From: Rhynchobatus australiae
Lineage: Eukaryota
DNA: 64,000 bases
Direction: 5' to 3'
Assembly: GCA_034780895.1 (NCBI GenBank)
Contig: JAUZTB010000087.1
Coordinates: forward strand, 23,882,424 to 23,946,423
A program made the translations under genes and the position numbers. Shown in pieces: positions 1 through 64,000 of this stretch. Position 1 is the stretch's first letter. Each line of letters begins with the position of its first letter. A model generated the notes under the pieces. That model saw only the letters and a program-made list of their open reading frames with translations, was not told the DNA's origin and ran no database searches.

Positions 1-1689
1 TGAAGCTTTTCCCGTCCCCAAGACCTGTCTATGTTGGAACTCAATTTTTCTTCCAGCTACAGCCTCAACCTTCTGTTTTGTTTTTAAATACAGGCTTGGC
101 ATCACCTATTCCCTTCTTACCGATTTACATCTTCAACAGTTCCCATATTACATTAAGAGCCTGAGTTTTTCATTTTAGTTCAAGATCAAAAATATAAAAT
201 ATAGTGATTTTATCTGTAATTTCCCCATGCAAATTGCAGCACAAATGTTATTAACAGTGGCAATGATCTTACATCTTTAAGATCTGAGCAATTATTATAC
301 CCGTAAAGTGCTTACAGCTCCCTTTTAACTAATTCTGTTTAACACAATGTAATTTGATATTTCTGTGCACTGAAAGCTGTGTAAACCATATGTGTTAAAT
401 TAAAGACTATCAAAGATGTTTTTATATAAACAAGATCCTATTAAAATATTTTAGAGACAAAGAGAACTATAGTGGCAATCGTAATTTAGCCTCAGATGTA
501 AATTACATTCTTGTGCTTCATCCAAAATCACAGGTGTTGACTGATAGTTAATACCAGTATAAAGATCAATCGAGTTGATAAAGAAAATAATGACTCCTGG
601 AAGGAGTCCACAAAAGGCTAAAAGAATTTATCTTCTTTTCAATACAGCTTCTAAATGGAATGGCTTTCCAAAAAAAGGTGAAACAAACTTACATATTTAT
701 GAATATGAGAACTTAAAAGTGATTCTGTTGAACGATGTGATTATAATGGATTGTAGTAGCAAGGAGAACAGATAAAGTTTAGGAGCAGGCAAGTTATGGT
801 AAATTGCTGTAGCAAAGACATTTGGGGTTATTAAAGGATTTCGAATTAAGATATTTAAAGTCAAGCAGATTGTTCCTTGTTTACTGTTTTTCAATCTTCT
901 TCAAGCCAAATTCTTATCCACAGATTATTTTGATTTCTTACATTTCCTTTTTTGTTCATAAAAAAATTCATGATTCCCAGAGTTTGTTGATTGCCTCTTC
1001 AAGAAATCTCTCCTTTCGTGCTTTTCTGCTTCCTCTCTGCATAATTGCTCTTCTGGTTACCTCCTTTGAATGATTTTGATCATATCTTAAATTCAATGCA
1101 TATATAATACATAGTTTACAAGTACTATATTGTCTATAAGCAATAATACGTATAGTTTATATGTTGCACAATTTATTAGTAACATGTCTTAAACAAAGAA
1201 TAATCACAAAAAAATTGGTCCAGTCATGGCCATCAAGAGTTAAAGATAGCACTAGATCAAAAAGGAAACAAAATATGGCCTAAAACTACATGAGGATTGG
1301 GAGAAGTTCAGAATTCAGCAAAGGTGGACCAGTAAGGAAATGAAAACTAGAATCTGAGGGTAAGTTAGCAGGAGATAATAAAATAAGCTGCAAGTCTTCA
1401 ATAGATATCCAAAGTGAGACAGCAAAAAAAAAGGGGAATAAGGAAAGTTAACAAATATTCTGTATCTTATATTAAACAAATATTTCATAGATAAAAACAC
1501 ATAAAACCTCCTGGAAATAGTGCAGCACTACAGATCTATAGTCAATGATAAGTTCAAAAGAAAATAGAATTAGTGAAAAAATTAGTATTGGAGAAATTAA
1601 TCGGACTGAGAGGTAATAAATCCCTTGGAAAAAAGAATGGAGAGAATCAGTTATATCAACAAATTGATGAATACATTTGACACATCAGT

Positions 1690-2010
1690 TGGCACAGTGG
1701 CACAGCAGTTAGGATTCTGACCTTGGGTTCTCTCTGTGGAGTTTGCATAGCCTCTCTGTGAAAACATGAGTTTCTTCAGGGAGCTCCAGTTTTATCTCAT
1801 ATTTTAAAAAACATGTTAGTAAAACATTGTACATTTCTCCTTAATGTAAGTTAATAACAAAATAAATCAATAGGAAGCTGATGGACAAGTATGAGAGGGA
1901 ATATGTTGCAGAGGTGCAGGAAAGTAAGGAGAAGGGGAATGGGACTCATGGAATTGCTTCCCTGGGAGCTAGCATGGACCCACATGGTTGAAAAACCTTT
2001 CTGTGTCATT
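1690..2010 (+). mobile_element. Old degenerate V-SINE-like element
   Basis: ggcacagtggcacagcag head, gtggagtttgca...gagctccagttt core, CR1-like tail. Confidence 0.5.
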
Positions 2011-2106
2011 GTGTAAATCAGAGATTTTCATTTCTTTCATTGTGTGTTTGAAAGCCTCAATGTTCAGCAATAATGGAACAGTGCTGCCAAATGGTACTCG
2101 CTCCCT

Positions 2107-2322
2107 CTAAGGAGTTTGTACGTTCTCCCCGTGTCTGCGTAGGTTTCCTCCAGGTGCTCTGGTTTCCTCCCACATGCCAAAGACGTACAGGTTAGGAGCT
2201 GTGGGCATGCAATGTTGGCGCCAGAAGAGTGGCGACACTTGTGGCCTTCTCAGCAACACAAAAAGACGTATTTCACTGTGTGTTTCGATGTACATGTGAT
2301 TAATAAATAAATATCTTATCTT
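2107..2322 (+). mobile_element. V-SINE/HE1-like SINE, 5' truncated
   Basis: core ggagtttgtacgttctccccgtgtctgcgt.ggtttcctcc.ggtgctc.ggtttcctcccaca; tail aataaataaatatctt; sister copy at 38778-39052. Confidence 0.75.
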
Positions 2323-3894
2323 GTTCGATTTGGATTTCACCTGGATTCCTTGTCACCTCATAACAGCCTTAGGCCAAACATGGATTGGCAAGTAACACTC
2401 AAGGACTATCTCTAAAAAAGACCCCTGTGTTTATTATTCAACGTCATATCACCTTCAAATCCTCCATCACCATCAGTTTGTGAGTCACCATCCACTAGAA
2501 ATTTAGCTGGACCAGACACATAAGTACAGTGGCTACAAGGGCAGGTTAGACATTGTGCATCTTGCAGGAATCAAACTTCACCTGATACCCAAAAGCCTTT
2601 CTATCATTTTAAAAGTCAGGAGTATAATGAAAAACATTCCAATTGGCTGGATGAATGCAGCTCCAACAACACTCAAGAAACTCAAAANNNNNNNNNNNNN
2701 NNNNNNNNNNNNNNNNNNNNNNNNNNNNNNNNNNNNNNNNNNNNNNNNNNNNNNNNNNNNNNNNNNNNNNNNNNNNNNNNNNNNNNNCCTGGGTGAGTGC
2801 AGCTCCAACAACACTCAAGAAACTCAAAACTGCTCAGGGCAAAACAATCCCCCAACACACATACTAAATATTCATTCTCTCATTATCATTTAGCAATATT
2901 TCCAATGGATATTAAATAAAAATATTACAAATCAGAATATGACATCAAACAGAACTAAAAAATATAATGTATCCTTGAAATCAGAACCAATTATGTATGT
3001 TAGTGTCTTGAATCTACAGGAATGTTCTGAATGCAACTATTCCAGTGCATCACACTGTGGGTAGCTATTGGTTTGCTTCCTCACCACCTTTTCAGCCAAA
3101 CAGGAAACTATGCTTCAGTTGTGACCACATTAGGGCAACCTTCTCTTTTATCACCGGACACTGAATTAATAATGAGCACAGAGGATTGTCCGGTCTTGAC
3201 AATTACTTTTATTGTAAGTACTTGACCTAGTTACTGAATTCACATGACTTGTTAGATTGAATTTTCAGCTTCGACCTCTTCAGTTAATGTCCATTAATCT
3301 GAAGAGGAAATTTGTAATTTTGTGGGATTCAAACATATTTTCAAATGGATGGGAGCTGCCACTTGCCACAAAAATATATTCTATGCCTAGATAGTTTTCC
3401 AAGATCATGGATTATTTGCTTTTTTTGGGGGGGACGCGAGTTTCCTGACACCTCCCAGAGTCTGGGAAGGAAGTGGTGATCGGTGCAATAGATTTTAGAG
3501 TCCTCCTGAAATGGTTACAAGTGAAGATGATTTCTGCAATACATGAAATAGTACAATGGATTAAGCCCAGCAAAGAATGAAAAATGTGCTAAATGGCATT
3601 TGCCATCAATTGTATATAATTACAATAAAACCATCCATACTTGCGATGCGTGATAAATCTTGAAGGCATTTCCAGTATAAAAAAACAGAAGCAATGGGCC
3701 ACGTGGAAGCTGGTGGAACAGTTGAAGTTTCCTGCTCTCCCTAAATTGGGCAGTGATTAATTTTTATCTGAAGAGGCAGTCTGATGTGTATAATCCAAAA
3801 GGTGTCATGACCTACATGTAGCATTCACTAGATTGAAATGTCAGTCGAGATTTGTATGTTTAAGTGGAAAGAAAGACTTGCATTTTTCCCTTTG

Positions 3895-4268
3895 GGAATT
3901 CGGGATGACTTGCTTTCACTCTGGTTCTGTGGGGTTTAAGATGGCTGATGAGACCAGTGTGGAATCAGCATTCTCTGCCATAGGTGCATTAAGAGGTGCT
4001 TGAGATGCAGGTTGGTAGTTTGGAAGCTGGACTACTCCTTCCACAGTTTATGCTAGGTTTCTGTGTGCTCCCAGTGAATGGACTCAGGCTTCACAAAGCC
4101 ATCCTGAATGCTTCTTCTCCATTTTGTGTGGTCATGGGTCTGGGATTCCCACATCAGCAGTGATATTACACTTTCTCATGTTGGTCTTTCTTGAATCATT
4201 TTCTCTGTCCACCTACTAATTTCTTGCCATGGTGGATCTTAGATTATTGTATCTGCTTTAGGAATCTA
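3895..4268 (-). mobile_element. RTE-like LINE 3' fragment
   Basis: visible similarity to 37560-37890 (gatgactt..cttccact/ctttcact...gttctg...ctgatgag; tcttgaatc...ttctctgtc); boundaries approximate. Confidence 0.55.
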
Positions 4269-4269
4269 A

Positions 4270-5060
4270 AGGGAAGGGAGGAGAAGAGGAGGGCATTAGT
4301 CATAGGGGACTCGATAGTCAGGGGAACAGACAGGGGGTTCTGTGGACGTCAGCAAGAATCCAGGATGGTATGTTGCCTCCCAGGTGCCAGGGTCCGGGAT
4401 GTCTCTGATCGGGTCCACAGCATTCTTGAGCAGGAGGGAAAGCAGCCAGAAGTCCTGGTACATGTTGGTACAAATGACATAGGTAGAAAGAGGGATGAGG
4501 TCCTGCAGAGCAAGGTTAAGGAGCTTGGCAGAAGGCTGAATAACAGGACCTCAAGAGTAGCAATTTTAGGATTGCTGCCAGTGCCACGTGATAGTGAAGG
4601 TAAGAATAGGAGGAGATAGATGGCAGATGAATGTGTTGCTGAGGATTTGGTGCAGGGCACAAGGTTTTAGATTTTTGGATCATTGGGATCTTGTCTGGGG
4701 AAGGTGGGATCTGTACAGAATGGTCAGATTACACCTGAACTCGAGGGGGACGAATATCCTTGCAGGCAGGTTTGCTAGTGTGGTTCCGGAGGGTTTAAAC
4801 TAGTTTGCGAGGGGGATGGGAACCAGAGGGGTAGGTCAGTTGAAGATGTAAGGTCAGATCCAACACACAGAGAGGCTTTGAGGAAGGAGAAGCAGAGCAT
4901 AGGGTATAAAAGTGCATTTATTTAAATGCAAGAAGTATCAGGAATGAGGGTGATGAACTGAGAGCTTGGATAAATATGTGGAACTCTTGCAGAGACTTGG
5001 CTGTCACCAGGGCAGGAATGGATACTGAATATTCCTGGATTTCAGTGTTTTAAAAGGGAT
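4270..5060 (+). mobile_element. CR1-type LINE fragment: ORF1 SGNH-esterase domain and start of ORF2 endonuclease, frameshifted and cut by a gap
   Basis: VIGDSIVRG, VHVGTND and LHLN esterase motifs in ORFs 4191..4619 and 4588..4803; CIYLNARSIRNEGDELRAW at about 4913-4970 is an APE endonuclease N-terminus. Confidence 0.88.
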
Positions 5061-5160
5061 NNNNNNNNNNNNNNNNNNNNNNNNNNNNNNNNNNNNNNNN
5101 NNNNNNNNNNNNNNNNNNNNNNNNNNNNNNNNNNNNNNNNNNNNNNNNNNNNNNNNNNNN

Positions 5161-5292
5161 AGGTACTTATGCTAGGCCCCTGATGGTGCTCAGGTGTGTG
5201 TCATTATACAATCAGTCCAGCATGGAATCCATGTGCTGTACAACAAGGCATCTAAGGAGTCAAATCGAGGGCCAATACTCAGAACCATGACA
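5161..5292. mobile_element. LTR-like repeat, copy 1 (right part only; left part in gap)
   Basis: near-identical to 9712-9838 and 19190-19320; ends ...GAACCATGACA. Confidence 0.8.
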
Positions 5293-8200
5293 TGTTATGC
5301 AAAGCTATGTCACAACCCCAATACTTCTCTCAATTTTTCTTGTTGAATTGCTACACCTCACCTCCAATGAACTTCCATTGGAATGGAGTTATCTACAGGA
5401 CACCTGAAATTCATTTGCAGCTAATGAAGTACCTTTGAAGTGCAGTGACAGTTGTAATTTAGGAAACTTAGCATGTTCTATAAATGATAGTGAAATAACA
5501 AATAATCCCTTTTTTACATGTTGGTTAAGGGATAAATGGTGGCCAGGAAAAAGGGACAATTTCTCAGTTCTTCATTGTCATAGTATGCTTTTATATCCAC
5601 CAGAGAGGACAAGTGATTTTAACACATCACCTCTGACAGTACAACATTCCCTCACTACCGCATTAAGATACCAGTCTGGATTATGAGCCCAAGTCTGCTA
5701 CCATTGAGCCAACCTGATCCAAAAATTTTAAATGATTGCCTATTGCTGTAGACATTCAAAATCAATTCATATGGGTGGTTGCAATACTATAATCAAACAT
5801 CCAATTTCTGTACCATCAACAGCATTTGACCTCAATGCAGTAAAATGCACCAATACAAAATAGTCCTTAGACTTTATTACATTATTAGCTATTCATTGCC
5901 AAATATTGCAAAAACATTGTTTTGAAATTTTAACTGCAACCAATCATTCCAACCAATTATGGCTTGGTAAAGCTGAGAAGCCCGATGCAAAGTGCATCCA
6001 GCCCCACAACTCAGCAGACCAGTTCTACACCCTTGAATCCAATGGGCAGAGCAGCAAGTCAGATACACTGGGTTTCAACACACAGGCAAGGAGGTCAAAT
6101 ATACTTTGACCCATGAAGAAGGCATTGCTGGTTCTATAAGGAACTGCTGGCCGGAGATGATTAAAATTCAGCCTGTTGCCAAGTGTTCTCACTGGAAAAT
6201 GTTTGTAAAAACATGAGGATAAGAAGCAGCCGCTCCGTTCCTACAATCTGCTTTCATTATGGTTCGTTCCAGCCCAGCAAATGCAGTGCTTCCCCATGGG
6301 ATCCAGGAACAAAGAAAATGTACATCAAATGTAGGGTTCTATCACTCCACACAAACTCTCCGTGTTCCCTTCAATCAGAATCAGAATCAATTTATTATCA
6401 CTGACATATGACGTGAAATTTGCTGTTTTGCAGCAGCAGTACCAGTGCAAACAGCAGCAGTACAGTGCACAAGACTCCCCAGTGAAAACTCAGGATCACT
6501 GAACTTATCCTGAATTCCTAATGCCAAAGGGTTGGGGATGCTCAGTCATTGAGTACATGCAGGGCTTAGATTGATAGAGCTTTGGACTGTAAGGGAATCA
6601 AGGGGTACAGGGACCAGCAGAAGAGTTGACATGAGATACGGAATCCCCCATGATCTTACTAAATGGTGGAGTAGACACCAACTTCTATTTTTTATGTTCT
6701 TACCTAAGAAACCAATTCCTGAAGGAATAAATTAAATCAGTATTTTTCTTTCCAAATATTAGCAGGTCTGATGTCTATTTCCAATATTTCCTGTTTAAAC
6801 ATACTTAATTTATATATCATGCTTAGTATTAAAATTGAAAAGTTTGATCTCTTTCTGTGTGTAAACAGAAAAGTAGGATTGTAGACCAATTAAGTGGTCA
6901 CAGGATCCACGGGCAAAGAAGGTCTGAAGTTAAAGTCCCATTACTGCCCAGGGACTTTCTCCTTCACATGGCTGTAATTCCCTTGTCCACAAATTGCATT
7001 AAGAGAAATGGTCAAGGAAAAACCTTTTGCACAGTTGAGTATTTCTTTAATAATTTTATTGAGTGCTTTCTCAGAATACAAATGGCTGATTCAAAGTTTG
7101 CTGCACCTCTCCTATTGGCAAAATGTAATATGGTGCATAACTGGTGCTTGAAACAGATTATGGTCTATTGGCTATTTCTACCGAATTATGGCATGAGCTG
7201 AACTGTCAGAAAAGGGTGACAGAGTAGTATGATCATGAGAGGGAACTCAAAGCTATGAGAGCTTATTGGTGCGTGTCATGATTGCTGCAAGATTTTCCAC
7301 AGCATCGCATCATCCAAATGTGGTTGCCCTAGACTTCTGCCTAGTGGCTCAGTTGAAGCATCTGGAAGGAACTTGGTCTGGTTCCAGATTTTGTATGGGA
7401 CAATGGATTTAGTTGGGGAAAAAGATGAAAATCAGTTAAATTGTTCTCTGATTCAAAAAGCCACATGGGCTGGATTTTCTTCTATTTGCATATGTTCATT
7501 TAGGTGCCTATTTAAAATATTAACTGGAAAGAACTTGCAAAATTAGTTTGTTGACTTTGGCCAATACACCAACATNNNNNNNNNNNNNNNNNNNNNNNNN
7601 NNNNNNNNNNNNNNNNNNNNNNNNNNNNNNNNNNNNNNNNNNNNNNNNNNNNNNNNNNNNNNNNNNNNNNNNNNNCACCAACATGCAGATGGTAAAGATT
7701 GCGAAATTGTTGCACAATTTAGTCACTCCAACTGGAAGCTGAATTTGAAAGGGATGTTTGAAGTCACTTGTAAAATAACTTCCCTAACACATGGACAAGT
7801 GCAGATACATGAAATAAAATTTATCTTGGATCACGGTCAAGTGTTGACTGAGCCACTGAGGTTGTGTCAGAAGTCTCTAAGAAACTATTGGTAATGGTTC
7901 TGTGGCTTTATTCAGTTGGATAAAGACTTTTTCCATTGCTCGCAATGAAGCTTTCACACATCATGACCAGAATGTCTTTCAGAAGAAAGAAAATTGAGAG
8001 TGTTAAAGGGATTTGTTCCAGAGAACTAGGACAATAAACTTGTCAAATGTAATATCACATTGCCCTCACCACAATACAGTAGGAGGAGGAAGTTACAATA
8101 GCTTTTTCCAAAATGGAAGGAAAATAATTTTTCTTTAAAATTTTATTTGCCACAGCTTTATGTGTAAGATTCTACTGGTCCAGCTGCTCTGGGGCAGGTT

Positions 8201-8844
8201 GCATTGAATTTTAAAATGAGCCCTTTCCCCAAATTTGAATATGCTGCTGACACAGGAAAATCTGGCTCAGTGAGGAAAAGGACCACAAGATTTGGCAAAG
8301 GGGCTGTAGGTCACAATGAACAGGAAGTCATGGTGGTTCATTAAATTGAACTAACTGCTCATCATGATACAGCAAGAGACTATGGGGAGTGACTGTGCCT
8401 TCAAAACGGAATGGTCCTGCTGCAGAAGATGGAACAAAGGAGGTGGAGCGTGACGGAGCCTGATGGAGCCTCAACTGGAGTCCAACATCCATTATCTGCA
8501 TTGTGTTGATGGATGATCACTGAGTAATGCATTATTCAGCTTCCTCATACCTGGAGCTGCCCGAAGATATTTAATAGCATCAGGAGCTAGGTAGGTTTGC
8601 TTTCTCAGAGTTCGTTTGTTCCTCAGGTCTGGTAACATCAGCAACCAAGAAGGAAAAAAGCACATTATGGCATCCAGGTTGAGCTCCTCTTTTATCAACC
8701 CTCTTCATCATATGTCTCGAGTCCTCCATTGACACCTTGCAGTGTGCTCAGAAAGTATTAATGAGATTTAAGACCCAATTCCAAGCCACCAAATTGGGGT
8801 TAACATCACTCCGTGCACCAAATAATGAATCATGGTCAAGCATG

Positions 8845-9225
8845 TCACATTCACTTCTGAGTCAGAAAGTTGTGAACAAGAGTCACACTCCAAAGGCTTG
8901 AGCATAAGCTCTAGGCCAATGTAGAGGGAGTGTGGACTGTAAGTCTTTAAGAGACATTGATTTCAAATCAATTTAAAATAACTAATGGAATTAATTTGAA
9001 GAACTCTGGTGTTTTACAATGTGACATGTTCAGTATTTAACCCTCAATGGACAACACATAAAAATGCTTTTATCATTGCCTCATTGCTATTTGTTGAAAC
9101 TTGCTGTCCCCATATTGTCTGCCTCACTTCCTACATGAGAAAAGTTCTGTGCTTCATTGACTAGAAATGCTTTCAGATATTCTCGGATTACGTAAGGTGC
9201 TGTTCAAAGGAGTCCTGCTTTTCTA
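8845..9225 (+). mobile_element. Ancient tRNA-derived SINE (SacSINE1/DeuSINE-like)
   Basis: ctgagtcagaa.gttgtg head; homologous to 17712-18150 and, in reverse, to 5420-5712, 31690-31960 and 56255-56578; family name from memory. Confidence 0.55.
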
Positions 9226-9370
9226 TGTCATAGTCTTATTTATAATATCCAGAACAGCTATTCTGTGCAAACTGTGGAAATCCACTGTGTATTTCTTTCC
9301 ATGTCTTATCAATGTTGTTAATGTATTTTTGCTTGAGCAGTGTGCTTGCTGCTAACATGATTGCCAAAAC

Positions 9371-9838
9371 CGTCACAATGTTGAACAAAGAGCAAGCTCA
9401 CAGAGAATCCAAATGCAGCACACTGGTACAGGACTGGGGTCAGGATACTTCCTCAGGACCAAATATGGGCAGCAGCTGGAAGGAATCTTGCCTCAGAGAT
9501 CTGAGTAGGAATGCCAACACAAACTGAATCTTCAAACAGGAATAGAGAACACAGAACTACTCTAGAGTAGACCACACNNNNNNNNNNNNNNNNNNNNNNN
9601 NNNNNNNNNNNNNNNNNNNNNNNNNNNNNNNNNNNNNNNNNNNNNNNNNNNNNNNNNNNNNNNNNNNNNNNNNNNNNCCAATACTCTGGCAACTAGTGCT
9701 AGAGAAACCCAGGTACTTATGCTAGGCCCCTGATGGGGCTCAGGTGTGTGTCACCAATCAGTCCAGCATGGAATCCATGTGCTGGACAACAAGGCGTCTA
9801 AGGAGCCAAATCAAGGGCCAGTACTCAGAACCATGACA
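9371..9838. mobile_element. Solo LTR-like repeat, copy 2 (contains a 100-N gap)
   Basis: starts cGTCACA and ends CATGACA; flanks aaaac/gaaac form a 5-bp TSD with one mismatch. Confidence 0.8.
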
Positions 9839-12800
9839 GAAACTAGATTGAACAGCTGAAATGATGGTCACTAAAACAATTAATGTGGCAGGCATGTGAA
9901 TCAGTTGATTCACTAGCTGTTACTTTTCAGAGGTACTTACATGCATGAAGAATTTCCAGGAGTTTGTTAAAGCACAGTTACACAGCAGGTAGTGCTGCTG
10001 ATCTTGAATGCTGCATTCCCCCTGTGATTGTGTGTGATTTCCCGTGTACCCCTGTTACCTGCCATTTTGGAAGGTATTGAGGGGAGAACAGGTTACAGGG
10101 AAATAGATGGGAAAATAGCACTTTTGGGAATGTTCTGATCGCCTCCATATACCTGATGGGCCAAACGTATAAGCTTATATTCTGATAAACTCTTTAAAAA
10201 TTGTTTTGATAATAAGGCTTGCTTCTAACAGGCACCCTAATGGTAAGAATTCTAAATGAATAGGATGTTAACAAGGAGGCATATTTCAAAGTGTCACCTT
10301 TTTACAAAGCTGCACAATTTATGAAATGGGTCACAGACATTTTTAAAGATTAACATAATGTGTTAAAAGACCAAAAGCAAAAAGACCAACACATTCATCT
10401 TTTTCTGAACACAAATTATTTACAGAATATTTGATTTCACCACATTAGTCAGAAGCTTCACTTATTAATTTATCATGATTAAACAGCTGCCAAACTCCCA
10501 TTTGTTAGATTTGGATTTTGCCACATTAACCGAAAAAGGATTCTGATCTTCGTTCAAGACATGCGTAGGTGGTGTGTTGTACAGAGCATGGAAGGATGGA
10601 GAGTAGAGTCACCTCTTGGCCACACCCTGAGTAGTCACTAATTATTGAGGATGTGCATATGTATATTAAAAATGCATGTTCATAGTACTTCTTCCTAGTT
10701 AAATTTTAATTCTTGTCTGTTTTATTAGCAGTTCATTTTTGTTTTCTGTGTAGACTTAATTGCCTGGAAATGACATACCACTTTGTTTTTAATGGGGATC
10801 ATTAATCATTATTGCTTGTGGCATTACTATCATATCAAGTCCCTCCAAAAAAAGTTGTGAAATTGGCTCCAAACTAACATGTAGTAGTTTGATTTAGTGT
10901 GAGTTCCACTCAAAAAGATGTGTTAGGCTGTGATCTGCATGGGTCCTGATGGGAATATACCCAACTTACCACAGCTACTGCCAGTTCCTTGCGGAGTGAT
11001 CAGAGAAGGGTGTCTGTCCTCAAAGACACACTCCATACAGCAGCCAGACAGCAGCAGTAAACATGATGACTGCTGTGGTGGAGGGCATGGAGGGAACACC
11101 AAGTTTCTCTGAAAGAGACCATGTCTGGTGAAGGAAATTAATACCAGGAGGGACAACCCATGTACCATGGAGTAATGCCAGAAAAATATCATGGCCATTA
11201 GATTTGTCAAGGTAATCTTCAACAGCACTGTAAATACACCTCTTATGGCTGATACTAATTTCACATTTGCATACACACACGCACACACCTGCAAATTTTA
11301 CTACCTGGTTCTTTATGTCAAACAACAAGCAACAGTTGTTTGTGGACCCAGGGATTCCAATTTGTGTTGGGAAGGGTTCAAACATGCATTGAACATTCAT
11401 GCCTGATGAAAGGTAAATATCAAATTGGTATCATGGATCATGATCCGAAGTGACCTGCCCAATTTTGCAATTGACATGATTTCACCTAGAAATGATTGCT
11501 AACATGATTTACTCTATGTAACACCAATTTTGGATCCAATGGCACTGAAAGAAAAACAATGCGAGGGGATCCATTATCTAGGCAAATATTCTTTTGCAAA
11601 GATAATCAACGCATTTATAATATTAACAAGTTCACAGAGTTTACTGGACATGCAATGAAATTGGCACTGGAATATCTTGAAGCGGTCTCTGTTTCCTTTG
11701 ATTGAAACAAAAAAAAAACTGTGGACAGTGGAAATCTGAAACAGAAGTTGCCAGAAACGCTTAGCATCTGTGATAGTCAGCATCTAGGAGGGAAATAAGG
11801 GTTAGCACTTCATGACAATGACTCTTCATCAGGACAGAAGAAAATGAGAAAACCTGAAACAAACTTGTTTTGACACATTCTGATGAAGCATCATTGACCT
11901 GAAATGATGACAGTGTTTTCTTTCCTCACATGCTGTCTGGGCTGCTGAATATTTCTAGCAATTCCTGTTTTTGCCTCTGCTTCCATTGAGGAGTTTCCAA
12001 ATATTCCCAGATGCAGTCTCTGTAGCATCACCCGATCTAAAAGTTGTAAGCCAAGATCTTCCTGGTCTATGTGGCGTTGTACCCAATAAATCAGGAAGAC
12101 CATGCCATCTTGTAGAGGGTTTTCTCCTTACTGCCTTAAGTAGAGCATTCTGTACAGTTAAGGGAGACAAAAATCTTTAACAAAAGCAAAGCATGGCAGA
12201 CAATGGAAATGTGAAATAAAAACAGAAAGTGAACTGGATCAGGAGGTCTATGTGGAGAAAGAGCGAGAGAGTGTCAGCGTTTGAGCTTGATGGTTTTTCA
12301 TCTGAATCTTCCTCACTGGTTTTCCTGGGGAATAGTTTTCCAGCTATTCATTAAAACATACACTGATGCATCAAATTACAAGAAGTGCTGGATCTGTAAA
12401 TGCAAAATTGTAGTTTTGCTTTCAACTCAGTGTTCCTACTGCATATCCTAATGAATGAAACTAGAAACAACACTGAGCAGTGAAGATTAAATAAATGATT
12501 CACAATACTCCCCATAACTAAGGACTGTCTGAAAAAGCCCATTATTATTTAGTCACATTAAAATATAAAGTAACTATATGAATCATTTAAATTATAGGCT
12601 TTATCATACCTCATAGTCTGTTTTCACCATAAACTCAGAATTAATCAATGCTATTCTTTACATGGAAACCACTGAAACAATTACTTTTTCCAATCCAACA
12701 AGGGTTTGTACTTCTTAGACTCTATACCCACTAATATTTCCAGGCTAATTCACAACAAGCTGTACAAACCCAGGGCAAAACCATTTCAAAATGATCTATT

Positions 12801-14402
12801 TTAAAATAGCCTCTTGAAGTGGTTTCAACTGGATAATTAAAGCATGAGCCAGTTGCTTTCATGTGAGCACAGGGAAAAACTCATTGAAGTCAGTTCCAAA
12901 GTACATAAAAAGCAAACAGAATGCAAAATGAAACCAAAAGCTATCACTGTCAACTGATGTATGTTAAGATAGTGATCCCATTAATTGAAAAATTAGCTCA
13001 CTGCCTTAAGCAAACCTATTTTTTGATTGATTGAGCCGGTTCTTTTTAATCATTAGAAATAGGTGACCTGTAAGTGGTGTTCTGAAGCTAAATGTTGTTC
13101 CCTGACATGGTAAAACATGGTTATCAGGGAGTTATATTTTTTACTAAGTGATTCATTATAAGGATGACACAGAGTGAGCAGTGCATTTCATAAAATCATA
13201 GAAATGGAATCATAGATATGACACAGGGGGCTGTTGGACCCCATCATCCAGTGTTAGCTCTTTGAAAGAGCAGTCACACACATTCTCACTCTGCAGTTTT
13301 AATATGACACCCTATCTCAATTCTCTGCCCAATTCCCTGTTAAAATTATTTATGCAAGCAGTTTACACTGCCTTTTCAGGTGGAGTATTCACAATGTTCT
13401 GAGTGGTAACAAATTCTCTTCATGTCCCTCCTGGATGTTTTGCCAATGACTCTATAACCATGTTACTTGTGGGCGTGAAATTTGAAACTTTGTCTGGGGC
13501 TCTTCTGGAGTAACTCCCTGATGACCAGGTAAAGACGAATGACTTGACAGTAGGTCATCCACCTGGACCGATTCAGCGATATTTTCAGCTGTAAATGGTT
13601 TGTTCCATCTTAGAAGAACCAGAAAAGGCATGACCAAACCTTGAGAAGTTTATGAAGTATCATCCAACTCATTTAAACTGGAAAGATGGATGAGCAACAG
13701 ACAAAAATCTGGAAGGAATTAATCAAATCCCCATGAGCCTGCAAATAGGAGAGATGGGACAGGAGAGGGGATAGTGGTAGGATCAAAATGCCTACATAAC
13801 TTGGAGTTTCATGCCAATTGTAGAATCAGCTTTTATTTCCCAGTAACAACAGGCGGATTGTGCAATATGCCATTGTGACAGGCATTGAGCAACCTCACCA
13901 GCAATTCTTAAACACACCACTGCAGAAGCCACCATATTCAGACTCAGTTATTAACCTTTCACAGTCTTCCCCAGAGCTCCTACCCTCCTGCTCCTGTCCC
14001 GCTGATCTGTAATGAATTTGGTGCCAGTCAGTGCCAAATATGAGTATTTATAGATGAATTATATGAAAGGTTGATCTTACGGCGCTTTTTTGGGCAGAGG
14101 TCCTAGCACGTCCTCGACAGAGTGGGTGGCTCCCCATATGGTGAGCATTTGAGATTGCTGCTTGCAGCACGCCAGGATTATTTAAATGCAGGAACCTTCT
14201 CCAGCCCAGGAATGTTTGCTGAGCTGGCACAAGGGTTCTCAGCAGGGGGGGTGCTGATACTAATGGGATGAAATGCTTGCAGAGTTTAAGCATTATGTCA
14301 TTTGTTTGCAAACAGTAGAGGAAGAATTTGTGACTGAAGATGAGAGGATCTCCCTTGAAATCCTTTATTTCCATATAACCTCATGATTTAGGAGGAGGCC
14401 AT

Positions 14403-14900
14403 TTGGCACATCTGGCCTATGCCAGTCACAGAGCAAACATATTACCCAAGAAATTCTCCTTGTACCCTATTCTACACACATTCCCAGTAACTCTCCCCAG
14501 ATTCTACCACTCACCTACACNNNNNNNNNNNNNNNNNNNNNNNNNNNNNNNNNNNNNNNNNNNNNNNNNNNNNNNNNNNNNNNNNNNNNNNNNNNNNNNN
14601 NNNNNNNNNNNNNNNNNNNNCAGAGCAATCATATTACCCCAGAAATTCTCCTTGTACCCTATTCTCCCCACATTCCCAGTAACTCTCCCCAGATTCTACC
14701 ACTCACCTACACACAAGGGGCAATTTATGGTGGCCAATTAGCCTACTGACCCACCTGTTTTTGTAATGTTGGAGGAAACCCTGGGGAAACCCACACAGTC
14801 AATGTGAAGAACATGCAAACTCCACAGAGAAAGCGTCAGCAGTCACGTTGGGTTTGGGTTGCTGGAGCTGTGAGGCAGCAGTTCTACTAGCTGCACCACC
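14403..14900 (-). mobile_element. V-SINE/HE1-like SINE (partly duplicated across a gap)
   Basis: ggaggaaaccc...ggaaacccacacagtc...aacatgcaaactccaca is the reverse complement of the V-core. Confidence 0.7.
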
Positions 14901-16692
14901 ATGTTCATTTAAAATCAGTTTCACAAATTCAATATCAATGTGTTCAGCATTTATTCCTAACAATACATCAAAGCAATAGATTTATATTCATGTGAAAGAG
15001 AAGAAAGAATGACTTTGATACAGAAACAACAACTGGAGAAAGACCACTGTAGGCAAACAAGAATTTGGCTTTTATCCAAATCTTCTCTGTAGAAAAGGTG
15101 AATATAAATATCCCCTCCACCAGCAGCATGGCTTTATTATGATCATGACAGTATTTTGGCATACAGTTAGCTACTTAANNNNNNNNNNAAGCCCATTTGG
15201 AAAATTTTTTGTGCATAAGCTCTTAGGCTTTCACTGCAAGTTACCTGAACAGCATCACAACCTGTTGCTCCTAGGGGTCCATCCTTGCAAATCTCTCTCC
15301 AACTCTGTGGTCAAGCACATCATTTCCGCTCCTCTGGTTTTCCCACAACAGCAATGCTGAGAGTAGGAGTTCCAAATGCAAAGAGATTGTGGCTACAAAC
15401 CCACATCCAACCATTCTAAGATACTGAAGCTCAAAGCACCAACTAAATCCCTCAGAAATGTCCCAGTAATTACATTTTAACTTTATCAATCAGCCCACAT
15501 GTAATTATTGTCCCAAGTCAGACTTGAGAAACAAAGACGTGGACAGAGTGCTAGAGACCTAGTTGTTCCCTGTAGAAAAGTGTATCTCACCATGCATTAT
15601 CTTCAGAATAAGAATGTAGGGATCATGAACTCAACTAATTATAAGGTTGATAGAAATTAATAACAAAATTGATTTTCTTTAGGAAAAAAGATAATGATAA
15701 GCAAGAGAAAAGTCAGTGACTGGTGAACTTTTGCAAGGAAGAACAAATAATGGAACATTATTTGTGCCTCTACCCTGTCAAGCTCCATAACAATTTTGTA
15801 TGGTTCAATGAGATCATTACTCATTTCTCTCAAGTCAAGAGAACTACCTCAAGTTTATCCTTCTTTAGAAAGGGTGCGCAGACTTGTACACAATAACATG
15901 TCCCCATATAATTGGAATCAGACATCTGTACTGTTGCCTTCATATATGTGTAATACTGTACCCTGCCTCAAAATTCAGCTCCAAGCAATGGAATGAATTT
16001 TGGAAGCCTTTACATGGCCTCATTTGGCAGTATCAACCAGGGGTGTATTCCTAGGCCACTGATTGGGGGCGGACCATTGAAAAATTCTCTTCATCTTCTC
16101 TTTATAAATCCATAAATGCTGATAGGATAATTCTGTGTAAATTAAGTTTTGAATAGTGCCAGTGAAGTCCTTTAATGAACACAAACCATTGCTTTGTCCA
16201 ATGGTCTATAATTGCAATAGGACAGAATGGAGATTTTGTTATGATTCCAGAAGTTTTCATGTTAAGAATGTCATATAGAGTTTATCACAGAGGAACAGTC
16301 TACCTGGGCAAATGGTAGCATGCTGGAGTTTGTTCTCCCATTGAATCTCCTCTCAGCTCACTTCATCTCACCACACCTAAATACTGTATGTAATTTATGT
16401 CATGTCATCTGGAACATTTGACAAGACAGAACACAGGAAGCACTCTTAAAAATAATATATCCTCTTCTAATGCCAATAATTATTACCAAAGCATTGAGGT
16501 GTTGGATGCAACTCTGCAAAAAGGAACTTGGCCAGACATCATTAAACTGAAATGTCAACACTGCCTCCCTACTGATATATTCCCTGCATTCTTTTAGGGT
16601 GGGTGGGAGTGCATTATAAAGACGTGTTCATTTTCCTAGTCCAAGGAGAAAGGGTCTGAATTTGTAAACCTTTTAAATTTTTTGTTTTACAG

Positions 16693-16825
16693 TCTAACAA
16701 GGTTCCTGTGGTGCAGCCATCCCACGCAGTCCATCCCCTCACGCCGCTCATCTCCTACAGCAACGAGCACTTTGCCCCTAACTCCCACTCGCCACACCTT
16801 TCATCTGAAATCAACCAGAAAACAG
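16693..16825 (+). CDS. TCF7: TCF7 (TCF/LEF family) internal coding exon, context-dependent regulatory domain
   Basis: ttttacag|TCT...ACAG|gtaag; 133 nt, phase 0 to 1; translates [44 protein letters not shown](G), a hallmark TCF/LEF motif. Confidence 0.93.
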
Positions 16826-17196
16826 GTAAGAGCATCAGCTTTTCTGATTGCCTTTGTGTCAATAATTACAGTAGGTCAGTGCCAGTGATGAAATAACAGA
16901 CACCATGGTAGCATAATGAACATCAAGTACAGGAGGATCAAGTATGGATACCCAACCTCACAGTTCAGTGGAACAGCAAAGTTAGGGAGGGAAGGCAGGG
17001 TACACACAGGCACAGCAGCAAGTGGTCAGGTTCTGGAATACACTACCAGGGTAGTAGTGAAGGGATATTCAATGAATACATTCATAAAGGATATGAGTAA
17101 GTATCTGAAAAAAATGGAATTTGTAGGGCTATGGGGAAGAATAGGGACCTGGGACCAGCTGTATTTCTTTTTTATGAAGCTTGTATGGGCTCAAGG

Positions 17197-17269
17197 TGTC
17201 ACAATGTTGATCAAAGAGCAAGCTCACAGAGAACCCAAATGCAGCACACCAATACAAGACTGGAGTCAG
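17197..17269. mobile_element. LTR-like repeat, copy 3 (left part only; cut by gap)
   Basis: TGTCACAATGTTGATCAAAGAGCAAGCTCACAGAGAACCC..., matches 18924 onward. Confidence 0.8.
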
Positions 17270-17711
17270 NNNNNNNNNNNNNNNNNNNNNNNNNNNNNNN
17301 NNNNNNNNNNNNNNNNNNNNNNNNNNNNNNNNNNNNNNNNNNNNNNNNNNNNNNNNNNNNNNNNNNNNNTTCTCCATGGAGGCTGCCTGGCCTGCTGAGT
17401 TCCTCCAGCATCATTGTGTTTTTCATCTAGATTCCAGCAACTGCGGTTTCTCTATTTTCATTAGGGGATGCCATACTGAAACCAACAATGTTAGTCTCTG
17501 TGTAGGATGACCCACAATACAGACTTAACACCAGAAAATAGCATGGAGCACTTCCTAGACCATAGTGCATTTAAACCACTTCTTGTTTTTTTCAGATCAG
17601 ATAGCTATAAAAGTATATAAAGTCCAGTGTTGCTTTTATATAAGCTCTGTGGAAATAAAGTAAAAATAATGCCTGAAATGTGCTTTAGCAATAACTATAG
17701 CTCCAAAGATG

Positions 17712-18150
17712 GTGATCACTCTCTAAGTCAGAAGGTTCTAGATTTAAATTCCATGGCAAAACCTGAACACAAAAATTTACATTGACATGTAAGGGCAGCA
17801 CTGATGGAATGCCACACTCTCACAAGTACAGACTTTGGATAGGATGTTAAAATGAGGCACTGTCTGCGTTCTCAGGTAGAATAAAGATCTCATGGCATTA
17901 TTCTGTAGAGAAGGGATACTCTGATATCCTGCCCTATACTTATCCCACAATCAACATCAATAAAAGTACAAATTATCTTGTCAAAGTTGCATCAATATTT
18001 ATGGAATTTTGTTGTGTGCAAATCAACTGCTGTATTTCTGACACTGCAAGACTAATTATTCTTCAAAAGTATTTGTTTGTTAGGCCATAAGTTGCTTTGG
18101 GATGTTCAGTACGGGATGTGAAAGCCCCCAATGTATGACATTTTTTTTCT
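17712..18150 (+). mobile_element. Ancient tRNA-derived SINE (SacSINE1/DeuSINE-like)
   Basis: ctctaagtcagaaggtt...gatgttaaaatgaggc...ctcaggtaga.taaagatctcatggca; same family as 8845-9225. Confidence 0.55.
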
Positions 18151-18923
18151 TTTTTTACTGGTTTTACATCAGTACTTAACTCAGCACAGAACAGGAAGCA
18201 AAGCTGGAATCATCACAATCTGTTTTCTTTACTGTACAAGAAACTTCAGTAGATTTTCCAGGGTTTTTCTGGATCTGTGGGGAACCCACCTCTGGCCTGG
18301 GAGCTTGACATGCTACTGGGGGTCCCTGCTACATGAATCCTACTGAGACATCACTAAGACCTTGTTTCACTTTCAAGAAATTTCATGCCACTCTGTCCCA
18401 TTATTAATTAAGTGATTTTTTTTTCATGATCCATTTAAGGAGTGCCCAATGTTGTAAATTGCAATTTAGGAGTAGAAAAGGGCATTACATGATATAATCT
18501 AAGTAGAAGAACTCCCAAATTAAATTGCCAAGGGCCAAAATAAGACACTTTTCAAGAAGATTCCATCAATAGTTATTCCAAAAGTGGCAGATGCAATAGG
18601 TGTTTACAGGGTTTACCTGCTGAGAAAATTTCTGAAAGGGAAAAGATGCATTTGCTGTTTTTTTTAAAAATCCCAGATTCATGTTTTCTTTGTTGGATTT
18701 TTAACTGTGCATTAGATGTAATCCTCCAATGTTTCATTTGTGCATTTCATGAGTTTTCTCAATACTCCTGGTTTCTTTTGTTCAGATATTGTATCAAAGA
18801 AATAGAAGTGAGTAATTTTTATTAATTCCAAACACTCAAAAGTTTTAAAAATTAAAATAAATGATTTGTGAGGACCTAGCAAATGCATAGGCAAAGGAAT
18901 CCCAAACCACACATATTGCTACC

Positions 18924-19320
18924 TGTCACAATGTCAATCAAAGAGCAAGCTCACAGAGAACCCAAATGCAGCACACTAATACAAGACTGGAGTCAGGATA
19001 CTTCCTCTGGACAAAACACAGGCAGCAACAGGAAGGAATCTTGCCTCAGAGATCTGAAGAGGAATCCCAACGCAAACTGGATCTTCAGAAACAAATAGAG
19101 AATACAGGACTGCTCTTGAGTAGACCACTCTAAGCAGCTAGGAACTAAAGGAAGACCAATACTCTAGCAACTAGTGCTAGAGAAACACAGGTACTTATGC
19201 TAGGCCCCTGATGGGGCTCAGGTGTGTGTCATTATATAATCAGCCCAGCATGGAATCCATGTGCTGGACAACAAGGCATTAAAAGAGCCATATTGAGGGC
19301 CAGAACTCAGAACCATGACA
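18924..19320. mobile_element. LTR-like repeat, copy 4 (complete, 397 bp)
   Basis: TGTCA...TGACA inverted termini (TG..CA rule); no gap inside. Confidence 0.85.
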
Positions 19321-22300
19321 CAAGGGGCCAAATGGCCTGTTTCCTTGCTTTTACCATTCTGTTATTCTGAGCTGTAGTGCTATGGAGTACAGATGTCTGT
19401 TGCTTTAATCCACTCCACTGTTCCCCATTGGAGCAATACCTTGGTGTCCCCTTTATCAAAATGAAGGGAAAATCAGAGGTGGAGGTCATTATGGACAGAC
19501 TCTGGGACTTTGTTACAAAATGGCTGCAAGTGGTTTCTATAAGAGGCCATAAACCCCACGTTGTAGCAGTAGCCATGATAATAAATCAGAGGAAAAAGAA
19601 ATGATTAAACTCTGCAGTGGTCTGCAACAATTTTACTGAATAGAAGGGCATTCATTCAAAGAGCAGTAGACAAGCTGTCAAAGTACTCTGAATCAAAAAA
19701 AGTCCTTTTATAAAAACTCCTCATGCTGGGTTCATGAAGACCTTCCTGTTATATTTCCTATAACATTTTTCCACAATTCATCCTCCTTCAAAGGAGCTTC
19801 TATAAACCCTTTTGCCATTTTGTCAGATACTTGTTTCCAACAAGAAAATAAGATTGGAAAAATTGGTGCTGAAGTAGGTATTCGACAAGAGAACTTACCC
19901 TGTCAGCACCTTCCTGAAGAGTTAAGGCATTGACATTTTCTCCCAGTCTAAAAAAAATCCCCAACACAGTCCCTTTACATCTCAGTTAAGGGAACTACCT
20001 GGAATACTTAGTGAGTAAGCACTTTGTATAATGCACTACTGAACCTCACACGCCACAAGGTTGGATTCTAAAAAAACACTGAATTATTGATCTCAATCAG
20101 GAGATTGATCTCAAATTTGTCAGACTAAATTTAAAGGATTTCTGGTAATTTCTGTTGGAAAGTAAATACTTGTGAAAAGTTGGTGCAGAAAACAAAGTGA
20201 AAGTCAAGTTTATTGTCATATGCACTAGTATATGTATCCACAGGTGCAATGAAAAACACCTAACCCAAAATATCCCATAAAACCCACTAATCCCAAAGAC
20301 AGAAGGACCAATCAGAATATAAGGCTCAGTGACAACCATGGAAAAACTTGTTCAGAGATATTTTTTCCAAATAAACCATGACAAATATAAATGCCAGCAA
20401 CATTATGCATGAAACCTACACTGGGTGTTAGACAGTGGTTTAACCTTTTCCTTCCCAAACACGTTAAGCACATGTAAATTAATTTAAAAAATGCATGTTT
20501 GTGGTATACTTGTGTCAGGGATTTGACCAGAAATAACAGAGAAAAGCCAAAGTGATCTTTACATTGTGAGTAATATCTAAATGTCAGGTCAGGTCAACAT
20601 GAGAGTAAGCTTTGGAGTCTGTGCTACATAAAGAAGTTGTGTCATCATGTTTGGGAGCTCTATGGTCAGATTGAGTTTGTGAACTTGGAGTTTGCTCTGA
20701 AAACTTAGTTGGATTTGAAGAAGTGGAGTTCACTTGGTTGTGGACCTGTAGAAGGAAACAGGTAGTTGGTGTGGATGGCCACGATACTCTCTATTATCTC
20801 TCTGCATCTACGTTTTATCNNNNNNNNNNNNNNNNNNNNNNNNNNNNNNNNNNNNNNNNNNNNNNNNNNNNNNNNNNNNNNNNNNNNNNNNNNNNNNNNN
20901 NNNNNNNNNNNNNNNNNNNAGTTTAGTTAGTTTTTGGGAGTTAATGTTCGGGGTTTAACATTTTTACTTCTAACATTTCTAACATTTTTACTTTTAAAGG
21001 TAAAATGATGAACACTACAATTTGTATTAGAGGAAATAATCTGGCATTCAATTCATTAAGATTTTCTCATAGCAGTCTTTCATTTTATTGATGCTCATTT
21101 CTATCAATAAATTTGCATCACATGTTATTAACCAAGGTACATGGTATTTATTAACCAAGGTACCAGATAGGTACATGGTAGGCTTTATGGTCCTTTCCAG
21201 CTTTATCCCAAACTAATATCCCCTAGGAATCAATTGACTAAAAATTGGATTACACCCATTTTTAATGTGCAGGTTGCAAAATTGGCTAAGTTGAAAGTTT
21301 GGCCACAGAGCAGTGGTACACACATTAACTCCCATGGAGAAGGCAAAAGCTTCAGGGAGAAAAAGATTGCTCCCTTGGTCATCCAAAGGGTCATGCAACT
21401 CCTGATCAATGAGATACATGCCAGAAGAAAGGTCATGTGCCTCATAGAGCCAGTTGTCTCATCAGACCCACCATAAGAAGAGGCCAGCATGAGTTGGCTT
21501 CAGTGGTCTCCTCTAGAGGGAGAACCCTCCAATAAATGGAGCAATGCTGGAAGACATTTTGTGATCTCACCAGACATAAGGGAATCTGCTGACTGATCTA
21601 CTGGAAAATATTTTTCATGTATACATCTGAGTTTCTTTAAGGACTGCTGCTTGCCAGGGTATGTTGTAGAAAGACATCAAAGTAAATGGAGCTGGGATTC
21701 TTTCCATTCATGTGTTATTTTCAATGGGGGTGAACATTGACAGCAGGTATGAGGGGATTTTATTCAACAAATAGGCACTCTTTGATCATAATTGGTGTAC
21801 TATGTTGGTGTTAAGGATTGTAATGGGGAAATGATCTTTTGGTTTGTATTAAAAGCTGAAAATACTGGGGTACTCAATTTATCATGGAGCATCTATGGAA
21901 AGAGAAACTGAGTTAATACTTCCACCCAAGGCTCCTCAGCAGAACTAGAAAAGTGAGAAAGCAAGGTGTGATTGAAGTTGCAGAGATAGTGTGGGGTGGA
22001 GAGATCAGCCCTTCTCTTAGATGGTGCCAGAAGCTATTGTGTCAAACTTAGTTTCCATCTTATCATAGATATTCCTTTAGTTTCCTTTGTGTCCCTATAA
22101 ATAGTTAAAGAAAAGCTGCAAACTACCACAATACTTGTAATACTTGCCCTAGCGAGTGTCCCACAGCAGCATTGACTCCAGTTTATTTGGGTAGAGGCGG
22201 AAATGGCATCACACCAGTAATGACATCATTTGGTGCACACATAGCACTAGGGAACTGTCAAGTGCACTGAGGTGAATAACATACAGAAGTACCTGGAACA

Positions 22301-25300
22301 ATTTTGTGTCTGGTACAATTTCAGCGGGAATGATCTCCAGGTGAATGGACCAAGTAGCAGTCAAAACAGGTGCAAAATGATGAATTTTCAAGACTAATGT
22401 TCCAGATGGTATCTTGTCCAGTTGTCAAACTCAGCGTGCATCTCTGATGCACTTTTGGAACAAATTTTCAGAAGTGTCACATCTCAAAAACATTCATATT
22501 GGGACAGTTCAGTTTATCATTATCTGTTGTACCAGCTGCTTATATACAGGAAATTTGTGAGTCAAGAATTCCTATGTGCACTCTTCTTAAACTTTTACAA
22601 CAGTAATAATGAATTAGTCATTTACTTAAGACTCTGAAAGGTCAGTAAAGCTGACTGATAGCCTTGTGCTAAATCTACATTCCAGTGTGGAGTAGTGAAG
22701 CAGTATTGTGCTGGATTTGAATAGGGTAAGCTGTTTCATGTACAGACACAGAGTGGAAATTTAAGTGATTATATATTGTTTAAAGTTTCAAACGAGACTG
22801 CAGATAACTGTTATACTGTAGCTGATTCGTCCAATCTTAAAAGAACAAGTGGTACAATTGTGGCTGTTAACTGACACTGCAACACACTAAAATGTGTCCT
22901 TTCATCATTAAATGCAAGGAATACACAGCATGATAATGGACCATTTAGGAGTAAGGACTCATAGTTTACAAAGAAAGATAATTTCCTGGCCAGCAGCTGT
23001 TGAAGGAGGTGAAAGAAACACTATTATGTCACCAATATTTCATGGATAATCAAAAAGAATATTGAAAAATGGTCCTGTCATTATCGTCTCTCATTTAACT
23101 GATTTGCATCCTGGATGATACTTTCTGCACAGAAGGAATATTGCATTGAATAGAAAGCTCTAGATTATTATACAGTCCTTGCATTTTTTGTTCAGAAACA
23201 TAGGGACAGAAATTGGTCAGTCAGATGAACTTGAATGAGGACATTGGTGTGCTGTGGTTTATTAAATTAGAGATGACCAATTCTTACAAAAGAAGATGTA
23301 TCTTCAAAAGAAGTATTGGTTAAAGATAAGGTAACAAATCTAATTAGCATTAAAATGCTTTTTATTGTCCAGAGACAATTAAAGGTACTGTATAGATGCA
23401 GTTACCAACTACCATAAATGTAATAAATCCAATAAGGAATTCATGAGTGATTGGAATGTGGACTTGTTACCACAGAAAGTAATTTCTGTGACCCAGTGTG
23501 CACTGGACTTGGGGAATCCAAAATGAGCACATTTTTCCAACCTACATGGGATGCCTACATATCCTGTTATTACTGCTCCTGTCAGTGCCTAGTGACCCCA
23601 TCAGGAAAGGTATATGTGGGTGCCACATGTTTGAATGCTTGGCCAACGTTTGCTATCTGGAATTATACATGAGTTAGATATAGTCAGTACCACTATGACC
23701 AGCTGGTATCACAAGTTAGTGTCTTCAAATATTTGGGAATACCAATAAAAACATACTTTACATTAGATATTGTACCACAAAACTTCTGAGTAGGAGTCAT
23801 TAGACTCAGCTTCCTGGGAGGGAAGGAAGACAGGGAGAGAAATTAAATGAATGTGTCCTCAGTGCAGTAGTAGCTGGATGTTATACTCTGCTTCTAAAGC
23901 ATGGTTCTGTAAAAATCAGTGAAAGTGAATTTAGGCTGCAGAGTACAATGTGCAATGTGAGTTTAGCTTAAGCAATAAAGAAGCCTGTATATTTGGAAGT
24001 AGGATGAGGGGAACTTGCTGGAAATGCACAACAGCAATACTTTTATGGAATCTTTTATGAAATTTAGAATACTTTTCACATGTTGCAAGTTGACAAAGAA
24101 ACACTAGCAGTGATTGTAGTAATTTCTGCAGGTTTGATTTCCCTGTGCCTGGGTAAAGGGAGATCATGGTTAAGTGAGGCTTTGTATATTTGAGAACTAG
24201 GAGCTAAATATAAAGAACCATATGGGTTAATGTCCTTGCATGGTTCCTGCTATGGCTCAGAAATGCAATGCCAGAAGTTGACATTGGCTTCCAAGAAAAC
24301 CACAGCAAAGAACTGCAAACAACTGAAAATGAAACCACAGTGTATTCTGCACGCTAATCTTTGAGAACATGGTGGATTCAGAGGGCTTTAAAAACATCAC
24401 GTAGACTTTTAATTTATAAATGTCCACAGTCAAAAGCGTACATGAAGCTATTACTTGGAAATATATTTATGAATACTAACATTATTAGAGATCCCCTGCT
24501 AGTTCAGCAGGTATATCTATTACAAAAGGTTGTTCTGAACATATGGACCAGGAAGTCTCCTGCTCAGTTTCTTGCCTGTGCTGAGTTAACTGAATTTACT
24601 GGACCAAAAGGGAGCAGGAATTGGCTTTGCTGTTCCTGCTTTGGGATGGAGTGGGTGGGGATAAACACAGTTTTCAGATCACTGTACACTGACTCTTGCT
24701 AGAATGTACATGTGTGTGATTATCAAGCGTAGTCAGGGTTTGTGTCAGTAATAGTATCCCTCACAGTCAGCTAATTTGCTAACATTCACTGTAAAATATT
24801 TCTTTGCATTAGTACTGGAGAGCTGATGGCTGTTTGGAACAGAACATCNNNNNNNNNNNNNNNNNNNNNNNNNNNNNNNNNNNNNNNNNNNNNNNNNNNN
24901 NNNNNNNNNNNNNNNNNNNNNNNNNNNNNNNNNNNNNNNNNNNNNNNNACATCATCATCATTCAGGAAGGATGCGGGCAAAACTAGGAAGACAATCTATG
25001 TTTTGTCTACATTTTTAAGATAAAAATTAATTAAGTTCAATATTTTTCATATTAACCTCTAAAATGGGTATTTCTTAATGTAAAGTAGGAAAGATTGAAA
25101 GATTGATCACGTGTAAATGTCACTTCATAATCCAAGCACCCACAGTGAACCTACATGTGAAGGAAGCATTGGCCAACAGAAGAGTTATATCATTGTGGCG
25201 CTATGACTCCTTAAGTGCTTTCATGGTGAGGACAAGAGGTTAAGCCACTAACCTTCACACTTGAGCACATGTTTCAGTAGAAATTGGTATTTGTTGCATC

Positions 25301-25504
25301 CATTTTCAAAGTGTAATATTACAAGTGGTATCATTTGAATGGTTGGGAACCCTGTATCTACTCTCTGCAACCACTCACTGGCTCATTTTTATGTTATCAA
25401 CAGCATAAGGCTGCTTTATTATATTCATGCCTATTAAAAATATCTTCCATATAATTAGTTACCAGTGAATAAAACATGCCACACACCTGCCTCATCCAGG
25501 GACA

Positions 25505-26122
25505 TTCAGCAGTCTCAAAATGTTTGCAGGTCATGGTGCAGTTGTACAGGATGCTGGTGAGGCTGCATTTGGAATATTGTGTTGCCCTGCTATTGGAAAT
25601 ATGTTATTACACTGGAATGAGTACAGAAAAGATCTACAAGGATGCTGCCAAGATGCGGGGGACTGGGTTATAGGGAGAGGTCAGACAGGCTAGGGCTTTA
25701 TTCCTTGGAGCGTAAGAGATTGAGAGGTGATCATATAGAGGTGTATAAGATCATGGGGGGCATAGATAGTAAAAGCACTATGCACTGTACACTGTGAATG
25801 CACTGTCCTTTTCCCAGAGTTGGGGTATCAAGAGCTAGAAGACATAGGTTTAAGGTGAGAGGGGAAAGATTTAAGGGGAACTTGAGGGGCAACTTTTTTT
25901 CACAAAGGATGGTATCCATCTGGAATGAGCTGCCAAAGGAAGTGGTTGAGACAAGTACAATAACAACTTTTAAAAGACAGTTGGACAGGTACATGGATTG
26001 GAAAGGTTTAGAAGGTCATGGGCCAAACACAGGCAAATGGAACTAGCTTGGATGGGGCATCTTTGTTGGCATAGACCAGTTGGGCCAAAGGGCCAGTTTC
26101 CAAGCTGTATAACTCTATGACT
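25505..26122 (+). mobile_element. CR1 LINE 3' end
   Basis: LYRMLVRLHLEYCV and FFSQRMVSIWNELPKEVV...FKRQLD are CR1 ORF2 C-terminal motifs; tail ctgtataactctatgact. Confidence 0.9.
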
Positions 26123-26870
26123 CGAAGCGCCAGCTAAAGAACTATTCCTTTTAATCTTCAGAGAACAAAAGGACTGGAATTTTCCCCCAACTCAAGCCAA
26201 TTCAATTTACATCCTCACCTCACTTCCTGCACAGCCTTGATATCCCAAAATGCCAGTCTACCAGAGCTTAATTCAAAGTTGCCCCCAGACCTGAAATTGA
26301 TTTCCTGTGGGGTGAGCTACCTGCAGGGAGGGCAGAGCAGGCAGGTGTTCTGCTATGTAGCTTTCTCCAGCCCAACGACTTTTCTTGGATAACAACAGTG
26401 GCCATCAAAGAGAGAGGGAGACAGCAGCTTCCTTCACATCCAGCCAGAGGTGAAGAGAGGGACCCTAGGATCCAGGTGGTCTGTCAGCACATAGAGCAGC
26501 TGCTGCCAGTCCCCAGAAATGCCCCACATTCACCACACTGACCAGGATGCAGCCATGAAGTCTTCTTCTCAGCACTGAATGGCCTCACCGGCAGTCTCTG
26601 CACATGGAAGTTCGTTCAAGAATGAGGCATGTGGCCATTGAGAGGCAGGAGTTCTCACCAGGTTCCCAACATGGCAGTGTGCAGCTCAAGCGGACTTACT
26701 TTTTTAAAGTACAATAGGGTATAAACCTCCAAGTGTTCAGACTTGAGGATCAAGAGCTCTATAACAAATCAGTACTCTGCAGGATACCAGTGTATGTATA
26801 CATATATTTGTGAGTTCTTGACTGCATGTGACAATTAAAGGTTTGTAATTGTCAATTTTATTTTGTGCAG

Positions 26871-26961
26871 GTTTGCATAGATCTCCTCAGGGTCCGGATC
26901 TGGCTGCTTTCTATTCTATGTCTCCTGGTAGTGTAGGACAGATCACCCCTACAATGGGCTG
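26871..26961 (+). CDS. TCF7: TCF7 internal coding exon
   Basis: ttttgtgcag|GT...GGCTG|gtaagt; 91 nt, phase 1 to 2; (G)LHRSPQGPDLAAFYSMSPGSVGQITPTMG(W), matches the TCF/LEF 'FY.LSPG.VGQI' motif. Confidence 0.93.
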
Positions 26962-29900
26962 GTAAGTGATGCATCAGAATATCAGATCTGAAGGTCTTCC
27001 ATCAGCGTTCTGAGAGGTGATAGGTGTGGCCTTTTACCCATCTGCACCAAAAAGGAAGCAAGAAAGTGCTATTTGTCTCCAGGTCTAATAATCTCTGAAA
27101 GTTTCAATAGTGGCTTTCATTTTACATCTTGGACATCAGTACTGACCCAAAGACCACTCCTTCAAAAAAGCTTTTACTAGCAGATTCAGCGGAAGGTCAG
27201 TTGGGAGTAATGCTCAGACACAGGGCTTTCCTGATGTCCATAGGTGACCATGTTCTGAACAACATTATTTCACTTGGGACCTTGAGAAAGCCATGATGAT
27301 GACAGTACCACTAATATTAATATGGGATAAGAATATTTATTAAAAAGCATTAATGCCATTATTAAGAAGCATATTAATTTGGCTTTGGAGAAAGGTAGCT
27401 TTATTTGATGAGTTCAAAACCAAGGTTCTATATACATTGTAATGTTGTAACTGATAATGCCCAGTAACACTAATGAAATAAACTCTAAAAGTGCATGGGT
27501 TTTGTCTTTGTTTTCCTTCTTTAAATTTAAGAAGACAGTAGTGCAAATAGTATCTCAAAGTGAATCTGGCATGAACTCTATGCCTTGATGTATCTGGCAA
27601 AATTACTGCTCCCAAGTGAATTTATTATATGGATTATGTCACGATGATGTCAATAAGCATCTGGTTGCCCCACTTGTCTCCAGGCAACAGTACTTTTGGC
27701 TGGTTGTTTAAATGATATTTTCACTCCAAACAGTCTTTGTGAAATTCATGCCAATTAGTTAATCAATAACATTCTTGTTTCTTCCTTAATTTAAATATAA
27801 CATTTCTGTTTATGCACAGATGGATATTTTGTTGTCGATGCTGTCATTTTCTTTTGTTATATTCAATGACAAGCTGACTCAGCTGCGTCATTAATTCATC
27901 AATGTAACACAAGCACAATAAGCAGTCTTTCATCTGAAAAACCTCAGACTTCACTTGTCTGTGTGAATTATAAAGTCCAATCTTTAAGTTATCAAAGCTG
28001 TTGTCAATATTTTATGTACTGTTTATTTTCAGTGAAGTCAATTATAGCATTGAGAGAATGGGATGAAAAAACTTTAAAAAAATGTTTAATTTTTTTTTCT
28101 CTTTTTCCTGACTCTGTTTCTTTCTTCTTGTACCAGATACAATGCCAAGAAAGGGTGAAGGTGGGCAAGCTGCTTCACAGCTTGTGTTTCCACTGCATGT
28201 TGAAGGGCTGATAGCATGTTGGATGGCAGACACACACACTATGGAAAGGGTGGCTTCAAGCCACATCGAGTGCCACTTTAAGACAGCATGGTTGGCTTCA
28301 CTAACTTATCACACTAAAAAAAATTGTAGGTGTTATATCTCTGCACCTGGAAAAATAGATCTTAACTGGATCCCCCTCATAAATTAATCACAAAAAAATT
28401 GTATAGATGCTAAATTACCACCAACTGTTGATATGTTAGGGATCTGGCTTAATCAATTCTATTTATGCATTTTGTGTATGGCACTCTTCCTCTAAGAAAT
28501 ATTCTGCACACTTCAATAACAGTCAATATCCTCAGCACATTCATAAGTAATAAAGCAGGATTTATCCTGAGAAATACTGAGCAATGGCAAAATGGGCTAA
28601 CTTGCTGCTCAAAAATAAGCTGAAAAAGTGCTTTGTCTTCACAAAGAAGTAAGTGATGTACATTAACACTGCAGAAATGTTTACTTGGATACACAGTGAT
28701 TCACACATTGCAGATACTTCAACTTATCCCTTCACCTCTTCTTCTGTTAACACTGTACATCATTCCCTTTGGGGGTTATGCATGGCAAGACATTTCTGAA
28801 TCTATACCTGTTGATATTTGTCATTTACCCGTGCTCTTAATTTGATGCAATCTGCGAATTTGAACACACTCAACAGAATCCCCCCAAACAATCGAAAAAT
28901 TCCAGTCAACTGTGGTTCAAACAAACCTCTGGCTTTCCACTGTCAACACTACTGATTAACTGGCCATGTGCTACTCTGCTACTTCTTCTTGTTACCAGCC
29001 AGTCATCTGTCAACCCACTTTAATACAATTCTGTCTTTCCCATGTTCTTTTGATTTTCTCCTGTTCCTTGCTGGGTAATGAGCTCACCAGGGTACTAGGC
29101 CAGGGAAGACTTGGTTGTTTCATATTGAATTAGTTAATTTCTCAGTTCCTGAGATTTGGAGAGGAAAACCAGACAATATCCATTCAAATGACAGATGATA
29201 GATACGGACAGTAGTGATATCTGTGGCACTTCAGAAATGAATTATTGGGTGAGACTCAGTATGTATTCCCACAAATTTAGAATGACCATTGGATCATTTA
29301 CCCAGAGGATCACTGCTAACCATGGGATCATCCACCATCAAACACGATTACCTTTTACTGAATGGGAAAGAAAATTCAGTTCTTTTGGAAAAAGTGATCT
29401 TACTGCCACCAGAGACAAAAAAGCTTCATTCAATTAACCCGCAGGAAGTTGGAACCCAGCTCCCAGAGGTGAAAGAAACAATTCACCACATCATCCAGGT
29501 TCCTCAAAGCAAAGTTCTTTTATCCCATTCTCTTCCAAGCTATAAAGAAGTAAAGTAACACACAGCATGGGTACATGCAGCAATAAGATGTAGTCTATCA
29601 TTGTTAAGCTCATAGGTAAAGGCTGTAAAGCCTAGCAGCTGATAGATCCTTTTCTCCCCGATCCCAGGCAAGGTCAGTCTGTCTATCCAATTACATCATG
29701 TGGATTTAGACAACCTTACTCCTCAGCGCTTCCAGCCAGTACTTCCATATCCAGGTAGGTATGAGCTGTGTGAGACTAGTCAGCGGCAAAGCTAGTCTCA
29801 TAGCTTGCAGCTTCTGCCAAGAAGTGTCCAGTAGGCACCGCAGCAACAGTTGAACATGTGATTCTCGGGATATCACAAGCAATGTGCCAAAGCTGGCCCT

Positions 29901-32289
29901 CAGTTCCAATCAGCACTCATCTGTTCAGCTTAAGATAGCTGAGCTCTGATGAGTACTGAGCCCTAGCTTTGCTTTAAATGTGCCCTTACTGTCTGGTAGC
30001 AGGATTGTTGTCCAGTATTGTGACATCAGAGCCCTCTGTCTTTTGTTACATTCACAACAGGCTTCAAACTTATTGAGCACTTTATCAGTGTTCTAAACTA
30101 AATGTTACTTTATAGGTTGACAACTATTGGAAGTAATGTAGCACATCAGCCTTCCATGCACCTGAATAATGTGCAGCTGATAACACTGAGCCTGTTGTGT
30201 GTATTGATAAGGACCGCAATATTGGAGAACAACCCTATTAATGTGATTCTGTAATTATCTGTTTACAAAATGAGATGCCATGCACAGTAAAACCTGGTGT
30301 TAAATTTCTTTAATTTTCTGTCCACTAATCTCTCCTGCTCCACATGTTCATCAGCCAAGCAGGAGTCAGTGGAATGGGGTTGAGAATAGTTTGACTTGTT
30401 ACCAGATCAATGTTAGTGCAGCTGTTAATAGCAGGGAACAGGTATGTAATAATGACTTCCTGACAGCAATCCCCTGCTTTTATTTTACCTCTGGAGCCGT
30501 AGAGATGAAATCAGTATCATCGAGTAGGATTATACTTGTTCATCAAGTGTGTGGATAGTCCATTGCTTTAAAACACAGCTGCCTCTCCAACAAAATCCTC
30601 TCAGCTAATAGAAGCAAATGTTGGGGAAGTGATGCTGCAATGTTGCAGCCATAATCTCCAACCTGTCTCCCTTTAAGCATGTGGGGGCTCCTGGACTTCA
30701 ATGTAAAAGGCCTCCATTACTTAGAAGGTCAACTAGCACCCGAGGACAGAGAGAGAAACAAAATCAATGTTTCAAGATGATATCTACCATTGCCTCGTAA
30801 AGAGAGGATAATCCATGGGTTAATCTTTATAGTCTGCCAAAGAGTCTCAGCTGATTTGATGTAAATCACTACCATCACATCATTTCTGGATTACTGTGCA
30901 CTTCATTCTTCCTAAACAAAAGATTTCCAGGAATTCTTTTCCACATGGCTTTGAACTGAACATCCTATTTCAAGGAGATACTGTTTTCAGCGTCTGCTCT
31001 GCACAGTGCCATCAAGTTTAAGCTAGTTACGGTAGTGAACTAAAATTTGTCACAGTGTTCCATTCTGAGGGATAATGGGGGAGGGGCTGTGATGTGGGGG
31101 GTAATCAGAAAAGAGGCCAATGGTCAAATNNNNNNNNNNNNNNNNNNNNNNNNNNNNNNNNNNNNNNNNNNNNNNNNNNNNNNNNNNNNNNNNNNNNNNN
31201 NNNNNNNNNNNNNNNNNNNNNNNNNNNNNNNNNNNNNNNNNNNNNNNNNNNNNNNNNNNNNNNNNNNNNNNNNNNNNNNNNNNNNNNNNNNNNNNNNNNN
31301 NNNNNNNNNNNNNNNNNNNNNNNNNNNNNNNNNNNNNNNNNNNNNNNNNNNNNNNNNNNNNNNNNNNNNNNNNNNNNNNNNNNNNNNNNNNNNNNNNNNN
31401 NNNNNNNNNNNNNNNNNNNNNNNNNNNNNNNNNNNNNNNNNNNNNNNNNNNNNNNNNNNNNNNNNNNNNNNNNNNNNNNNNNNNNNNNNNNNNNNNNNNN
31501 NNNNNNNNNNNNNNNNNNNNNNNNNNNNNNNNNNNNNNNNNNNNNNNNNNNNNNNNNNNNNNNNNNNNNTACTGAGTCACTGTGTAATATGATGTGTGTA
31601 TGGCATTGATGCGTGTCATACATTGGCTTTTATTTCAGAAGTCTAGTTCTATTAGAAATTTAACTTTGTCCAACCTGCCAGTTTAAAAGCAAGAGAAAGA
31701 GTTCATTTTACACAATCCTTTTCATTGCGTCATGTTGTCCCACAGCATTTACCTGCCAATTATGTATTTTTTTAAAACTACAGTCATTATTGTAATATGT
31801 GAAATTTGGCAGCCAATTTGTTCACAGCAAGTTTCACAAATGGCAATGTGTTAATGACCATGTAATGTGTTGCTGTAACTCTGCTTGGGAGATAAGAATT
31901 GGCTAGGACACCAGGAATAACTTCCTAATATCCTTTGAAATAACTTGATGGGATTTTGTTGAGACTGTGATTTTTTGAATTACTATGTTCATTCATTCCA
32001 GTTAGACTAAACTCCTCATCATGACAGATGGAAACCACATTTTGTGTGACGTGCAAGATAACTGTTTTTGAATAAGATGTTTTTAGACATGAATTGTTGT
32101 GAAGCTTTGCTCTTATTACACAATATTGCAGAATCGGTGATATCAGATAATCAGTATCACCAGTGATACCAGCCTATCACATAACCAGTGTCCCACACAC
32201 TACATTCGGAGCTGGGAGATATCTTGCTGACCCAAACAATAACACCTGTTTCGTAAAACTGCCTAAGGCAAATATTTTCATTAAAGCCG

Positions 32290-33075
32290 TATCAGATATA
32301 AATGAAGCAGGATCACACCAATGTCTTCCCAAAGTTTCACAATTTCTACAAGTCACCATTTTCATTTATATTAAACTGTACACAGCAGAGCAACTTCCCA
32401 AGGCACCAAGACAAGCATTAAATAGCCATAACTGAACTGAGCCACATGAAGAGCAGACCAGATCATACTTGAGCAACAAACAATCTGCTGGAGGAACTCA
32501 GAGGGTTGAGCAGCATCTGTTTGAGGAAAGGAATTCCTTTCCTCCCACAGATGCTGTTCAACCCGCTGAGTTCCTCCAGCAGATTGTTTGTTGCTCCATG
32601 TTTGAGCATCTGCAGTCTCTCATGTCTCCGGATCATACTTGATCCAGACTGCTACTGAGTACTAAGTCCAGCAGTGGAGCAGGGCAGGTCAGGACATCAG
32701 GGCAGAGATGACCTGACCTGCAAAGAGGATACTGCTAACAGTGCTACAGAATCTCCGGGCTGGAGATAAATATGCTTTGGCCCATTACTGTATATGACCA
32801 AATCTTGGTCAAAGAGGCAGGTTTTAAAACTATTTTAAAGGAGGAAAGAGCAGTAAAGATGCAGAGGGATTTAAGGAGGAAACTAGAGAGCAGAACCCTG
32901 ATGGATGAAGGCATCACCAGACCAGAACAGTTCAATTCAGGGACTAGCAAAAGGGCAGCACTGAAGGAGCACAGGTACTCCTGGGGTGGAACAAATTAGT
33001 GATAGGGAGGGGCTGGACTGTGGAAATATTTGAAAGTAAGAGTGAGAATTTTAAGATGGAAGCATTGTTTAACTA
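32290..33075 (-). mobile_element. L2-like LINE 3' fragment interrupted by a palindromic insertion
   Basis: similar to 54450-54900 (ccaag.cac, gttttaa...aaggaggaaagagc, gggatttaaggag). Confidence 0.5.
32471..32630. repeat. Palindromic short retroelement-like insertion with 12-bp target-site duplication
   Basis: inverted repeat 32471-32596 centred on GAATTC (32531-32536); gatcatacttga at 32461-32472 and 32631-32642. Confidence 0.85.
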
Positions 33076-33578
33076 GCATACTAATTTATTCTCCCAAATT
33101 TTCTTATTTTTCTCTGCTCCTCACATAACGTTATTGATACATTCTGGGCAATGGCCCCGTGACCTCAACACTCTTCTAACACTCTTCATGTTGGAAGCTT
33201 ATTCAACAATGGGTGGTAGGAAGCAGTGTCAAGACCCTATGCCCAATCAAGGCCCAATCAGCAAAATGTTTCACCTTTCAGTAGAAATCATCCAATAGCA
33301 ATTGGAGGCTGGGCTATTAACTCTTCCCACCTTTGTGACACATAACTGTTGTAATCAGTAGCTCTGCACTGAGATATAGCCTAGCATTGACTCGCTGAGC
33401 CATATTGCTTTTGAAGTGGTAATGCACTTTAGCCTTATTGGATTGACAAAGTTTGGGAACTGTAGTTCACTGGCCATATGCCAATTCTATCCACATACAG
33501 ACATTTCTAACATGCGAAGATAGTCACCGTGGAAGACGTAATGCCAAAATAACTGCTGTGTATTTTGCTTGTTTTCAG

Positions 33579-33701
33579 GTTTCCCCATCCTTTGGTGTTG
33601 GGCCCACCAGGCATGCACTCTACAGGAATCCCCCATCCTGCTATTGTGAGCACTTCCGGCAAACCAGACATGAATCAGTATGACAATGGCCTCAGATGTG
33701 T
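33579..33701 (+). CDS. TCF7: TCF7 internal coding exon (IPHPAIV motif)
   Basis: gttttcag|G...TGTGT|gtaagt; 123 nt, phase 2 to 2; (W)FPHPLVLGPPGMHSTGIPHPAIVSTSGKPDMNQYDNGLRC(V). Confidence 0.93.
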
Positions 33702-36700
33702 GTAAGTAGCTGAAAAATACAGTACTTTTTGTACATTGAGTAGAGAGTTGCCAAAAGAACAATCTCTTTTAGCTGGTCTGGGTGCTCCTAACATTTATCT
33801 TGCACTGGCATTACCAACCATAAGGTATGAAAATTATCCAGCATCTGAATCATTAGAACTCTATTTACAGCTCTAACTTTCAACAAGAAAAGGAATAAGA
33901 GGGACACCTTTTGCTAAAACACATGATGTATAATTCTCTGGGTTCCATAGTATTGAAAAAGGAAAGTAATTAGGCAAATGACCCATAAAGGCATCCACCA
34001 TCACTAAGAAGTCTTTTCACTTGTTTGTGTATGTGATGCACTTGTGCCCAAGCACAAGGCTATGTCACTTGCAGTGGGTATTAATGTAACCTAAATAAGT
34101 AAGAAGCGGCATCTTGTTCCTCTCTTTAAGCTGTGAATTCAAGAACTGTCATGCACTTATCATCACAACATTGTGCCTTTGAGATTTATAGATCCAGAAA
34201 AGTAGTGAGTTATGGGATTCAGGCTGAGAAATTTAAGTACATGACCCTGCTTTTATCAGTGTTATGTAATTGGAAATCATTTTCCTCTGTAGTAACCATT
34301 TCCTGGTCATTTTGCCTCACTCCAGAAATATAACCAAGCACAACTGCTATTAAGTCCTGCTTGATGTGATGTCTGCATCATGGGTGTCTGGAGTGACATC
34401 ATTCCCAAACAGTACACCTTTTGGAGTAATGAAGAGATCTTTTACTGAGGTATTCCCAGAATAAACATTGTTGATCGCTCCTAGAACATCTATCAGTGCA
34501 TTGCTGCGTCTCCTCCCTGCACACCAGCACCATCCAAACTGTTAGACGTTCAGTCCATTCTCCCCATGGCTGCAGCACAAGCTGCCCATCCAGAATCCAG
34601 CATCCAAGCAGAGTACTGGGCAGCACATGAAGTCATTAGGGTACACTAGGCACAGATGTTTCCAATTTATTTCTCAATTGTAGATGACAATTCAAACTAA
34701 GATCTGGTTCAGCAGGTGATGGCAACTCTCTGGCGCCTCAGCCAACCAACCAGAATTCACACGAGTCTAGTCAATAGCATCGGCAAAGTATTTGACTTGG
34801 AGGCCTAGCATTTAGTCATCTGATGACCACACACAGAAACTTCAGCTGGGGCACTGGATTGTGATGAAAGGAGGGAACCACAACTGTTTTTTCCCTTCCT
34901 GGCTTGGTGCCTTTGAGACCAGTTATAGCGCCTCTCATTGCCAGCTGGGCTGAAATCAGCTAACTCAGCATAGTCCAGGGATCTTCTGCCCTGTGAAGCT
35001 CTGTAATGTGGTAATTCCATTCAGTAATACATCAAGGGAACACCACAGACTGAATTTCTATGGGTTACACATACATTTTTAGAGAGAAGCAAAGCAAGCA
35101 TTTAAATTATACACAGACGGAAATCATATATTTAAATTATGCACATACAAAAGCAAGCCTGACTCACAATGCTGATGTACTTTATGAAGAGAGACTGAAG
35201 ATAAGGATAATTTTGGCTTTAGTTCTGCAGGAAAGTGTGAAGCTGGAAGTAATTATTCTCTTGGCTAGATGGAATGCTAAGCAACTGTTACTTATAAATT
35301 ACATAATTGAAGAGTTATGTTATATTTGGCACTGTATGAATCAGTTTGGGATAGAAATTACTAACAGATGCAAAATATTAAACAGACAATATTCTTTTAT
35401 GACTAGAATTAAGCTACAACAGTTAACCTTCATCATTTTTAAATACCATGTATTAATGAACAGTTGACAAAAGAAAATAGAAACGATCTGGTTTTTGAAG
35501 NNNNNNNNNNNNNNNTTTCCACCTTTTATTAGGGCATTTCTGCTGCAGTATTGTATAATTTGATTAGTACCTACAGCAAAGAATTTGCATTTTGACTAAT
35601 TTAAACACCAGCTTGGTCCAGAAAAAAGCTTGTTCCATAGACTTCCTTCAAAGTGAGCCAAATTTACCATTGCTGTATTTGAGCCATAAAGGTCATGTGC
35701 CAACAGTGGCTTAAACTTTTGTTGTGCTGCTTTACAATTTTAAAATAAAGTATTAAAGTAAAGCAATAAATGATATCATCTATGCAATTTCTTTGGTACA
35801 GTTGAGGCTCTCTGTCAAGATTTCAATGAACACTTCCTACAGAAAGGGGATTTGATAAATGTACTGGGTCTTTGGACTAAAACCTGTTTCTTTTTATGTG
35901 CTGTGAGGCTGATAAATGATAACAATTACTCTTAACTCCTGTATAATTATATGAAATGCTTACTGTGCATGCCCGTTTTCTCTGAAGAGTGATATCACAT
36001 TGTCAGACTTGCTTTTCAGCTCAATGTAATTTGTTTGCAAGATAATACGTATCAGCATAGCTCAGCAGATTTTGCTGTTAATATGCCTTCTATTTATGAA
36101 TGCCTGGACACAGCATATTGATGAAAATCATTTCCTCCCAGAAAATCTTCCTGGGAGAATCATGCACCTAGGAACATACTCACACAACTTTTTTCCAGTT
36201 AACTGATAGTCCAGGGATAGGCTCCCTCACAGCCTTGTGATCTTAATTAAAATCACAGAAGAAAATCATAGAAAACTTTAAGAAGTTGTTCTTGCATCCC
36301 ATCTCGTCCATCCATTTTCTGTGTTTCTCTCAGACCCTCTCACTGGCCACAAGCAAAACAGTCCCTTTAAGACAATGAAAATACAAAGACATTGAAACAA
36401 TAAAGACAGAACCTCAGTGAGTTTCTGTGGTTTTAGCCCATAAAAGCCAGGATACCCTGTTTTAGAATGCATTTTTTACAGAATCCTACAATGTGTGCGG
36501 ATTAAAAACATTTCTGTGGGTTTTCCAGTGCAATATGTGAGGGTTGGGATTCCAACTATGACTTCACAGACTATACTTAAAATGAACAAATGATAGTGAA
36601 AGACATCTCCAATACATTAAACAGCATGTAAAGAGCCAATAATTAATCTATTTAAAAGGACAAGGGAGTGCATTTTGCAGAGAATAATTTAACAACAGAT

Positions 36701-37539
36701 GAGCTAAATTTGTCAGATTTTGCTCCATTATTTTTGACTATGTATAATTTGATTAGTATGTGCAGCAAAGCATTTGTATTTTGGCTAATTTAGAGATTAA
36801 GTTTTGTCTTTAGCAGTTCTTGTCTCCAAATTGATGTTTCCTGATGAAGGATAGCTTATAATTTAGTTCAGGTTTTACCAAAACGGCAGGACGTTGGAGG
36901 GGAGGGGAACAGATTGCAACTACCCTCATCCAGCTGAAGCCAATCAGAAGTAAAATCAAGGAATTTACCACTCTAATCCTGCCCCATCACAATCTAAACA
37001 CGAGGCAGTTGAGGATTCTGTTTGAGTCAGCTGTAGGATCAGCATCCTGTCCTATCACCAGGACAGCAGGCAATTTTTTGACCAGGGAAAACACTAGGCT
37101 CCCTTCCTCTGCTGTCCCCCAGCTAACTCCCCCCCCCCCAAAATAAAACATGCCAAATCACTGGCTTATCTGCAGGGGTCAATTTTCTAGTGCTGGGTGA
37201 AAGCCCATTTCAGATGGACAGCTAAACAGTGGGACGTGACCTAGCTCTTGAAATTGGCAGGGACTCCCACAGACTCCTGGGGGAAATTCAAAGGTTTCTC
37301 TCAGCTTTTGGTCCTCAAGTTGAAAGTTCTTGTTTACATGCCATGAGAAGTTTTCTGAATTAATTGCTTTCATTATAGTTAAAAGGCACACACCTAGAAA
37401 TTTACCCCTCCATTCAGTGGTACAATAATAGCCTCAGCACATTGTTCAGTACCTACAAAATTCATTCCATTAGAGTCAACAGTACAGATTTTGAAGGCAG
37501 ATTAGAACACGTTAATTTGTCTATGGAGAGCATTTAGCA

Positions 37540-38660
37540 TCGGTGTCCCTCAGGAACAAAGATGACTTCCTTCCACTTCAGGTTTTGGGTTCTGAGGTAA
37601 CTGATGAGGCCAATCTGACAACTGCAAACTCTGATGGAACAGGAGGTACTCGTGGGGTGGGTGGGTAGGTAGATAGTCAGGTGGTGTTCTTCTGCTGTTT
37701 ATGTGGGGCCTTGTGCACTCCCAGTGCATGTACTCAAGGTTCTCACTGCTTGGTTTCCCAAGAGTCAGTGGAGATGTTGATTTTTTTCAAGGAGGCTTTG
37801 AGCTCATCCTTGAATCTTTTTCTTTGTCTCCCAGCTGATGTCTTCCCAAGATAGACCATGGAATAAAGTGTCTGCTTTGGGAGTCTGATGTTAGGCACGC
37901 AACTGATGTGGCCTCCCTAATGGAGCCAACTCTGTGTAACTGCTGCCTCAATGCTGGGGATGTCAGCTTGGGAGAGCGCACTGATGTTGTTTCACTTCTC
38001 CAACTTTGAATTTTGCCACGACAGGATTGGTGATTCCAAGTGCCTATTATAGGTAGTCCAGGTCTCAGAAGCAGAAAGGAGGCTGGGGATCACGATGTCA
38101 GGTAGACCAGGTCTGAGGGCTTGGTCTTCAAATTACCATTTTCCTCAGCTGACCAAAGGCTGTGCTGGCACATTTAAGGTGATGATGAATTTCATTATCA
38201 ATGTCTGCCTTCACTGGGACGTGGCTCCTGAGATATGAACAGTGGATTATCATTTCCAGGGTTTTGCCGTGAACCTTTATTGTTGGAGCACAATCTTGTG
38301 CAGCAAGGCAAGACTGGTAGAGGACCTTTGTCTTGCAGATATGTAGCCAAAAGCTCTGTATCAGAGCCAATCTCAGTGAAAACCAATGTCAGACAAGAGT
38401 GAGTCATTGCCCTGACACTTTTCTCAATATTTCTCACCGCAATGTTGCACTTCCCCTCTGATAAACTTTCCGCAGGAGTGAAACTAATCTTCAGAACAAA
38501 TGGAAGGTTGTTCAGTGTACAGCATTTCCACTGCAGAATCAAGGTCACTTGAACCTCAGTAGTGAAGCTGCATTATGCAGACAATGCTTGCCTTCAGGGC
38601 ATGCTTGGAGGCTGAGCACTAAGCAGTCAATGTCTTGCTTATTGAAGCAGATGAGAGGAT
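37540..38660 (-). mobile_element. RTE-clade LINE fragment (decayed reverse transcriptase C-terminal region and 3' end)
   Basis: minus-strand ORF 38128..38370 has YLRS...ADIDNEIHHHLKCASTAFGQLRK, typical of the RTE/BovB region after the RT core; lqYADn-like motif on the opposite strand near 38570 suggests an inverted segment. Confidence 0.7.
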
Positions 38661-38777
38661 GATCTGTTTATGTAGTTTAACACCTACTGACAGATCTAGA
38701 AGAATTCAGTATTAATGCCTTCACCATCTCTCCTGGGCAAACATTTTTGAGAGTCAAGCATTTCCTGTTGCATTTGT

Positions 38778-39052
38778 AGATTCTCAGTGATCCATTAGGG
38801 CAGCGTGGTAGTGTAGCGGTTCAATTCCCGCCGCTGTCTGTAAGGAGTTTGTATGTTCTCCCTGTGTCTGTGTGGCTTTCCTCCCACATCCCAAAGACAT
38901 ACAGGTTAGGAGCTGTGGACATGCTATGCTGGTGCCGGAAGAGTGGCGACACTTGTGGGCTGCCCCCAGCACATTCTCAGTAATACAAAAGACGCATTTC
39001 ACTGTGTGTTTCAATGCACATGTGACTAATAAATAAATATCTATCTATCTTA
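38778..39052 (+). mobile_element. V-SINE/HE1-like SINE
   Basis: tRNA-like head (gggcagcgtggtagtgtagcggttcaattccc), V-core and the same tail as 2107-2322. Confidence 0.75.
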
Positions 39053-39271
39053 TGTTCTTGATCTCAAGTTTACTCAGAATGAGTTTAACAGATTGGTCAA
39101 AGTGAAAATGGGCAATGTCGTTGCTTTGATAAAATATCCACAACCCTCGGATTTAGCTAGTCCGCCAACCTTATTTCATCTTAGATGTTCAAAGCAGAAT
39201 TGAAAGTGAGAATGAAAAGACAATACATTGTTTCATTACATTGCCAAACAGTTCTAACATTTAGTTACTTC

Positions 39272-39565
39272 AGTGGTGCTGCTAGTAGAGCCACAGCCTC
39301 ACATCTCCAGTAACCAGGGTTCAGTCCTGACCTTCTGTGCTGTCTGGAGTTTGTATGTTTTCCTTGTAAATGCATGGCCTTCTCCAGTTTCCTCCCCCAT
39401 CCCAAAGACATGCAGATTGGTAAGTTAATTGGCCACTATAAGTTGTCCCTAATATGTAGGTGAGTGGTAGAATCTGGGAGGTGTTAAGGTGTAGCTGGAG
39501 AGAATAAAATGGGATTCGTGTAGATGGTCAGCACAGACCTGTTTCTGTACTGTATAACTGTATGA
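39272..39565 (+). mobile_element. V-SINE/HE1-like SINE with CR1-like tail
   Basis: head with B-box-like gggttcagtcc, V-core, tail cctgtttctgtactgtataactgtatga; reverse complement resembles 14621-14900. Confidence 0.7.
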
Positions 39566-39604
39566 CAATTTATGCTTAATCACTGTACTATTTTTGTCCT
39601 TTAG

Positions 39605-39767
39605 GAAACCTAATCCTGAACCAAAAAGGGAAAAAGAGAGTAAAAAGCCAACAATCAAAAAGCCCCTCAATGCATTTATGCTCTACATGAAAGAAATGAG
39701 GGCAAAGGTCGTAGCCGAGTGCACTCTGAAAGAGAGTGCAGCCATCAATCAAATTTTGGGTAGAAGA
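39605..39767 (+). CDS. TCF7: TCF7 exon, N-terminal half of HMG box
   Basis: tcctttag|G...AGAAGA|gtaagt; 163 nt, phase 2 to 0; [54 protein letters not shown]; KKPTIKKP is the TCF7-type variant (other paralogues have PHIKKP/PHVKKP). Confidence 0.97.
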
Positions 39768-40364
39768 GTAAGTAAAAATATATATCTCACCAACAGACTT
39801 ATTTAAATGATGATCTGTTCCTTACTATTGTCCACCTGAGGGAAATAACTCTTATATAAGCACATCTCAAAAGTGCCTCGGGAACCTCAAGCAGAAGACA
39901 TTCTTCTTGTAAGGTGAATATATGGGTAGATTCTTTTACTGCCCTATACAATCAGGAACCTAAAGCCAAGTTGTTTCCTCATTTTTCTTCCTCAAGTCAA
40001 AAGGACACCAGCTTAAGTTTATCTGGTCTGCAGCTTGTTTGGACATGCACCATCATTACTCCCTTCCGTCATGCTTATCCAGGAGATCAAAGTTAAGTCC
40101 TGGTCTGGAGGGCTTGGTCTCACATGGAGCATTTCTGTTTAGAGCTATTGAAGAGCCTCTGGCAGTGGCACCTGGAAAAATCAGGGCTGTAAGAAGTGGG
40201 ATGAAATTCTATTGCGGTCACACACAGTACAAGCTTTTCCATGCAGGTTGTCTGAGATGTCATGCAGATACCTTAATGTCATCATTGTAAATACACTTTA
40301 CAGAGGATGCTAACTCTTTAGTGCAATTGTAACAGGTCCCATTGTTGTATTTTTATTGACACAG

Positions 40365-40472
40365 TGGCATGCTCTCTCCCGTGAAGAACAGGCAAAGTAC
40401 TATGAACTGGCAAGGAAAGAGCGACAACTACACATGCAACTTTACCCAGGCTGGTCTGCCAGGGATAACTAC
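40365..40472 (+). CDS. TCF7: TCF7 exon, C-terminal half of HMG box
   Basis: ttgacacag|TGG...AACTAC|gtaagt; 108 nt, phase 0 to 0; [36 protein letters not shown]. Confidence 0.97.
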
Positions 40473-40986
40473 GTAAGTTAATTTCTAAAGATCAGTGATA
40501 TTCAATAGTTAATAGGAGAAAACAGCTGATTTTATTCAGACCGGATAGTGAAATGTTCTGGAATATACAGCATGACCAACATTTCCCCCGTTTTCTCCAC
40601 TTTCCCCCTCCTTCTGAAGACAATTACACACCAGTGGCTCACCAACTGCTGCAAGTGCATTAATTAATCCTTTTTCATTACACATGACCTGATCTAAAAA
40701 TTGCCCATTTGGTTGGTTCAACAACATATTATTCTAAGATTTCCCCAATCTGTACTATGAAGTCATCATCAAAGCTACCTTTGTGAATTTGATTTGTCCA
40801 ATCTATATGAAGGTCAAAGTCCCCCATGGTCATTGTATTAGCTTTCTGATTTTTCATCTCCTATCTGCAAGGCAGTGAAGCTGCTTATAGTGACCTCACC
40901 GGAGGAAGAATATTCCAAATATTGAAACCAGATTGGCTGTAGCTTCTTCACTGGACCTGTATTCTGTAAGTTCAATGCACAATCTG

Positions 40987-41175
40987 CCAGGCAACATCCG
41001 TGGAGAAAAGCAGGCAGTCAATGTTTCAGGTCAAGTCCCTTCCTCATGACTTAGGAAGGGTCCCAAAATGTTGACTGCCTGCTGTTCTCCATGGATGCTG
41101 CCTGGTCTGCTGAGTTCCTCCAGCATCATAGTGTTTTTCATCTAGATTCCAGCATCTACAGTTCTTTGTGTCTCA
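40987..41175. repeat. Palindromic Penelope-type repeat
   Basis: arms ccaggcaacatccgtggagaaaagcaggcagtcaa / ttgactgcctgctgttctccatggatgctgcctgg; tail matches 17370-17450. Confidence 0.7.
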
Positions 41176-42149
41176 ATGGACAATCTGCTCTACAGATTTA
41201 CAACTGATTCTCTGTGCTATATTGTTCCTGTTGTGTATTGGTAGGGCGTGTACCTGAAGAGCCTCCAAATGCCCTGTGGATATAGAATATCTTCCCAGCA
41301 CTTCCACCAAAGCCCCTACTACAGCATCAAAAACCACAGAACTTGTTTTCACCATGTTATGTGATCCTTCACTGATCACTTCCAGTGGCTGCCATCACTT
41401 GCTCCAATCACTTTGTACCTCCCCTGCAAGAAGTGCAGGTTAGCTTTACGTTTGCAGGCTGGCTTTCATGAGAGGTAGACACCAACAAGAATCATAGAGA
41501 GATGCAGCAAAAAAACGGGCTCTTCAGCACACGGAGTCCATGCCAACCATCAAGCACCCGTTTACACCAAGCCTGTATTAATCCCCATTTTATATTCTTC
41601 CCAGTTTCTCAAGATTTTGCCTTCTACTGATAGATCCAGCAAATCAACTGTGAATTAACAGTGGCCAGCCTCTGATATCATTATAATGCGCATGAAGTAC
41701 AAAATTAGTGTGCTGCCTTCATTGCAATCTCCAAACCAGAGTTAACCACATATCACAATCTCTGTACCTGTTTTTAAGGGCTATCAAATTTAGTCCCTAA
41801 TAATCAATCTCATCACTCCACTGTTGGCTCAATTGAGTTCAATAAGGGCCAGAAGAATATTGTGCTGTTAGAGAAGACAGTGCAATCCATATACCCTATT
41901 TTTGGCAACTATTCATAATATTCTAAGTTTGTAAACATTTGTCAGATAAGGATTAGAGGAGCATATTTAGTTCATGGGAACAAGTCAGCTATATTTATCT
42001 TATGTAATATAACATAAAGCCATACTGTGAGGAAGTGGCATGATAAAAGGAAAACACTATAAAAATCTAAAAAAGGCTGCTGGGAAAATTTCCATTGATG
42101 CGCAATGTGTTATTTTAGCACGTAGGAGGTACTCTACATTCAAAACAGA

Positions 42150-42722
42150 TAAGGACCTATGTTTTGCTATATAAAACTTGAGTCAGACTGCACTTGGAAT
42201 ATAGTGTGCAGTTCTAGTCGCCCCACTATAGGAAGGATGTGGATACTGTGGAAAAGGTGCAGCAGAGGTTTACCAGGGTGCTACCTGGATTAGAGGGTAT
42301 GAGCCATAAAGAAAGGTTGGACAAACTTGGGTTGTTTTCCCTAGAGTGTTGGAGGTTGAAGGGGAGGCCTGACAGAAATTTTTAAAATTATGAGAGGCAT
42401 ACTTAGGGTAGACAGTCAGTATCTTTTCCCCAAGGTAGAAATGTCAAACACCAGAGGAGATGCTTTTAAGGTTAGAGAGGGGACGTTTAAAGGCAACATG
42501 AGGGGCAAGTTTTTTATACAGAGAGTGGTAGGTGCCTAGAATGGGTTACCAAGGGTAGGAGTGGAAGCAGGCAGTTTGGTGGAACTTAAGAGGCTTTTAG
42601 ATAGACACAGGAATATGAAGGGAATGGAGGGATATGGATGATACACAGGAGGAGGACATTTAGTATAAATTGGCATCAAGATTGGCACAGCATCTTGGGC
42701 TGAATGGCCTGTCCAATGCTGT
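42150..42722 (+). mobile_element. CR1 LINE 3' end
   Basis: tataaaacttgagtcagactgcacttggaatatagtgtgcagttc (LY..LVR.HLEY.VQF) through tgggctgaatggcctgt; parallels 25505-26122. Confidence 0.88.
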
Positions 42723-43373
42723 TTTTAGAAGGTCTTTGACTAGTGATATTTGGTAAAGTGGGGATTATTTTTAATGAAGGTGTCAGCAAATTTATGATAG
42801 GTTCTCCACACCCATCCTAATTGAATCAAAGGAAAAATTCAAGGAAGGCTTCAATTTTAATCGTTTTTCACACTTAATGATCCTTTAACATTTTTCACTA
42901 TTTTATTACAGCTTGCACATTGAAATAAGAACAAAATATGTTGGAAATACTTGGAAGGTCAGGCAAAATCTGTAGAGAGAAAAACAGTTAATGCGCAGGT
43001 GAATGATGTTCTTTTTACCCTTTCCCAGTCTGATAACAGGTCATCAGCCTGAAGCATTAAATCTGTTTATTCTCTCCACAGAACCTGAACTGCTGAGTAT
43101 TTACAGCACTTTTTCTTTATTTCAGAGTTCCTTCTTCTGTGGTATTTTGCTTTTGGATCTCTTGCATTGATTTAGTATATGATACTATAGTCCTACTGAA
43201 ATTATTTGTTACAAAACACAAATAAAGTTTTGGAAGAGGCAGCAAGCTGACAGCAACTTGCATCAGTGGCATAAACATTATTAACATGAGTTTCACACAA
43301 ATAAGATATCAGGCATGATTACAACATGAGTTTGATTCTCAGTCCCTGTTCAATTATTTGAAATCAAGTGTGC

Positions 43374-43376
<3 letters not shown>

Positions 43377-43430
<54 letters not shown>
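43377..43430. repeat. (TG)n microsatellite
   Basis: about 27 perfect TG units next to a gap. Confidence 0.98.
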
Positions 43431-43432
<2 letters not shown>

Positions 43433-43589
43433 NNNNNNNNNNNNNNNNNNNNNNNNNNNNNNNNNNNNNNNNNNNNNNNNNNNNNNNNNNNNNNNNNNNN
43501 NNNNNNNNNNNNNNNNNNNNNNNNNNNNNNNNAAAGAGCTGCTTCATTACAATGACGGTCTGTGTGTACACATCTGTGTCCTTCCATTG

Positions 43590-44070
43590 AGGGGCTGTGC
43601 GTACAGACCTATGTTCTTCCAGTGAGGATCAGCTTGTACTGAGCTGTATACTTACAGTAGGGTTAAAGGTGGACAGAACTGTGTCCTGACTGTGAGGGTC
43701 AGTATGTTCACAGCTGTGTCCTCAAGGTGAGTTTCAGTCTGTGCAGAGATATGTCCTTACAGTGAGGGTCAGTGTGTACAGAGCTGTGTCTTACAGTGCG
43801 TGTCAGTGTGTAGAGGGCTGTGTCCTTACACTGAGGGTGAGTGTGTACAGAGCTGTCTTTACAGTGAGGGTGAGTGTGTACAGAGCTGTGTCCTTACAGT
43901 GAGGGTCAGTGTGTTCAGAGCTGTGTCCTTGCAGTGAGGGACAGTGTGTACAGAGCTGTGTCCTTACAGTGAGGGTCATTGTGTTCAGAGCTGTGTCCTT
44001 GCAGTGAGGGACAGTGTGTACAGAGATGTATCCTTCCAGTGTGGACCAATGTGTACAGAGCTGTGTCCTT
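43590..44070 (+). repeat. 35-bp minisatellite, about 13-14 units
   Basis: consensus ACAGTGAGGGTCAGTGTGTACAGAGCTGTGTCCTT; unit starts at 43861, 43896, 43931, 43966, 44001; degenerate toward the left. Confidence 0.95.
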
Positions 44071-44113
44071 TGTTTCAGACCCAGTTACTATTGGTGACTG
44101 TCAGATAGAGCAT

Positions 44114-44115
<2 letters not shown>

Positions 44116-44179
<64 letters not shown>

Positions 44180-44205
44180 CGCGCGCGCGCGCATGTGCAC
44201 GTGTG
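44116..44205. repeat. (TG)n(CG)n alternating purine-pyrimidine tract
   Basis: about 90 bp of unbroken R/Y alternation including (GC)7. Confidence 0.95.
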
Positions 44206-45517
44206 AATCTGGTTTTGTGCCTCTCCTTTACCAGCCCACTGAAGTTGACCATTAAGTTTCACACATGATTATTGACTACTTGAATAAGGGCGGGGAGAAA
44301 GAACACCAGACAATAAAGGAATTAATGTTTTTTAAGCATTGCAAATCTTGAATCAAATATACATCTGTGGGAGTAAAGAAATTCTAATAACTGAAAACAG
44401 AAGCAGAAAAGTTGTAGCAATCATAACAATTCATCTTCTGCAGGAAATCTGACTGAATTTTCTATTCAATCAGACAAAACTATACTCAATGCTGTGTGTT
44501 TTTGACTTCAAGAAAATGATGGATTTGTGAGTTGTCTGCATTCAGTTTGAATTCCCTGGCAATCCTATTTACATTAATGTGTTATGTATTTTATATCAGA
44601 TGGTTTGGCAGCATTGAGATCAAAGACTTTAATTTGTTTTGGTTGAGTACAGAACTGGCAGCCAGCCTGCCTTCTTCCCCCTTATACCCCTCACTCTGAT
44701 GGGAATTTCTTCCTCTTTGTAAATATTTTCAGGCTTCTGATATTTTCTTCTCAATGTTTTAGTTGTGCTGGAGCCTTTGGCATCTAGTGGGGCATGAATG
44801 TGAAAAGATTTCTAGGTCATGTTTCCTGGTCCTTATATCTGAAAGAAATTACAGTGGATCCCACACCAATAGTGCAGTGTGGTGGTGAACTGTTCTGCCT
44901 TCAGAAAAACCACAAAGAGCTCATGTTATGAATTCAAAGGTTACGAAATACCAAGAGGCCTCATGGAAATGGTCCCCATTTGTTCGATCAGCTTTTGTTT
45001 TGAAAGAACATATTTTGCTGCTTTTGCATATTTAAAAAATATTATTCATGTTCTTAAATTTTTTTGGAGTATGTTGTATCATTATTCTGATTCAGCTGAA
45101 AGTGCTCCCCCTCTGAGACTGTGGGCTCCGGGAGGGCCTTATAGCGACAGAATGGAGAATTGGTGAGGTCCAGATCAGGGGATCCTAAAAATTCCTCAGT
45201 GGTCCAAAGAAAGAATCTCACCACAATAAAATGATTTCAAAGGGGGGCCAAGATGCTCAAAATACATGTTATCTGACACAACTTTAACAGACNNNNNNNN
45301 NNNNNNNNNNNNNNNNNNNNNNNNNNNNNNNNNNNNNNNNNNNNNNNNNNNNNNNNNNNNNNNNNNNNNNNNNNNNNNNNNNNNNNNNNNNNTTTAAGTT
45401 TGTGTAGCCTACAATACTGCAGTGAAATACAAAACCTCTGAACAACTGAAATAAAAAAGTAAAAGGAAATCAAGATAAGCATGTCAGTCATAAATTATTG
45501 TAAATTATATATTGCAG

Positions 45518-45566
45518 GGTAAAAAGAAAAGGAGGAAAAGAGACAAGCAGCAAGATTCTGATCCAG
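45518..45566 (+). CDS. TCF7: TCF7 exon, basic tail / nuclear localisation signal
   Basis: attgcag|GGT...CCAG|gtacag; 49 nt, phase 0 to 1; GKKKRRKRDKQQDSDP. Confidence 0.93.
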
Positions 45567-48500
45567 GTACAGAATATTTTCACCTCATAACTACTGCTTA
45601 ATGTCTGCATTTGATTTTGAATGTGAAACCAAGTGCATCTATGGATTGAAATCGCATAGTGCAGTATTAACAAACAATGACATTTTAAAAGTTTTTTTTA
45701 ATTAAACAAGTTACTCATTATACCAATGAGCTTTGTTAAAATGGCAGTCAACAGAATTCCATACCAGTGTTCTAACAATTTACTACAATTATAACTTTGT
45801 TGATGCAAAATTAACTCACTTTAAACCCAGGCAGCAACAGGAAATAGAGTGTTACAGGAGGGGAAAAGTTGCACGACATTATTAACAACAAAGAATTTTG
45901 GATATTTGCATATGTTGTTGAACCTTNNNNNNNNNNNNNNNNNNNNNNNNNNNNNNNNNNNNNNNNNNNNNNNNNNNNNNNNNNNNNNNNNNNNNNNNNN
46001 NNNNNNNNNNNNNNNNNNNNNNNNNNNNNNNNNNNNNNNNNNNNNNNNNNNNNNNNNNNNNNNNNNNNNNNNNNNNNNNNNNNNNNNNNNNNNNNNNNNN
46101 NNNNNNNNNNNNNNNNNNNNNNNNNNNNNNNNNNNNNNNNNNNNNNNNNNNNNNNNNNNNNNNNNNNNNNNNNNNNNNNNNNNNNNNNNNNNNNNNNNNN
46201 NNNNNNNNNNNNNNNNNNNNNNNNNNNNNNNNNNNNNNNNNNNNNNNNNNNNNNNNNNNNNNNNNNNNNNNNNNNNNNNNNNNNNNNNNNNNNNNNNNNN
46301 NNNNNNNNNNNNNNNNNNNNNNNNNNNNNNNNNNNNNNNNNNNNNNNNNNNNNNNNNNNNNNNNNNNNNNNNNNNNNNNNNNNNATCCCTATAGTCTTTG
46401 CAAAACAACTATTCTTCAAACCTTTCTTGTTATTTGAAGAGGCAGAAATGCCAGAGGAGCTGTGCACCGTTTTCACCATAATAATATATTTCATCATGAT
46501 TTTCACAATAGGATAGGGCATCTTTGAACAAATGGTAAAGGAGCTTGACAAATTCTTTTTGTGAATGGTGCTTATTGATCACACTTTGACAATGAACTAT
46601 TCAGTACCTTGTACGTATTATGTTTTATACCCCTAGGTGAAGAAATTTGACTGTATATCCCTGTCCTGTTAGACTATCTTGTATAATGTAGCTTTAGATG
46701 ATTTCAGTTGTGTTGTTAAAAGCAGTTTTGTTTGATGGTGGATCCAGGGTCGATGGGTGATGTCAGGGGATCTTCCGACAGGAGCTTCTTCTGAAATGTT
46801 TGTTTCCAGAATAGTAAATGTATTTTAATGTCTGTTTAAACTAATTTTTCAGATCATATTGCTAATTTGAAAAAGAGACTCTGCCACTAAAAAAAATAAT
46901 AAAACTCAAAATATACTGTGTGGTGCTAGCCCATTTGCATAGAGTTAGCTCAGAAACAGTCATGCACACGGAAGCATACACACAATGACAGGGTAAACAG
47001 TGCACTTTACCAGAGACAGACAAACAAGCAAACACACAGAGATGGGCAGAAACACAAATGCAATTTGACAATCAGAGAAACATACATGGATTCATAGAAA
47101 CAGATGTGCAGATACATGAACAGGAAGTATATAGATGCGCAAACCAGAAGGATATAAAAACAGAAAATGCTAGAAATACTCAATAGATTAGGGAGCATTT
47201 GGAGAGAGGGAAAAAGAGAGAAGAGAGAGAGATGGATGATCTTTTATCAAAAAATTAATGCACACATTGGCAAGCACTCAAGAAGATAAAGGTAGAAATA
47301 CAGGCAAATGCACATAGTCAGAGAGCAAAGTAAATCCTAATTTTAAGCTGAGTTCCAATAAACCCTAGTTTTAATAAAGAAAACATAATCCATGAAAGAT
47401 TTTTTTTAAAGCAAATATCACTCTCACATTTTAATCTACCTTTTAATCTAATATCACATAACTCTCCATAACCATTAATCAAACTTTGATGGCTAGGAAT
47501 TGATGAATACAGAAAATGGCACTTCAGAAAGTGAAGCAGTTGTGTTTGGCTTCTTTGGTATTTGTGGTTTGGCTCCCATTGCTATTTTATTTTTAGTCTT
47601 ACAGACATTTCCATTTACATGATTAGGCTGCATGTGCAAATTTTCCACTCAGAATGAGCTTGCATGTGCAAACTATCCTTTCATTCCAAGATGTTTTAAG
47701 ATGTTGAATATTCTAATAAGTGTTAGTATGACCTGAAATACGTTATTGATTAGCGACAAACTTGGACTTTGCTTCTGGTAATTCTTGCAGGTGATCAGAT
47801 TTTTATAAAAATTTCACTGTCCTCTAGAATTGCAGCAGGTTTAGCCAGTAGTTCACAGCAAGGAATTCTGCATCTGTCAATTTAAACAGTGGTGGGAGGT
47901 TGGCAAGGCATTGAGATTGGAATGGATTTCTTTAACTTTTTGAAAGAGATCCCATTTTTCCCATCAGAACCACATTTTGTAAGAAATAGCTCTCAATTTT
48001 CCTCTTATTATGCCTATCCTCAAAATCAATGACTCACAAACATTATAATGCCAAAGCAATAGATAGGATACCTCACTGGGGCAATTCTCTCTGTTAATCC
48101 AAATGGTGACGTCACATTTTCAAATCCAGGTGAGGTGTGGGTATTGGGGTACAATTGACTTCACTGTCCCTGATGTCCACAGTAGAGTCACTAAATATAG
48201 ATGCTGAACCTGAATTAATATTTTCCTTTTCTGAACATTAAATCAAATTGTAATACTGCTGTTATTGCCCTAACTGGAATCATCTAATTCAACAGACTAG
48301 CAATCAAACCTGAAATATTTCTGTTTTGAGAGATTGGTGGAGATGGGTAGAAGAGGTTGAAAACTTGCAGAATTAATCTCACATTTCTTGTGACATGCTT
48401 CAGCTTTTAATGAGTTCCCTTAATTGTAACTTTGCTTTATCTGAGTCCTGCTGCCTTTTGTTTGCAAACATGTCAAAATTTTTTGCTTTTGCTCTTTTTT

Positions 48501-48785
48501 TAAATCTCATTCTGTAAAACTTTTGTATTTATTTAATTCAGCACCTTTACATGCAATAAAAGGTACACACGCTCTGCTTCTTGGTAAAATGTTTTGCTTA
48601 CTAAAACAGCCTTCAAATTGACTCTTTGTAGTGTCAAATAACTTTGTCTGTGAAATTATTGTAACAGTTGCTATAACACCTATTGCTTTTCTTTACTCTC
48701 CTCTTTTTTTTCTTTCATGCCTTCCCTGCCCATCCTTGCCACATATTCTGCTTTTTTTTGTTTCTTTTGTTTTTTTTTTGTTCAG

Positions 48786-48858
48786 ATCCAAGCTCTCCTA
48801 AGAAATGCCGGGCACGCTTTGGCCTTGACCAACGGACAGACTGGTGTGGCCCTTGCAG
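48786..48858 (+). CDS. TCF7: TCF7 alternative C-clamp (CRARF) exon
   Basis: long polypyrimidine tract then ttcag|AT...TGCAG|gtgtgt; 73 nt, phase 1 to 2; (D)PSSPKKCRARFGLDQRTDWCGPC(R). Confidence 0.95.
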
Positions 48859-49440
48859 GTGTGTATTTTGTAGCCTAATGGTCTGCATTAGCCAATCTTG
48901 TCACCAGGTGCCTCTATGTTCAGACTTGTAGGACTTGCAGATATCAAACTGTGCAAATGTTGCAAAGAGGCAGCAATGGTCTTTCTCCTGCTGGCTTGAA
49001 TTGGCCTGGGTTTGAGATGATATTAAGCTCACACATCTGTTACACTGTTACACCACTTCAAGCCAAATTAGCTTCAAAAGAGCTGAGAACCACAATATCA
49101 CAGAACTGCCACCATCTTGATTTAGTGGTCTTAAAACTGATTTGTTATCTCGATGGAGTTCTCGCACATTGGGATGATTGGAAGCTACTTTAGGACAGAG
49201 TCTCTTGTTCGAAAGCTATGCAGTGAGATTTTTCATAGTTTTGAAGTGCAATCTATAAAAGCCTACAACATGAAAAGCAAAAGGCAATCTCTTTAAACCC
49301 ACATTTTCTTTTCTGGTTGAATATTCTGTGTGGAGCCTGCTGTTGCTTTTCCGGCTCAGCAGAATTGCATACTAACTCCATTTTTTCATATAACAAAACA
49401 TGTTCCTCCATTGTTGTTTTTGTTTACTTCACACTAACAG

Positions 49441-49513
49441 ATGCAAACACCACAATGATGTGTCGCCCATTGTTCGAGCTTGATCTGCAATAGATGCGGT
49501 GCCTCTCCTGCAG
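49441..49513 (+). other. TCF7: Second, degenerate C-clamp-type exon (CRALF-like) of TCF7; stop codon in either entry phase
   Basis: cactaacag|ATGCAAAC...TGCAG|gtaccc; 73 nt like the CRARF exon; phase-1 entry gives (D)ANTTMMCRPLFELDLQ*MRCLSC(R); phase-2 entry after the CRARF exon gives (R)CKHHNDVSPIVRA*; TACTAAC at 49370-49376. Confidence 0.8.
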
Positions 49514-50589
49514 GTACCCACAATTACTCTATCTTTAACCTGCTTGTGTTTTTTTTATTACAATTTTTTGACCAAACTTTTCTTACCTGTTCAACAGAGG
49601 CTTCCACAAAGGAGGTCATCTTTATGGAGAAAGGATCTGGCACACCTGTTTTTGCTTAGGTGGAAGTAATAACAAACGTTAGTAGCACTACCTCACATTT
49701 CCATCACGGTGACATTGCACTCAAGTAATATCATGATGTTGATAACAATTTTGTCACCACATCTTTTGCAAACAGGCATGGAAAAAAAGGTTTGCCAAAG
49801 ACTTCTGCATGAAGGTGATTCCCTTTAATGTAACTGTAGACAGTCTCAGCTTGGAGCCAGAAGTGGTGTGAAGATGGAAGAGAAAATGGGTCTTTGTAAA
49901 TAAAATAACAATTCTTGAACAAGAAATTATGAAGTCAACATGTCAGGACTGTGTTTAGCACACATAAAACAGCTCCACACGAAATATAACTTCATCTTCG
50001 CAAGAAATCTTTGCAGCTACAGTGAAATAGAAAGATAATTGTGTCTTTTGTGGGACAGATGATATATGTAACTCAGGATGAAATACCACACATTACACTC
50101 ACCTTTTTATCATCTCAGGTATCGATCATATCATTTTCTTATTTAGTTCAAAAGTGTGTAAGTGAGATCTTTTTAAATAGTTGTTGAATATTTGTGACAT
50201 GAAGGTGTATTTGTACCAAAAATGTTTTTGTGGGTATTGTCCCACTTAGTGCAGTTGCATAGGTTGTTGTGGGTGATATGATCAGGTTTTTTATTAAATA
50301 TTTGTGAGTGGGGACTAGTGCTGACTTTCCACATGATCACCACATGATTTTACCTGAAACCTGATCACCAGATCTGCAGAGACCTATTGCCAGTGACATA
50401 ATCACTTAATGATACCAAGGAACAGAAATAAGACAGCCAGCCCTGAAGCCAATTCTACCATTTAATTAGATCGTAAAGGATTTGTATTTGAACTCTATTT
50501 ATTTGTGAATTTTAGTCTTGTCCCAGCAACCACAGGCATTTGGGAGAGATCTTTCTCCTCCCTCTGTAAGTAAAATTGCTTCCTGATTT

Positions 50590-52110
50590 CGTAAGAACAT
50601 AGGAATTAGGTGCCCAAGTGGTCCATCTGGTCACATGAATCTTCTACCTCAGAGTCATTTTCCTGCTCTATCATCTTTTTCTTCCATTCCCTTAACATTC
50701 TAGAATCTATCACCTTCTGTTTTGAATGAACTCAAAGGCTGAGTCTCCTCGGCCCTCCAGATTCACCCTCTCTGAGTGAAGAGATTCCTCCTCAAATTGG
50801 CCCTAGATGGCCTCCCCCCTTTTCTGAGACTGTGATCTAGATTCCAAACTCCTCAGCTAGAGGAAACAACTTAATGCGGGGTTTCTTCCAGCAGGTATTT
50901 TGTTGCACTCTCTTGATGATAGTTATATCCCACCTTAGGAAAGGCGACCAAAAATGAACACAGTACTCCAGATACAGTCTCACTAGGGCCTTATATAATT
51001 GAAGTCAGACACCTTCACTCCTCTACTCAAATCCTAAAATGAGTACTATGATTCTGCTCCTTTGTTCTTGATTCCTCCGCCAACAGTTTCTCTTTCTACT
51101 GCTGAACTGAATCTTTTCAACATTTCAAGCACTTTAATTAGATCACCCACTTAACACAAAGTAATTAAAAAAAGCTGAAGTTATGCAACCTGCCCTCATA
51201 TCTTAACTCTTTATCATTCTGGTTTATCTGTGCTATATCCAGTCCAGAGCTTATCATAGAATCACAGAAAATTTATGACCTGGAAGAAAGCTAATCAGCC
51301 CCTTCAGTCTGTTGTGGTTGATAAAGAACCACCCCACCTAATCCCACCTTCCAACATCGGCTCCATAGCCTGTTGTTCAGGATCACAGACAGGTACTGTT
51401 TCAATGTGATGAGGGATTTTGCCCCTACTACTCTATAAGGCAGTGAGTTCCAGACCCCAACAATACTCTGGGTAAAAGCTTATTTCTTCAACTCCCCTCT
51501 GTTCCTTCTACCAATTACCTTAAATCTAAGTCTACTCGTTTTGACCACCTTCCTAATAACTCCATATAGGTGGCTCATAAATTTTTACACCTCAATTTTG
51601 CCTCACCTCAGCCTTCTCTGTTACAAAGAAAATAAGCCCAGCATATCCAATCTTCCCTCATGCCAAAATTTTACAATCTTGGCAACGTCCCCATAAATCT
51701 CTTCTGTGCCCTCCCCAGTCCAATCACATCTTCCTATAATATGATGAACAGAACTATACGTTTACTCAAAGTGTGATCTAACTTGGGTTCTGAACAGTTT
51801 TAACCTCTCTGCTCTAATATTCTGTCCCATGACCTTTATGAATTTGTGGACATACACTCCCAGGTCCCTCTGTTCTCCAAATACTCAATAACTCTCTCAG
51901 AATCCTCCCGCTTATTATGTATTCTCTTGCCTTGTTCACACTAAATACATTTCCTCTCACTTATCTAGATTGATTTCCATTTGCCATAAGGTAACCTTGT
52001 ACACCTTCCTAAAGTGTTACATCCAAAACTGAATCTACTGTTCCAGATCAAATTTGGTCAATGTCATGTTGAACTGAAGTTTTACTTCCTTACTTTTGTA
52101 TTGCAGCCCT
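50590..52110 (-). mobile_element. Cluster of old CR1 LINE 3' fragments
   Basis: reverse-complement CR1 motifs (accctctctgagtgaaga, acacagtactccaga, gagttccagacc...ctctgggtaaaa); at least two nested or adjacent copies; boundaries approximate. Confidence 0.65.
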
Positions 52111-54449
52111 TGCAAGATGAAAAGTTAAACCTAGTGAACTCCTCCATAGTTCCTAGTGTTGTGTAGTTAAAGAAACACCCTGATTTGCCTTTCTTGGATG
52201 CAAGTGAGATAACCTCACACTTCCCCACATTGATTCTATCTCCCATTCACTTAAATTGCATGTAGCCTTTGGTAACTTCTGTCAAAGTAAATACTTACAA
52301 AAATTATAGTGCTTCCTAACCTAATCTGTGAATTTGAATTCTCAACTCACTTTTGTTTTTTCCAAGGCATTGATATCTATAATGAAATATAGCTGTTTCA
52401 GTCAGATAACAGCATTGTATAAAGCAAGAAGACATTTGTAAAGTGTAATTAGGAATGCAAAAAGATTTTGTTTCTTGTCAGGGCCTGATATAAATGGAAA
52501 AGAAAAAGATTTCTCATAATAGAAGAATACTGATGATTTTAAAATCAGCTGCACTATGAATTGTTGAGCTTGGAGAAATTGTTATGAAAATAATATCAAG
52601 AATGTAAAATTTCACAATTAATTTGTGTTTTCTATAGGCACAACTTGGGGAAGGGGTTGGTGATCTGCCAAAGCCACTTTGGTTTAAAGGAGGGTAAGTA
52701 TAATGTCAATGTTTAGTCTGTTGCAGAAAGTATTTTATTGAATGCTGAAACCTGTTGTGAAACACACAATGCATTTACATTAGTATTACAAATACTTGTG
52801 CTGCTCTATACCTTCAATTTTTAGCTCATTTAATAATGATTTTTACTAAACTGTTTAAATATACAAGTTATAGTACCTTGTGATACCAGCATAAAATGGG
52901 GCTTGTGGACTAGCCAGACTATATTGGAGCTACTAGATTTTAGAAATTATCATAGTTTCATTTTCACTTACTAATGGAAATTAAATGTCGATACATTGTC
53001 TACTGAACAGCCAATCTGCAATGACTCTTTAACATGACAGATTAAAAATTTACCCAATTATATTACTGGTATGGAGAGTTCTGTTGCAGATATTATTGTA
53101 AAAACCTTTGGAAAATTGCAAAGAAAATATAAACAATTTATTATCAAAATGAGAACTGTTTAATTTTCTTCCTGGAAAAATGCATCAATGGAATGCTGAG
53201 CAGTCTTTAAATTGTAATCTGTTATCATGTAATATAAAAGCTCGATTAGTCTAGTGGTTAACATGAATAGGAAAACTTAATTATCTGTAGCAGAAGGATC
53301 ATTTATACATATTACCCTGTTTCTTGTTTAGAAATAAGAATTAAAATTCACATTTTCTCCTCAGTTTTATCTATCNNNNNNNNNNNNNNNNNNNNNNNNN
53401 NNNNNNNNNNNNNNNNNNNNNNNNNNNNNNNNNNNNNNNNNNNNNNNNNNNNNNNNNNNNNNNNNNNNNNNNNNNTCCCAAGCCAGTGTATTGTTGATCA
53501 CAATCCAAACCAAGGACCAAGTGTTGATCACTGCCCCTTGTAGACAAGTTCAATCAAGGCAACAGGAGATTCTGTAAATGTTATCAGAGACCTCAGATCA
53601 GGGTGAAAAAGATCATTGTTAAAGTTCCTTTTCCTGATCATCTTCAAAAGCAATTGTTTGAAGGCTGTATGTGACTTAGCAGTGATTGTCTCTGCATCAA
53701 ACAGGCTGCCTGCTACTACTCACTGTGCAGAAACAGATCTGATAATGTGCACCACAGCAAAATGCCAAAAACTGGCAGTAAAGAAGGAACTGCACTTCAT
53801 TGTACATCACCAGCTTCTTAAGAGGTTGAGGTATAGTAATTTAAATCCTGCCATGTGGTTATTTATAGGCTTGCAAGAGAAAATAAAATGACCATGAATG
53901 GAGCTGGTTTGGTACAAAGATTTGATGGTGTCACCAATATACTCCAAGGAAGGGAATCTGGTGCTAATTCCTGATCTATTCTTCATACGATTATGGATGG
54001 TTGATTATAAATTCTGTTGAAAAGAGACGACAGGAGTGATCTGACATTAAAGGATAGAACAGAAGATATTTTCACTAGAGTGCAAGGGCTATAAAAGTAA
54101 GAATCAAAAAATATTCAAAGTGAGATTTCAGGAGGAACCTCTTTACCCAGAGTGACTTGAATGTAGAACTCTTTACTACAAGGACTAGTTGAGGTGACTA
54201 GGATAGATCCATACAAGCAAAAGCTAGTGAGGAGAAAACAAGGTATGTTGATGGGTTGAAATAAAGAGGGGTTAGAGAAGGCATAAACACTACAGTGAGA
54301 TTGTTGGGCTGATGTTCTAGTTCAGTGCTGTAATACTTTATCATATTTTGTAACAAATGACTGTCAGTGATCCTTCAAATAGGCAAAAAAATGTACTATT
54401 GGACTATAGAGTTCAAATTATACAAGTTAGACACTACACCAACAGTAAT

Positions 54450-55200
54450 TCCCACTTCCAATAACAAAGCAATTTTAAGGATCAAAAACAGCCCAAAGTA
54501 CATCATAAGAAAATTTTCAAACAAAAAAAGAAAGCCATGTACGAGATATTAGGACAAATCACCAGAAGTCACTTGGCTAGGTGACACGAAGGAAATGTAA
54601 TTAGCTTACTGAAGAGCAATTTGCTGTAAACATGAAAGATGTAGATTTAAAGGAGCATCATAGAAAGAAAGAACAATAGGGGAGGAGGGGAAGGGGGTTA
54701 CAAATGTTTTCTTAGGAGAATTTAAAACCTTAGAGCCTTGGTAGCTGAAGCCACAGCTGCAAGTGGTGGAGCAATCAGATTTAGAGATGCGCAAGAGTCC
54801 AGGTTTGAAGGAATTCAGATTTCTCAGAGGATTATAGTGCTGGAGGAGACAGCAGGGAAAGGAAGTGATGCAACATTGGAGGGACTTAATCACAAGAATC
54901 AGAGCAATGTTTAATCAGGATCCAGCAAGCACAGAGGGTGCGGAGTAAGCAGGACACAAGCAGCAGAGTTTTGGATGGCCTCAAGTTTATGGAGAATTGT
55001 ATGAGAGAGGTCGGCCAGGACTGCATTGAATAGTCGAGCCAGTCGGTGACAGCAATAGGTAAGCCGAGCCCATGGTTTCAGTATTAGGTAAGCCGAGGCA
55101 GGGGTGGAGGCGAAGACTTTAAAGAGGTGGACATCAGTGGTCCTAGTGTGGAACAGAAATGAGATCCAAAATGGAACTTGGGCCAAATGTGACAGCAAGG
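54450..55200 (-). mobile_element. L2-clade LINE 3' fragment
   Basis: minus-strand ORF 54911..55198 has FNAVLADL...KLEAIQNSAA, matching the L2 'LDY.N.LL.GLP...LQ.IQN.AAR' region. Confidence 0.75.
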
Positions 55201-56254
55201 ATATGAATTATCTGGTCCATCTTCATACAGTTGTTGGGGAGAAATGGAGATTGCGAATAGGGTTTGTGATTGTAATATGTGATTGGGACCTAAACTTGCA
55301 TTAATATTTTTATCTGCTTTCAATATTAAAATATTAAGGGTTGACAGCATTGAACACCCATTATAATGATGTTGCTTTCAAAATTTATCCCCATTGCCTT
55401 TAATGGAAATGAATTTTTGGGGTATAATGCTACTACAGAGTCACTACTATAGAAAATATTAACCACAGGAAACTGAGAACATATTTTAATTGTTTGAATC
55501 TTCAAGTCCCTATGCCTAGAACTTGATCCCTGGGTGGTAACTCTGGTACCATCAGCACATTCTACTCTGTCTCTGAAATGCAGTTCCAAGAGGAAGTGGA
55601 GTGGATTGTGATGTTGTTGCTGTACGCTATGTTTAGTGTTGTCCATAATTATTCATATCACCAAAGTAAAATGTGATGTGGATATGAGACCCTATTACTC
55701 TTACTATTAATCTTAGACTTGGGCTGATGTTCTAGTTCAGTGCTGTAATACTTTATCATATTTTGTCTAACTCATCAAGTCTAACTATTACTCTTAGACT
55801 TGAAACAAAGGTTTTCAAAGTCAGTCATTTCATAATTAAGGCAATTCAGAGTTTCTCTTTGCAGTTTTAAACTAACTCATCCAATTTTACAAACTGATAC
55901 TTGAACAATGCAAATCCTTTTAATGTACAACTCAGAAAGTTACATTAAGTAAAAGATCACGTGAAGTGACAAAGCAGAGCAATTTTAGGATATGACATTA
56001 ATTAGGGCTTTGTGTTAGCCACAGAGAAAATCAGAGGAAACTGAAGCAGGAAAAGAACTTAAAATTTGGGAGCCTCTTATTTTTAGCTGAAAGAAGCAGA
56101 AACACATTTTATTCAATTAACTCATGTTTGCTGTTGAATATTTGGGAAAAAGTTAACCAACAGAAAATACGTTGGGCATGGAATTTCCCAATGACCAAAT
56201 GCAGAATGAAAAGAATTTTCAGGACATACACGGTACTTTCCTGATAATTAAATT

Positions 56255-56578
56255 TTTTAAAAGTATGAACTGCAATTTATCAGCAAAAATCTCCCACAAA
56301 TAATGACTAAAATATCTGTTTAGTAATATTGAGTGAAGGGAAAATACTGGCCAGTGCAGCAGAGATAACTTATCCACTCTACTTCAGAATAGCCACATGG
56401 GATTTTCTAGCATCCACTATGAGAACAGATAGGGTCTCTGAAAGATGACATCTCAGCAGCTACACAATCTAGTACTCTACTGGACTGTCAGTTCCGATCT
56501 TTGTGCACATGTTTCTAGAATGAGACTTGAACTCAAACCTTTCTGACTCAGAGGCATGAGTGTGCATACTGAGCCATA
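56255..56578 (-). mobile_element. Ancient tRNA-derived SINE (SacSINE1/DeuSINE-like)
   Basis: gagacttgaactcaaacctttctgactcagaggc...actgagcca is the reverse complement of the SINE head. Confidence 0.55.
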
Positions 56579-59487
56579 TTAATCTTGATAAACTTCTACT
56601 TCTGAAATCAGTGTCATCTCATTAACATCATCACAGTCCTGCTGCCACAAAATAGGACCAACAATGCCTATGAGACTAATGTTGTTACATCTTTGTAATT
56701 GTTGGCAGGAAATTCTTTCAAATCTCATAAACTGTTAATTTTTTTGCAGTAGCAATTTTATAGCATATTATGAAACCAATTGTATTCTGACTTATGCCCC
56801 TTTTTTTGATATCTGCCAATCCAGGTACAAGCCATCTGAATTCTTTCATTAGATTCTACTTCGTGACTCATTCCCGGATAGTTTTTATACCCTTCCTGTG
56901 GTAACAAGTTCCATGCTCTTGCCACTTTTTGAATAAAGAGATCTCTCTGGATTCCCTGGCTGCTCCATTCCTCCAAGGGTCATTACTTACAATGAGGGCT
57001 CCATGGATGAAAGCAGCTTCTGATACTTTGTATTGATATATAACTCTAGAATATGAATGTTGTCAGGTCATTCAGTCAGAACATAGCTCAATCCTTTTCT
57101 CACCTGATCTATGTGCTGGCAGCATTCCTTGGTGATTAGAAACATCACACCAGACTTCACTTTCTTCAGACCTGACAACATTGAGGCCAGTTGACCAGCC
57201 ACCACCATCAAGCCAGCCAGCACCCACAATCCCAGTGTTAACCAGACCTCAAACCCACATCCTTCCCAGTATGGCTCAATATTACATAAATGCATCCAAT
57301 TAGCCTCACTGGGACATATGTACATCAACATGGTTTCTATTATTCTCTTTCCATTATTAGCNNNNNNNNNNATGGTATTTTCCAATGTCTGACATTGTTA
57401 ATTTTTTATTGCACCTTATACTGACAACAACTTTTGAGTGATAAAATACTGTTTCATAAGATAACAGACATGAAGGTGACTAGATACACAGCATTCTACA
57501 CTACATCGATCTTTTGCGTAAATTATGGCTCCATTTTTATATTGTTATAACTACAGTTAGCTGCATTGTTAGCAATTTATTGTACTGTTTCATTTATACT
57601 GGATGTGTTGATTGTGAAAGTGATGTATCTTAGAAAATCACTCAGAAGTTTACTTCAAGTTAAGTATGATGTTCAGTAATCTCTCAATTTTCATTATTCA
57701 CTTTCAAATGTATATCCATGTCGATTTCAAACTAGATTGAGAGAAAGCATTTTTCTTCACCTCCAGGAGCTGGGCTGAAGTCCAGCCTAGATAGAGATGT
57801 ATGTTTTCTTTCACTGCTGACTACAAATGGACTACAATGATTTTCCAGTTCCTAGACATGACCAACATGACAAAACCTGTTCACCACTAGGGAAAAATGA
57901 GAATTAAATTCACTGACTCACTAATAGAGGTCACAAGAATATGTGTGATTTCTGGCATAAGGGGGCTCTAAGGGTAAACCAGTACTCACCAGTTCAGTGC
58001 TTTCCTGTGTTCTGAATTGTGACTGAAAGAAAATAGGAATCTTCATCGTGGCACAGGAGGAAGTGGACTTCCAACATCGACATCAAGGCACTTAAGTCAT
58101 GAGATACAAGCCCAAGGTTAAATGTGATTCCAAATCAAAACCACTACTAAATGGGCTTGTTGTTGTCTGTACTTATTTCAGGAGGAGAGTACGCCTTGAG
58201 TTGAGACTTGCGACTTTAGAGTACAGGGCACATCACTGACCTTGAACTAAATCAGGAGTTCTTGCTGGGAGCACTAATGAATAGCGAAAACTGTTCCAGC
58301 TCAAGCAATGGAATAGCTCATTTTGTGGAATGCTAGAAAAACTCAAAAATATAAATTTTAAATTTGTAACAATCATCAAATACAGTCTTGTTTTAAATCT
58401 ACCCTCCAGTCCCTCTTGATTTTTAATAATTCTGAATCTAAAGTATATCATGAGAAATTATGCCCCTCAAATGCTGTGCATTATGTGTATACCAGTAATG
58501 AAATCCAACAATAAACCAAAGAGCAGCAGTCATATAATCATGCAAAAAAATTATAACTCAAACATGTAAGAGGAGAATGGTGGGATACACTTTTTCTTGT
58601 CCCTCACACAGTTCTCCACACATGGAAATACCTCACTAATCCCAGAGGCTATATTCNNNNNNNNNNNNNNNNNNNNNNNNNNNNNNNNNNNNNNNNNNNN
58701 NNNNNNNNNNNNNNNNNNNNNNNNNNNNNNNNNNNNNNNNNNNNNNNNNNNNNNNNNNNNNNNNNNNNNNNNNNNNNNNNNNNNNNNNNNNNNNNNNNNN
58801 NNNNNNNNNNNNNNNNNNNNNNNNNNNNNNNNNNNNNNNNNNNNNNNNNNNNNNNNNNNNNNNNNNNNNNNNNNNNNNNNNNNNNNNNNNNNNNNNNNNN
58901 NNNNNNNNNNNNNNNNNNNNNNNNNNNNNNNNNNNNNNNNNNNNNNNNNNNNNNNNNNNNNNNNNNNNNNNNNNNNNNNNNNNNNNCCATCTGATTGAGT
59001 AAACTGTTTACCATTGTGTAGTTCCTCGGAATTTTCAAAGCTTCAATTTCAACTATCCCAGTTTCGTTACTCTTTTTGTCATTATTTTAAGATCTAGTGC
59101 TGCACATCTAAGATAACTACTGTACCCTATTCAGGTCATTCCTTCCCCCCTTATCACCACTGACTGAATTACAGGGAAGGAAATAGCCCGTTTCTACATT
59201 TCCATCAATTCAGTCTGAAGCAACAGGAACGCCATGAAAATGAAACTGACTAACACTCCCTTGCCCTTTCCTTGCCTTAAAATGCCTCACCCGAAGGGAC
59301 TGACTGATTTCAGGAGCACATCTGTTGAGAAAACTAGGGAAAAATTCACATTTCCTAGTTCTGTGGCACTTATTATTGCCTTGTGTGCTGGGTCTTCACA
59401 TTTAAGTTTTGAGATTTCAGGCTTGACAGCTGGTTCTTTTACGTGAATCTACACTTGCTTATACATAACTCTTCTCGCTGTTCTCAG

Positions 59488-59564
59488 GAAGAAAAAGAAA
59501 TGCATTCGGTACATGCAAGGAGAAGCCAGGTGCACCAGCCCAGTTTCTTCAGATGGAAGTGTGA
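59488..59564 (+). CDS. TCF7: TCF7 last exon, alternative B-tail frame (used when the C-clamp exon is skipped)
   Basis: phase-1 entry from exon 45518-45566 gives (G)RKRNAFGTCKEKPGAPAQFLQMEV*, resembling the B/M tails of TCF7, LEF1 and TCF7L2. Confidence 0.8.
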
Positions 59565-59797
59565 TGGACAGTCCTTCCTCTCCTCCTAATGCACTCCAGC
59601 CTTCAGAAGAAACTTCAGCCAAGCTTGCTAATTCTGCAGACTTAGCACAACAAACGCAGCCAAACCCAGTCCCTTACTCTGATCAACCCCAGCCTACCAC
59701 AGATCTCACTGGACTTTCTATACCCTCTACGTCGGATTCTCAACAATATTGTAGTACTTTACTCAACATCCCTCGCCAGCATACGATGCCAAGATAA
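59488..59797 (+). CDS. TCF7: TCF7 last coding exon, E-tail frame (completes the C-clamp)
   Basis: ttctcag|G; phase-2 entry gives (R)KKKKCIRYMQGEARCTSPVSSDGSVMDSPSSPPNAL...QHTMPR* with stop ending at 59797 (ORF track 59513..59797). Confidence 0.92.
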
Positions 59798-62700
59798 TGG
59801 CCAACTTGTACCGTGATCACTGATTAACTAGTAATATCCTAATGCATGAATATGGAGATTCCACAATGTCTTTGGCCAGGCCCAACCAGTGTAGTGCACA
59901 TTCAAAGAACAAGTGCTTCTAACTTGTACTTAAACTTTGGCATGCTCTCAGGACACAAAACAAAACCTGATTCTACTCTTTCAAGACTTTCCAGTGTGTA
60001 GCATTGAATGATTCATTGTCATTTCATGTGTTCCCAGCAGTATTTGTTTTGACTATACATACTTGATGGAATTCAAAAATTCACATATACAGTCAGTTTT
60101 CTTATGGTCTTTCATCCACCGAAACCAGGCTCTGTACATACAGTATTTGTGTTTGCCAGTATATCAGTATATCTTCCTCATTCACACAATTATAAGTTAG
60201 AATAAGTTGTCTCTTCCTCAACATTAAGTAATGGAGGCAGTTCTGATTTGGAATTTATGAGTTTATTCCAATTTTGGATAGTTTACAAACAAAATTTCTA
60301 AGGCTCCTGATTTATTGTTATTTTCAGCATCAAATCAGAATAGAAGAGTTCAGCTATATATTATTACTTAATATAAATGCAGTGGTCCATAAATTGTAAT
60401 GTATTACATTTGACTTGTTTAGGGAATATTTCTCTGTATAAAAAGGGCCTATTGATTGATAACCATTATGAAATTTTAAACATTGAAAGCGACACCTCCA
60501 GATGTTGGCTGGTTAGCTTTTTGACCCCACACCTCAACTATCCTCTGCACGTGCTTTCGATATGCCTGTTTCTCTCAGAAAATGTCACTTTTGATCAAGG
60601 CAACAGAAAAACAACATGCTTTCAATATTACAGTGGAAGAGATTGCATCTCATTTTTCCTCCTCCATCCCTCCTCCAAGATATCCATGGGTTAGAGGTAG
60701 AAAAAATTCAATCTGTACAGATTTATACACCCTGATTTATTTAAAATTCATTGTATTTTAATGTACAATATTGAAATTTGATACAATTTTTGGACCTATG
60801 TTTTTTAACATTAATTTTTAAAGTGTAATTGAGTCACATAGTGGACAGATAACAATAGCTTTTTGAGCACAAAGTTGCCACAGCTAAGTACTGGCCTTTC
60901 AAACTATAAGCAACTATTGTGTGGCAACATGAAAAATCCATAAGGGATGGAGCTGGAATTTTGAAATAGGAGTGAGATTGGAAGGAAGATTCATAATTTC
61001 AGACAAGCCAGTTTGATACCCATGATAAATAATTCAGGCAAAATTTTCAGCAGAATAGCCTCATACTCAGGCTCCCTACTCCACCCTTCTAGGTGAAATT
61101 CACACATTTAGGCATGAAAAGCTACATCTTATTTTCAAATGCACATATTTCAAAAAGTAGCATAATAATTTGCATTCCATGCTTGCTCGCATAAGACTCA
61201 AAGCAGCCAAGTATTTGTTCTCCTTAACCCCTGTCTCCTCTAAACCCATTTGGTACAAATGCACTCTCCACTACTTATTTTCAGGCTGAAATGACCAGAT
61301 GGGGAAGTGGAAGATTACATTATCAACAGTGGGAACAGTGATAAATCTCTTTGGGGCAACCAATTTGCCCTTGTTTGTGACTACTGGGCTTGGAAGAATC
61401 TCATACTTTGAAAGTCTCCCAGATGTCAGCAGTTATGAGATTCACACCAGTGTTGGACACATGAGACATAAGTAAATCAAACTAAATGTTACTGATGTCA
61501 AACAAGACTGTGAGATGAAGTTCTAATGGAACAGATAGTGTAGAGACTAGATCAATATCTTCTCAAATTTCTGTCTGGATTTGAACGTAACAGAAACCAA
61601 TGAGTTGAAAAACTCCCCCTCTCACAGCCACGCAATCCCATGGGGATTGAGTCTGGGAAAGTCTCCTTCCATTGGTAAAAACTCCAGATTTGACAGGTTC
61701 ACAATTTAATATCAAACTAAGAGTTTAAATCAGAAAGCCGTAAGATAGTCTACTGTAGAATTTGGAAGTGTGCACTACCTCACAAGGATTGCATTCTTGG
61801 AAGTAGGGCAAAGACACATCATTGGAAGGATAAAGGAAAGCTTTATCCTACATCCTCTACCTGACACAGGGTGTGGACAGTAAAATAAAAGGTTTCATTT
61901 TTCAGCATTGATCACCCATACCTAGTGAGCATAAAAACAAAGTAATGACTGAATTCCTCAACCGCAGTGGAATATATAATCAAATGAAGTACTATCTGTG
62001 GCAGCTGCTAGTTCTCATTTAATGTAGCAGGTTTTATGCAAGAGCTACAGATTTGGATCCAAACCCGACATTTGTGCATCTCCTTCCCCCTCTCCTTCCA
62101 TATGTTGAAATTTCTATGTTACTAGTTTGAAGAGATAAATGAATCAATAAAGATATTTTTTTGTCTGAGGTATAGCACCTGAAAACATTTATTTTAAATG
62201 GTAATATTTGCTTTCTATGTGAATTACATTGGTTGATGGGTCTTTTCATTGCTATTATAAGTCTGCTATCCAGGCAGTAAAAAAATTAGCATTTATACTG
62301 TCAAACAGATAAATGAGGTCAATATTTGACTTGGATGTACCTTTATGAACCCCTGAAATGGTCAAACAATCACTTAGTTTTGTGGTTATTACTTAATTTT
62401 CTTGCCTATTTGTATAAAAAGATTGAGAGAAAAAAAACAAAAAAATATATAAATATAAGNNNNNNNNNNNNNNNNNNNNNNNNNNNNNNNNNNNNNNNNN
62501 NNNNNNNNNNNNNNNNNNNNNNNNNNNNNNNNNNNNNNNNNNNNNNNNNNNNNNNNNNNTAAATATAAGACGATGCTTCTGCTTTTCTGTGTGTGTATTT
62601 CAGGCTGATGTAATATTTTTATGAGTTATATTTTTAGGGAACTAAAAAGAAAAGTAGAAATAGACAAGGATTTTATAATAGCTATATTATTTAGTATTTT

Positions 62701-62946
62701 CCACTAAGTTTCATCTTCCATGACAAGAAATCAAAAAATGTCAGCCGTTTCTTCTTCCTTCACACAAGACCTGTTTGCATTTTTGTAGAAAACAGCTTTC
62801 AAAGATGTAGCTGTCTCATACCCTTCAACAATTACAGTCCCAGCAAAGTGCCAGTAACATATAGGCAACATTCATGTTGATAGAAAACCAAAAATTTTAA
62901 GTAAATGGAAGGGATCAAATTATTGAAAACTTGTACTATTTGTTGA

Positions 62947-62957
62947 AATAAAATAAA
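62947..62957 (+). terminator. Candidate polyadenylation signal for TCF7 (about 3.2 kb 3' UTR)
   Basis: overlapping AATAAAATAAA followed by T/GT-rich sequence after a long AT-rich, repeat-poor stretch; other AATAAA hexamers occur upstream, so the true site is uncertain. Confidence 0.4.
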
Positions 62958-63909
62958 AAAAGGTATTTTGATTGAACTAAAATGTGCAGCATGGATTGAT
63001 ATGTTGTTTTATTTCTGCACTTCATTTCTTTACATATTTCTCATCTTTGTCAAATGTCTTTTGGAAAATGTTTGAAGAGAATTAATAATTCCCCCAGGCT
63101 TACAAAGTGTGATGTGGCTCTGCCAATTCACAGAAAGTAGCTCCAAAACCAGGCTTTTGAATCCAAGTATTGTTTATTTTGTATTTTATGCTGCAGCTCC
63201 TTCCCTTTAAAATCCCACTTCTCTCCAACTCCCGCCAACAGTAATTTTCCTCACATCCTGATTTCTTTCTGCACGTTCTGACATGTGCTGCATCAGTGTG
63301 ATTGACACTGAGCAACCCTCTGAAATGATCAAGGAAGCCACTCTGTTCAAGACCAATTAGAATGAACAGTACACGTCAGCCTTGCAGGGATGTTGAATTC
63401 TGGGAATGAATAAATAAAGTTTTATGCCAGCAGTGGAAAATGATGATTGCTGTCTGTAACTATCATTAAATGTTACAGACATTTAAATATATATGACATT
63501 TAATGTCATGCCCAGTACCTTTCATGGGTTAAAACTGCACCAGATCAAGATAATTAGGGAGAGAAGAAGATGCTACTAAAAATGGCTGGGAAATGCTGTA
63601 ATTATAAATTACATTTAAAATCATCTCAGGCTTGCACCTCAAAATTTCCAACCATTTCCAGTATTGAGAAAGCTCAGGGTTTGAATTCAATGTTTATCTT
63701 TCCATGCTGAGCTAATCAGTGGTTAACTATTAATGATTTCTATACTGTAATAGTAAAATGAAGATCAGCAGCTTTTTGAGCACAAAAAATAATCGGGATA
63801 CTGAGACATGGTGGGATAGTGTTCATTGATGGATTGGAAAGACTACGTGGATTGCTCCTGCTATCACTTCTTCGTTCGATAAAATATACATCAATCAACT
63901 TGTACACAG

Positions 63910-64000
63910 CTTCTTTCTGACAATTTGGCAGGGAAATACATGGTGCACCTGGATTGGAGTGGAGGTTGATAGGTTCTTGATTAGTAAGGGCAAAGGTTAC
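63910..64000 (+). mobile_element. CR1-like 3' fragment at the window edge
   Basis: ggaggttgataggttcttgattagtaagggc is a typical CR1 ORF2 end; left boundary uncertain. Confidence 0.5.

Follow-up and report, generated by a model that had tools for sequence, protein, structure and literature searches.

Results and Discussion

The 73-nt block at positions 49441-49513 of the window (the whole stretch of 64,000 nucleotides of Rhynchobatus australiae DNA that was analysed) is, to judge from its sequence, the orthologue of TCF7L2 exon XII' (exon 15, 13a) lying in TCF7, and not a new duplicate. Taking the data as a whole, the best explanation, which we consider probable, is that an exon that could be swapped for its twin in the C-clamp was turned into a dominant clamp-off exon, and that bony-vertebrate TCF7 lost XII' and uses an alternative acceptor. 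The feature is deeply conserved and is already contained in automatic annotations, but it is unrecognised there. It shows cleanly how an exon that once coded for a domain can persist for hundreds of millions of years although a stop codon has destroyed that domain, and it concerns truncated C-clamp isoforms, whose role has been little studied.

Identity of the Locus

The earlier note had assigned the gene to TCF7, and this assignment was upheld. In a protein match search the last exon was 98% identical to TCF7 of Pristis pectinata, and all 14 matches came from cartilaginous fishes. SKP1 is located about 15 kb downstream of the TCF7 end and a VDAC gene 350-400 kb upstream, and VDAC-TCF7-SKP1 is the gene order around human TCF7. 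The genome contains four TCF/LEF HMG exons that are intact and a further copy that is broken, the other three paralogues being separate loci: TCF7L2 on contig C17, recognised by both twin exons and two PLSL motifs, a gene of the TCF7L1 type on contig C75, and LEF1 on contig C64, where the LEF1 asparagine is present. The TCF7-diagnostic residues of the HMG box are given as T or V at position 2 and I at position 22 (PMC9303524). The window TCF7 has T at position 2, where the other three paralogues have H; at position 22 it has V and not I, as do the four TCF7 sequences of cartilaginous fishes tabulated in the same paper, and I at position 22 is a bony-vertebrate trait. In line with TCF7 membership, a C-clamp is present and the E tail is devoid of a CtBP (PLSL) motif.

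The broken HMG-box fragment, the fifth (C118:76703121-76703222), is closest to the TCF7L1-type gene and is probably a pseudogene. LEF1 has a second SKP1-family gene (C64:130136897) at a distance of about 0.4 Mb, and TCF7L1 a VDAC gene (C75:2967754-2972287) at about 0.5 Mb, which is consistent with a retained genome-duplication paralogon.

The features of the window discussed below are the following.

45518-45566, + strand: exon XI (basic tail/NLS; common upstream exon), 49 nt, ending in phase 1 and matching the GKKKRRKRDKQQDSDP segment of relatives' models
48786-48858, + strand: exon XII, the intact CRARF exon, which codes for the first three cysteines of the C-clamp; 73 nt long, with 61/73 positions the same in TCF7L2 exon XII
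49363-49440, + strand: XII' acceptor region, with a 76-nt AG-free zone, a consensus branch-point heptamer close to the 5' end of that zone at 49370-49376 and a second ACTAAC at 49433; over its last 30 nt it agrees with the acceptor of TCF7L2 XII' at 27/30 positions
49441-49513, + strand: exon XII', a decayed CRALF twin, 73 nt with AG/GT flanks and two frames each ending in a stop
49481-49483, + strand: TGA, the S-frame stop (XII plus XII'), final codon in 20/20 S-frame models listed
49491-49493, + strand: TAG, the C-clamp-frame stop (XII' without XII), final codon in 22/22 C-frame models listed, including chimaera
59463-59487, + strand: putative homologue of the C/D upstream acceptor, with AC and not AG at 59463-59464 and a peptide like the bony D tail at 5/7 residues
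59488-59797, + strand: coding part of exon XIV, with the fourth C-clamp cysteine, the basic cluster and the E tail; the B tail is in the other frame and there is no PLSL-type CtBP motif

Many shark TCF7 models have a 21-residue exon between X and XI. It was not detected in the window, where the intron concerned (40473-45517) contains two N stretches that could hide it; the best tblastn match (E 0.19) was elsewhere.

Exon XII' and Its Two Reading Frames

The exon-shaped block was found as the earlier note had described it, 582 nt after the CRARF exon, and the two readings with their in-frame stops were confirmed from the sequence. Behind exon XI (phase 1) XII' reads DANTTMMCRPLFELDLQ and then TAG, giving a 17-residue stub, and behind the CRARF exon it reads RCKHHNDVSPIVRA and then TGA, giving a 13-residue S tail; the two stops end 20 nt (TAG) and 30 nt (TGA) before the exon end. 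The marks of a functional C-clamp half are absent from XII', in which the motif is CRPLF and the stop precedes the second cysteine. The product of XII plus XII', as found in predicted models, has three of the four clamp cysteines followed by a frame-shifted short tail, which is the definition of the S type. No C-terminal Pfam family was assigned to either short tail.

A genome-wide DNA search with XII' and its flank returned two matches, XII' itself and the TCF7L2 CRALF exon on contig C17 (84% over 79 nt, E 2.3e-14). When the two exons of each paralogue were compared, 11 informative sites grouped the four exons as XII and XII' across the paralogues, none grouped them by gene, and one crossed. 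The 30 intronic nucleotides before the XII' copies were identical at 27/30 positions between the paralogues, as against 9-16/30 in the other five pairs, and for the exon itself identity between the paralogous XII' was 50/73 versus 38-40/73, the values that bear on descent from XII' as against a new duplication of XII. These comparisons place the origin of the twin before the separation of TCF7 and TCF7L2, as had been proposed on first inspection of the locus.

The exons 14 and 15 of TCF7L2 (TCF4) correspond to XII and XII' (CRARF and CRALF) and give rise to the E, S and M isoforms (PMC2847248; PMC9303524). Twin arrangement, exon length, phase and acceptor flank are the same in the ray TCF7, and co-inclusion likewise shifts the frame and leads to a truncated clamp of the S type. 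The difference lies in XII' alone, which in TCF7L2 builds a working clamp (E3/E4), whereas in cartilaginous TCF7 its fixed stop never allows this. In the ray TCF7L2, XII' (C17:16577295-16577367) has no S-frame stop and co-inclusion reads into the third frame of exon XIV, unlike in human TCF7L2, where the stop is reported to lie within exon 13a (PMC2830605).

Occurrence of Exon XII' in Public Protein Models

The splicing evidence for XII' consists of predicted RefSeq/UniProt models. As a rule, NCBI isoform models require RNA-seq support. The 108 cartilaginous TCF7 models listed (up to 15 members per cluster, each count being therefore at least the number given) comprise 22 with the C-frame stub at their end, 20 with the S tail, 46 with the E tail and 15 with the B tail, plus five others. 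One or both readings of XII' were present in 19 of the 22 species represented among these models, the remaining three (Hypanus, Mustelus and Pristiophorus) each being covered only in part. All four elephant shark (chimaera) records listed end in the C-frame stub and none has the S frame. One of these records has the full N-terminus, which is missing from the Ensembl-type model, and exon 1 is reported to lie in an assembly gap (PMC9303524); since the N-terminus is full despite the gap, the stub record probably rests on cDNA.

The same TAG codon is found in models of rays, sharks and chimaera; it is thus real and shared, and no assembly or consensus error. As it is common to all the C-frame models listed, including those of elephant shark, the TAG predates the chimaera-elasmobranch split. 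The proteins with a truncated C-clamp that had been expected from the two readings exist as annotated isoforms in relatives, predicted in both cases and both devoid of a complete C-clamp. Both XII' readings are already contained in predicted cartilaginous TCF7 isoforms (for example XP_051870507.1, XP_067852280.1, XP_042195795.1, UniRef100_V9KEE4), which are automatic and often misnamed (as TCF7L2 or LEF1-like), and in which the origin of the tail from a decayed C-clamp twin is unstated.

Neither XII' reading was found in 298 bony-vertebrate TCF7-family models, a sample of annotated proteins to which the coelacanth and lungfish isoform sets do not belong. A lone bony match to the CRALF pattern was rejected as XII', being exon XII with an R>L change, so that the CRALF motif alone does not identify XII'. 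In Callorhinchus TCF7 (PMC9303524 supplement) and in Carassius, exon XII itself reads CRALF through independent R>L changes.

Proposed Clamp-off Function and the Bony-vertebrate Isoforms

In the mechanism that we favour, XII' gained the C-clamp-frame stop and lost the basic residues before the first cysteine in the ancestor of the cartilaginous fishes, and it has stayed nearly fixed since then, as annotated proteins show. In TCF7L2, XII and XII' are interchangeable clamp halves, with two of the four splice combinations giving a clamp, and in mouse TCF7L2 the CRALF and CRARF clamps were reported to work alike, either twin building an active clamp (PMC2847248). In cartilaginous TCF7 the clamp would come from XI-XII-XIV only: XII' alone would lead to the 17-residue stub with one cysteine, XII together with XII' to an S-type protein without the fourth cysteine and the basic cluster, and skipping of both to the B tail. 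On these reading frames, inclusion of XII' would be a dominant clamp-off choice.

Since fewer than 50 nt separate either stop from the last junction, the standard rule predicts that the mRNAs are spared by NMD, if XIV is the last exon; NMD escape and a role as off-switch can reasonably be inferred. The short proteins would keep the beta-catenin domain, the HMG box and the basic tail, and from the behaviour of mouse TCF4S/M and of fly clamp mutants they would be expected still to bind HMG sites but no longer to recognise helper sites, to be poor activators of helper-dependent targets and to compete with the E form. Mouse TCF4S2 and M1 were reported to bind DNA but to fail to activate the promoters of Axin2 and Cdx1, and TCF4M/S isoforms still occupied Cdx1 in the same study (PMC2847248), so that the lack of activation cannot be put down to lost binding alone. 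Helper-site binding by fly TCF is described as requiring all four cysteines together with the basic cluster, and the clamp as also restraining HMG binding at unpaired sites (PMC3896468). It counts against the clamp-off explanation that the B isoform is already without a clamp, and what XII' adds to it is not obvious.

In bony vertebrates, the C and D isoforms of TCF7 are described as arising from an upstream alternative acceptor on exon XIV (PMC9303524, section 3.3). Of the 298 bony models 29 were D and 15 were C, as compared with none of either among the 108 cartilaginous models listed, which use XII'. In the window, 23 nt homologous to the C/D segment are recognisable at 59465-59487 (DNA checked in one ray), preceded by AC; the ray TCF7L2 has AG at the matching place, which suggests that the ray TCF7 lost the acceptor AG. 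Bony-vertebrate TCF7 appears to have lost XII' and to make equivalent short isoforms (C and D) by the alternative acceptor. The gene is the same in both lineages, and the B, C, D and E isoforms of bony TCF7 (TCF1; PMC9303524) are of the same four kinds as the cartilaginous products: a full clamp, a three-cysteine stub, a short clamp-less tail and a B tail. The two jawed-vertebrate lineages thus seem to reach similar sets of clamp-less TCF7 isoforms by what are probably different routes, which argues that such isoforms are under selection.

Orthology to TCF7L2 exon XIII was considered for the DNSL-type tail of bony TCF7 and rejected: no matching micro-exon was found in either ray gene, human exon 13b is reported to add only two residues (PMC2830605), and the tail fits instead the known D isoform from the upstream acceptor (PMC9303524).

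Constraint on Exon XII'

Substitutions in XII' were inferred for eight lineages with both readings (one of them pairing two Scyliorhinus species), the DNA being inferable from the proteins since two overlapping peptides fix the nucleotides almost uniquely. Seven independent changes were found in nt 1-43 of the exon in sharks and rays: three are silent in the C frame, four change both frames and none is silent in the S frame. Selection in the C frame (lnL -6.3 to -7.0) and frame-blind constraint (lnL -7.2) are not distinguishable on these seven substitutions. Between the ray and Narcine one change was visible, whereas the baseline of a neighbouring cryptic exon predicts 5.3 (Poisson P 0.03); by the Fisher test the comparison, with a baseline of one 21-codon stretch, was not significant (P 0.12). 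The stretch that served as this neutral baseline, at 46636-46698 of the window, is homologous to an exon used in two Narcine TCF7 models and contains two stops in the ray.

Past the S-frame stop, the L-Q-stop codons were unchanged in every C-frame model listed, including chimaera, and the codons read in the C frame only were unchanged except for D>E in chimaera. The C-frame stub is identical at 14/17 positions between ray and chimaera and is thus as well conserved as the constitutive exons V-VIII (74-90%). The exon had been called dead in the C-clamp frame; owing to the stop this is true of it as a C-clamp, but not as a reading frame, since the C-frame codons are conserved. The best reading of this conservation is that the constraint acts on XII' in its capacity as a splicing unit under regulation, and possibly on the stub peptide as well, rather than that the S tail is selected.

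A rather unlikely alternative assigns XII' a role at the RNA level only, as a poison-like or alternative last exon that lowers full-length TCF7, the peptides being by-products and the conservation that of splicing signals. The seven changes are fitted nearly as well by frame-blind constraint as by C-frame selection, the acceptor flank (27/30) is more conserved between the paralogues than the exon (50/73), and poly(A)-type hexamers occur at 49899, 50293 and 51164. On the other hand, the donor site is retained in XII' of both paralogues, and nt 1-43 differ less between them than nt 44-73 (9/43 vs 14/30, P 0.02), the control exon XII pointing in the same direction (5/43 vs 7/30, P 0.21). By the usual rule a stop triggers NMD when the last junction follows it at a distance of more than 50-55 nt; with stops no more than 30 nt from the next junction XII' is poorly placed for this, and at 20 and 30 nt, if XIV is the last exon, it does not fit an NMD-coupled poison exon.

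As to the splicing signals themselves, the XII' acceptor is more than 500 nt from the exon XII donor, at which distance co-inclusion should not be sterically blocked. Branch-point and QKI-type motifs have known consensus sequences, and a bipartite QKI-type element, one of eight on the + strand of the window, was located at 49371-49394. One of its cores doubles as branch point and it is not shared with TCF7L2. The element is a candidate control site for the inclusion of XII', and none of the papers listed by a literature search connected QKI with the XII' exon. Positions 49370-49438 are the only place on the + strand of the window with two ACTAAY cores within 75 nt.

The stub peptide might also have acquired a function of its own at the C-terminus, with a nuclear export signal (NES) of the CRM1 type as the most plausible candidate, in which case inclusion of XII' would both remove the clamp and shift TCF7 from the nucleus. 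This reading, rather improbable in our estimate, is compatible with the clamp-off explanation. The class 1a NES is defined by a consensus spacing of hydrophobic residues, and all five elasmobranch stub variants tested fit it, whereas the TCF7L2 twin fits no pattern; the same number of random changes applied to the TCF7L2 exon yielded class 1a in 0.9% of the trials and one or another of the strict patterns in 3.3%. Moreover, the changes among species spare the hydrophobic positions or are conservative (L>M, D>E), and the codons past the S stop are conserved. However, the idea is post hoc; the chimaera stub fits only the relaxed pattern, and this when a cysteine is counted, which leaves class 1a spacing in 5/6 stub variants; 21% of stub shuffles match as well, as does the HMG box of the same protein; and a proline lies within the would-be helix. 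No support for CRM1 export of TCF7 isoforms was found in a literature search. The full scenario, in which a duplicated DNA-binding exon became a C-terminal NES more than 400 million years ago, a single splice choice deletes the C-clamp and relocates TCF7, and bony vertebrates replaced this brake by the alternative acceptor, appears likewise rather doubtful; if true, cartilaginous fishes would have a splice-controlled brake on Wnt output.

The view of the earlier note, that selection has moved to the S frame and the exon is kept for the short tail produced by co-inclusion, was not supported and is very unlikely. S-tail models occur in 12 species, with the TGA fixed in those listed, and the codon details brought forward for it were correct: read in the S frame, G>E leaves the residue unchanged, and one of the K>M changes becomes a conservative E>D. 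These two examples are, however, a selected pair among the nine paralogue differences in nt 1-43, of which four are silent in the C frame and one in the S frame. The better paralogue conservation up to the S stop is the sole result that leans towards selection on the S tail. None of the seven lineage changes is S-silent and three are C-frame-silent; the probability of none in seven under S-only selection (omega 0.2) was 0.0006-0.0016, or about 0.001-0.002, and the likelihood of S-frame selection at this omega was 4.6-5.2 lnL units below that of the neutral model. In the control, the dual-frame start of exon XIV, seven changes were found, three silent in each frame and one in neither. In addition, the S peptide begins with C, F or Y depending on the lineage, no S-frame model occurs among the four chimaera records, and the ray's own TCF7L2 is without the S-frame stop.

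That XII' is a neutral relic included through splicing noise is most improbable: its donor looks weak, substitution rates are slow in cartilaginous fishes, and gene predictors emit noisy isoforms, several one-species tails being present, but the stop position and 14/17 stub residues are the same across the chimaera-elasmobranch split, as in constitutive exons, and the annotation recurs in 19 species.

Age of the Twin and the Published Model

In PMC9303524, XII' is recorded for TCF7L2 and for TCFa of hagfish, and its origin is dated to a time before the genome duplications, in agreement with the age given here for the exon duplication. In its model, which includes four cartilaginous species, the TCF7-LEF1 ancestor is given as "probably having lost" XII', and the cyclostome XII' evidence has synteny affinity to the TCF7L1/L2 side; the ray locus gives the missing evidence from the TCF7 side. 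The published model of TCF/LEF evolution is corrected accordingly: when TCF7 and TCF7L2 separated, at the first genome duplication in the tree of PMC9303524, either side had the twin C-clamp exon, and it was lost later and separately from LEF1, from TCF7L1 and, as far as annotations show, from bony-vertebrate TCF7. A search for remnants of the two exons XII and XII' was negative over 60 kb at the LEF1 locus and over 40 kb of the TCF7L1 locus, a stretch that may not cover the whole 3' end of the latter; the best DNA match in this search (E 0.006) was beyond the last exon of LEF1.

No description of XII' in any TCF7 was found in the open literature, the scope of the search, with subscription journals largely outside it. 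The motifs of the XII' stub do not appear for TCF7 in the available part of the PMC9303524 supplementary tables, where shortened cells could hide tails, and the accessible text of PMC2830605, PMC4963812 and PMC4999783 makes no mention of a twin exon in TCF7.

A later arrival of XII' in TCF7 from TCF7L2, by gene conversion or insertion in early cartilaginous fishes, would deprive the exon of dating value and could account for the very high identity of the intronic acceptor flank (27/30) and the absence of XII' from bony TCF7 models, but it is extremely unlikely, as position and order (582 vs 277 nt after XII) agree with those in TCF7L2, a gene on another chromosome, the greater divergence of the exon than of its flank indicates constraint and not recent copying, and XII' is also reported in hagfish TCFa (PMC9303524).

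Two further observations concern TCF7 tails in other species. In the models of Cuculus (cuckoo) the exon after XII is read in two frames, as XII' is, and its likeness as a possible XII' remnant is borderline (P 0.048 against XII' and 0.011 against TCF7L2 exon XII, in four comparisons). In the skates Amblyraja and Leucoraja only six residues of the E tail follow the fourth clamp cysteine, the B tail being shorter as well, and in some skate models the basic-tail exon is skipped and the XII' stub is reached through exon XII in the third frame.
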